This document shows, in pieces, positions 1 to 32,000 of a stretch of 32,000 bases of DNA (position 1 is the stretch's first letter; each line of letters starts with the position of its first letter). Both the position numbers and the translations under genes were made by a program. The notes below the pieces were generated by a model. That model ran no database searches, had not been told where the DNA came from, and was given only the letters and a program-made list of their open reading frames with translations. Origin of the DNA: Candidatus Jordarchaeales archaeon (GTDB lineage Archaea > Asgardarchaeota > Jordiarchaeia > Jordiarchaeales > Freyrarchaeaceae); the NCBI GenBank assembly GCA_038889235.1, contig JAWAHN010000001.1, forward strand, positions 794,499 through 826,498. The letters run 5' to 3'.

Positions 1-1302
1 TGCTGGAATGTATCGAGGTTCATATACTATGGACTTGTCGCTCTTCAGAATAGAGGACAAGAAACTTGTGGCATGGCTGTTTTCGGCGAGAAGGGGTTGA
101 AAGTTGTTAAAGGTAAAGGACTAGCCGAGGATTTCTTTACGGAAAAATCCTTAGAGGAAGTAAAGGGATGGGCGGGAATAGGACATGTAAGCCCTCTAGA
201 ACCCCACTGCAATGAAAACATTCAGCCTGTCTACGTTGGCGACGGTGTTAGGGTTGCTTTATGCTATAATGGAAAGATCCTCAATTATAAAGAGCTATGC
301 GAGGGCGAAATTAAGCCTGAAGAGGACGCTGTAGCGGTAGCCAACCTTCTAGCAAAAGAGCTTAAGCACAGTGACCCATTGGAAGCGATGGAAAGTGTAA
401 TGGAAAAAATAAGAGGAGCATATTCGCTCATAGCTTTTACGGACAAAGGAGAGATGATTGTTGCGAGAGATCCTAAAGGGATTAAACCTTTAGTTATAGG
501 AAGTTACGGGTTCGACCACGGCGCTGTTGCTTCAGAAAGCGCGGCCATAGACGTCATAGGAGCGGACTTGAAGGCAGACGTGAAACCTGGCGAAATCTAC
601 GTATTCAATTCCTATTCTATCGATAGGAAAAGAGCCTTAAAGGACAGGGAAAGGCACTGCGCCTTCGAGTACGTCTACTTCTGTAGGCCTGACTCAATTA
701 TAAATGGAAAGTCAGTTTACGAAGTGCGCATGAAAATTGGAGAATACTTGGCAGAAGAATTTCCGGTAGATGCAGATGTCGTGATAGGGGTTCCGGAAAC
801 AGCCATACCTTTCGCTATGGCGTACTCCAACGCCACCGGAATACCCATCCACATGGGTTTTGTGAGAAGCGGCAGAAGTATGAGAACAGCTATAAGACCA
901 ACACAGTTCGAAAGACTGGTTGGAGTGCAATTAAAGCTTAACCCAATAAAGAGTGCTATAAGGGGAAAGCGGGTAGTCCTAATAGACGATAGTGTTGTAA
1001 GAGGTACCACCACGAGAAACATAGTAAACATCATGAGGAACAAGATAGGAGCAAAAGAAGTGCATGTGAGAGTGGGAAGCTCAAGACTCATAGCTCCCTG
1101 CCCGTTCGGCGTGGAGGTCCCCGGAAAAGACGAATTGATAGCGGCTCATTTGACAGAGGAAGAGATAAGTAAAGTAGTCGGGGCAGATACTTTCGCTTGG
1201 CTATCCCTTGAAGGTATGGTTAAAGCCATAGGGCTTCCGAAGGATAAACTTTGCATGGGGTGCTTCACTGAGGAATATCCATATTTGGAGGAAGAGACAT
1301 GA
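1..1302 (+). CDS. purF: Amidophosphoribosyltransferase, Fe-S type; 5' end lies outside the window; glutaminase domain divergent
   Basis: Frame +1 is open from base 1 (CWNVSRFIYYGLVALQNRGQETCGM...). PRPP-binding motif VLIDDSVVRGTT. Cys pattern RHCAFEYVYF / APCPFG / LCMGCF as in 4Fe-4S PurF. Overlaps purD (ATGA). Confidence 0.92.
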   Translation, partial: CWNVSRFIYYGLVALQNRGQETCGMAVFGEKGLKVVKGKGLAEDFFTEKSLEEVKGWAGIGHVSPLEPHCNENIQPVYVGDGVRVALCYNGKILNYKELCEGEIKPEEDAVAVANLLAKELKHSDPLEAMESVMEKIRGAYSLIAFTDKGEMIVARDPKGIKPLVIGSYGFDHGAVASESAAIDVIGADLKADVKPGEIYVFNSYSIDRKRALKDRERHCAFEYVYFCRPDSIINGKSVYEVRMKIGEYLAEEFPVDADVVIGVPETAIPFAMAYSNATGIPIHMGFVRSGRSMRTAIRPTQFERLVGVQLKLNPIKSAIRGKRVVLIDDSVVRGTTTRNIVNIMRNKIGAKEVHVRVGSSRLIAPCPFGVEVPGKDELIAAHLTEEEISKVVGADTFAWLSLEGMVKAIGLPKDKLCMGCFTEEYPYLEEET

Positions 1303-2774
1303 AAATCCTGTTAGTAGGGGAAGGAGCAAGGGAGCACGCGATAGCTGACGCTCTATCGAGAAGCACTTACAGCCCGCGAATATTCGCGGTAATGAAGCTC
1401 AGAAATCCAGGTATTTCTAGGATTTGCGAAGAGACAAGAGGTGAGGTTAAACTAGGCGACTCTACAGATCCCTCCTTTGTTGCTTCAATCGCAGAGCAGT
1501 TCTCAGTGGACTTTGTGTTCATAGGGCCGGAGGAGCCACAGTTCCACGGAGTTGCCGATGAGGTTGAAAATAGAGGGATTCCTTGCGTAGGCGCTAAGCG
1601 AGGTCCTTCAGAGATAGAGATGTCAAAGGCATTTATGCGCCGCCTTATGTGGAAATACAAGATACCCGGTAGGTTACGCTTTATGGCGTTCAAAAATATC
1701 GAAGACGCTGTAGCATACATTGAAGAGTACGCTGAAAGCATAGCTCTTAAACCAGCCAGACAGGCTGGAGGAAAAGGAGTTAAGGTGATCGCCGACCTGC
1801 AAGCATACTTGAAAAAAGAGAAAGAGGAAGTTAAGAAGAAACATGTTAGAAACATAGTAGAAGAGCACATGCGGCCGTACACCGACATTGAAGAGCGGAT
1901 TTTGATAGAACAAAAGGTCGAGGGGCCCGAATACACTCTTCAATGTTTTACGGATGGACGTGTTGTAAAACCACTTCCACTAGTGCAGGATAATAAAAAC
2001 GCCTATGAGATGGATATAGGACCGGAAACAGGCGGCATGGGCAGCATTTCTGGTCCTGGAAAAACTTTGCCGTTCATTTCCGAAGAGGAGTATGAAGAAT
2101 CAGTCGAGATAGTTTTTCAAACGGTGAGAGCTATAGAAAAGGAAGTTGGGGAAGCCTACAAGGGGATTATTGCCGGGCAGATGATGCTCACGGCGTTGTG
2201 GGGTCCTACAATAATAGAGTTTTATTCTCGCTTTGGAGACCCTGAAGCGGTAAACGTGCTGCCACTACTTGAAACAGACCTCGTTGAAATTTCGGAGGCA
2301 ATAATATCACAGTCGCTCAATAAGGTTAAGCTCGAATTCAGGGATTCTGCCACTGTAGTTAAATGCGTAGCTCCGAGGGGGTATCCTAATAGGAGGGACC
2401 TCGCCAAGGGGCATCCGATCTATGTGGATGAAAGCAAAATTAAGGAAGCTGGCGGAAGAGTTTTCTATGGCTCAATAGACATAGTGAACGGTGAAATGAT
2501 CACTGGGGGTTCTAGGGCTGTTGAAATTTTTGCGGAAGCAGACACAATACCAGCCGCTTCAGAGATAGCCGAGAAATGCGTCCAGTACGTGACTTTGGGG
2601 GATGGGTGGAAGCTATTCCACCGCTCCGACATAGGAACGGAAGAACTCTTGAATGAAAGAATAGAATTAGCGAAATTGATAAGGGAGATATACCGCTATA
2701 GAAGGGAGAAGAACTTAATAGGAAGACAAATAGATTGGATTCCGAAGCGAGGACGCATAGAATATGAATTTTAG
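1299..2774 (+). CDS. purD: Phosphoribosylamine-glycine ligase
   Basis: N-terminal KILLVGEGAREHA, VFIGPEEP, QDNKNAYEMDIGPETGGMGS, IEFYSRFGDPE; located in a pur cluster. Confidence 0.96.
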   Translation: MKILLVGEGAREHAIADALSRSTYSPRIFAVMKLRNPGISRICEETRGEVKLGDSTDPSFVASIAEQFSVDFVFIGPEEPQFHGVADEVENRGIPCVGAKRGPSEIEMSKAFMRRLMWKYKIPGRLRFMAFKNIEDAVAYIEEYAESIALKPARQAGGKGVKVIADLQAYLKKEKEEVKKKHVRNIVEEHMRPYTDIEERILIEQKVEGPEYTLQCFTDGRVVKPLPLVQDNKNAYEMDIGPETGGMGSISGPGKTLPFISEEEYEESVEIVFQTVRAIEKEVGEAYKGIIAGQMMLTALWGPTIIEFYSRFGDPEAVNVLPLLETDLVEISEAIISQSLNKVKLEFRDSATVVKCVAPRGYPNRRDLAKGHPIYVDESKIKEAGGRVFYGSIDIVNGEMITGGSRAVEIFAEADTIPAASEIAEKCVQYVTLGDGWKLFHRSDIGTEELLNERIELAKLIREIYRYRREKNLIGRQIDWIPKRGRIEYEF

Positions 2775-2792
2775 CCGAAAGGGGGCAAATAA

Positions 2793-3191
2793 TTGGTTGA
2801 CGTAGCAGTAATATTAGGAAGCGAAAGTGACATGAAGGTGGCTGAGGGAGCTATAGAAGTCCTTTCGCAAAACGGGGTGAGCTTTGAGGTTAAAGTACTA
2901 TCAGCTCACAGGAATCCAGAGGAGCTAGAGAGGTACATCAAGGAAACTGACGCAAAGATTTTCATAGGAATAGCCGGATTAGCAGCCCACCTTCCGGGAT
3001 TCATCGCTTCCAGAACGGATAAACCCGTCATAGGCGTGCCCGTTAGCGCTAAATTAGGAGGGCTCGATGCGTTACTGTCGATAGTTCAAATGCCATCTGG
3101 AGTTCCGGTTGCATGCGTAGGAATAGACAATGCCAAAAATGCCGCGTACTTGGCTCTGAGAATCTTGAAACTAGCTAAGCTCGTTCGTTAA
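2793..3191 (+). CDS. purE: AIR carboxylase / N5-CAIR mutase
   Basis: [46 protein letters not shown] start after a GGGGG RBS. Confidence 0.95.
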
Positions 3192-3263
3192 TTTCTAAAT
3201 GATTTAAGCGTGGCGACGATTTTCTCATTTTACAATTTTTAAATAGTTTGTTGAGGTGGTTGT

Positions 3264-4643
3264 TTGAAGGAAGTGGTCATAGTTGGAGGGGGAGTAGCGG
3301 GACTATTTGCTGCTTACGAGTTAGCAAGGTACAAGGATTTGTTTAAAGTGACCGTAGTAGAGATGGGTGAAGACGTTTCAAGCCGAAGATGCCCTTTAGA
3401 TAGTTATAAAATGTGTACACGGTGTAAACCGTGTAATATTATGAGCGGGGTGGGGGGAGCAGGACTTTTCTCTAGTGGGTTATTGAACCTTCACCCTAGG
3501 ATAGGAGGAGATCTCGTCGAGTTCGTTGGCTCTGAAGAGTACGCGTGGAGTTTAGTTGAATACGTTGACAGAATTTTTCTCGAGTGCGGGGCACCGGAGA
3601 ATGTCTTTAAGCCTGATGAGAAGAGCGTTGAAGAACTTGAGAGAAAGGCAGCTTCTGCAGGAATAATGTTCATTCCAATAACGCAAAGACTAATAGGAAC
3701 CGAGAACGCTAAGAAAGTTATTGGATGCATGGAGGAAAAGTTAAAGGAGAAAGGCGTAAAGTTCTTGCTTAAAACAAGAGCTGTGAGTGTGGAGGAGGGG
3801 GGCCTTCTAATTTCAACTGGGGAGAAGTTGCGTTACGATTATTGTATTTTGGCTCCAGGAAGAGCGGGTATGAGATGGCTTGTGGAACAAATGAAAAAGC
3901 TAGGTATAGAGACAAGGCATATGCCCGTGGACATAGGGATAAGAGTGGAGGTACCTGCAACAGTTATGGAGCCGATATGCAGCGTTCAGAGAGACCCAAA
4001 GTTTCACATATACACTTCCACCTTCGACGATTTCGTGAGAACATTCTGCGTTAACCATCGTGGCTATGTAGTTATGGAAGTGTATGAAGATCATGTTGGG
4101 GTTAACGGCCACTCCATTTTATCAAAACCTTCGCCTAACACTAATTTTGCCATCCTGAATAGAATAGAGTTAACAGAGCCGCTTGAAGACACAACGGCAT
4201 ATGGTAACTCAATAGCGCGGCAAATAACTATATTAGGTGGCGGTAAACCCATTTTGCAGAAACTTGGAGACCTCAGAAAGGGGAGAAGGTCGACTTGGAG
4301 TCGCATAAAAAGGGGAACTGTTACTCCTACTTTAACCAATGTTACACCAGGAGATATATCTATGGGGCTACCTTACAGAATACTTACCAGTATAATTGAG
4401 GGTATAGAGATGCTTGACGAAGTGATACCTGGGGTTGCGAGCGACTCCACCCTTATTTATGCTCCAGAGATAAAATACTCAGCTAAGAGAGTTATCACGA
4501 ATAAAAATCTGGAAACCACAGTCGAAAACCTCTTCGTAGCAGGTGATGGGGCAGGAGTATCGAGAGGAATCGTGAGCGCAGCCGTGACAGGGATAATAGC
4601 GGCAAGAGGAGTGCTGGAAAAAGAGGGAAAGGAAAAAGGATAA
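3264..4643 (+). CDS. FAD/NAD(P)-dependent oxidoreductase (COG2509-like)
   Basis: GxGxxG (IVGGGVAG), Cys cluster CPLDSYKMCTRCKPC, GVGGAGLFS, VRTFCVN, YAPEIKY, LFVAGDGAGVSRGI. Confidence 0.85.
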   Translation: MKEVVIVGGGVAGLFAAYELARYKDLFKVTVVEMGEDVSSRRCPLDSYKMCTRCKPCNIMSGVGGAGLFSSGLLNLHPRIGGDLVEFVGSEEYAWSLVEYVDRIFLECGAPENVFKPDEKSVEELERKAASAGIMFIPITQRLIGTENAKKVIGCMEEKLKEKGVKFLLKTRAVSVEEGGLLISTGEKLRYDYCILAPGRAGMRWLVEQMKKLGIETRHMPVDIGIRVEVPATVMEPICSVQRDPKFHIYTSTFDDFVRTFCVNHRGYVVMEVYEDHVGVNGHSILSKPSPNTNFAILNRIELTEPLEDTTAYGNSIARQITILGGGKPILQKLGDLRKGRRSTWSRIKRGTVTPTLTNVTPGDISMGLPYRILTSIIEGIEMLDEVIPGVASDSTLIYAPEIKYSAKRVITNKNLETTVENLFVAGDGAGVSRGIVSAAVTGIIAARGVLEKEGKEKG

Positions 4644-4763
4644 TATTAAAACAGTTTAATTAAAAATAAACTTGAAATTTTTACTTCTCTTAGAACGGCA
4701 GTGGTCTTTAAAAGCAATCTTAGAATGAAGATTTCGAAAAACGGAGGTGCGGAGGCTGTTTCC

Positions 4764-5257
4764 GTGAAATATTGGCTAACTTCTAAGGAGAGATTGATAG
4801 TTGATGCATTAATGTTTACAAATAAAATGGGATTCTTTAGCCCATCACTCTTTTCAGAAATGTATTTTTTCTTCACAACCAAGAAAAAGTTCACGAAAAA
4901 CTTTTAAGAGAACTATGCAATACCGTGTGTTCCCCTGACATATGCAGATCATGCCTTGTCGAGCAGTGTGTATGGAGCTTTTTCTTCAGGAATTTTAGAA
5001 GGTTACACATCGAAAGGGCGCCGCCATGTATTAGAAATGCGTACTTTGAAAGAAAATTTAAAATTGTTCTGAGGTATTTTAGCTTCATCCTCCCATTAAA
5101 AGGAAGGACGAAAGCACTATCTTGCAATGAAATGGTTAAAAGAAACCTCTGTACGCCAGACAAGTTCTGTAAAAATATGAAAAGGAAGGAAGTTACACTC
5201 TATCCTTCGGAAAGATTAAAATTAAAAATACACGGTAGTAGGAAACAAAAAGGATAA
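4764..5257 (+). CDS. Putative Cys-rich (Fe-S/Zn) protein with a PriL-C-terminal-like Cys motif; split by a -1 frame change near 4865-4871
   Basis: GGAGG RBS at 4751-4755 and GTG at 4764 (frame +3, stop ends 4907). Frame +2 is open 4841-5257 and encodes CNTVCSPDICRSCLVEQC and PPCI...SCNEM...LCTPDKFC. The unshifted frame +2 ORF could instead start at GTG 4925. Confidence 0.5.
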
Positions 5258-5350
5258 AAGATTTAAAAGGTAGTTTAAACTTAAGTGAAGTAGCCTAAAT
5301 CATTTAATGATATTTTTTTAGGTGCTTTAACTAAAATGAGAGGGATAAAA

Positions 5351-5587
5351 ATGGTTGGAAGAAAAAGAGAGACAATATTACCAGCAGCTCCAATTGACAG
5401 GATAATAAGGATGGCTGGAGCTGAAAGAGTAGCTGATGATGCTGCGGAAACCCTTGGTCGTGTCTTGGAAGAGCTGGGTCTCGAAATAGCCCGCATAGCA
5501 GATGAGCTAGCTAAGCATGCGGGAAGAAAGACTGTGAAGAAAGAAGATATAGAATTAGCATATAAGACTTGGAAAAGAAAGGCGTAA
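5351..5587 (+). CDS. Archaeal histone (HMf-like fold)
   Basis: [22 protein letters not shown]...[17 protein letters not shown] is a classic archaeal histone fold. ATG 5351 follows an AGGGA RBS. Confidence 0.95.
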
Positions 5588-5624
5588 GGAGAGAGGGGAA
5601 GAAGCAGTTGATTAAAAGAGGCGT

Positions 5625-6314
5625 TTAGCTGCACTTCCTCAAAATTAGCTCAAGCATTTCAATGTAACTATTATTTAATTCTAGTTCCTTATCCAGTTTC
5701 TCTTTTTCTCTATCATACTCTTCTTTAGTTAATTCTCCAATCGCATAACGAGCATAAAGTATTTCAGATTCTTCTTTAATTTGTCTTACTTTTCTTTTAA
5801 GCAATTCAATCCATTTTTCAAATCTTATTACTTCTTTGTAATGCTCTCCTTTGAGATGTTCAAGTTTTTCGCTATATTCTCTTTTTAGCTTTTCATAAGT
5901 CTCATTGCTGATCTCTTTTCTCTTAAAAACCTCCTCTAAACGTTTAAGTTTACCCTCGAGAGAAGCCCTTTCTTCGGCGACCCTTTCTAGGGAAAGAGGC
6001 TTAACCTTTTCTTCGAGAGAGGCACGTTCACTGCTAACTTTTTTAATTTTCTCTTTGAGATTTTTCACTTTTAGAGCGTAATCTTCAACAGCTTTGCTTT
6101 CGGCTATCACCTTGGCTAACCTATCAATCTCGCTTTTAAGAAAAGCTATTTCCCCGGTAACCTCTTCGATTCTTTTGCGTATCGCGAGTTGTTCTAAAAC
6201 ATCGTTAGGAACACCTTCGTCTAGGTTTTCCTTAATTAGTTCAGAGCCACAAAAAGCGCAGAACCTAGCCTTAATGACCGATCGACCACAACTGGGGCAA
6301 ATGACTTCGCCCAT
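5625..6314 (-). CDS. Double zinc-ribbon plus coiled-coil protein with two short GE(I/L)xxExY-type repeats
   Basis: CPSCG...CAFCG at the N-terminus, long heptad-rich region, KEISNETYEKLK and IGELTKEEYDREK repeats. Start is ATG 6314 or the ORF-track start at 6326. Confidence 0.75.
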   Translation of the reverse strand: MGEVICPSCGRSVIKARFCAFCGSELIKENLDEGVPNDVLEQLAIRKRIEEVTGEIAFLKSEIDRLAKVIAESKAVEDYALKVKNLKEKIKKVSSERASLEEKVKPLSLERVAEERASLEGKLKRLEEVFKRKEISNETYEKLKREYSEKLEHLKGEHYKEVIRFEKWIELLKRKVRQIKEESEILYARYAIGELTKEEYDREKEKLDKELELNNSYIEMLELILRKCS

Positions 6315-6453
6315 CTCTCTCACCAATGAAAGAACTAAGAAACAAAGAATTTATTAGAACATTTCTAAGGGGGCAAGATGGTATATTTAAAAAACTTTTT
6401 ATTTTGGAAAGAGGTTACTGAAAATGTAAAAAGCGTTTTACTAGAAGGGTGTG

Positions 6454-6774
6454 ATGATGGCCAAAGAGGAGAATATTAAAAAAATGATCGAAATGTTAGA
6501 CAAGGCTTGGGAGGTTACGCCTTCAATCATCATCTATACGGAAGATTATGTGTACACTTTGTTTCCGATAGATGATAAAAAGGAAAGATGGCAAGAAGTT
6601 TCTTTCACCATCCCCGATGGAAGCATTGAAATACGAGAGCTAACAACAAAAGACGCGCTCATCTACCTTATGGAAGAAATAACGAAAGGATTACCAAATT
6701 ACGTAAAGATACCAGTAGTGACTGAGCTCAATGAGCTTAACGAAATTAAAGAAAAAATTAAAAAGATGGCGTAA
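6454..6774 (+). CDS. Hypothetical protein (~106 aa)
   Basis: Fills the gap between two minus-strand genes, has a G-rich RBS and protein-like composition; no family recognised. Confidence 0.7.
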   Translation: MMAKEENIKKMIEMLDKAWEVTPSIIIYTEDYVYTLFPIDDKKERWQEVSFTIPDGSIEIRELTTKDALIYLMEEITKGLPNYVKIPVVTELNELNEIKEKIKKMA

Positions 6775-6783
6775 GCATTTTAG

Positions 6784-7713
6784 CTACCCCCTCTGTTTCT
6801 GCTCACTTCTCTGTGAACTTTTAAAGATTAAAGAGGTCAGGTTACTAAAGTCAATGGGTATGAACAGGTTTGAGGTGCCGCTTCCGCCAATGCTCTCGAG
6901 AGCCTTAAGGTAGTAGAGAAGGAAAGTGTTATTGTCCATGTTCTTTGCACTTTCGAATACCCTTTCAAGAGCTTCCGCCCTCCCTTCTGCTTCAAGAATC
7001 ATTGCGATTTTTTCTCCCTCAGCCTCTATGACCCATGCTTCTCTTTCTCCTTCAGCCCGCAAGATTTCACTTCGCGCCTCACCTTCAGCCACTTTTATCG
7101 TGGCTTCCCGTTTGCCCTCGGCCTCGGTGACCATAGCTCTACGCTCTCGTTCAGCTTCTAGTTGTTTCACCATCGCTTCCTGAACTTTTTTAGGCGGAGT
7201 TATCTCGCGCAGTTCAACCGCGGTAACCTTAACTCCCCATCTTTCTGTCACTTCATCAAGTTTGTCCCTAAGCACCGTGTTAATGTATTCCCTTTTGGCA
7301 AGAAGATCATCTAGAACTATGTCTCCAATGACTGATCTAAGCGTAGTTTGGGCGATTCCAAAAGTAGCTCCCCGAAAATCTCTAACCTTAACTACAGAGT
7401 TCGCCGGATCCACGACACGGAAATAGATTAAAACATCTATGTCTACGGGAGCATTATCCTTAGTGATACACTTCTGTCCTTTCACTTCGATGAAAACTTC
7501 TCTCAAATCTACTTTTGCAGCTCTATCAATTATCGGAAGCAAAAAGATTATGCCGGGGCCCTTGACTCCGATGAGGCGGCCAAGCCTGAAAATTACGGCG
7601 CGTTCGTACTCTTTGAGTATCTTTATGTTGGGTAAGACGAATATAAGGAAAACCAAGATAACAATAGCCGTGAAAATAAGTTCCGCTTCTCCCATTTGCC
7701 AATCCCCCGACAC
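6784..7713 (-). CDS. SPFH/Band 7 (stomatin-like) membrane protein
   Basis: N-terminal TM helix, EYERAVIFRLG, ITKDNAPVDID, AQTTLRSVIG, WGVKVTAVEL, AERERRA...AEG repeats. Alternative start ATG 7695. Confidence 0.93.
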   Translation of the reverse strand: MSGDWQMGEAELIFTAIVILVFLIFVLPNIKILKEYERAVIFRLGRLIGVKGPGIIFLLPIIDRAAKVDLREVFIEVKGQKCITKDNAPVDIDVLIYFRVVDPANSVVKVRDFRGATFGIAQTTLRSVIGDIVLDDLLAKREYINTVLRDKLDEVTERWGVKVTAVELREITPPKKVQEAMVKQLEAERERRAMVTEAEGKREATIKVAEGEARSEILRAEGEREAWVIEAEGEKIAMILEAEGRAEALERVFESAKNMDNNTFLLYYLKALESIGGSGTSNLFIPIDFSNLTSLIFKSSQRSEQKQRG

Positions 7714-7888
7714 GCCAACGTGATAACCTTTCTATCTTGGAGGTTAAAAATAAATATTTCTACTAGACAGTAAGTTTTTGATAAAGAGCTAAAAATTGTA
7801 AAGTACGTACGGGTGTGGAGAAAAAGAAATTTTCCTGCTAAACGAGTTCTTGCTTTTAGAGTAAGGAAAGAGTGTACGGAGGGGAAGC

Positions 7889-8149
7889 ATGCAAAGTACG
7901 GAATTTAATATACCTTTGAAAAACGCTATACTAAGTATCCTGAAAAAGAGGCAGGGTCTGATTATAGACAAAGAGCTCTTTAGTATACTTCAGAAGATGT
8001 TTGACGAGATCTCCCCGAGAGACATAAACCGCGCTTTGATGCAACTCGAGATAGAAGGGTTAATTCATGTCTCGCAGATAGCGAAGAACAGGAGGAGTAT
8101 AGAATTAATTAAGCCAGGACAGGAGTTTCTTGCTGTTGGAGAAGATTAA
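7889..8149 (+). CDS. Small winged-helix protein
   Basis: wHTH-like pattern ...ELFSILQ...DINRALMQLEIEGLIHV...; GGGG RBS. Confidence 0.7.
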   Translation: MQSTEFNIPLKNAILSILKKRQGLIIDKELFSILQKMFDEISPRDINRALMQLEIEGLIHVSQIAKNRRSIELIKPGQEFLAVGED

Positions 8150-8285
8150 AAGCGGGTTATAACATTCAAGTGAAAGTGTTTTTCTGAAAAGATAAGGTGC
8201 TATGAAAAATTTTTTAGTTCCCTTTTGAATTAATAAGGTTGGGTTGTGACTTGGAAGGGTTTAAGGGTTTGCGTGGGGAGGATTT

Positions 8286-9326
8286 ATGGGCGTAAATCTG
8301 AGGGAACTTGTTGTTGCGCGACCGATATCTATTGGGGATCTTTCAGGTAAGGTCGTAGCGATAGACGCTATGAATGCGCTCTACCAGTTTTTAGCAACAA
8401 TAAGGCAACCTGACGGAACCAGCCTTATGGATAGTAGGGGGAGGATTACTTCGCACCTTAGTGGCTTATTTTACAGAACGGTTAACTTTCTGGAGGAAGG
8501 GTTGAAGCCTGTTTATGTTTTCGATGGAAAACCTCCTGTTCTGAAAATGAAGACGGTAGACGAGAGGAGGAGGATAAGGGAGGAAGCTAAAGAGAAGTGG
8601 GAGGAGGCATTAGCCAAGGGAGAGATAGAGGAGGCTAGGAAGTATGCTCAAGCTGCTTCATTCATAACAGATGAAATGATAGGGGAAAGCAAGAAGTTGT
8701 TAGAAGCGCTTGGAGTGCCTTATGTCCAAGCTCCTTCTGAGGGGGAGGCACAAGCAGCATATATGGTTAAAAAGGGAGATGCGTGGTGCACTGCAAGTCA
8801 AGATTACGACTCGCTTCTATTTAATGCGCCGCGACTTGTAAGAAATTTGACTATTAGTGGAAGGAGAAAGCTTCCAGGAAAAAAGGAGTACGTGAAAATT
8901 GAGCCGGAGCTTATACTCTTAGAGGAAGTTTTGAGGACACATGGGTTAACGCGGGAACAGTTGATAGCGATAGGCATCCTTTTGGGCACAGATTATAACG
9001 AGGGAGTTAAAGGCGTTGGCATCAAAACGGCCCTAAAGCTCGTCAAAGAATACGGTTCAATTAAAGAGATAATTAAGCGAAAAGGGTACGTTTTTGAGGT
9101 TCCAGCTGAGGAGGTAGAGCGGATTTTCTTAGAACCCGAAGTTAGTGACAACTACACTTTAACTTGGAGCCCTCCTGACAGCGAGAAAGTTTTTAAAATA
9201 CTTTGTGACGAACATGATTTCTCGCAAGAAAGGGTTTCTAAGGCCCTCGAAAGACTGGAAGTAAAGGGGAAGAAAGCGGAACGGGCTGGCAAGACTGCAC
9301 AAACCAGTATAGATAGATTCTTTTAA
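8286..9326 (+). CDS. fen: Flap endonuclease 1
   Basis: [45 protein letters not shown]; C-terminal PIP box QTSIDRFF. Confidence 0.98.
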
Positions 9327-10043
9327 TCGAAAGATGATTGCTCCCATCCATAGCGCCCTATAAGTGGGACAAAAGATACTGGACCGTAGTCCCTTTTCTT
9401 AATTTTGCCCTCTTCATCTTTTTCCACCACCACGAGCGTTTGGTTGTAGTAAAACCTGCCGATTGGTATAACCATGCGGCCTCTTGGTGCAAGTTGAGTT
9501 AGAAGCGGCTCAGGGATCGATGGGCCGGCAGCAGTCACAAGTATAGCGTCGTAAGGCGCTTCTGGAGGGTATCCCAGAGTTCCATCACCTAGAATAACAG
9601 TTACCCTGTCTCCGTACCCTGTCTTTTCTAAATTGCGCCTGGCGAAATCTACTAGTTCCTCTATGCGTTCTATGGTGTAAACGTGGCCGTGTTTTCCTCC
9701 TTCAGGAGCAACTATTTCAGCGCACAGTGCAGCGTGGTATCCCGACCCTGTTCCAACTTCGAGGACTTTCATCCCTTCGCGTAGCTTCAAGAGATCGCAC
9801 ATTAGAACGCACATATGTCGCCTAAAGGGCTTCAGTAAGCCCTTTAAGTGGCGCGGATATTGTTTGTCCTCCCGGTATGGGAAGGGGGCGATCGTCATAT
9901 GCGTACTTCCTTAAATCCTCTGGAACGAATTCTTCTCTAGGAACTTTCATGAACGCCCTAATTACGGCTTCATCTCTGACAAAACCTTCCTCTATAAGCC
10001 TTTCTATGAGGGCTTTTTTCTTTTCTAAGAGAGAGTCGTTCAA
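9323..10043 (-). CDS. pcm: Protein-L-isoaspartate O-methyltransferase, two exons (10043-9848 and 9816-9323), 229 aa after splicing
   Basis: N-part ...VPREEFVP...[18 protein letters not shown] and C-part HMCVLM...[10 protein letters not shown]...[12 protein letters not shown] are in different frames. Removing 31 nt rejoins the conserved QTISAPHM motif. Confidence 0.92.
9817..9847 (-). other. Putative 31-nt BHB-type intron in pcm mRNA
   Basis: mRNA-sense: CGCC-[AC^U]-UAAAGGGCUU-acug-AAGCCCUUUA-GGCG-[AC^A]. Perfect 4-bp central helix, 10-bp intron stem and two 3-nt bulges; cuts after bulge nt 2 restore the frame. Confidence 0.85.
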
Positions 10044-10130
10044 TTTATGGCGTCATCTCCTTTTTCCTTATTTTTATACTCGTATTTACTTTTAAAGTGC
10101 AACGCTCTTTAAAATTACGGGGGAGAAAAC

Positions 10131-10559
10131 ATGGTGAAGGTTGTTGAAAGAATAACAGCTAGAGGACACCCGAACATTTCAGCGAAGCATAAAACAACTT
10201 TGGAAATTACCATGGATCACGAGCTTACCCCTAGAGGGGACTGTATAATAGCGGTTTCGTCTGACAAAGGAGCAGCGTCACTAAGCGCCGCATTTAAAGA
10301 AATAGCTAGAGATGATGAGGCCATGATACGAATGATTATTATGTGCGGTGGGTTGAAGGAGGAGGTTGTAGGGTTTGGATGTAAAAAGCTAACTTTTACA
10401 CATACCAAGGACCTAGTTGCAAGAAAGAGTAACTATTGCTGTGGGAGAACCTTAATGATCAGGGCGAATAAAGCTGCAGCAGACTTGGATAGGCGAATAG
10501 TAGAAGAGCTAAAAAAGCCACAACTTGTAGAAATAATTCTCATAGTCGAGAAAATTTAG
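10131..10559 (+). CDS. DUF371-family protein
   Basis: ARGHPNISAKHKTTLEIT...LTPRGDCIIAV...RKSNY...RTLMIRANKAAADLDR matches the conserved archaeal family pattern. Confidence 0.85.
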   Translation: MVKVVERITARGHPNISAKHKTTLEITMDHELTPRGDCIIAVSSDKGAASLSAAFKEIARDDEAMIRMIIMCGGLKEEVVGFGCKKLTFTHTKDLVARKSNYCCGRTLMIRANKAAADLDRRIVEELKKPQLVEIILIVEKI

Positions 10560-10566
10560 TCTCCAT

Positions 10567-11679
10567 TTAAGGGCGAACTACCGCGTCTACAGCTATTTGC
10601 CATTCCCTAGGCGCTGTGGAGCGAACACGCCTAACATTTAAGACTTTCACAAGAGAAGCGCCTACTTCACCAAGCTGTTTTTCAAGAAATTTGACGACGC
10701 TATCACATGCATCCTTGTCCCTACCGAACTGGTAGTAGTGTATGACGCCACCTTTTTCCTTTAAAGCCAAGCATGCCACGTCAATAAATTTACATGCTGA
10801 ACTTGGAAGGTTCATTATCACGTGATCGGCTATCCGCTTTAGTTTGGCGTTAACTACCTCCCTGCAGTCTCCTAGGTGAGGATGAACTAAGCCGGATACC
10901 TTGTTCAGTTTAATGTTCTCTTCAAGAAGTTGTATGGCAAACGGGTTGATGTCTATGGCGTGCACGATGCCGCTCCTCATCTTTGCTATCAAAATGGAAA
11001 ACGGTCCTACTCCTGCGAAAAGATCGACAACGACCTCTCCTGGGTTAACCTGGCTGGCTACCCTAACCCGCTCCCCTGACAGGCGAGGGCTAAAATAGGT
11101 GTTGGCAACGTCAACCTTGAAGATACAACCATTCTCCTTGTGAAGGGTTATCGTCCGCGCTTCTCCGGCTATGTGAACTAGACGCCTAACTCTGTAAACT
11201 CCATTCACACGACCACCCTTAGCAAATACGGCTTTCACGTGACGATTTGATCTTAGAATAGCATCACCGACTGCACTCCTAAATTCCCAAATCTCAGGAT
11301 TCAGCTCTACAATGGCTATATCGCCTATAATGTCAAGGGAGTGAGGAATGTGGGTGAGAAAATTTTTGGGGACTACTTTTTCAAGTAGCTCACTAATCTT
11401 AGGTTGCTGTTCCCTTACGGGGAAAGAGTAAAAACAAACGTGAAGAAAACCGGATACCATCCTTAAGCGTTCGAGCTCTGGTTTAAGAAGAGGGCGGGTT
11501 ATGGGAAAGAGAACTAAAACACAACATGAGTCCGATGAGCTTGGAAACACATCTACGTCGACTCTTTCAACTTTGAGCTCATTACTCAAAACACTAAGTC
11601 CAGATAAAAGCCGGCGAATTGGCTCAGCAATTTTGGAACAAACAGCAATGCTAAGAGAGGAACGTCTCATAATTAACAC
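10567..11679 (-). CDS. trm5: tRNA G37 methyltransferase, Trm5/Met-10+ family
   Basis: DIIGDIAIV, TLHKENGC, YFSPRL, VVDLFAGVGPF, AIDINP, VIMNLP. Confidence 0.88.
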   Translation of the reverse strand: MLIMRRSSLSIAVCSKIAEPIRRLLSGLSVLSNELKVERVDVDVFPSSSDSCCVLVLFPITRPLLKPELERLRMVSGFLHVCFYSFPVREQQPKISELLEKVVPKNFLTHIPHSLDIIGDIAIVELNPEIWEFRSAVGDAILRSNRHVKAVFAKGGRVNGVYRVRRLVHIAGEARTITLHKENGCIFKVDVANTYFSPRLSGERVRVASQVNPGEVVVDLFAGVGPFSILIAKMRSGIVHAIDINPFAIQLLEENIKLNKVSGLVHPHLGDCREVVNAKLKRIADHVIMNLPSSACKFIDVACLALKEKGGVIHYYQFGRDKDACDSVVKFLEKQLGEVGASLVKVLNVRRVRSTAPREWQIAVDAVVRP

Positions 11680-11747
11680 TCCAAAATTTTCTGAAAATAA
11701 GTGCTACATCCGAAAACAAGTTATTGGCGGGCCGCGTGGGATTTGAA

Positions 11748-11776
11748 TTCGCGGGACTTAGACTGGCTACAGCCCA
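11748..11776 (-). other. 29-nt tRNA intron at position 53/54 (T arm)
   Basis: CGUG-[GG^U]-GGGCU...AGUCC-CGCG-[AA^U]: central helix CGUG/CGCG; removal restores GGGUUCAAAUCCC. Confidence 0.85.
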
Positions 11777-11807
11777 CCCACGACCACCGGGTTAAGAGCC
11801 CGGCGCT

Positions 11808-11823
11808 ATAGGCTCTACGCGAT
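11808..11823 (-). other. 16-nt tRNA intron at about position 22/23 (D arm)
   Basis: AGGU-[AG^A]-UC-gcgua-GA-GCCU-[AU^A]: central helix AGGU/GCCU, two 3-nt bulges; removal restores GGUAGAGC. Confidence 0.85.
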
Positions 11824-11876
11824 CTACCTAGCTAAGCTAGCGGCCCGCAGCCTACTGAAAAAAATGGAAAATGGTG

Positions 11877-11889
11877 TAATAAATTTTTT
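11877..11889 (-). promoter_or_regulatory. Possible BRE/TATA for the tRNA-Lys (and perhaps trm5) transcript
   Basis: Minus strand AAAAAATTTATTA, about 30 nt upstream of the tRNA 5' end. Confidence 0.45.
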
Positions 11890-12020
11890 GATGGGACGAA
11901 CAGGTAAAGAAAACAATAAAACGGCTATGGGGGATAGTATTCTAGCAAAACCCGGTAGAAAAGTGAGCCGAACGAAAACTGTACTTGTCTGCCAGAGTTT
12001 TAAGGAAGGATGGTGAAAAT

Positions 12021-13813
12021 ATGAAACTGCGATCCCCTATAGTTGTCGTCTTAGGGCATATCGATCATGGCAAAACATAGCACGGTTTCGTGCTATGGGC
12101 TAAACTTCGCTGTTGGATGCCATTAGGGGGACAGCGGTTCAAGCTAAAGAAGCAGGTGGTATTACTCAGCACATAGGAGCGTCTTTTCTGCCTTCAAATG
12201 TCATATTAAGCCTCGCTGAAGAGCTAGTTAAAAGATTTAACGTAACGCTCGACATACCCGGCGTGTTGGTTTTAGACACTCCGGGTCATGAGGCTTTTTT
12301 CAATCTTAGGGCGCGTGGGGGCGCCATTGCAGACATTGCCATATTAGTTGTAGACATCATACGTGGTTTTCAAACACAAACCTACGAATGTATCAACTTG
12401 CTGAGAAGTAGACGCGTTCCATTCCTGGTAGCAGCGAACAAAGTGGATTTAATTCCCGGGTGGCGTCCTTCCGGCTCCACATCAATTCTTAAGGCTCTTG
12501 CCTTACAGGATGATTACGTTAAAAAGGCTTTAGATGAAAAAATCTATGGACTAATGGGTGAGCTCTCCGCCTGTGGCTTTAACTCTGAAAGATTTGATAG
12601 GATACGGGATTTCACCAGAACTATCGCCATAGTACCTACAAGCGCTAAAACAAAAGAGGGCATTGCGGAGCTAATGATTGTTCTTGCCGGACTAACCCAG
12701 CAATACATGAGGAAAAGGTTAACTGTTTCTGAGGGGGAAGGTAAAGGCGTTGTTTTAGAAGTCAGAGAGGAGCCTGGACTTGGAACGACCATAGACGTCA
12801 TACTTTACGATGGAGTTATCCATAAAGACGACCTGCTGGTTATCGGTGGGCTTGACGGAGCTGTTGTGACGCGTGTTAGGGCGTTACTGCAACCCAAGCC
12901 GCTTGACGAAATGAGAGATCCAAGGGAAAAGTTTGATGCGGTTAACGAGGTAGCTGCTGCAGCTGGAGTGAAAATTGCGGCCCCATACCTTGAGAAGGTT
13001 ATAGCAGGTGCACCGTTAAGAGCTGTGCGCAGCGAAGAAAAAGTGAGAGAGGCTGCACATGAGGTGCAGCAGGAAGTTGAAAGCATTACCATAAGGGGGG
13101 ATCGCACAGGGGTCGTGATCAAAGCAGATACACTTGGGTCACTAGAAGCCCTTGTAAACTTTTTCAAGGAGAGGGGTGTACCTGTCAGAATAGCGGATAT
13201 AGGAGACGTCTCCAAAAGAGACGTCATGGAGGCGGCAGTTGTATCCGAGAAAGACCCGCTTCTAGCAGCCATTATAGCTTTCAATGTCAAAGTGTTGCCT
13301 GACGCGGAGGAGGAAGCTCAAAAGTACGATATTAAAATCTTCGAGGAAAAGATAATTTACAGATTGTTTGAAAAGTATAACGAATGGGTTATAGAAAAAC
13401 GAGAAGAAATGAGAAGACAGGCAGTCAAGGATTTGATTAGGCCTGCAAAGATAAAGATACTTCCGGGTTACGTTTTCAGGCATAGTAAGCCTGCCATAGT
13501 CGGAATCGAAGTGCTTTCAGGAGAAATTAGGCCAAGATATCCTCTGATGCGGGAAGATGGACGCGAAGTAGGAGAAATACTCCAAATACAAGATAAAGGA
13601 GAGACTAGAGAATATGCTCGAAGAGGAGAGCAGGTTGCAATTTCAATAAAGGGGCCTATCGTTGGAAGACACATCAATGAGGGGGATGTGTTATATACGA
13701 ATATGCCGCTGAGCCACATAGAGAAGTTTAAATCCGAGCTTGCGGAAGAGCTGACATCCGACGAACTTGAAACACTTAGGGAAATTGAGCGTGTTAAGAG
13801 ACAAAAAGGATGA
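12021..13813 (+). CDS. infB: Translation initiation factor aIF5B (IF2), two exons (12021-12074 and 12104-13813), 587 aa after splicing
   Basis: MKLRSPIVVVLGHIDHGK in frame +3, then TSLLDAIR...EAGGITQHIGA...DTPGHEAF...NKVD...KADTLGSLEA in frame +2. Removing 29 nt restores the G1 P-loop. Confidence 0.95.
12075..12103 (+). other. Putative 29-nt BHB-type intron in infB mRNA
   Basis: GGCA-[AA^A]-CAUAGCACG-guuu-CGUGCUAUG-GGCU-[AA^A]. 9-bp perfect stem, two AAA bulges, central helix with 3 of 4 pairs (G-U, G-C, C-G, A.G mismatch); in-frame UAG at 12078-12080. Confidence 0.82.
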
Positions 13814-13823
13814 AGTGGGAATT

Positions 13824-14768
13824 ATGCTAGGCGTGGGTGTAGTGGGAGTGGGATTTTGGGGAAAACAGCATGCACGCAATTTTGCGTCTATTGAGAAAAC
13901 AAAGTTGGTTGCTGTTTGCGATGTGAGGGAGGAAGAGGCACGTAAAGTTGGGAAAACGTACGGAGTAGATTGGTATACAGATTTAGATGAGTTCCTAAGA
14001 CGGGAGGACATGGATGCTGTGAGCATATGTACCCCAACGTCAGCGCATTTTGAAGTAGCAACGAAAAGCATTCTTTCTGGAAAACATGTACTTTTGGAGA
14101 AACCCATGACTGCTGACGTAGAAAAAGCCCTCAAACTTGTGGAGTACGCGAAGGAGCAAGGAGTATTTCTCATGATTGGATTTATCGAAAGATTCAACCC
14201 AGGTGTTTTAAGGGTCATTAAAGTGTTAAAGAGCGGCGTCATAGGCGACCCAGTAATGAGCATTTCTAGGAGAGTTGGGCCATATTGGCCTGACCGCGTT
14301 AAAGATGTAGGTGTAGTTAGCGACTCTGCAATTCACGACATAGATCTTGCCCGGTACATTTTTAGAAGCGAGATTGCCTCCGTATATGCTGTTGGTGGGC
14401 GCTTAAAACACAGGTTTGAAGATTACGTAGCCATAATGCTTCACTTAACTAATGGGTTGAGTTGTGTTATAGAGGCGAACTGGTTGACGCCGCGTAAAAA
14501 AAGAGAGCTTATTATTACTGGCGAAAAAGGAATAATAAAACTTGATTATCTCTCGCAAAAAATCAGCATAGAAAGTGACGAGTGGGAAATGAGTAGTTCA
14601 GCGGAGTGGGAGGAACCACTTAGAAAAGAACTAGAGTATTTTGCTGAATGCATTATAGAAAGAAAGCAACCCTACCCGTCTGGCGAAGACGGAGTAAAGG
14701 CATTGCAAGTCATAAACGCCGTGCTAGAGAGCATGAAACAGAAAAAAGTTGTCGAACTAAACTGGTAA
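13824..14768 (+). CDS. Gfo/Idh/MocA family NAD-dependent oxidoreductase
   Basis: VGVVGVGFWGKQH, CTPTSAHF, HVLLEKP, IGFIERFNP, DSAIHDID. Confidence 0.92.
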   Translation: MLGVGVVGVGFWGKQHARNFASIEKTKLVAVCDVREEEARKVGKTYGVDWYTDLDEFLRREDMDAVSICTPTSAHFEVATKSILSGKHVLLEKPMTADVEKALKLVEYAKEQGVFLMIGFIERFNPGVLRVIKVLKSGVIGDPVMSISRRVGPYWPDRVKDVGVVSDSAIHDIDLARYIFRSEIASVYAVGGRLKHRFEDYVAIMLHLTNGLSCVIEANWLTPRKKRELIITGEKGIIKLDYLSQKISIESDEWEMSSSAEWEEPLRKELEYFAECIIERKQPYPSGEDGVKALQVINAVLESMKQKKVVELNW

Positions 14769-14844
14769 AAATAACTAAACAAGGAAAGAAGGGAAGAGTT
14801 CTTTCTCTAAACAGATATTTCGTATTAGAGAGTGGGAAAACATG

Positions 14845-15504
14845 TTAGAGTTCCATTACAGATAAGAGCTTGTTTAATCCTTCTCCTGTTTTAGCACTGG
14901 TTAAAACGACTTTAATGTTGGGATTTATTGCGAGAGCGTCATTGGCAACTTCCTGTGGGTCTACGCCGACAACGTCTTTGAGGTCAATCTTGTTTATAAC
15001 CGCTATGTCTGAGTTCTTGAAAAGTAGGGGGTGTTTTTTGACAACATAAGGGCCTTCAGTAATACTGACGACGACTATTCTTTTATCGCACCCCAAAACA
15101 TAGTCTGCTGGGCAAATCAGATTTCCAACATTCTCGACAAACAACACGTCTACATTATCCAGATTAATTTTCTTCAGTGCTTCTTTAAGGAAAAACGCGG
15201 TTAGTGCACATTCCCTTCCTGTGTTAATCTGCAATGTTTCTACTCCATGCCGAGAAATTCTGTCAGCATCTATCCTGGTCGTTACGTCTCCAGTTATAAC
15301 TGCAATACGGTACTTTTTCTTAAGTACTTCGACTATTTTTTCCAAGAGAGAGGTTTTTCCTGCACCGACGCTTCCAACTATGTCGAAGCTTTTGATGTTT
15401 CTTTTCCTGAAAATGTTGTTGATTTCACTCGCAGCTTTCTCGTTTGCTTTAATTAAGTTCTCTTCTATTGAAACTATGCTTAACTTATCTTCCATAGGTC
15501 TCAT
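14845..15504 (-). CDS. hypB: HypB/UreG-family metal-insertion GTPase
   Basis: GSVGAGKT, VITGD, ENVGNLICP, INKIDL, SAKTGEG. Confidence 0.9.
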   Translation of the reverse strand: MRPMEDKLSIVSIEENLIKANEKAASEINNIFRKRNIKSFDIVGSVGAGKTSLLEKIVEVLKKKYRIAVITGDVTTRIDADRISRHGVETLQINTGRECALTAFFLKEALKKINLDNVDVLFVENVGNLICPADYVLGCDKRIVVVSITEGPYVVKKHPLLFKNSDIAVINKIDLKDVVGVDPQEVANDALAINPNIKVVLTSAKTGEGLNKLLSVMEL

Positions 15505-15624
15505 GCTCCCTGCTCAATCATAGACAGACCGGGAGGAATAGGGAAGTGTAACATTTAAAGAATTTTCTGATTCAACGTTATTCTTGCAGTATAAAAACAG
15601 TTGCCTCCCACTGGAGGGGTTTCA

Positions 15625-15909
15625 ATGAAGGTAAGAGTTAAAGTGTTTGCAAGGTTAAGAGAGATTCTGAAGAACAGAGAAGTGGAAGTGGAGCTAAGTG
15701 AGGGAGCCACGATTAAAGATCTTCTACTCATGTTGATAAAAACGTATGGCAGGGAGCTCGAAGATTACCTTTTCTCAGAAAACGGAAACCTCAGGGAGCA
15801 CTTTGTGATTTACATCAACGGGATTGGAATGAACGAAGCGGGGGGAGTAGGGAGGACTCTCAAAGATGGGGATGTGATTGCAATTTTACCTCCAATAAGT
15901 GGTGGCTGA
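15625..15909 (+). CDS. Ubiquitin-like MoaD/ThiS (SAMP) protein
   Basis: VRVKVFARLRE...INGI...LKDGDVIAILPPISGG with C-terminal di-Gly; GGAGGGG RBS before ATG 15625. Confidence 0.92.
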   Translation: MKVRVKVFARLREILKNREVEVELSEGATIKDLLLMLIKTYGRELEDYLFSENGNLREHFVIYINGIGMNEAGGVGRTLKDGDVIAILPPISGG

Positions 15910-17194
15910 GGGAGCAGAAGTGACCACGGTCTCAGTCATAGTTCATGGTTGTTCTATGAATCAGGCAGAGGCTGAAATTGCTATGGGATTGCTCAGGGAG
16001 GCGGGGTCTACCCTTACGCCCCCCGATGAGGCTGAAGTCGTCATAGTTTTGACGTGCGGAGTTAAAGCCCATGCTGAAAACGTTTGTCTAAGGGTCGGAT
16101 CCGAGCTCGCCAGAAAAGGCAAGAAAGTGATAATGGCCGGATGCCTTCCTGCAATTTGCCCTGAAAAAGTAGAAGCGACTGGTTGCGCTGCAATGATGGA
16201 CCCGAATTCTATTTCAAGCATAGTGGAAGTCGTTAAACGCGTAGAAAGAGGCGAGAAAGGATTAAGGTTTTTAAGCACAGAAAAAAGGGTGCGTCTAGGA
16301 CTACCCAGGGTCCGATTACGACCACTGATCGCGATTGTCCCCATATCGGAGGGGTGTAAAGGCGCTTGCAGTTACTGCTGCGTCAGAATAGCTAGAGGAG
16401 AGCTCTACTCATACCCACCTGAGTTTATAGTGGAAGAGGTAAAAAGAAGCATTAGAGAAGGATGCAAAGAAGTGTGGTTGACTTCTCAGGACTCAGGAGC
16501 GTATAATTACAAAGGAGTCAGACTGCCGCAACTTCTTAAGAAAATAGTAGATGTTGACGGAGACTTTATGGTACGTGTCGGAATGATGAACCCAAACCAT
16601 GCCGCCGAAATATTGGATGAACTGATAGAGGTGTACGATAACCCAAAGATCTACAAGTTTATTCATATACCGGTCCAGTCCGGTAGTAATAAAGTTCTAA
16701 GGGATATGAATAGGAAATACACTCGAGAAGTCTTTCTGGAAGTTGTAGATGAGCTGCGGGGAAACTATCCATTGTTAACATTGTCAACAGATGTCATCGC
16801 AGGCTTTCCTGGAGAAAGCGAGGAAGAATTTTATGAAACTGTAAGTTTGTTGAAAGAAGTGGAACCTGATATAGTGAATATCTCGATGTTTACACCTAGG
16901 CCACACACTCCTGCCGCCAAAATGCCAAACAAACTGCCTGGATGGGAGATAAAAAGGAGGAGTAGAATACTCACCCAAGTTTCAAATGAGCTATCTCTCA
17001 AACGCAACATGAAGTGGGTGGGTTGGGTTGGGGAGGCCATCGTGACTGAAGTAGGCAGAAAGGGAGGTGTTATCGCTAGAAACTACGCATACAAACACAT
17101 AGTGGTGAGAGAAGACGTTAAACTTGGGGAGAAAATTAAGGTTAGGCTGAGTGAGGCAAAAATAGGTTACTTGTTTGGTTCCATCTGCATGTAG
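15899..17194 (+). CDS. MiaB/MtaB-family radical SAM tRNA methylthiotransferase
   Basis: UPF0004 domain (GCSMN, TCGV, GCLP), CKGACSYC radical SAM motif, HIPVQSGS, C-terminal TRAM domain. Alternative start GTG 15920. Confidence 0.92.
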   Translation: MVAEGAEVTTVSVIVHGCSMNQAEAEIAMGLLREAGSTLTPPDEAEVVIVLTCGVKAHAENVCLRVGSELARKGKKVIMAGCLPAICPEKVEATGCAAMMDPNSISSIVEVVKRVERGEKGLRFLSTEKRVRLGLPRVRLRPLIAIVPISEGCKGACSYCCVRIARGELYSYPPEFIVEEVKRSIREGCKEVWLTSQDSGAYNYKGVRLPQLLKKIVDVDGDFMVRVGMMNPNHAAEILDELIEVYDNPKIYKFIHIPVQSGSNKVLRDMNRKYTREVFLEVVDELRGNYPLLTLSTDVIAGFPGESEEEFYETVSLLKEVEPDIVNISMFTPRPHTPAAKMPNKLPGWEIKRRSRILTQVSNELSLKRNMKWVGWVGEAIVTEVGRKGGVIARNYAYKHIVVREDVKLGEKIKVRLSEAKIGYLFGSICM

Positions 17195-17307
17195 CATATT
17201 TTTGGCATATATTAAATGCAAGTATTAGAAGCCTGTTACTAACCTTTTTATTACAAGTACAGCCTTACTTACCCTTGCATCTCCGGGTAGTGGAAGGGGG
17301 TGGTTGA

Positions 17308-17493
17308 GTGAAGCTCGTGACAGTTCACCTGCCGGAAGCGTATGTTAATGGTTTGGAGAAGCTTGTCGAGATGAAGCAATATCCTAACAAGTCAGAAGCA
17401 ATAAGGGTAGCGATACGCGATTTACTCAAGAGAGAACTTTGGGAGAGGCAGGTGGCCTACGGACGCGCGCCAATAGTTAAGGGAGAAGAATAG
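17308..17493 (+). CDS. cdrS: Ribbon-helix-helix regulator, CdrS-like
   Basis: VTVHLP...LVEMKQYPNKSEAIRVAIRDLL; lies directly upstream of ftsZ, the known CdrS context. Confidence 0.8.
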   Translation: MKLVTVHLPEAYVNGLEKLVEMKQYPNKSEAIRVAIRDLLKRELWERQVAYGRAPIVKGEE

Positions 17494-17519
17494 ACAAGCC
17501 GGGGCACACTGCGCTTTAG

Positions 17520-18674
17520 GTGACAATCATGACACTGAGTTTGATAAGAGATGCTATTAAACACTCAAAGGAGATAGCGGTCGAGAAAGAGTACAAGGTT
17601 GGAGAGGCAAGGATAGCGGTTATCGGCACAGGGGGCGCGGGAAACAACACGGTAGACAGATTGATGCACATGGGAATCGTTGGAGCGGAGTGTATAGCTA
17701 TTAACACGGACAAGCAGCACCTTGACAGGGTAAGGGCGCATAAAAAATTGTTAATTGGAAGAAAGATTACTGGAGGAAGAGGGGCGGGGGGCTTCCCCCA
17801 CATAGGAGAAGCTGCTGCTGAAGAGAGCAAAGAAGAAATAGCTGAGCTGCTCCGTGGCGCCGACTTGGTCTTCATAGCGGCCGGGATGGGAGGGGGAACT
17901 GGAACCGGAAGCGCACCTGTTATAGCGGAGATAGCTAAAAAGATGGGAGCTATAGTCGTTGGCGTAGTTACAATGCCTTTCAAGATGGAGAAAGGACGTA
18001 TACAAAAGGCGATTGAAGGGTTAAATAAGCTGAGGTACTTTGCGGACACAGTAGTGGTCATAGACAATAACAGGTTGCTGAACTTAGTTCCTAACCTCCC
18101 CATAGATGAAGCCTTCAGCGTTGCTGACGAAATATTGGCGAACATGGTTAAGGGGATAACGGAGACTATTAGTTTGCCAAGCTTGGTCAACCTGGACTAT
18201 GCAGATGTACAAAGTGTACTCAGAAACGGTGGAGTAGCTATGGTTGGGATAGGGGAAGGAGAAGGAGAAAATAGAGTGGAAAAAGCTGTTAAGAGCGCGT
18301 TGGATTCGCCGCTTCTCGACGTTGACATAACGGGTGCAAGTGGAGCATTGATACACGTTACTGGCGGACCAGACATGACTTTAACGGAGGCGACGAGAGC
18401 AGGAGAGTTAATAACTGAGAAAATGGTTGACGATGCACTTGTAATATGGGGAGCACGTGTTGACCCAAGCCTGATGGGAACAATAAGGATAATATTGATT
18501 CTTACGGGTGTTAGTAGTCCACAGCTCTTGGGACCAGCAGAGTACGAAAAAACAGGGCTAGACATCTTGAAACCACTTCCACTAGACGGGAGAAACGAGT
18601 TACTATTCGAAGCAAGCCAGTTTCCTTTGAAGAAAGATGAAGACTTAGATGACTTGGGAATACCAAGACTTTGA
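17520..18674 (+). CDS. ftsZ: Cell division GTPase FtsZ
   Basis: GTGGAGNN, INTD, GMGGGTGTG signature, NLDYADV. Start GTG 17520 or ATG 17529. Confidence 0.97.
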   Translation: MTIMTLSLIRDAIKHSKEIAVEKEYKVGEARIAVIGTGGAGNNTVDRLMHMGIVGAECIAINTDKQHLDRVRAHKKLLIGRKITGGRGAGGFPHIGEAAAEESKEEIAELLRGADLVFIAAGMGGGTGTGSAPVIAEIAKKMGAIVVGVVTMPFKMEKGRIQKAIEGLNKLRYFADTVVVIDNNRLLNLVPNLPIDEAFSVADEILANMVKGITETISLPSLVNLDYADVQSVLRNGGVAMVGIGEGEGENRVEKAVKSALDSPLLDVDITGASGALIHVTGGPDMTLTEATRAGELITEKMVDDALVIWGARVDPSLMGTIRIILILTGVSSPQLLGPAEYEKTGLDILKPLPLDGRNELLFEASQFPLKKDEDLDDLGIPRL

Positions 18675-18734
18675 AGTTCCCTCATAACTTATTTTTTGTT
18701 AAATTAGTAAATTAAAAATAAGTTTAAGTTAAAA

Positions 18735-19505
18735 TCAAAAAATTAGAGCTTTCTCGGCTATTTTTTTGACGGCAATGTAAGCTGGTGAATCGTCTGGAAG
18801 TTTTAGAAGAGGTATCCCTTTTAGGTTGAATTCTGCTAATTTTTCATCAACCGGAATGCTGCCAATGTAGTCTAGTCCGAGCTTTTTCGAATACTCTATG
18901 ATGGTTTCTTCTACATCCTTTGAGACCTTATTGACTACTAGAAAAATTTTCTTGAAGTCCCTGTGTAAGGTTTTAGCCAGCTCTTTTATCCTTAAAGCGG
19001 TCTGCAGACCCATTTTTGAAGGGTCAGATATAAGGAACATTATGTCGACATTGGCACTTGTGCGTCTGCTGACGTGTTCAAGACCTGCCGGCAAATCCAT
19101 TAGAACTAGGGTATAGTTCTTCGTCAGGGTATCCATAATTTTCATGAGAAGGTTGTTTACGAGACAATAGCATCCTTCTCGTTCCGGCGCCCCCATCACT
19201 AGTAAATCGAACTTGTCCCCTTCATACAGCACATCGAAGACTCTGTATTCTAGGTATTCAGCTTTCCCGAAGTTTGGTGGAAGCTTGTCCATTTTTTCTT
19301 TAAGCTCATTCACTATTAGCCCTATATTTGAATTCACATCTATCCCTAGAACGTCCGGCATGTTGGAGTCAGGGTCAGCGTCCACCACTAAGATGCCATG
19401 TCGTGCATCTTTTTCTATAATTGCTTTCAGAAGCAGCGCCAAAAAACTTGTTTTGCCTACTCCACCTTTGCCTGAAACACCTATGATTTTCGTCTCTTGT
19501 TTCAT
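18735..19505 (-). CDS. cooC: CooC/AcsF-type nickel-insertion ATPase
   Basis: Deviant Walker A GKGGVGKT, DADP, GCYC metal motif, DLPAGLEHVSR. Confidence 0.85.
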   Translation of the reverse strand: MKQETKIIGVSGKGGVGKTSFLALLLKAIIEKDARHGILVVDADPDSNMPDVLGIDVNSNIGLIVNELKEKMDKLPPNFGKAEYLEYRVFDVLYEGDKFDLLVMGAPEREGCYCLVNNLLMKIMDTLTKNYTLVLMDLPAGLEHVSRRTSANVDIMFLISDPSKMGLQTALRIKELAKTLHRDFKKIFLVVNKVSKDVEETIIEYSKKLGLDYIGSIPVDEKLAEFNLKGIPLLKLPDDSPAYIAVKKIAEKALIF

Positions 19506-19549
19506 GTAAAGGGCACCCCGTAGTCTTCAACTTTTGTTTTAAGAAGATT

Positions 19550-20353
19550 CTAAAATAAACTTTGCTTGACGGGCTTGTAGATCCACTTCAGGTTTTTCAC
19601 TCCCTTGATGATCTCACCGCTTCCCGTGATGTTGATCAGAAGCGCATCCGTGTTTTGTGCAAGCCACTCGAGAAGAAGTTTAGCGTACTTAAGTTTCTTC
19701 CTCTTTAAAGGAGAAGCGCAGATATCGGTTTTATATTCCGGTTTAGAAAAACGACTAACCTTGTCGCCGAAGTCGAAACCGGCAAGAAGAATAGTGTGAG
19801 AGCCCATTGCTTCCGAGATAAAAGCTGCCCTATCGCCGTCGGTGAAACCGAAAAAGTTTCGAACACAGCCTATCGGTTTAACTTGAGTTGTTCCAATAAC
19901 AGGGCCTTCAAAGTCTTTAACATTTTCTAACAGGTGGATATTGTCTCCGTGTGCATGCACAGCCACCACAGAACCTTTAGATGATGCATAAAGTATGTCT
20001 TTGAGCCTCCCATCTAAGTCTGTGACAATTAGATCCGGAAGAATACCCTCGTTCAAAAGAGCCGTTGTAGCGCCATCGGCAGCCACGTTCAGGCAAACCT
20101 TTTCAAGACCCACCCTCTTAATTTCTCTTATGTTCCTTTCCAGCGACGGACCGCAACCATACACTATAACGCACCTATTGCTGAGGGCGCTTGCAAGCAT
20201 GTTTAAAGCACTTTCAACATCTCTCCCTTCAAGTAGAGATGCAAGTTTTTCCGTTGCTTCCCTGTCTTTCTCTGCACTAAAGTTGAAGTCTTTAACAATC
20301 TTTAAGTACCATTTCTCCCAATCTTCGTATGTAACTCTAAGCGTAGCTTTCAT
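19550..20353 (-). CDS. mptE: 6-hydroxymethyl-7,8-dihydropterin pyrophosphokinase (DUF115)
   Basis: GCGPSL, AADGA, IVTDLDG, VHAHGDN, GFTDGDRA, GFDFG. Confidence 0.88.
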   Translation of the reverse strand: MKATLRVTYEDWEKWYLKIVKDFNFSAEKDREATEKLASLLEGRDVESALNMLASALSNRCVIVYGCGPSLERNIREIKRVGLEKVCLNVAADGATTALLNEGILPDLIVTDLDGRLKDILYASSKGSVVAVHAHGDNIHLLENVKDFEGPVIGTTQVKPIGCVRNFFGFTDGDRAAFISEAMGSHTILLAGFDFGDKVSRFSKPEYKTDICASPLKRKKLKYAKLLLEWLAQNTDALLINITGSGEIIKGVKNLKWIYKPVKQSLF

Positions 20354-21729
20354 CCCCTTTCAAAAATTCTCAGTACTTCATCTAATTTCGGCATGCTTTC
20401 TTTCAAGTTTGCTTTTTGAGCTGCAGCAACACTTGTTGCGATGCCGAAACGGGCACTTTCAGCCAATCCGTTTCCATCAAGTATGGATTTTATAAAACCT
20501 GCTAAGAAAGCGTCTTTGGCCCTTTTCCCATCTAAAACATCTGCGTTAATCCCTTCTACGTCTATCTTTCCTTTTTCAATGTAAATTGTGCAACCTTTCT
20601 TTATTCCTTTAAAGACAACCACGCATCGTAATCCTTGTTCGAAAAGACGCGAAATTTCGCCTGCATCTTTTGACAGTATATTCCAGCCCTTTTCTCCTAA
20701 GACTAAGAAGTCAGTGTTCCTTAGCATTCCTTCAACGTTTTTGAAGCCGCTTTCGAGAAGAAACGTCGCGGGTCTGTAGAAAACTTTCACTCCGCTCGCC
20801 TTAGCATAGCTGGCAAGCAACTCACCTATTTCCTTAAACACTTCGCAGATGCAAATAGCCTTAGAGTTTTTTATCAGGTCCCAGTTCACTTCTCTAGGGT
20901 CCGAAAGTGACAAAGCAGTCTTCGCAGTTGCCGTAACATAAATCCTTTTCTGTCCTTTCTCGAAAATTGTTAAAGTCATTGGGGTGTATAGTTTATGGTC
21001 AATCACGAGGTTCGACGTGTCAACCCCCTCATTTAATAGGTGGCTTATTATCTGCCATCCCAACATATCGCCGCCGATTTTCCCCGCAAAACTTACTTTC
21101 ACATTAAGTCTTGAAAGGGCTATGGCAACATTTCCACCAGAACCACCCATGGTTTCTTGAAAGTCGTAGAGGAGGTTAAGAGTAGAAGAGGTCTGCTCAC
21201 TATAAAGGAGGTAGTCCACTGATGCGACGCCGTAGACCACAACTTCTGGCTTAAATGAAGCCTTTTGAAATTTAGCTAGACTGGTTGCAACGGCTACAGA
21301 GAAAGCCTCTTTGAGTCTTTCAACACCCATACCTTTTTTGAGACAAAGCTCTGCTATGTTGTTCAGGTAGGATTTGAGTAATTCTTCTAAGACTTTCTCT
21401 AAATCTGTCGATGGAAGACGCCTTTTAAACATCAGAAGAAGCCAGCGACCAACGTTGGTGGGTTTATACCATATGACGTATTTTCCTTCTTCAAGCTTGT
21501 ATTCTTTTTCTAAAACGCCTAGTCGAACCAAATTCTTCAAATGAGAGATGACGGTCTTATTGGAGTGCCTTAGCTGTCTTATTATGTCCTTCTGCGTCTG
21601 GACGCCGCGGTCAATTTTTTCCAGTATTTCAAGGGATATGGGTGACCCGAATACCTCCAGTAGGAAAGTTTTTAATTCGTAAGGGTTCGCGGGAAGGAAT
21701 AGGAGGTATGGCCAGTTCTCACCCATCAC
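20350..21729 (-). CDS. Winged-helix plus PfkB/ribokinase-like fusion protein
   Basis: N-terminal wHTH (QKDIIRQL...SHLKNLVRLGVL); PfkB motif GGSGGNVAIALSRL...GKIGGD; C-terminal DGKRAKDAFLAGF. Confidence 0.82.
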   Translation of the reverse strand: MMGENWPYLLFLPANPYELKTFLLEVFGSPISLEILEKIDRGVQTQKDIIRQLRHSNKTVISHLKNLVRLGVLEKEYKLEEGKYVIWYKPTNVGRWLLLMFKRRLPSTDLEKVLEELLKSYLNNIAELCLKKGMGVERLKEAFSVAVATSLAKFQKASFKPEVVVYGVASVDYLLYSEQTSSTLNLLYDFQETMGGSGGNVAIALSRLNVKVSFAGKIGGDMLGWQIISHLLNEGVDTSNLVIDHKLYTPMTLTIFEKGQKRIYVTATAKTALSLSDPREVNWDLIKNSKAICICEVFKEIGELLASYAKASGVKVFYRPATFLLESGFKNVEGMLRNTDFLVLGEKGWNILSKDAGEISRLFEQGLRCVVVFKGIKKGCTIYIEKGKIDVEGINADVLDGKRAKDAFLAGFIKSILDGNGLAESARFGIATSVAAAQKANLKESMPKLDEVLRIFERG

Positions 21730-22117
21730 TAGGATCCTCCTCGATTCTTTCTATAAACATGAGGGGATATTTAAGCTCTGGAACATACTTCATTCCTGCG
21801 GAAACCTTTGTTCGCCCATATTTTACTACTAACCTGACTGATAGATTTTTACCGTCGAGTTCAGTGTAGCCGTATTTGTTTAATTCATCATCCTGCGGCA
21901 GTTTAATTTCAACGTGTACGGATTCAACGTAAGGTTGGCAGGAAACGGCTGTCTCTATTGCCCTTTCTATTGCCGAAATATTGTTCCTTGATAAAGGAAC
22001 ACCTGTGAATTGATGATAAATTGCCCCTAGTTTTATTCCTGCTTCGAAAACAGCTCTATCCCTGTCTGAAACGTTGCTCCCAAAAAAGCGCTTAACAGTA
22101 TCTTCCACGTTTTCCAC
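21719..22117 (-). CDS. mptD: Archaeal dihydroneopterin aldolase (DUF381)
   Basis: DRDRAVFEAGIKLGAIYHQFTGVP...QPYV...YGYTEL...LKYPLM. Confidence 0.88.
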   Translation of the reverse strand: MENVEDTVKRFFGSNVSDRDRAVFEAGIKLGAIYHQFTGVPLSRNNISAIERAIETAVSCQPYVESVHVEIKLPQDDELNKYGYTELDGKNLSVRLVVKYGRTKVSAGMKYVPELKYPLMFIERIEEDPSDG

Positions 22118-22255
22118 GGGTCTACTAACCCCCCTACGCTTTCCAGTTTAGTACATCGAATTCATCGTGTAAAATGACGCGTCTGGAAAACATTTAAAGA
22201 CGACATTTAAAGAAAGTTTCTCGAAAAGAGTGCAACATGAGAGGGTTTTCTAGTA

Positions 22256-23632
22256 ATGAGTGATCTTGAAGGATTAGTAAAAAGGCTTATCGCAAAGGGT
22301 TGGGCACGCGAACAAATTTTGGCGCAGCTTTTACAGGAGATAATGTTTTTCAAAGACATTTCAAGGGATGAGGCGGCCGCTTTTGCAGAAGCGGTTATTT
22401 CAGAGGTTGAAACTTCAATGAAAGCGATGAATGACGAGCGCGTCAGCTGGATACTTAAGCATCAGAAGGCAGGAGCTACAATGCATGACTTGGGAGTAGG
22501 GTGCAGAGGTGAAGGAGACTTCTTCGTGCACAGGCTCCTCTCTGAGATAGCAGAGATTGGAACCCCGCTTTTGCTCGGACCGAGGGCACAGGATGACGCT
22601 GGAGCAGTCGAGTACAACGGCGGCGTCATAGTAGTGGCAGTTGATGGAACGCATTCGCGCTTAACCGAGTTTCCTTTCATAGCAGGATTTCATGTGGCAA
22701 GAGCAGCCCTCAGAGACGTCTATGTTAAGGGGGCGAGGCCTGTAGCGATGTTTGTTGACCTTCACCTAGCGGATGACGGCGATGTGAGTGTGCTCTTCGA
22801 TTTTATGGGGGGAGTTAGGGCGGTTTCCGAGCTTTCAAGAGTGCCAATAGTCGCTGGTTCCACGCTTAGAGTTGGAGGGGACATGGTTATTGGAACGCGC
22901 TTCGTTTCGTGCGTCGGAGCAGTTGGAGTGGCGAAGAGCAAGGAATTCATGGCAGCAAGGAGTAAGATAAAACCTGGAGACGACATAGTAATGACGGAAG
23001 GAGCTGGAGGAGGAACCATAGCAACAACCGCGATATATGGGGGAATGCCGGAGGTTGTTTTGGAAACACTTAATGTTCAATTTATTGAGGCTTGCGAGGC
23101 TTTACTGAAAGAGGGGTTGTTTGACAAGATACACGCGGCAACCGACTGGACAAATGGTGGACTTAGGGGGGACTGTAACGAAATATGTAAGATTGCTGGA
23201 GTCGGAATGGTAATATACGAGGACAAAGTTAAGGCTCTTTTAAATAAGAAAGTGTTAGACATGCTTGAAAAATTTTCAATAGATTATCTAGGGGTCTCCA
23301 TGGATGCGCTTCTAGTTTTTACGCCTCCGGAAAACACAGACGAAGTTCTTCGCACTTTAAGGAGAGCAGGTGTCAAGAGTGACGTCATAGGACGCGTTAT
23401 TGATGAACCCAAAATGCCAATTCTAGTGAGGAATGGAGAAAAAGTACCGTTCAACGTCCTTTACAGAGAGGCAGCATACACTAAAGTGAAGAAAATTGTC
23501 GGGGAACAAGCTCCCGCTGAGAAAGAGAAACTTATGGAAGTAGCTGAGAAAGCTGCACAGAGATCCATTGAGAAAGCCAACAACGTAGTGAGATTTGTAC
23601 TCGAAAGAAGGAACACGAGACAAATAACTTAA
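22256..23632 (+). CDS. AIR synthase-related protein (PurM/HypE/SelD fold, MJ0640-like)
   Basis: [47 protein letters not shown]. Confidence 0.82.
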
Positions 23633-24573
23633 CCGTCTACTACTCCGTCCTCAGTTATGAGGAATACTGTTTCCTGTTCTGGTAGGAAGGGGCTATCAAC
23701 GACTCTCGCTATTCGTTGGTTGCCTTTTCCTTTTCTTAAGTATATTCTGGTTGTACAGTTGTGGGCGACTATATGGCCACCGACTGGCTGTGTAGGATCA
23801 CCGAAGAATGCGTCTGGCTTAGCCATCACTTGGTTTGTTACCACAACTGCTAGGTTATATAGCTCAGCGAGCCTAAGTAGCGTGTGAAGATGTTTGTTAA
23901 GTTTTTGCTGCCGCTCAGCAAGCAAGCCTCGCCCAATATACTCAGAGCGGAAGTGGCCGACAATGCTGTCAACTACAATTAATTTAATGTTTTTTCCTTC
24001 GTTTATGAGGTCTTCGACGCTTTGAGCGAGGTAAAGCTGATGGTCAGAGTTGTATGCCCTAGCGTAAATGACTCTTTGAAGCACCTTCTTCTGATCTAGA
24101 TTAAACCTCTTTGCTATTTGGAGAAGGCGCTCCGGTCTGAAGGTTCCCTCTGTGTCGATATATACTGCTTCCCCATCCAGTCCTCCAGACTCAACCGGGA
24201 GCTGGACAGTGACAGATAATTGGTGGCATATTTGCGTTTTTCCAGTACGGAACTCTCCGAAAAGCTCAGTTATCCCTCTTGTTTCAATACCACCACCGAG
24301 AAGCTCATCTAGATTCTTACAACCAGTCGTGATTTGAGAAATCTTTTTCCTTTGCTCGAGAAATTCTTCAGCAGAGATGAAACCTATATTGACAAGTTCT
24401 CTTGCAGCTTCTATTATTTTAGCAGCAGTGCTCTCACCTATCTCTGCGGCTATCGCTATTTCTTTAGGTGTAGCGACAGCTACGGCTTCAGGAGTTCTAT
24501 ACCCAGCCTCGTAGAGTTTTTTAGCAATAGCTGGCCCAACCCCTGGGATTTCTTCCAGTGAGTCAAACGACAC
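23629..24573 (-). CDS. radA: DNA recombinase RadA
   Basis: N-terminal Hh[33 protein letters not shown]; no intein. Confidence 0.98.
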
Positions 24574-24671
24574 AGAGGCACACCTCCAGATTTCAAGGAA
24601 TATATAGAGTTTCGAGGCCCTTAAATTTTTAATCGTCAGTATCGATAAAGAGCTCAGAGGGGTGTGCCTGT

Positions 24672-25334
24672 GTGGAACTAAGATTAAGTAAATTGGGATT
24701 TGAACCGAAATGCGTGTATGAAGTCATCGTTACAACACTTAACGAGGATAAAACGCTCAACGCAGCTCCAATGGGCGTCTTATTGGGGGGAGACGATATC
24801 CTAATAATGCAACCGTATATCGCCACAAGAACCTACCACAACATATCTAGGACGAGAGAGGCTGTAGTGAATATAACAGACGACATCACACTCTTCTTCA
24901 CGACAATTTTCGAGAAAGAAAAAGTAAGAGAGTTGCCTGTCTTGAAAGCAAAACACGTTTCAGTACCTATTCTAGCTGATTCCAAAGCTTATGTAGAATG
25001 TATGGTTGAAGGGGAACCTGTAGTGTATGATGGAAGAGCAAAGGTAACTTTGAGGGCGCTCGAGTGCGGACTCTTGAGCCAAAATTCTAGGCCCATTTGT
25101 AGGGCGTTCAACGTGATTTTAGAGTCGATAATACATTTTACGCGGGTAAAGTACTTAGTTGAAAAAGGTGACATAAACGGGGTGATGAAACTGTTGGAGC
25201 TGATAACATTTTACAAAGACCTTGTAAAAAGAGTATGTGGTGGAACGCGGTACGAAGAAATGATGAATAGAATTTATGAGGAAGCGTACATGAGTGCAAA
25301 AGGAATTAAGGGAACCTTGAGTATGTTTCCCTAG
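24672..25334 (+). CDS. DUF447-family protein (split-barrel)
   Basis: EVIVTT...NAAPMGV...TYHNI...VVNITDD...ESIIHFTR pattern. Confidence 0.75.
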
Positions 25335-25379
25335 GAAAATACGACTTTAGAGATAAAGTAAAGCAGAGGAGGGCAAGTT

Positions 25380-25952
25380 ATGTCGCTTGACGAAAAGACC
25401 GCAAAGAGGCTTATCCGGGTACTCCAACAAGTAGAGGATACCACCAAACTTGAGGGAGTTGCAATAGTAAATAGAGATGGGTTAAGAGTCGCTTGCGCGG
25501 AGTCGGCTAAAGTCGATGTCGACACCATTTCAACGGCTTCAGCGGCAATAATAAACACTAGTGAGACGACCGCCGCGCAGCTGGGGCATGGAAACGTTTC
25601 TGAGGTAATAATAAAGGGTGATTCAGGATACCTAATTATAACGAGAGTTGATGACCAACATTTCATGGTTGCATCAAGCAGAGACATTATGAGATTAGGG
25701 TTAAATCTCGGAATTCTTAAGAGGTACGCGCGATCTATAGCAGAACTTCTCGCACAATCAAAGGCTAAAGTAGCAGTACCACAAACGATAATAACACAAC
25801 CGATTTTGCCTCCTCCAGCAGTTAGTAGAGAAGAAACTGTCAGTGACAAGGAGGCGATCTTTGAAGCTCTAAGAGCTTTAGGGCTCGAAGACGCAGTTAC
25901 CGAAGTGCAAGTTCAAAGCAGGAAAGGAGAAGAAAGAACAGAGAGAATATGA
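25380..25952 (+). CDS. Roadblock/LC7-domain protein with C-terminal extension
   Basis: GVAIVNRDGL...IIKGDSGYLII...LGL Roadblock pattern, followed by about 70 aa of tail including PILPPPA. Confidence 0.8.
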   Translation: MSLDEKTAKRLIRVLQQVEDTTKLEGVAIVNRDGLRVACAESAKVDVDTISTASAAIINTSETTAAQLGHGNVSEVIIKGDSGYLIITRVDDQHFMVASSRDIMRLGLNLGILKRYARSIAELLAQSKAKVAVPQTIITQPILPPPAVSREETVSDKEAIFEALRALGLEDAVTEVQVQSRKGEERTERI

Positions 25953-26035
25953 AGAAGACAGGTTTTCAGCGAGAAGTTGGGCAGCCGGCTTTCCTTAGAG
26001 GTGACTGCTTCGCTTCGTTGCATTTTAGCTCTTAA

Positions 26036-27055
26036 CTAGAGGAAAGTTGCAACTTTAGCTATGAAACAGAGTACAAGGAACAATGACAGCGCCTTTATGG
26101 ATAGCCATATGCGTTCTCCGCTTGGCTTCATAAGAGTCCACATGAAAACAAGCAGAAATGAAAGGAAGCCGACTGCGAAGTGGATGTTCGATTTTAACGC
26201 GTCAAGCAGAGGGATACCACTCATCAAATAGAGAATCATTCCAAGTGACAGACAACGCCTTTTACCTAATGCCACTGCTAATGTTCTTACTCCTGAGAGC
26301 TTATCTGCTTCATAGTCCAAGGTGGCGGTTAATGTGTAAAACGCAGCCCCCAGAAGCGTTGAGCCCAAAAAGTAGTTTAACGGAAATGTCTTTCCAAGAA
26401 TATATACCAGCGATAAGATAGAGCCGAAATAAGTCTTGAGGGAGTGCATTAAAACGTGCACTAGTGAAAGAGTAACTGAGGATAAGGATAAACCTTCGGG
26501 AGAGCTTGTGTAAACCACGTAACCTGCAACAAATGGTAAAACCGCTAAGCCTATAGTATTCCAGGTGAGGTCCAAAGGAGGTTTACTTTTAAATCTAGGC
26601 TTGTACGAATAAGTTAGAGAGAAGAAATGCCCTAACATAATTATCGCTGCAAAGATGCAGGAGACTATGAGGCCTACCAAAATGCTCACAAATGATGAAA
26701 GCAAGCTTATCCAAGCTATGTTTCTCGGTGAAATACTCCCCTCAACTATCGGGTTAACATAATCTTTCTGGTAGAAGGCGTGTTTGTCACTTTCCTGAGC
26801 GTCGGCGTAACTGTTTACATTACATCCAGAAATGGAGGCGAGAAAAATTGCAAGGTATGCTGTAAGGAAAGAGGGACTTAAGGTAAAAGTAGAAACAAGG
26901 AATTTCACTAATTGCTGGAAAAAGGAAAAAGAGCTAAAAGAAAGGAGTACTGGTGAAGCAAACGTACTCAAACTGCCAACCAGAAAGTAAGACAGAGGAA
27001 TTAACGTGAATAAGGGTCTTGTCAAGTTGTAAATTAACCTCAGCAGACGAGGCAA
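26036..27055 (-). CDS. UbiA-family prenyltransferase
   Basis: Multiple TM helices, NSYADAQESD, DYEADKLSGVRTLA. Probable TTG start at 27055 after GAGGTG (ORF track starts at 27085). Confidence 0.85.
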   Translation of the reverse strand: MPRLLRLIYNLTRPLFTLIPLSYFLVGSLSTFASPVLLSFSSFSFFQQLVKFLVSTFTLSPSFLTAYLAIFLASISGCNVNSYADAQESDKHAFYQKDYVNPIVEGSISPRNIAWISLLSSFVSILVGLIVSCIFAAIIMLGHFFSLTYSYKPRFKSKPPLDLTWNTIGLAVLPFVAGYVVYTSSPEGLSLSSVTLSLVHVLMHSLKTYFGSILSLVYILGKTFPLNYFLGSTLLGAAFYTLTATLDYEADKLSGVRTLAVALGKRRCLSLGMILYLMSGIPLLDALKSNIHFAVGFLSFLLVFMWTLMKPSGERIWLSIKALSLFLVLCFIAKVATFL

Positions 27056-27150
27056 CGTCCCACCTCTTGAATCCCCGCCACACATCAGTAAAGATAATTT
27101 AAATAAGCAATTCGTGAAGCATCAAAATAAAATTAGCGATAATGACTGAA

Positions 27151-27164
27151 GAAAAGTTTTTATA
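27151..27164 (+). promoter_or_regulatory. BRE-TATA promoter of the L22-S8 ribosomal operon
   Basis: GAAAAG-TTTTTATA, about 60 nt upstream of the rpl22 ATG in a divergent intergenic region. Confidence 0.6.
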
Positions 27165-27223
27165 CGTCGCTGATTTTGAATACCACAACATTTAGTTACG
27201 CTTAACTTATGAGGGAACTTATC

Positions 27224-27694
27224 ATGCCCAGATTTGGATACTCGATTTACGGGCTTGACCCAGCACTGACTGCAAAGGCAAGCGGGCGTGACTTGAGAAT
27301 CTCGCCTAAAGCAGCCCGTGAAATATGTAACACGATTAAAGGTATGATGTTATATGAAGCAAAAAAGCTCTTAGAGGATGTTATACACCTTAGGAGACCG
27401 ATACCTTTCAGGAGGCATAAGGGCAAGCAAGCACATAAACGTGGACTCCAGGGCTGGCATTCAGGCAGGTACCCTGTTAAGGCGGCACGAGAAATAATGA
27501 AGATTCTAGATAATGTTGAAACAAATGCCGAACAGAAAGGGTTAGATGTTGATAACTTGAGAATAATACACGCCGCGGCACATAAAGGACCTGTTATGAA
27601 GCGTTATATCCCCCGTGCTTTTGGTAGAGCTACACCTAAGTTTAGAAGGCTCACTCATGTTGAAATAGTTGTTAAAGAGGAGAGAAGCGAGTGA
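27224..27694 (+). CDS. rpl22: 50S ribosomal protein L22 (uL22)
   Basis: ISPKAAREIC, GRYPVKAA, PRAFGRAT; GAGGGA RBS before ATG 27224. Confidence 0.97.
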   Translation: MPRFGYSIYGLDPALTAKASGRDLRISPKAAREICNTIKGMMLYEAKKLLEDVIHLRRPIPFRRHKGKQAHKRGLQGWHSGRYPVKAAREIMKILDNVETNAEQKGLDVDNLRIIHAAAHKGPVMKRYIPRAFGRATPKFRRLTHVEIVVKEERSE

Positions 27695-27708
27695 TTGGAG
27701 GGGCTGCT

Positions 27709-28350
27709 ATGTCAGCAAAAGCCCACTTTATCCGCAGCGCTATACAAAAAGTTGAGATTGACGAGTTCCTCTCAAAAGAGCTAAAGAAGGCGGGCTATGC
27801 GGGTGTAGAGCTCCAAAAGACAGCGCTAGGAACCAACGTGATTATTTACGCTTCCAAACCTGGGCTGGTAATTGGAAAAAGGGGTAGAAACATACAGCAA
27901 CTAACAGAGATACTAGAAAAGAGGTTTAAGGTAGAGAACCCACAGATAAGTGTTCAAGAAGTAGAGAACCCGGAGCTAAACGCACGTGTGATGGCTAACC
28001 GGCTCGCAATAGAGCTGGAGAAGGGGACAAATTACCGTAGAGCAAGCTACTTCATTTTGAAGAGGATAATGAGCGCTGGTGCACTCGGATGCGAAATTAC
28101 AGTTAGCGGAAAGTTGACGAGTCAGCGTGCCAAATACCGCAAATTTAAGCAAGGGACTCTCGTAAAATGCGGTGAGCCAGCCCAGCTGTTCGTTGACAGA
28201 GCAGTAGCCTATGCACTACTTAAACCGGGAGTTATGGGAGTAGAAGTGAAGATAATGCTGCCAAACGCCGTGCTTCCAGACAATGTGGAGTTCAAAAAAG
28301 CAGAAAAAGCTGAGGAAGTGAAAACTGGGGAAGTGAAAGAGGAAGGGTAG
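27709..28350 (+). CDS. rps3: 30S ribosomal protein S3 (uS3)
   Basis: KH domain KPGLVIGKRG, ENPELNARV, SGKL; operon position. Confidence 0.97.
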   Translation: MSAKAHFIRSAIQKVEIDEFLSKELKKAGYAGVELQKTALGTNVIIYASKPGLVIGKRGRNIQQLTEILEKRFKVENPQISVQEVENPELNARVMANRLAIELEKGTNYRRASYFILKRIMSAGALGCEITVSGKLTSQRAKYRKFKQGTLVKCGEPAQLFVDRAVAYALLKPGVMGVEVKIMLPNAVLPDNVEFKKAEKAEEVKTGEVKEEG

Positions 28351-28360
28351 GAGGGGTAGC

Positions 28361-28600
28361 ATGAGCTACAAGATTAAAGAAATAAGGTCTTGGAGCGACG
28401 AAGAGTTAAAGAAAAAACTTGATGAGTTGAGGGCGGAGCAGCTAAACCTACGCATGATAAAGTTGCTCGGTGGATCAATCGAAAACCCTGCAAGGATAAG
28501 AAATATTAGGAGAACTATTGCAAGGATCTTGACTGTCATTAACGAAAGGAAGAGGAAGGCGGAAGTTGAGCAGAAGGAAGGTGAGCAGAAAGAAAAGTAG
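28361..28600 (+). CDS. rpl29: 50S ribosomal protein L29 (uL29)
   Basis: ENPARIRNIRRTIARILT; operon position. Confidence 0.95.
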   Translation: MSYKIKEIRSWSDEELKKKLDELRAEQLNLRMIKLLGGSIENPARIRNIRRTIARILTVINERKRKAEVEQKEGEQKEK

Positions 28601-28958
28601 TGTAACTGCAGCAAACTTGATTAGGCATGAACTCATAGGTTTAAAAGTGAAGGTTGCGGAAAGTTTAAACAACAATCTTGTGGGGTTAACTGGGACTATA
28701 GTTGATGAAACGCGTAACACAATAAAGTTAAGATGCGAATCTGGTGAAAAAATTATTCCAAAAGAAGTTTGTATCTTCATGTTCGAGCTGCCTAATGGTA
28801 ATAAAATAGAAGTTGATGGACGATTACTAAACGGACGGCCAGAGGAAAGAATAAAAATGAAAAAACGGAAAATTGTCTGGCCGCTTACTGTTGAGAGACA
28901 ACTTAAAAAGGTAAGGTTTAACCCTGCGATGTTCGAGGTGTTGCCGCTTGACGCGTAA
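28581..28958 (+). CDS. rnp1: Ribonuclease P protein Rpp29/POP4
   Basis: [35 protein letters not shown]. Probable GTG start at 28581. Confidence 0.92.
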
Positions 28959-29283
28959 CATAGGTGTTGACGTTAAACCGCCACGACAAAGCTGCAATGA
29001 TCCGTACTGCCCGTTCCATGGAAAGATTTCAGTGAGAGGCATGATGTTTGAAGGCGAGGTTGTAAGCGACAAAATGCAGAGGACAGTAACCGTTGAGAGA
29101 GAATATTTGAAGTACAACTCGAAATATAAACGCTATGAAAGGAGAAGGTCTAAAATTCACGCGCATAACCCACCATGTATAGATGCTAAAAAAGGGGATA
29201 AAGTTAAAATTATGGAGTGTCGTCCCTTAAGTAAAACAGTCTCATTTGTGGTTATAGAGAAAATCTCAGAAAAAGGCGATTAA
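28948..29283 (+). CDS. rps17: 30S ribosomal protein S17 (uS17)
   Basis: [24 protein letters not shown]; GAGGTG RBS with TTG start. Confidence 0.97.
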
Positions 29284-29298
29284 AGGGGGTAACCTGGA

Positions 29299-29724
29299 AT
29301 GTCGAAGCGCGGTGCTGCCAAGGTACGTGTTGGAATTAAGCCTAAAGTCTCTCGTGGTTTGCCTAATGGTGCAAGGGTTCTATGTGCTGATAACTCTGGT
29401 GCTAAAGTAGTTCAGATAATATCTGTGATAGGCTACAAAGGGCGTCTAAACAGGTATCCTTCTGCAGGTGTTGGGGACATGGTATCCGTGGCGGTGAAGG
29501 ACGGAACACCTGAAATGAGAAAACAGGTTCTAAGAGCGATTGTAATTAGGCAAAGAAAGCCGTACAGGAGGAGAAGTGGTGAGTGGATACAGTTTGAAGA
29601 CAATGCAGTAGTTATAGTGTCTCCAGAAGGAGATCCAAAAGGAACAGAGATACACGGACCAGTAGCGCGGGAAGCGGCGGAAAGATGGCCTAAACTGGCA
29701 GGTATAGCTAGGATAATAGTTTAG
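29299..29724 (+). CDS. rpl14: 50S ribosomal protein L14 (uL14)
   Basis: [29 protein letters not shown]. Confidence 0.98.
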
Positions 29725-29738
29725 ATAGGTGATTAGAC

Positions 29739-30113
29739 ATGAAGAAGACTATAAGTCCTAGAAAGCAAAGGAAAGCATTGTATAATGCACCCTTACACGT
29801 AAGGCACAAAATGTTTGGCGCGAGATTGTCCCCAGAGCTTAGGGAAAAATATGGGGTCAAAACTCTGCCGGTACGTGAAGGAGACGAAGTGTTAGTGATG
29901 CGAGGAACGTTTAAGGGAACTGAAGGAAAAGTTGTAGAAGTTGACAGGAAAAAATATAGAATCTATGTGGAAAATGTGACTATAGAAAAGGCGGATGGAA
30001 CGGTAGTTTATTATCCAATCCACCCCTCGAAAGTTATGATAACCAAGCTTAAACTTGACGATGAGCGAAGGAAGAAAATTATAGAGAGAAAAAGAGCGGT
30101 CTTGGAGGCGTAG
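29739..30113 (+). CDS. rpl24: 50S ribosomal protein L24 (uL24)
   Basis: [25 protein letters not shown]. Confidence 0.97.
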
Positions 30114-30119
30114 TCGAAA

Positions 30120-30893
30120 ATGGGTAAGATGGGGCAAAGTAGGCATCTTAAACGGATGGCTGCTCCAGGAAGCTGGCGCATTCCCCGAAAAGGGACAACA
30201 TGGGTGGTTAAACCCAGTCCAGGGCCGCATCCTATTGAAGATTCGATCCCATTACTAATCCTAGTGCGCGACCTATTGAAGATAGCGGATAACATGAGGG
30301 AGGCAAAGAAAATCATAAAGAGTGGACACATTAAGGTGGATGGAGTTGTCAGAAAAGACCACAAGTTTCCTGTTGGCTTAATGGATGTTGTAGAAATCCC
30401 CTTAATAGATAAGGCATATAGGGTGCTTCCTTCGAAAAAGTGGTTCACATTAGTTCAAATAGATGCTAGAGAGGCAGAATTCAAGCTTTGTCAAATAAGG
30501 AATATAATAACAGTCAAGGGTGGAAACATACAGTTAGCGCTACATGATGGTAGGAACATATTGCTGCCTGTAGAGAACCCCAAAATTTCGCCTCACGAAG
30601 TTTACCCTTACAACACAAGAGATACGATAAAAATACTATTAGAAAACCAGGAAATAGTTGATCATGTGCCCTTTAAGGAAGGGGCGTACTCTTTGATAGT
30701 TGGAGGAAAAATGAGGGGCGGGCAAGGGGAAATAGTCGAAATAAGGAGGAGAATTGGTCGAAGAGCAAGCACAGCGATTGTCAAGTGTGATGGTAATTTT
30801 GTTGAGACGCTATTAGACTACGTGTTCCCAGTGGGTTTAACACAGCCTCTAATTAAATTGCCAGGCGTGGAGGAATCAACATGGAGCAGTTAA
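30120..30893 (+). CDS. rps4e: 30S ribosomal protein S4e
   Basis: HLKRMAAP, PSPGPH, FPVGLMDV, LHDGRN. Confidence 0.97.
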   Translation: MGKMGQSRHLKRMAAPGSWRIPRKGTTWVVKPSPGPHPIEDSIPLLILVRDLLKIADNMREAKKIIKSGHIKVDGVVRKDHKFPVGLMDVVEIPLIDKAYRVLPSKKWFTLVQIDAREAEFKLCQIRNIITVKGGNIQLALHDGRNILLPVENPKISPHEVYPYNTRDTIKILLENQEIVDHVPFKEGAYSLIVGGKMRGGQGEIVEIRRRIGRRASTAIVKCDGNFVETLLDYVFPVGLTQPLIKLPGVEESTWSS

Positions 30894-31447
30894 ACGAAGA
30901 AGCCATAGAGGAAAAGTGGAAGAAAAACCCCATGTACAAACCTTACATAGCAAAGGTTGTAGTAAACATAGGTGTTGGAACAAGTGGCGAAAAACTTGTA
31001 AAAGCCATGAAGGTGTTAGAAAATCTAACAGGGCAGAAGCCGGTCGAGTGCAGAGCTAAGAAAACTATAAGGGAATTTGGAATTAGAAGGCGTGAACCCA
31101 TAGGATGTAAAGTAACTCTTAGAAAAGAAGCGGCAAGAATTTTCCTAGAAAAAGTGTTAGATGCCGTGGACAGAACGATAAACCCAGATTCATTTGATAA
31201 ATATGGCAATGTGTCGTTCGGTATACGCGAGCACATAGACATACCGGGAACAAAGTACGACCCTGAGCTTGGAGTTTTCGGCATGGATGTATGCATTTCG
31301 TTTGAAAGACCAGGGTACCGTGTTAGTAGGAGAAAGAGAAAGAAAGCGAAAATTCCGTTGAGACAAAGGGTTACTAAAGAAGAAGCTATGTTAATACTAA
31401 AAAAGGAATTTAATGTTAAGTTTGGAGAAAGAGCTAAGAAGTGGTGA
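30881..31447 (+). CDS. rpl5: 50S ribosomal protein L5 (uL5)
   Basis: VVVNIGVG, FGIRRREPIG, SFDKYGN, YDPELGVFGMD. Confidence 0.97.
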   Translation: MEQLNEEAIEEKWKKNPMYKPYIAKVVVNIGVGTSGEKLVKAMKVLENLTGQKPVECRAKKTIREFGIRRREPIGCKVTLRKEAARIFLEKVLDAVDRTINPDSFDKYGNVSFGIREHIDIPGTKYDPELGVFGMDVCISFERPGYRVSRRKRKKAKIPLRQRVTKEEAMLILKKEFNVKFGERAKKW

Positions 31448-31462
31448 AGGGGGGGTTCAAAC

Positions 31463-31609
31463 GTGGGAACAAGGAAGTTTGGTAAGGGAAGCCGCGTATG
31501 TCGTAATTGTGGAACCCATAGAGGAATAATTAGACGCTACGGATTAATGATCTGCCGCAGGTGCTTTAGAGAGAAAGCGGCGAAGATGGGGTTCAAAAAG
31601 TATAACTAG
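31463..31609 (+). CDS. rps14: 30S ribosomal protein S14 (uS14, Zn type); absent from the ORF track (48 aa)
   Basis: Hand translation [48 protein letters not shown]; CxxC...CxxC; lies between L5 and S8. Confidence 0.95.
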
Positions 31610-31620
31610 GAGGGAAATTT

Positions 31621-32000
31621 ATGTTATTAGACCCACTAGCGGATGCATTATCGAACATTATGAACAATGAAAGAGTAGGCAAGAAAGAAGTAATAATCAG
31701 GATAGCATCGAAGCTTGTTGGCAACGTGTTACGCGTTATGCAAAAATATGGATATATAGGTGAATTTGAGCACATAGATGATGGAAGAGCGGGAAAGTTT
31801 AGAGTGCAACTCTTAGGGAGAATAAACAAGTGTGGTGTCATTAAACCAAGATTCCCGGTAAAACTCAAAGAAATCGACCTGGCGGAAAGAAGATACCTTC
31901 CAGGGCAGGGTATAGGAATTTTGATATTAACGACTTCTCAAGGAGTAATGTCGCACTATGAAGCAAAAGAAAAGGGAATCGGTGGGCGGCTTCTAGCCTA
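31621..32000 (+). CDS. rps8: 30S ribosomal protein S8 (uS8), 3' end outside the window
   Basis: [13 protein letters not shown]...[11 protein letters not shown]...[13 protein letters not shown]...TTSQGVMSH...GGRLLAY. Confidence 0.96.

What the first reader, a model, noticed from the sequence alone, without database searches (positions are those of the whole stretch)
9817..12103. Candidate mRNA-splicing system: BHB micro-introns in protein genes beyond cbf5
Seen: four short insertions (31, 29, 16, 29 nt) lie within 2.3 kb, two in protein genes and two in one tRNA. All share the same geometry: 4-nt central helix, two 3-nt bulges, an intron-side stem and a weak exon-side helix. All restore the host sequence exactly when cut after the second bulge nucleotide. 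Established: archaeal EndA cuts BHB motifs at that position and RtcB ligates; relaxed motifs are handled by broad-specificity enzymes such as alpha2beta2 or epsilon2 EndA; cbf5 is the classic archaeal mRNA intron. Inference: this organism routinely splices mRNAs with its tRNA machinery, so many apparent pseudogenes in its genome may be intact. Splicing could also act as a post-transcriptional switch, mechanistically reminiscent of Ire1/RtcB splicing of XBP1. I cannot verify whether this has already been reported for this lineage.
Basis: partly seen in the sequence, partly recalled or inferred. Interest (0 to 1): 0.93.

Follow-up and report, generated by a model that had tools for sequence, protein, structure and literature searches.

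The report
tRNA-type introns inside Asgard protein genes
In this hot-spring Asgard archaeon (Jordarchaeia), two protein genes (pcm and the translation factor aIF5B) and a lysine tRNA gene are each broken by tiny tRNA-type introns, and at least about 15 protein genes genome-wide are broken the same way, so its tRNA-splicing enzymes very probably splice many mRNAs, which was known before for only two archaeal genes.

Summary
Observation confirmed. All four inserts are present. pcm has a 31-nt insert (window 9817-9847, minus strand). aIF5B/infB has a 29-nt insert (12075-12103, plus strand). tRNA-Lys(CUU) has a 16-nt and a 29-nt insert (11808-11823 and 11748-11776, minus strand). Each fits a bulge-helix-bulge (BHB), and cutting after the second bulge base restores SAPH^M, the P-loop GHIDHGK^TSLLD, or a canonical 77-nt tRNA.

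Relatives give the main support. The pcm intron sits at the same codon in 10 genomes, is 25-48 nt long, and every helix position stays paired through compensatory changes. The infB intron occurs in all four genomes of one genus and is missing, exactly, from the sister genus. There is no second copy of pcm or infB. The genome encodes a catalytic and a non-catalytic EndA subunit plus RtcB.

A census against a distant Asgard genome found about 15 interrupted protein genes. They include cbf5, EF-2, rpl44e, gatE, alba and dnaG. Insert length peaks at 29 nt. A decoy pairing rule found one.

The XBP1-like switch idea has no support. Earlier notes of this scan reported the same phenomenon elsewhere in this genome. 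I found no published report beyond cbf5 and HVO_1309.

The parts
9848..10043 (-). pcm (protein-L-isoaspartate O-methyltransferase) exon 1, ending ...GQTISAP + the first base of the His codon
   Evidence: Pfam PCMT profile positions 2-58, E 6e-14; translation
9817..9847 (-). pcm BHB intron, 31 nt: H CGCC:GGCG, bulges AC|U and AC|A, inner stem 8-10 bp
   Evidence: The same codon is interrupted in 9 other genomes, with compensatory changes
9323..9816 (-). pcm exon 2 (the last two bases of the His codon, then MCVLMCDLL...)
   Evidence: Pfam PCMT profile positions 61-208, E 1.6e-49
11725..11846 (-). tRNA-Lys(CUU) gene with two introns and an encoded CCA. Exons are 11824-11846, 11777-11807 and 11725-11747
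   Evidence: ARAGORN calls a 77-nt tRNA-Lys(ctt) once both inserts are removed. The unspliced gene is missed by ARAGORN and Rfam
11808..11823 (-). tRNA intron 1, 16 nt, in the D-arm after nucleotide 22: H AGGU:GCCU, bulges AG|A and AU|A, inner stem 2 bp
   Evidence: It is 14-22 nt long in the three congeners and absent in the sister genus
11748..11776 (-). tRNA intron 2, 29 nt, at position 53/54: H CGUG:CGCG, bulges GG|U and AA|U, inner stem 5 bp
   Evidence: It is present in all five family members compared, with compensated H pairs (CGUG:CACG, CGCG:CGCG)
12021..12074 (+). infB/aIF5B exon 1 (18 codons, MKLRSPIVVVLGHIDHGK)
   Evidence: The junction peptide aligns without gaps to the G011 orthologue, E 1.3e-20
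12075..12103 (+). infB BHB intron, 29 nt: H GGCA:GGCU (3 pairs plus an A.G mismatch), bulges AA|A and AA|A, inner stem 8 bp. An in-frame UAG lies 1 codon into the intron
   Evidence: The intron is 27-29 of 29 bases identical in the 4 genomes of the genus and absent in the sister genus, which reads HGKTALLD without a break
12104..13813 (+). infB/aIF5B exon 2 (TSLLDAIRG... to the stop codon)
   Evidence: Pfam GTP_EFTU, GTP_EFTU_D2, IF-2 and GTP_EFTU_D4. It is the only infB in the genome

Best explanation
The four inserts are genuine archaeal bulge-helix-bulge (BHB) introns.

Proposed mechanism: in the primary transcript, each insert folds with the last six exon-1 bases into a 4-bp helix flanked by two 3-nt bulges, stacked on an intron hairpin. 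The heteromeric splicing endonuclease cuts after the second base of each bulge. This enzyme consists of the catalytic alpha subunit (C1:1056473) and the His-less beta-like subunit (C3:444309). RtcB (C1:704115-705422) then joins the exons. The products are an intact pcm mRNA, an intact aIF5B mRNA and a mature tRNA-Lys(CUU).

The same process applies to at least about 15 protein genes of this Jordarchaeia (Asgard) genome, including cbf5, EF-2, rpl44e, gatE, alba and dnaG.

Shown here: the sequence geometry, exact restoration of conserved sequence, conservation with covariation in relatives, presence of the enzymes, and the genome-wide excess over a decoy.

Inferred only: the folding, the cleavage, the ligation and their efficiency in the cell.
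For: Geometry and exact restoration.

pcm:
- The intron sits at the same codon in 10 genomes: 6 Jordarchaeia and 4 Bathyarchaeia.
- Its lengths are 25, 29, 31, 31, 31, 32, 32, 34, 47 and 48 nt.
- Pairing is 10/10 at H1-H4 and at h'1-h'5, with 2-4 pair types at 6 of these 9 positions; H1, H3 and H4 are invariant C:G. This includes H2 changing from G:C to A:U.
- Every spliced product reads GQT[IV]SAPH^M.
- Because the lengths fall in different classes modulo 3, the insert cannot be translated.

infB:
- The intron is present in all 4 genomes of the genus and cleanly absent in the sister genus and in more distant relatives.
- Between G000 and G003, the exons show 245 synonymous against 89 non-synonymous codon differences, while the intron is 27/29 identical. 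Its only changes are in the third bulge base and in the loop.

tRNA: intron lengths vary from 14 to 22 nt and from 22 nt to about 30 nt among relatives, and the H helix stays compensated.

Copy number: there is no second copy of pcm or infB.

Enzymes:
- EndA alpha matches the A. pernix catalytic subunit 3p1z_B at 4e-47, without gaps through the crenarchaeal-type loop, and carries Tyr, His and Lys.
- The second EndA has Ala in place of the His.
- RtcB scores 600 bits.

Census:
- A motif-free comparison with G011 gives 13 solid split junctions whose extra DNA clusters at 29-34 nt. Ten of them have exact BHB solutions. Only about 7 ordinary frameshifts were found.
- The BHB-guided junction test gives 15 loci at E<=1e-13 with real pairing against 1 with decoy pairing.
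Against: - There is no RNA evidence.
- The infB central helix has only 3 of 4 pairs.
- tRNA intron 1 has a 2-bp inner stem.
- The exon-exon helix is weak in all four, so these are relaxed motifs whose cleavage rests on an assumed broad-specificity enzyme.
- The EndA subunit roles are read from sequence only.
- Archaeal transcription and translation are coupled, so how translation of the unspliced mRNA is avoided remains unexplained.
Confidence: 0.86

Rival explanations
1. The inserts in pcm and infB are disabling insertions, so these genes are pseudogenes or decaying genes. Only the tRNA inserts are real introns.
For: Read without splicing, both genes are frameshifted or stopped. The genome also has about 7 ordinary frameshift junctions.
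Against: - infB is single-copy and essential, and pcm is single-copy.
- The exons are under strong purifying selection: 245 synonymous against 89 non-synonymous codon differences.
- The pcm insert persists at one codon in 10 genomes of two phyla with compensatory changes, while both exons stay open.
- EF-2, rpl44e, cbf5, gatE and dnaG carry the same kind of insert.
Confidence: 0.03
2. The ribosome bypasses (hops over) the insert during translation, as in T4 gene 60 or the mitochondrial 'byp' elements. No RNA splicing takes place.
For: The inserts are about 30 nt long, form a hairpin, and in infB are followed almost at once by a stop codon. Superficially this resembles bypass elements (from my own knowledge of gene 60 and byps).
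Against: - There are no matching take-off and landing codons. In infB, landing on the downstream AAA (12102-12104) would resume in the wrong frame. In pcm, no CCA or CAC landing codon precedes exon 2 (read).
- The same geometry occurs in a tRNA gene, where translation plays no part.
- The conserved and covarying positions are those of the BHB (H helix, bulges), not codons.
Confidence: 0.04
3. The inserts are assembly or sequencing artefacts of a metagenome-assembled genome.
For: The genome is a MAG of 8 contigs. One region (C1:888-896 kb) has a cluster of ordinary frameshifts.
Against: The same introns occur at the same sites in independently assembled MAGs from other samples and studies, with diverged sequence (Jordarchaeales JZ-1, Jordarchaeia QC4, Jordarchaeum LHC_1308, S9B3_HD70, G006).
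Confidence: 0.01
4. The introns are real and spliced, and splicing is also used as a regulated switch, as the first reader suggested (XBP1/Ire1-like).
For: None beyond analogy. The infB intron is unusually conserved within its genus (27/29), but BHB constraint alone could explain that.
Against: Host genes are a functional mix of housekeeping genes. The introns share no sequence motif beyond the BHB. Presence or absence differs between sister genera. This pattern suggests neutral gain and loss, as for tRNA introns.
Confidence: 0.06

Closest known systems
cbf5 pre-mRNA BHB intron of Crenarchaeota (Watanabe 2002; Yokobori 2009, PMC2738675)
   Same: A short (19-39 nt) relaxed BHB intron inside a coding sequence, in organisms with a heteromeric (alpha-beta)2 EndA. 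This genome's own cbf5 is split inside the catalytic Asp codon (GTLD|P), as that paper describes.
   Different: Here the host genes are pcm, aIF5B and about a dozen others (EF-2, rpl44e, gatE, alba, dnaG and more), and the lineage is Asgard (Jordarchaeia). For cbf5, splicing was shown experimentally; here it is not.
HVO_1309 mRNA of Haloferax volcanii, cleaved by EndA (Schwarz 2020, PMC7714728; reviewed in PMC10485636)
   Same: An mRNA substrate of the archaeal splicing endonuclease. The review counts it and cbf5 as the only two spliced archaeal genes and expects more.
   Different: That is a single gene in a euryarchaeon with an alpha2-type enzyme. Here many genes are affected, and the introns break conserved coding sequence.
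Multi-intron, non-canonical tRNA genes of Freyarchaeia (= Jordarchaeia) and Atabeyarchaeia (Valentin-Alvarado 2024, PMC11291895; preprint 10.64898/2026.10.13.758758) and of Thermoproteales
   Same: The same lineage and the same intron type. The tRNA-Lys here has two non-canonical introns, and ARAGORN finds only 14 tRNAs in a genome that is 95% complete.
   Different: Those papers treat tRNA genes only. I found no mention of coding-sequence introns in them.
Ire1/RtcB splicing of XBP1/HAC1 mRNA in eukaryotes
   Same: A protein endonuclease plus RtcB-type ligation removes a short intron from an mRNA and changes the reading frame.
   Different: The endonuclease (Ire1) and the RNA motif are different, and that splicing is stress-regulated. 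There is no evidence of regulation here.

Membership tests
Archaeal BHB intron (EndA substrate) | Two 3-nt bulges on opposite strands, separated by a 4-bp helix | tested here: met
   pcm CGCC:GGCG, tRNA intron 1 AGGU:GCCU and tRNA intron 2 CGUG:CGCG each have 4 of 4 pairs. infB GGCA:GGCU has 3 of 4 plus an A.G mismatch, so it is relaxed.
Archaeal BHB intron (EndA substrate) | Cutting at the symmetric bulge positions (after the second bulge base) gives a functional mature sequence | tested here: met
   The results are a contiguous PCMT profile, a restored P-loop GHIDHGK^TSLLD that matches the intron-less orthologues, and a canonical tRNA-Lys.
Archaeal BHB intron (EndA substrate) | Flanking helices h (exon-exon) and h' (intron) of the strict hBHBh' motif | tested here: inconclusive
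   h' is present: 8-10, 8, 5 and 2 bp. The exon-exon helix h is weak; in the pcm alignment only h1 and h4 pair. The motif is therefore of the relaxed HBh' type, which needs a broad-specificity enzyme.
Archaeal BHB intron (EndA substrate) | The structure is maintained by compensatory substitutions in relatives | tested here: met
   pcm: pairing is 10/10 at 9 helix positions, with 2-4 pair types at 6 of them (H1, H3 and H4 are invariant C:G). The tRNA intron 2 H helix is compensated. The infB intron is too conserved to show covariation.
Archaeal BHB intron (EndA substrate) | The genome encodes a splicing endonuclease of a broad-specificity type and an RtcB ligase | tested here: met
   There are two PF01974 genes. 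One has Tyr, His and Lys, carries the crenarchaeal-type loop, and matches A. pernix alpha at 4e-47. The other has His replaced by Ala. RtcB scores 600 bits. Subunit assembly and specificity were not tested.
Archaeal BHB intron (EndA substrate) | The RNA is actually cleaved and the exons ligated in vivo or in vitro | not testable with these tools
Translational bypass element (T4 gene 60 / mitochondrial byp) | Matching take-off and landing codons that keep the correct frame | tested here: not met
   infB: the only downstream AAA would resume out of frame. pcm: there is no matching landing codon (read).
Mobile repeat / MITE-like insertion family | Copies share sequence | tested here: not met
   blastn-short of 18 introns against the genome returns only self hits.

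The most novel reading that the evidence does not exclude
A whole Asgard lineage (Jordarchaeia/Freyarchaeia) routinely interrupts essential protein genes with 27-31-nt BHB introns and depends on EndA/RtcB to make translatable mRNAs. Some of these introns (pcm, cbf5) sit at the same codon in Thermoproteota lineages (pcm in Bathyarchaeia, cbf5 in Crenarchaeota), which implies either ancient inheritance or recurrent gain at preferred sites. This would be a protein-only mRNA-splicing system operating at genome scale in the closest prokaryotic relatives of eukaryotes.
Probability: 0.75. Interest if true: 0.9.

Novelty: new variant of a known kind. Interest (0 to 1): 0.82.

Why it matters
1. Annotation. 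In this lineage, essential genes (aIF5B, EF-2, rpl44e, cbf5, gatE, dnaG, alba, pcm) are miscalled as split genes or pseudogenes. This distorts metabolic reconstructions, completeness estimates and phylogenomic marker sets for Asgard archaea.

2. Biology. Endonuclease-mediated mRNA splicing in archaea was known for two genes. A genome with about 15 or more such introns makes it a general layer of gene expression. It also raises the question of how a cell with coupled transcription and translation avoids translating unspliced mRNA.

3. Evolution. The host lineage is Asgard. The pcm intron is shared at one codon by Jordarchaeia and Bathyarchaeia, and the cbf5 intron shares its site with Crenarchaeota. 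Gain, loss and site preference of coding-sequence introns in archaea therefore become directly testable.

Tried and rejected
There is therefore no RNA or raw-read evidence either way.
- The look-up of sequencing runs listed no RNA holder. The three raw metatranscriptomes were listed only as belonging to the source study.
- My first genome-wide scan, which used only BHB plus open-frame joining plus a hexamer coding score, was useless: 46,177 hits with real pairing against 32,287 with decoy pairing. Adjacent genes mimic exon pairs.
- Three such candidates in the window proved by Pfam to be ordinary gene boundaries: 15905-15941 (ThiS | MiaB-like), about 3148-3261 (PurE | oxidoreductase), and the boundary between the adjacent minus-strand ORFs 21719-22117 and 20353-21729 (DHNA | PfkB).
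- In the junction-peptide test, hits with E between 1e-8 and 1e-13 are not above the decoy background (4 real against 10 decoy). I do not count them.
- Three motif-free junctions with 14-16 nt of extra DNA gave no BHB solution and look like weak alignments: C2:361432, C2:394977 and C2:461133.
- The candidate at C1:894297 lies in a frameshift-rich stretch and is left uncertain.
- ViennaRNA MFE folds of the four inserts with flanks recover the intron hairpins but not always the BHB itself. I relied on register-fixed pair counts instead.
- Literature searches for coding-sequence BHB introns in Asgard or other archaea found nothing beyond cbf5, HVO_1309 and an old note of unconfirmed predictions.

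Full report
**1. What is in the sequence**

The window is G000:C1:794499-826498, part of a 2.14-Mb, 8-contig genome that is 95% complete.

pcm. On the minus strand, a protein-L-isoaspartate methyltransferase gene is split. Exon 1 (9848-10043) matches Pfam PCMT profile positions 2-58. Exon 2 (9323-9816) matches positions 61-208. The 31 nt between them (9817-9847) read, as RNA: CGCC AC|U, an 8-10-bp hairpin, then GGCG AC|A. Joining at the bars gives ...GQTISAPH^MCVLMC....

infB. On the plus strand, aIF5B starts at 12021, runs for 18 codons and then meets a UAG. Removing 12075-12103 (29 nt) gives GHIDHGK^TSLLDAIRG, the P-loop. The motif is GGCA AA|A, an 8-bp hairpin, then GGCU AA|A. Its central helix has 3 pairs and one A.G mismatch.

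tRNA. Between the two protein genes, on the minus strand, lies a gene that ARAGORN and Rfam miss. Removing 16 nt (11808-11823: AGGU AG|A ... GCCU AU|A) and 29 nt (11748-11776: CGUG GG|U ... CGCG AA|U) leaves a canonical 77-nt tRNA-Lys(CUU) with an encoded CCA.

It covers a 4-bp helix, two 3-nt bulges, an intron stem, a weak exon helix and a cut after the second bulge base. There are two caveats: the infB helix is imperfect, and tRNA intron 1 has only a 2-bp inner stem.

At a fixed register, such motifs arise by chance with p of about 0.003 down to 1e-4. Here the registers are fixed independently by homology.

**2. Who it is**

The nearest named pcm loci are Candidatus Jordarchaeales JZ-1_202007_bins_29 (88%), Jordarchaeia QC4 (87%) and Jordarchaeum sp. 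LHC_1308 (79%). DNA holders are hot-spring metagenomes.

Jordarchaeia is the same group as Freyarchaeia. In that group, 92-95% of tRNA genes are reported to carry introns (PMC11291895). In line with this, ARAGORN finds only 14 tRNAs in this genome.

**3. Comparative evidence**

pcm. The same codon is interrupted in all three congeners, in the sister genus and in a genome of another family of the order. It is also interrupted in four Bathyarchaeia MAGs. 63 of 79 pcm loci from other organisms are contiguous.

The ten introns are 25-48 nt long, in differing classes modulo 3. Their hairpin sequences are unrelated. In all ten, H is CGCC:GGCG or CACC:GGUG, the bulges are AC|N and AN|A, the first five hairpin pairs are closed, and splicing gives GQT[IV]SAPH^M with both exons open. 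Pair-type counts show 2-4 Watson-Crick or G.U types at six of the nine positions (H1, H3 and H4 are invariant C:G) and 10/10 pairing at all nine. A translated or decaying insert would not behave like this.

infB. The intron is present in the four genomes of the genus. It is absent, to the base, in the sister genus (CAT GGG AAG ACA GCG = HGKTA) and in all more distant relatives. Within the genus, the only intron changes are in the third bulge base (A/U) and one loop base. The exons of G000 and G003, by contrast, differ at 245 synonymous and 89 non-synonymous codons out of 560. The gene is therefore under purifying selection, and the intron is under even tighter constraint.

tRNA-Lys. Intron 1 is specific to the genus and is 14, 16, 22 or 22 nt long. 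Intron 2 is family-wide, with H compensated (CGUG:CACG, CGCG:CGCG).

Copy number. The genome has no second pcm or infB. The next-best hits are 33% and 35% identical paralogues.

**4. Machinery**

There are two PF01974 genes. The C1 copy (196 aa) matches the catalytic alpha subunit of the A. pernix heterotetramer (3p1z_B) at 4e-47. It aligns without gaps through the loop YGQPLGIRKPKTPQF, and it has the Tyr, His and Lys. The C3 copy (195 aa) has Ala at the His position, so it is structural and beta-like. RtcB is present at 600 bits.

According to the literature, it is the (alpha-beta)2 and epsilon2 enzymes that cut non-canonical, relaxed motifs (PMC5829648, abstract). The assembly and specificity of this enzyme are inferred, not tested.

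**5. Is it routine?**

I fetched a complete 1.418-Mb Asgard genome of another class (G011). I compared its 1,842 ORFs with G000 by tblastn.

The motif-free pass looked for pairs of HSPs that are adjacent in the query but separated by extra DNA in G000. It found 13 solid junctions with 14-59 extra nt, clustering at 29-34. Ten of them have an exact BHB solution. Only about 7 junctions look like ordinary frameshifts, and four of those lie in one stretch, C1:888-896 kb.

The second pass spliced every BHB-like site in silico. It required a gapless junction-spanning alignment to a G011 protein. It gave 15 loci at E<=1e-13. A decoy pairing rule gave 1, and that one sat next to a real intron.

The high-confidence loci, named through Pfam hits of the G011 orthologues, are:

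| Contig | Coordinates | Strand | Gene | Length (nt) |
|---|---|---|---|---|
| C1 | 445935-445963 | - | EF-2 | 29 |
| C1 | 549831-549889 | - | NuoCD-like | 59 |
| C1 | 615266-615296 | + | gatE | 31 |
| C1 | 711449-711466 | + | PEP synthase/PPDK | 18 |
| C1 | 738901-738940 | + | Ogg | 40 |
| C1 | 804315-804345 | - | pcm | 31 |
| C1 | 806573-806601 | + | infB | 29 |
| C1 | 835887-835915 | + | cbf5 | 29 |
| C1 | 836938-836966 | + | rpl44e | 29 |
| C1 | 964013-964040 | + | unknown | 28 |
| C1 | 972079-972112 | - | DnaG/Toprim | 34 |
| C1 | 996247-996276 | + | Ras-like GTPase | 30 |
| C2 | 123973-123999 | + | alba | 27 |
| C2 | 318659-318687 | - | aconitase-family | 29 |

Two further loci come from the motif-free pass: C2:133882-133910 and C2:145890-145918, both 29 nt.

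Seven of these 16 introns are exactly 29 nt, and 12 of 16 are 27-31 nt. The bulges are A-rich (A[AGC]|N and AA|[AT]). The introns share no sequence with each other.

The census sees only genes shared with G011 and only frame-breaking inserts, so about 15 is a lower bound.

**6. Rivals**

Pseudogenes, assembly artefacts and ribosomal bypass are each contradicted. The evidence is covariation, independent MAGs, selection on the exons, the absence of matching take-off and landing codons, and the same geometry in a tRNA. Details are in the rival entries.

The XBP1-like switch is not excluded, but nothing supports it. The host genes are a mix of housekeeping genes, and presence or absence differs between sister genera.

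**7. What is missing**

All RNA-level steps are inferred.

**8. Novelty**

A 2023 review counts two spliced archaeal genes, cbf5 and HVO_1309, and expects more (PMC10485636). Yokobori 2009 notes unconfirmed predictions in other genes. The Freyarchaeia/Atabeyarchaeia papers discuss tRNA introns only. My searches found no report of coding-sequence BHB introns in Asgard archaea.

Earlier notes of this same scan had already flagged such introns elsewhere in this genome: rpl44e, alba, leuD, gatE, EF-2, mvhD and a Rab-like GTPase. My census recovered rpl44e, alba, gatE, EF-2 and the GTPase independently.

The mechanism is the known one. What is new is the scale, the host genes and the lineage.

Noticed in passing
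G000:C1:835887-835915 (about 9.4 kb beyond the window's end): cbf5 of this Asgard genome carries a 29-nt BHB intron (CACU AG|A ... GGUG AA|A) that splits the catalytic Asp codon of GTLD|P. Yokobori 2009 describes the crenarchaeal cbf5 introns as disrupting the catalytic residue's codon too. The shared site could reflect shared ancestry or convergence.
   Followed up: partly
L137, L141, L142, L151 (Bathyarchaeia MAGs), about 75 nt upstream of locus position 601: The pcm intron sits at the same codon (SAPH^M) in four Bathyarchaeia MAGs. It is 31-48 nt long, with H = CGCC:GGCG or CACC:GGUG. The 5' half of the BHB is encoded by the conserved S-A-P-H motif, which may make this a preferred insertion or retention site.
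   Followed up: partly
G000:C1:888700-896600: Four ordinary +1/-1 frameshift junctions cluster within 8 kb. The uncertain BHB candidates at 894297, 895499 and 895632 lie in the same stretch. It may be a low-quality assembly region or a decaying element.
   Followed up: no
L124 (JAPDJY010000008.1, labelled 'Thermoproteota archaeon S9B3_HD70'): This MAG has 79% pcm identity to the window and shares the pcm intron and tRNA-Lys intron 2. It behaves as the sister genus of the window's genome, so its Thermoproteota label looks wrong.
   Followed up: no
whole genome G000: ARAGORN with introns allowed finds only 14 tRNA genes in a genome that is 95% complete. One call (tRNA-Thr with a 1333-nt 'intron') is probably spurious. 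Most tRNA genes must be hidden behind multiple non-canonical introns.
   Followed up: no
genome-wide set of 16 mRNA introns: The length distribution is sharply peaked: 7 of 16 are exactly 29 nt and 12 of 16 are 27-31 nt. The bulges are A-rich, with B2 nearly always AA|A or AA|U. This may reflect a ruler or sequence preference of this EndA.
   Followed up: partly
window 12078-12080: An in-frame UAG lies one codon into the infB intron, so translating the unspliced mRNA would yield a 19-residue peptide. How the cell avoids or tolerates this with coupled transcription and translation is unexplained.
   Followed up: no
window 10131-10559 (+) and 10567-11679 (-): Between the interrupted genes lie an intact DUF371 gene and an intact Trm5/Tyw2-family tRNA methyltransferase gene. 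Neither shows an insert.
   Followed up: yes

Follow-up and report, generated by a model that had tools for sequence, protein, structure and literature searches.

How can an intact protein-L-isoaspartate O-methyltransferase (Pcm) be made from a gene whose reading frame is broken inside a conserved motif? This question is raised by the pcm gene on the minus strand of the window, i.e., the whole stretch of 32,000 nucleotides analyzed here, where a short insert follows the codons for the amino acids QTISAP. The sequence-only reading of the locus had taken the insert for an intron of the bulge-helix-bulge (BHB) type, and we examined this proposal against the gene, its relatives and the genome.

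Organization of the pcm Gene

The first exon of pcm was located at 9848–10043 (minus strand), within the ORF 9822–10043 given by the ORF tool, and the second exon, taken from the ORF list, was located at 9323–9816 (minus strand). The PCMT profile (PF01135, length 210) matched exon 1 at profile positions 2–59 with an E-value of 1e-14 and exon 2 at positions 61–208 with an E-value of 1.6e-49. Both matches were far above the cut-off, and the positions covered by the two exons show that only the junction codon is absent. Exon 1 was found to end with QTISAP and a C, the first base of a His codon, and exon 2 was found to start with the AT of this codon, followed by MCVLMCDLL, and to run to a stop. 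When the exons were joined in silico, a single open frame of 229 amino acids was obtained from 10043 to 9323 (minus strand), in which the QTISAPHM motif is restored. The translation of the ORF 9822–10043 showed that the unspliced frame runs from exon 1 into a stop, as the earlier reading had also stated.

The spliced Pcm was found to contain a SAM-binding motif and clustered with the Pcm proteins of relatives in a phylogenetic tree. No second true PCMT gene was found in the genome (2.14 Mb in 8 contigs, 95% complete). The start codon of pcm predicted by the ORF tool was a TTG at window positions 10041–10043 (minus strand); an ATG upstream of this TTG meets a stop immediately. The neighbors of pcm were the genes encoding a flap endonuclease (8286–9326, plus strand), a DUF371 protein (10131–10559, plus strand) and a Trm5/TYW2-type methyltransferase (10567–11679, minus strand). 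The nearest named relatives of the genome were Candidatus Jordarchaeia/Jordarchaeales MAGs (Asgard archaea) from hot springs.

In the public protein records of the genus (P0001, P0003, and P0121–P0126), pcm was represented by an ORF of 163 amino acids, or by an ORF of 190/191 amino acids with a frame-shifted N-terminus, together with a separate ORF of 70–73 amino acids. The protein databases are without an intact Pcm enzyme of the genus. A spliced full-length Pcm of the genus was absent from a collection of 5.8 billion proteins, where the exon-2 piece and its clusters gave only the ORF calls of 163 and 190/191 amino acids. No full-length protein was near-identical to an exon-2-only protein; the best one was 91% identical. 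The calling of pcm as truncated ORFs of 163 or 190/191 amino acids shows that BHB-aware gene calling is needed in these lineages.

Bulge-Helix-Bulge Element of the Insert

The minus strand from 9853 to 9816 was found to read ...ATATCCG CGCC ACT TAAAGGGCTT ACTG AAGCCCTTTA GGCG ACA TATG... in its surroundings. The exon strand of the central helix, CGCC (9850–9853, minus strand), lies within the Ala-Pro codons GCG CCA and pairs with the intron strand GGCG (9819–9822, minus strand), giving exactly 4 bp between the two predicted cleavage sites. The 5' bulge ACU occupies 9847–9849 (minus strand) with a predicted cut at 9848/9847, and the 3' bulge ACA occupies 9816–9818 (minus strand) with a predicted cut at 9817/9816. 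The inner hairpin at 9823–9846 (minus strand) is formed by a stem of 9846–9837 with 9832–9823, in which 10 of 10 pairs are perfect Watson-Crick pairs, and by a loop of 4 nt, ACUG (9836–9833). The helix, the two bulges, the 10-bp stem and the 4-nt loop were thus all found in the sequence as the sequence-only reading had described them.

When each bulge is cut behind its second base, 9847–9817 (31 nt) is taken out and GCG CCA C|AT ATG is left, i.e., A-P-H-M; this outcome had been claimed for the canonical cuts, and the single frame of 229 amino acids agrees with it. The identical spliced sequence is obtained from three registers (9849–9819, 9848–9818, and 9847–9817), which also bears out the three equivalent registers of the earlier reading. 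Structure, frame and fold, the occupation of the same site in 37 related genes and covariation all point to a 31-nt BHB intron with the canonical register 9817–9847 (minus strand).

In the minimum free-energy fold of 81 nt (-26.1 kcal/mol, z = -2.4), the central helix, the 3-nt 5' bulge and the stem were all recovered. The 5' bulge ACU is canonical, with the central helix on one side and the 10-bp stem on the other side. Next to the 3' bulge ACA, the outer helix consists of one G-U pair only, and at this place the minimum-energy fold has a 3x2 internal loop closed by UAU/AUA instead; the 3' site in this genome is therefore of the relaxed type and not canonical. The name of a textbook BHB, given to the element earlier, hence fits the helix, the 5' bulge and the stem, but not the 3' site. 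In 9 of 15 aligned genes of relatives, the outer helix at the 3' bulge contained a G-C and a U-A pair. Relaxed motifs are acceptable to the (alpha-beta)2 type of the splicing endonuclease EndA (PMC5829648, PMC2738675).

BHB-like matches with a stem of at least 10 bp and no G-U pair were found only three times in the whole 2.14-Mb genome on both strands, and the pcm insert was among them. The BHB of pcm is more than a chance match, as its position coincides exactly with the break in the reading frame of the conserved motif. Searches of the window with Rfam and ARAGORN gave no match. Elsewhere in the window, weak BHB-like matches with 6-bp stems were observed at 4659–4686 and 31115–31146 (both minus strand), flanked by frames of only 54–72 codons; these are probably due to chance.

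Splicing Enzymes and Proposed Mechanism

The genome was found to contain two genes with an EndA domain (PF01974), at C1:1056164–1056754 and C3:444022–444609, and one RtcB gene, at C1:~704100–705600. The EndA of 196 amino acids keeps the Tyr, His, and Lys positions and was most similar to the PDB chains 3p1z_B, 3ajv_B, 2zyz_B, and 2cv8_A, which we take to be the catalytic subunits of crenarchaeal two-subunit enzymes. In its paralog of 195 amino acids, the catalytic His aligns to a Val. A predicted catalytic subunit paired with a putative non-catalytic one fits the (alpha-beta)2 architecture. Asgard archaea have been reported to possess an (alpha-beta)2 EndA with broad specificity conferred through a loop (PMC5829648), and this architecture was shown to cut the relaxed motif of cbf5 (PMC2738675; PMC10485636). 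Of the 16 tRNA genes detected by ARAGORN, 10 contained introns, several of which were at non-canonical positions, and one call contained an 'intron' of 1333 nt. Since only 16 tRNA genes were detected and their introns were unusual, many tRNA genes are probably hidden by multiple or unusual introns.

With these enzymes, pcm would be transcribed as a pre-mRNA in which CGCC in the Ala-Pro codons of exon 1 pairs with GGCG at the 3' end of the intron, and the 10-bp hairpin of the intron would stack on the central helix and expose the two 3-nt bulges, separated by four base pairs. The two-subunit EndA would cut after the second base of each bulge, at 9848/9847 and 9817/9816, and RtcB would ligate the exons and probably circularize the intron. 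The mature mRNA would then be translated into the Pcm of 229 amino acids, with the His codon composed of C and AT and QTISAPHM rebuilt. As the frame is broken with the insert in place, its removal is needed for an intact enzyme. We regard it as highly likely that 9847–9817 (minus strand) is an archaeal BHB intron in the coding sequence of pcm that would be cleaved out of the pre-mRNA and followed by ligation in the cell; the alternatives weighed below are unlikely even when taken together.

Same-site Inserts in Other Archaea

The pcm gene was found to be split at profile position ~60 in 15 of the 41 Asgard genomes sampled; four of these are relatives in the same family, six belong to a second family in the same order, and the rest to three further families. 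To these, a wider scan with one genome per GTDB species added Baldrarchaeota, Atabeyarchaeia, and many Bathyarchaeia. Inserts at the same codon were present in 37 of the 106 genes compared, and these belonged to Jord-, Atabey-, and Baldrarchaeia and to Bathyarchaeia. The pcm loci of Thor-, Loki-, Hermod-, and Sifarchaeia and of Methanomethylicia were intron-less. One gene (L028 of genome G013) was left out of the intron-bearing set, as it had been flagged in the tree script but showed only an in-frame length difference of 6 nt. The occupation of the same codon in Asgard classes and Bathyarchaeia implies either a great age of the intron or a transfer of an intron-bearing gene between phyla.

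The length of the introns ranged between 25 and 35 nt (n = 37), and the five introns with a length divisible by three contained an in-frame stop. All 37 inserts had C as the first base and AY as the last two bases, so that the His codon is always rebuilt as C+AY. The 5' bulge was ACN and the 3' bulge was NNA in each of the 37 genes. The Ala-Pro codons of the intron-bearing genes were GCG CCA (34/37) or GCA CCA (3/37), whereas among the intron-less genes GCG CCA was found in 1/69 and either of the two forms in 4/69, and the synonymous codons varied freely. The synonymous sites of the exon at Ala-Pro are thus fixed only where the intron is present. In the relative G006, the insert starts with CGC and ends with AAC, and a His codon is obtained from one register only (CCA C|...|AC ATG), which is the canonical BHB register. 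In L122 and L125, two intron-less genes placed within the intron-bearing Bathyarchaeia, the sequence is identical to the junction predicted for splicing. On the Pcm tree, the intron state needs 6–7 changes as compared with ~31 for shuffled labels; the deep branches joining the intron-bearing genes of Asgard archaea and Bathyarchaeia had moderate support (80–91).

The spliced junction predicted for the genus was not found in the JGI metagenome contigs. A broader junction pattern retrieved 120 stretches, none of which was more than 80% identical to any intron-bearing gene; at this level of identity they are ordinary intron-less Bathyarchaeia genes, and they were rejected as RNA-derived spliced pcm.

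In JGI and ENA metagenome contigs (L176–L295), many intron-less Bathyarchaeia-like pcm genes were observed to keep GCG CCA CAY ATG, the codons typical of intron-bearing genes. Such codons would fit a recent and precise loss of the intron, with the limit that none of these genes exceeded 80% identity to an intron-bearing gene in the set.

Covariation of the Insert and the Exon

The covariation alignment contained 15 intron-bearing sequences. The structure given above was paired in 94% of the cells as compared with 32–56% when the 3' partners were slid, and the covariation score was reached by 0 of 500 shuffles. In the inner stem, all 8 of the 8 tested pairs had changed on both sides, although the compared sequences are related and such counts overstate the number of independent events. 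The central helix was paired in 100% of the 15 aligned genes, and likewise in 37/37 of the wider intron-bearing set, including a pair between exon and intron in which G-C is swapped for A-U: wherever the exon reads CACC in place of CGCC, the intron reads GGTG in place of GGCG.

These compensatory changes, both in the hairpin and in the exon-intron helix, are left unexplained if pcm is a split gene without splicing. In such a gene, the insert would be kept and a 73-aa N-terminal peptide would assemble with a 163-aa C-terminal protein started from the ATG after the insert, or the C-terminal piece would work alone. It is true that exon 2 starts with ATG throughout, that GGCG/GGUG is found 5–6 nt upstream, loosely like a ribosome-binding site, and that public gene callers annotate exactly those two ORFs. 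However, the Met belongs to the conserved SAPHM motif and occurs in the intron-less genes too, and GGCG would mismatch the usual GGUG core complementary to the 3' end of 16S rRNA in most genomes. The split gene likewise gives no reason for the fixed GCG/GCA CCA in exon 1, for the invariant C...AY, or for the intron-less relatives with the exact spliced junction. We consider this explanation improbable as compared with splicing.

Selection on the Exons and Remaining Alternatives

In comparison with three congeners, pN was 0.06–0.12 and pS was 0.64–0.74 for both exons; with the synonymous sites near saturation, both exons of pcm are under strong purifying selection. The dN/dS of exon 2 against G004 was disregarded, as an indel shifts the ungapped comparison. 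Further frameshifts or stops were not found in the pcm genes of relatives; the comparison of pcm among relatives, made with an eye to degenerate stems and accumulating pseudogene lesions, gave neither.

Strong purifying selection on both exons, in a genome with no other copy of pcm, requires that the intact protein be made. This speaks against the possibility that EndA cuts the BHB and the exons are never or only sometimes religated, so that the site would serve as a cleavage off-switch or a decay site for the pcm mRNA. The eukaryotic TSEN is known to cleave some mRNAs for decay (PMC10485636), and partial splicing would be in line with the proposed conditional expression; but in each of the 37 genes the His codon is rebuilt precisely, for which there is no need unless the exons are ligated. 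Cleavage without ligation is about as improbable as the split gene.

A third possibility, ribosomal bypass, is still less probable; here the insert would be skipped during translation in the manner of the 50-nt gap in gene 60 of phage T4. A stable hairpin is present right after the take-off region, and in several relatives a CAY codon is found at both ends of the insert. In this genome, however, the codon after CCA is CUU and not CAY, and the insert of G006 has CAY at neither end, so that hopping cannot give the His. Bypass also assigns no role to the covariation of the exon-intron helix or to the geometry of the 3-nt bulges.

The locus was 100% identical, including the insert, in two independent NCBI MAGs from hot-spring samples (GCA_038821275.1 and GCA_038834185.1). 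In a diverged strain covered by two separate sequencing runs (SRR32459162 and SRR32459163), the DNA identity over the gene was 86% (119 mismatches in 904 nt). The insert was present in this strain, where the two stem arms and GGCG had not changed and the loop was longer by one base, giving a length of 32 nt. If the gene were dead and the hairpin inserted by chance, or if the stretch contained an assembly or sequencing error, the broken frame and the treatment of pcm as truncated by annotation pipelines would be accounted for, but this is hardly credible in view of the identical insert in independent assemblies and its recurrence in both runs of the diverged strain, a pN far below pS on both exons of the only pcm in the genome, the lack of other lesions, and the occupation of the same site across several classes with the structure maintained.

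Splicing from the pre-mRNA therefore remains the preferred explanation. The functional mRNA intron put forward in the sequence-only reading gains support from the same-site conservation, the compensatory changes, the fixed synonymous codons, the purifying selection, and the EndA and RtcB encoded in the genome. On these comparisons of sequences, the conserved BHB intron in pcm is confirmed as real, and its removal from the mRNA by the tRNA-splicing enzymes is very probable.

Other Interrupted Genes of the Genome

A strict genome-wide BHB scan gave 74 candidates, which were followed by homology and comparative checks. Most of the candidates are chance hairpins. A filter on codon usage was dropped, since it would have lost cbf5 and a radical-SAM gene. 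The candidates L131, L133, L136, and L138 were rejected as interrupted genes, as they represented adjacent complete genes. Besides pcm, four coding genes with putative BHB introns were verified in the genome by comparison with relatives and homologs, i.e., cbf5 and the genes for an FAD-binding oxidase, a radical-SAM protein and a hexapeptide-repeat protein.

The cbf5 gene (L129/L130), which lies outside the window, contained a BHB intron of 29 nt at C1:835887–835915 (plus strand), with the central helix CACU/GGUG and the bulges AGA and AAA. Canonical cuts would give CUA G|AU CCU (L-D-P), and the catalytic Asp codon is thus split after its first base. The intron was present at the same site in five relatives (G001–G004 and G006) with a length of 27–35 nt and with compensatory changes. 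An intron at the same Asp-codon position has been published for crenarchaeal cbf5, with a distribution limited to Desulfurococcales and Sulfolobales (PMC2738675).

The gene encoding the FAD_binding_4 oxidase (L134) contained a BHB insert of 27 nt with an in-frame stop at C3:304889–304915 (plus strand), reading TCAG AAA ... CTGA AAA, and its Pfam domain was split into 1–80 and 93–139. Inserts of 22–36 nt were found at the same site in G001–G004, and the gene of G006 was intron-less and read exactly the predicted junction. In the radical-SAM gene (L135), an insert of 28 nt with the junction SGT|I|FF was found at C1:964013–964040 (plus strand), just before CxxxCxxC; it was present in 5 of the 5 relatives checked, with a length of 27–31 nt and compensatory stem changes. 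The gene encoding the hexapeptide-repeat protein (L139) contained an insert of 32 nt, GTTC GAA ... GAAC AGG, at C1:1035681–1035712 (minus strand). The insert was also present in its orthologs in G003 and G004, where the stem had been rebuilt, and a single codon occupies this place in contiguous homologs.

It is rather likely, on the strength of these genes, that pcm is one of a whole set of Jordarchaeia protein-coding genes whose mRNAs need the tRNA-splicing machinery, five of which were verified here. If true, routine protein-only splicing of mRNA among archaea closely related to eukaryotes would bring a new element into the debate on the origin of intron-containing genes and of non-spliceosomal splicing of the HAC1/XBP1 type.

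Comparison with Known Systems

In the literature searched, a BHB intron in an archaeal coding region was reported for cbf5 alone (Watanabe 2002; Yoshinari 2006; Yokobori 2009, PMC2738675), and a BHB intron in the leader was reported for HVO_1309 of Haloferax volcanii (PMC7714728; PMC10485636). Endonuclease-dependent mRNA introns were thus known there from two archaeal mRNAs, cbf5 (coding) and HVO_1309 (leader). A pcm intron or BHB introns in Asgard mRNAs were not found in the literature searched, and a 2026 preprint on Asgard tRNA introns makes no mention of mRNAs. It was expected in a 2023 review that more archaeal mRNA introns are likely to be found (PMC10485636). The pcm gene would be the second coding-gene family, with the intron in one codon in Asgard archaea and Bathyarchaeia, which suggests that this mode of expression is wider than thought; several further interrupted genes in the same genome likewise point to a wider use. 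An intron of 31 nt with two EndA subunits and RtcB would also be a simple system for testing splicing against coupled translation in archaea.

Like the crenarchaeal cbf5 intron, the intron of pcm is short, contains no ORF and lies in the coding sequence, and it forms an hBHBh'-like motif in which bases of the exon are paired with the 3' end of the intron. In both cases, the predicted or known cuts are located after the second bulge base and the intron interrupts a codon within a conserved active-site motif; both are linked to a two-subunit EndA and show a patchy distribution with secondary precise losses. They differ in the host gene, which is pcm here, and in the distribution, which comprises Asgard classes and Bathyarchaeia and not Desulfurococcales or Sulfolobales. 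The splicing of cbf5 was shown experimentally, whereas we infer that of pcm.

The 5' UTR intron of HVO_1309 is similar to that of pcm in that an mRNA is the substrate of the archaeal splicing endonuclease. Unlike in pcm, it is located in the untranslated leader, interrupts no frame, and is cut by an enzyme of the alpha2 type. With the BHB introns of archaeal pre-tRNA and pre-rRNA, the pcm intron shares the helix of 4 bp, the two bulges of 3 nt (the 3' one being of the relaxed type in this genome), and the presumed enzymes EndA and RtcB, and its size is similar to that of tRNA introns, which range from 11 to 175 nt (PMC2738675). The host RNA of pcm, in contrast, is a messenger, so that the removal of the intron must restore the frame and compete with translation.

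Beyond archaea, the pcm intron may be compared by analogy with HAC1/XBP1, as in both a short frame-changing mRNA intron would be excised without a spliceosome. In HAC1/XBP1 of eukaryotes, the excision at stem-loop sites is carried out by proteins only, where IRE1 cuts and RtcB or the tRNA ligase Trl1 joins. A role of RtcB in XBP1 splicing has also been mentioned in the literature searched (PMC8718801). In contrast to pcm, the nuclease of HAC1/XBP1 is IRE1 and not EndA/TSEN, and its splicing is regulated by stress.

Follow-up and report, generated by a model that had tools for sequence, protein, structure and literature searches.

A 29-nt insert in the P-loop codons of the aIF5B gene of Candidatus Jordarchaeum, very probably a spliced pre-mRNA intron of the EndA type

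The window analysed here, a stretch of 32,000 nt from the genome of the Asgard archaeon Candidatus Jordarchaeum (2.14 Mb, 95% complete), carries the gene for the initiation factor aIF5B in two portions separated by a 29-nt insert (Table 1). The first portion, exon 1, starts with an ATG at 12021 and ends in the residues GHIDHGK; a Shine-Dalgarno-like sequence precedes it, and either GGTGA or GAGGTG was also found 5′ of the ATG in three other Jordarchaeum species. When we compared exon 1 with the N-terminus of the uninterrupted aIF5B of the sister genus, 17 of the 18 residues were identical. The Pfam domains GTP_EFTU, GTP_EFTU_D2, IF-2 and GTP_EFTU_D4 were found in exon 2, which aligned end to end with residues 30-597 of PDB 5fg3 (E = 1e-200), an entry titled 'Probable translation initiation factor IF-2' that we take to be the aIF5B of Aeropyrum pernix. 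This alignment begins, at residue 30, exactly past the P-loop of 5fg3.

The protein-coding neighbours of aIF5B, namely a TRM5/TYW2-type tRNA methyltransferase, a GFO/IDH/MocA oxidoreductase and a HypB/CobW-type GTPase, are all uninterrupted. An apparent tRNA-Lys(CUU) gene lies upstream on the opposite strand, with a 7-bp acceptor stem (GGGCCGC/GCGGCCC), an encoded CCA, the anticodon loop CUCUUAA and the T-loop TTCAAAT, and it contains additional sequence in the D-arm region and within the T-arm. ARAGORN and Rfam (gathering thresholds) returned no match in the window, and this intron-containing tRNA-Lys(CUU) beside aIF5B was missed as well.

Table 1. Coordinates of the aIF5B locus in the window and of related features elsewhere
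Feature	Position	Strand	Description
TRM5/TYW2-type tRNA methyltransferase	10567-11679	-	neighbour
Apparent tRNA-Lys(CUU)	11725-11846	-	~122 nt; ~170 nt upstream of aIF5B
Shine-Dalgarno-like GGTGA	12012-12016	+	4 nt 5′ of the exon 1 ATG
aIF5B exon 1	12021-12074	+	18 codons, MKLRSPIVVVLGHIDHGK; last codon is the P-loop (G1) lysine
Central helix H, 5′ strand GGCA	12069-12072	+	exonic; faces 12098-12101
Bulge 1, AAA (AAT in two relatives)	12073-12075	+	predicted 5′ cut 12074/12075
Putative intron	12075-12103	+	29 nt; in-frame TAG 12078-12080; frame-shifting
Inner helix h′	12076-12097	+	12076-12084 with 12089-12097; 9 perfect bp; loop GUUU 12085-12088
Central helix H, 3′ strand GGCU	12098-12101	+	intronic
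Bulge 2, AAA	12102-12104	+	predicted 3′ cut 12103/12104
aIF5B exon 2	12104-13813	+	569 codons plus stop; from TSLLDAIRG to the C-terminus
GFO/IDH/MocA oxidoreductase	13767-14768	+	neighbour
HypB/CobW-type GTPase	14845-15504	-	neighbour
EndA paralog 1	L041:1192-1779	+	196 aa; closest PDB chains 3p1z_B, 3ajv_B, 2zyz_B
EndA paralog 2	L042:1477-2061	-	195 aa; without the His
RtcB	L043
aIF2-gamma P-loop intron, putative	L044:1305-1333	-	29 nt; DHG/KTT; TGGC aat ... GCCA aaa; 4/4 central pairs
aIF2-gamma second insert, apparent	L044:1348-1380	-	33 nt; stop-containing; GH/VDHG; 14 nt upstream
GatE insert	L049:366-396		one of five inserts of 27-34 nt
DnaG-like insert	L045:1179-1212	-	one of five inserts of 27-34 nt
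LeuD-like insert	L046:190-218		one of five inserts of 27-34 nt
Radical SAM insert	L047:613-640		one of five inserts of 27-34 nt
FAD oxidase insert	L048:589-615		one of five inserts of 27-34 nt
aIF5B GGI/TQ introns, putative	L007, L011, L015, L054, L068, L070, L071		in frame or not; genera g17 (4/4 genomes), g9, g71 and one contig

When the frame is read from the ATG at 12021 with the insert in place, it gives MKLRSPIVVVLGHIDHGKT and is closed by the TAG at 12078-12080. The remainder of aIF5B is a 566-aa ORF (12113-13813) in a different frame, which is shut immediately upstream by a TAA (12101-12103). This ORF starts with TTG, does not include the G1 motif and matches GTP_EFTU only from profile position 52 onwards. 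Excision of 12075-12103 joins the codons GGC AAA/ACT TCG CTG TTG GAT and yields a 587-aa aIF5B with an intact GHIDHGKT. We found no second aIF5B gene in the host genome, at its completeness of 95%. Read-through of the UAG with Pyl, or a single frameshift, was considered and rejected, as all three frames are closed inside the insert.

The insert has the anatomy of a relaxed bulge-helix-bulge (BHB) motif. Its stem CATAGCACG (12076-12084) is perfectly complementary to CGTGCTATG (12089-12097), with GTTT as the loop, and the pair closing this inner helix h′ has a probability of 0.96 in a local fold. In the same fold the pairs of the central helix GGCA/GGCU, which consists of G.U, G-C and C-G with an A.G mismatch, reach 0.83-0.85, and the 96-nt segment around the insert folds with a z of -5.3 relative to shuffles. 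Two 3-nt bulges thus flank a central helix of 4 bp in a relaxed form (three pairs and the A.G). As for the outer exon-exon helix h adjoining bulge 2, the BHB scan gave 0 bp and the local fold 3 bp across an internal loop. Because the outer helix is absent beside bulge 2, the motif is of the relaxed HBh′ class and not a canonical hBHBh′.

By the rule established for archaeal tRNA introns, EndA cleaves either strand 3′ of the second bulge nucleotide. Applied here, that rule places the cuts after 12074 and 12103 and produces GHIDHGK/TSLLD and the 587-aa aIF5B. From the host genome alone, every 29-nt deletion in which exon 1 ends at 12072-12078 encodes an identical protein; base 12075 is a T in two relatives, however, which limits the junction to 12072-12074 if the Thr is retained, and only the 12074/12103 junction agrees with the BHB cutting rule. 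The alternative register UGGC/GCUA, found in the minimum-energy fold with four perfect pairs and 3 outer pairs, was rejected, as it leads to a 31-nt excision and to the wrong frame. The junction between K and T coincides with a trypsin site, TSLLDAIR is impossible from the unspliced ORFs, and LRSPIVVVLGHIDHGK would be expected along with it. Much of this anatomy had been proposed in the first-pass annotation: we re-read the TAG at 12078-12080 and the displaced remainder of the gene without a proper N-terminus, confirmed base by base the 9-bp stem, the AAA bulges and the GGCA/GGCT helix with its one A.G mismatch, and obtained by translation the same GK/TSLLD junction and 587 aa from cuts after 12074 and 12103. 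Its description of a BHB-like intron holds for the bulges, for h′ and for the cutting rule, but has to be narrowed to a relaxed HBh′ with three of four central pairs and no outer helix.

A stop directly after a potential take-off codon and a stable hairpin at the gap would also suit a translational bypass of the T4 gene 60 type, in which the ribosome would take off from ACA (12075-12077) before the UAG, hop over the hairpin and land on ACU (12104-12106). Near-matching ACA and ACU codons lie 29 nt apart in the host genome and in genome G001. In G002 and G003, however, TCA (Ser) stands against ACG or ACA (Thr), a mismatch despite the kept insert; of the other candidate pairs, GGC/GGC lands before the TAA and AAA/AAA in the wrong frame, so that matched take-off and landing codons were not found. 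T4 gene 60 shares with aIF5B the stop and the hairpin at a coding gap, while the matched codons are not conserved in aIF5B. The inserts that we describe below in other genes and at the GGI/TQ site of aIF5B also follow the endonuclease rule and not codon matching. We know of no report of translational bypassing in archaea, and we consider this explanation very unlikely.

The insert was found at the identical site in all four Jordarchaeum species, whose aIF5B proteins have 83-85% identity to that of the window, and also in two JGI contigs from separate metagenomes; the sequences flanking it have diverged. The HGKT motif is uninterrupted in the sister genus, which belongs to the same family, and in the neighbouring family, for which six genomes were read. 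When 400 genomes from across the phylum were surveyed, Jordarchaeum alone showed a broken P-loop among the matches listed (150 of 385). Short palindromic inserts can be assembly errors, but since the insert occupies the same site in four species and two metagenome assemblies, neither a misassembly nor a pseudogene confined to one strain can account for it, and a sequencing or assembly artefact, refuted by four species-level genomes and two JGI contigs with diverged flanks, retains practically no probability.

Exon 1 showed 6-9 synonymous against 0-2 non-synonymous codon differences per species pair. In the intron, 27 of the 29 nt do not vary among the four species, as opposed to 22.5% of the third codon positions (binomial P ~8e-16) of the four aIF5B genes, in which 86% of the first and second codon positions are invariant. 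Variation within the intron is limited to the third nucleotide of bulge 1, which is unpaired, and to one nucleotide of the loop. All four species share the exonic GGCAAA, while the intron-less sister genus has the synonymous GGG AAG. Taken as comparative evidence, these patterns show exon 1, the intron and exon 2 all to be functional. That both exons look intact had been claimed in the first-pass annotation, and it agrees with their open frames and with the mostly synonymous changes of exon 1 in four species. The alignment of infB from relatives, which the same annotation had put forward as a check, shows the insert in four species and not in the sister genus. In the stem, the paired positions are identical in all four species, and with no compensatory change in the aIF5B P-loop intron the alignment argues neither way on the structure. 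As no paired base varies, the helices of these four species are not proven by covariation.

These comparisons also bear on the possibility that aIF5B is simply broken, either as a pseudogene or as a P-loop-less protein made from the TTG at 12113. Gene callers would give just the 566-aa ORF 12113-13813. A GTPase without a G1 motif would not bind GTP. The gene is the sole aIF5B in the genome, purifying selection has kept both exons open in four species, and exon 1 retains its ribosome-binding site and shows mostly synonymous changes, all of which argue against a broken gene, an outcome to which we give very little credence.

The conservation of the aIF5B intron exceeds both its structural need and the conservation of an intron in aIF2-gamma in the same genomes, and such strict sequence conservation may reflect an additional or a different constraint. 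Conservation beyond what a BHB needs is also one of two features that would fit some other mechanism, such as an unknown RNA-processing enzyme with specificity for the sequence of the conserved hairpin, or a small mobile insertion, flanked by a target-site duplication (GGCAAAAC / GGCTAAAC), which part of the population would lose from its DNA; the other is a direct repeat of 8 nt, almost perfect, at the insert borders. However, a direct repeat is expected from the near-palindromic central helix together with two AAA bulges. The insert has no further copy in the host genome and so is not a repeated mobile element, and it is present in all six independent assemblies examined. Another mechanism of this kind seems to us improbable, and we keep to splicing of the pre-mRNA by the tRNA-type endonuclease.

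The enzymes that such splicing would call for are encoded in the host genome. We found two EndA paralogs, 196 and 195 aa long, and in either of them Pfam detects both endonuclease domains. The PDB chains closest to the longer paralog are presumably EndA catalytic subunits of Aeropyrum and Pyrobaculum. Judged by eye from the sequences, the 196-aa EndA keeps the Tyr/His/Lys and the 195-aa EndA is without the His; the former appears catalytic and the latter does not. This pattern suggests a heterotetrameric (alpha-beta)2 EndA, and RtcB is also encoded (a 600-bit match). Asgard and TACK archaea have been described to possess an (alpha-beta)2 EndA with an L1 loop, which is linked to broad specificity and to cleavage of relaxed motifs (PMC5829648). 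Judged by sequence, the host would thus have an EndA able to cut relaxed motifs as well as RtcB.

The aIF5B intron is one of many such introns in the host genome. When we scanned this genome with the same cutting rule, it restored at least six other genes, those of aIF2-gamma, GatE, a DnaG-like protein, a LeuD-like protein, a radical SAM protein and an FAD oxidase. Their inserts are compact with AA bulges, and in the FAD oxidase the insert is flanked by FAD_binding_4 profile positions 1-80 and 93-139. In all seven cases, aIF5B and aIF2-gamma included, the spliced junction would read NNNN AA/A or T. The scan, which combined BHB motifs with ORF restoration over the whole genome, was hardly above its controls with shifted cut sites (for example 261 matches against 229-255) and is unfit as a census, and follow-up was confined to candidates that were compact and had both AA bulges and a strong hairpin. 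Among these, C2, a TtuA-like N-terminus, proved to be a false positive. When BHB inserts were sought at GK[ST] codons under relaxed criteria, the result was mostly noise, from which only aIF5B and aIF2-gamma stood out.

In aIF2-gamma, the P-loop insert is accompanied by an apparent second insert, and the two would leave a 14-nt micro-exon between them. The P-loop insert of aIF2-gamma is also present in G002, G003 and the sister genus (G004), with strongly diverged sequence and length, and was absent from the neighbouring family. Given its occurrence in the sister genus and its divergence, the aIF2-gamma intron is older than that of aIF5B and evolves differently. We saw no similarity by eye between the two introns, which speaks neither for nor against a transfer from one paralog to the other.

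The aIF5B gene itself has a second intron site, in the switch I codons (GGI|TQ), where introns of 17, 29, 30 and 33 nt were found in one metagenome contig and in members of three or more further Asgard families. Seven loci passed our scan of this site and two further loci were without a match. The introns that passed are of the canonical hBHBh′ type, with 4/4 central pairs, 3-nt bulges and an outer helix of 3-6 bp, and in each of them the same cutting rule restores GGITQH. Between L070 and L071 we observed one compensatory change in the stem, from C-G to U-A.

Several known systems resemble the aIF5B insert. In XBP1 and HAC1, the RNA is cleaved by IRE1 and joined by RtcB or a tRNA ligase, and the removal of 26 nt in XBP1 changes the frame. 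What we propose for aIF5B is like XBP1 and HAC1 in having a small intron flanked by a stem-loop, non-spliceosomal cutting, tRNA-type ligation and a change of frame; XBP1 and HAC1 differ in their nuclease IRE1, in their motif and in being a regulated stress switch. Closer still is the intron in the pre-mRNA of cbf5, reportedly described by Watanabe in 2002 and by Yoshinari in 2006. In the literature searched, BHB-type introns in archaeal coding sequences have been described only for cbf5 (PMC2738675; references in PMC5829648), and no report of an aIF5B intron or of introns in Asgard protein genes was found. The cbf5 intron of Crenarchaeota (Aeropyrum, Sulfolobales, Desulfurococcales; Yokobori 2009, PMC2738675) is likewise short and within the coding sequence, with an often relaxed motif; its hosts have a hetero-oligomeric splicing endonuclease, and it is present or absent among close relatives, as is the case here. 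In contrast to cbf5, the aIF5B intron lies in P-loop codons, in an Asgard archaeon, has 29 nt, shifts the frame and is located 18 codons from the start; moreover, the splicing of cbf5 was shown experimentally, while the aIF5B intron is known here from DNA. By its features, the aIF5B intron is of the cbf5 type, with both the gene and the phylum being new. In tRNA genes, the Jordi-, Freyr- and Atabeyarchaeia carry an extreme load of introns at non-canonical sites (PMC11291895; bioRxiv 10.64898/2026.10.13.758758). These tRNA introns belong to the same lineage as the aIF5B intron, have presumably the same enzymes, a similar mini size and often relaxed motifs. However, the substrate in aIF5B is an mRNA in which the cuts must keep the frame, and introns in protein genes are not covered in PMC11291895 or in bioRxiv 10.64898/2026.10.13.758758.

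We conclude that the 29-nt insert is real and very probably a spliced aIF5B pre-mRNA intron of the EndA type. Cleavage and ligation themselves we infer from the anatomy, the frame restoration, the conservation, the single copy and the enzyme genes set out above. In the transcript, the exonic GGCA would pair with the intronic GGCU and expose the two AAA bulges on opposite strands beside the 9-bp hairpin. The two-subunit EndA would then cut at 12074/12075 and 12103/12104, and RtcB would ligate the exons to GGC AAA/ACT, which would restore the G1 motif GHIDHGKT. Since the unspliced mRNA would give only a 19-residue peptide, aIF5B synthesis would depend on splicing. The gain of the intron would date to the ancestor of Jordarchaeum. 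That its removal from the mRNA is obligatory had been proposed in the first-pass annotation and gains support from the comparative evidence, the single copy and the encoded enzymes. The further proposal that translation initiation is thereby coupled to EndA activity holds no further than the trivial point that making aIF5B would require splicing, and similar introns are also present in metabolic genes.

A sequence-specific role for the excised 29-nt RNA or its hairpin, for example in a checkpoint on the initiation GTPases, and a wider picture in which Jordarchaeia are the first archaea with EndA-type introns common in their protein genes, appear to us rather doubtful. The sequence-specific role is suggested by the conservation of 27 of the 29 nt, by the fast evolution of the aIF2-gamma intron and by the position of the site 18 codons from the start. 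Such a checkpoint could tie the supply of aIF5B and aIF2-gamma to the capacity for tRNA splicing, and its setting would be a Jordarchaeum lineage in which nearly all tRNAs need splicing.

The Asgard archaea are the group closest to eukaryotes, and aIF5B, a universal single-copy translation GTPase, is here interrupted in its P-loop. If splicing holds true, standard gene calling mis-annotates essential genes, with aIF5B being N-terminally truncated, and tRNA machinery would splice mRNA routinely in at least one Asgard lineage. It would also be of interest to see how splicing stays ahead of translation, given that coupling is usually assumed for archaea. The P-loop and switch I codons of translational GTPases would then look like recurrent insertion sites and provide a handle on the gain of BHB introns.
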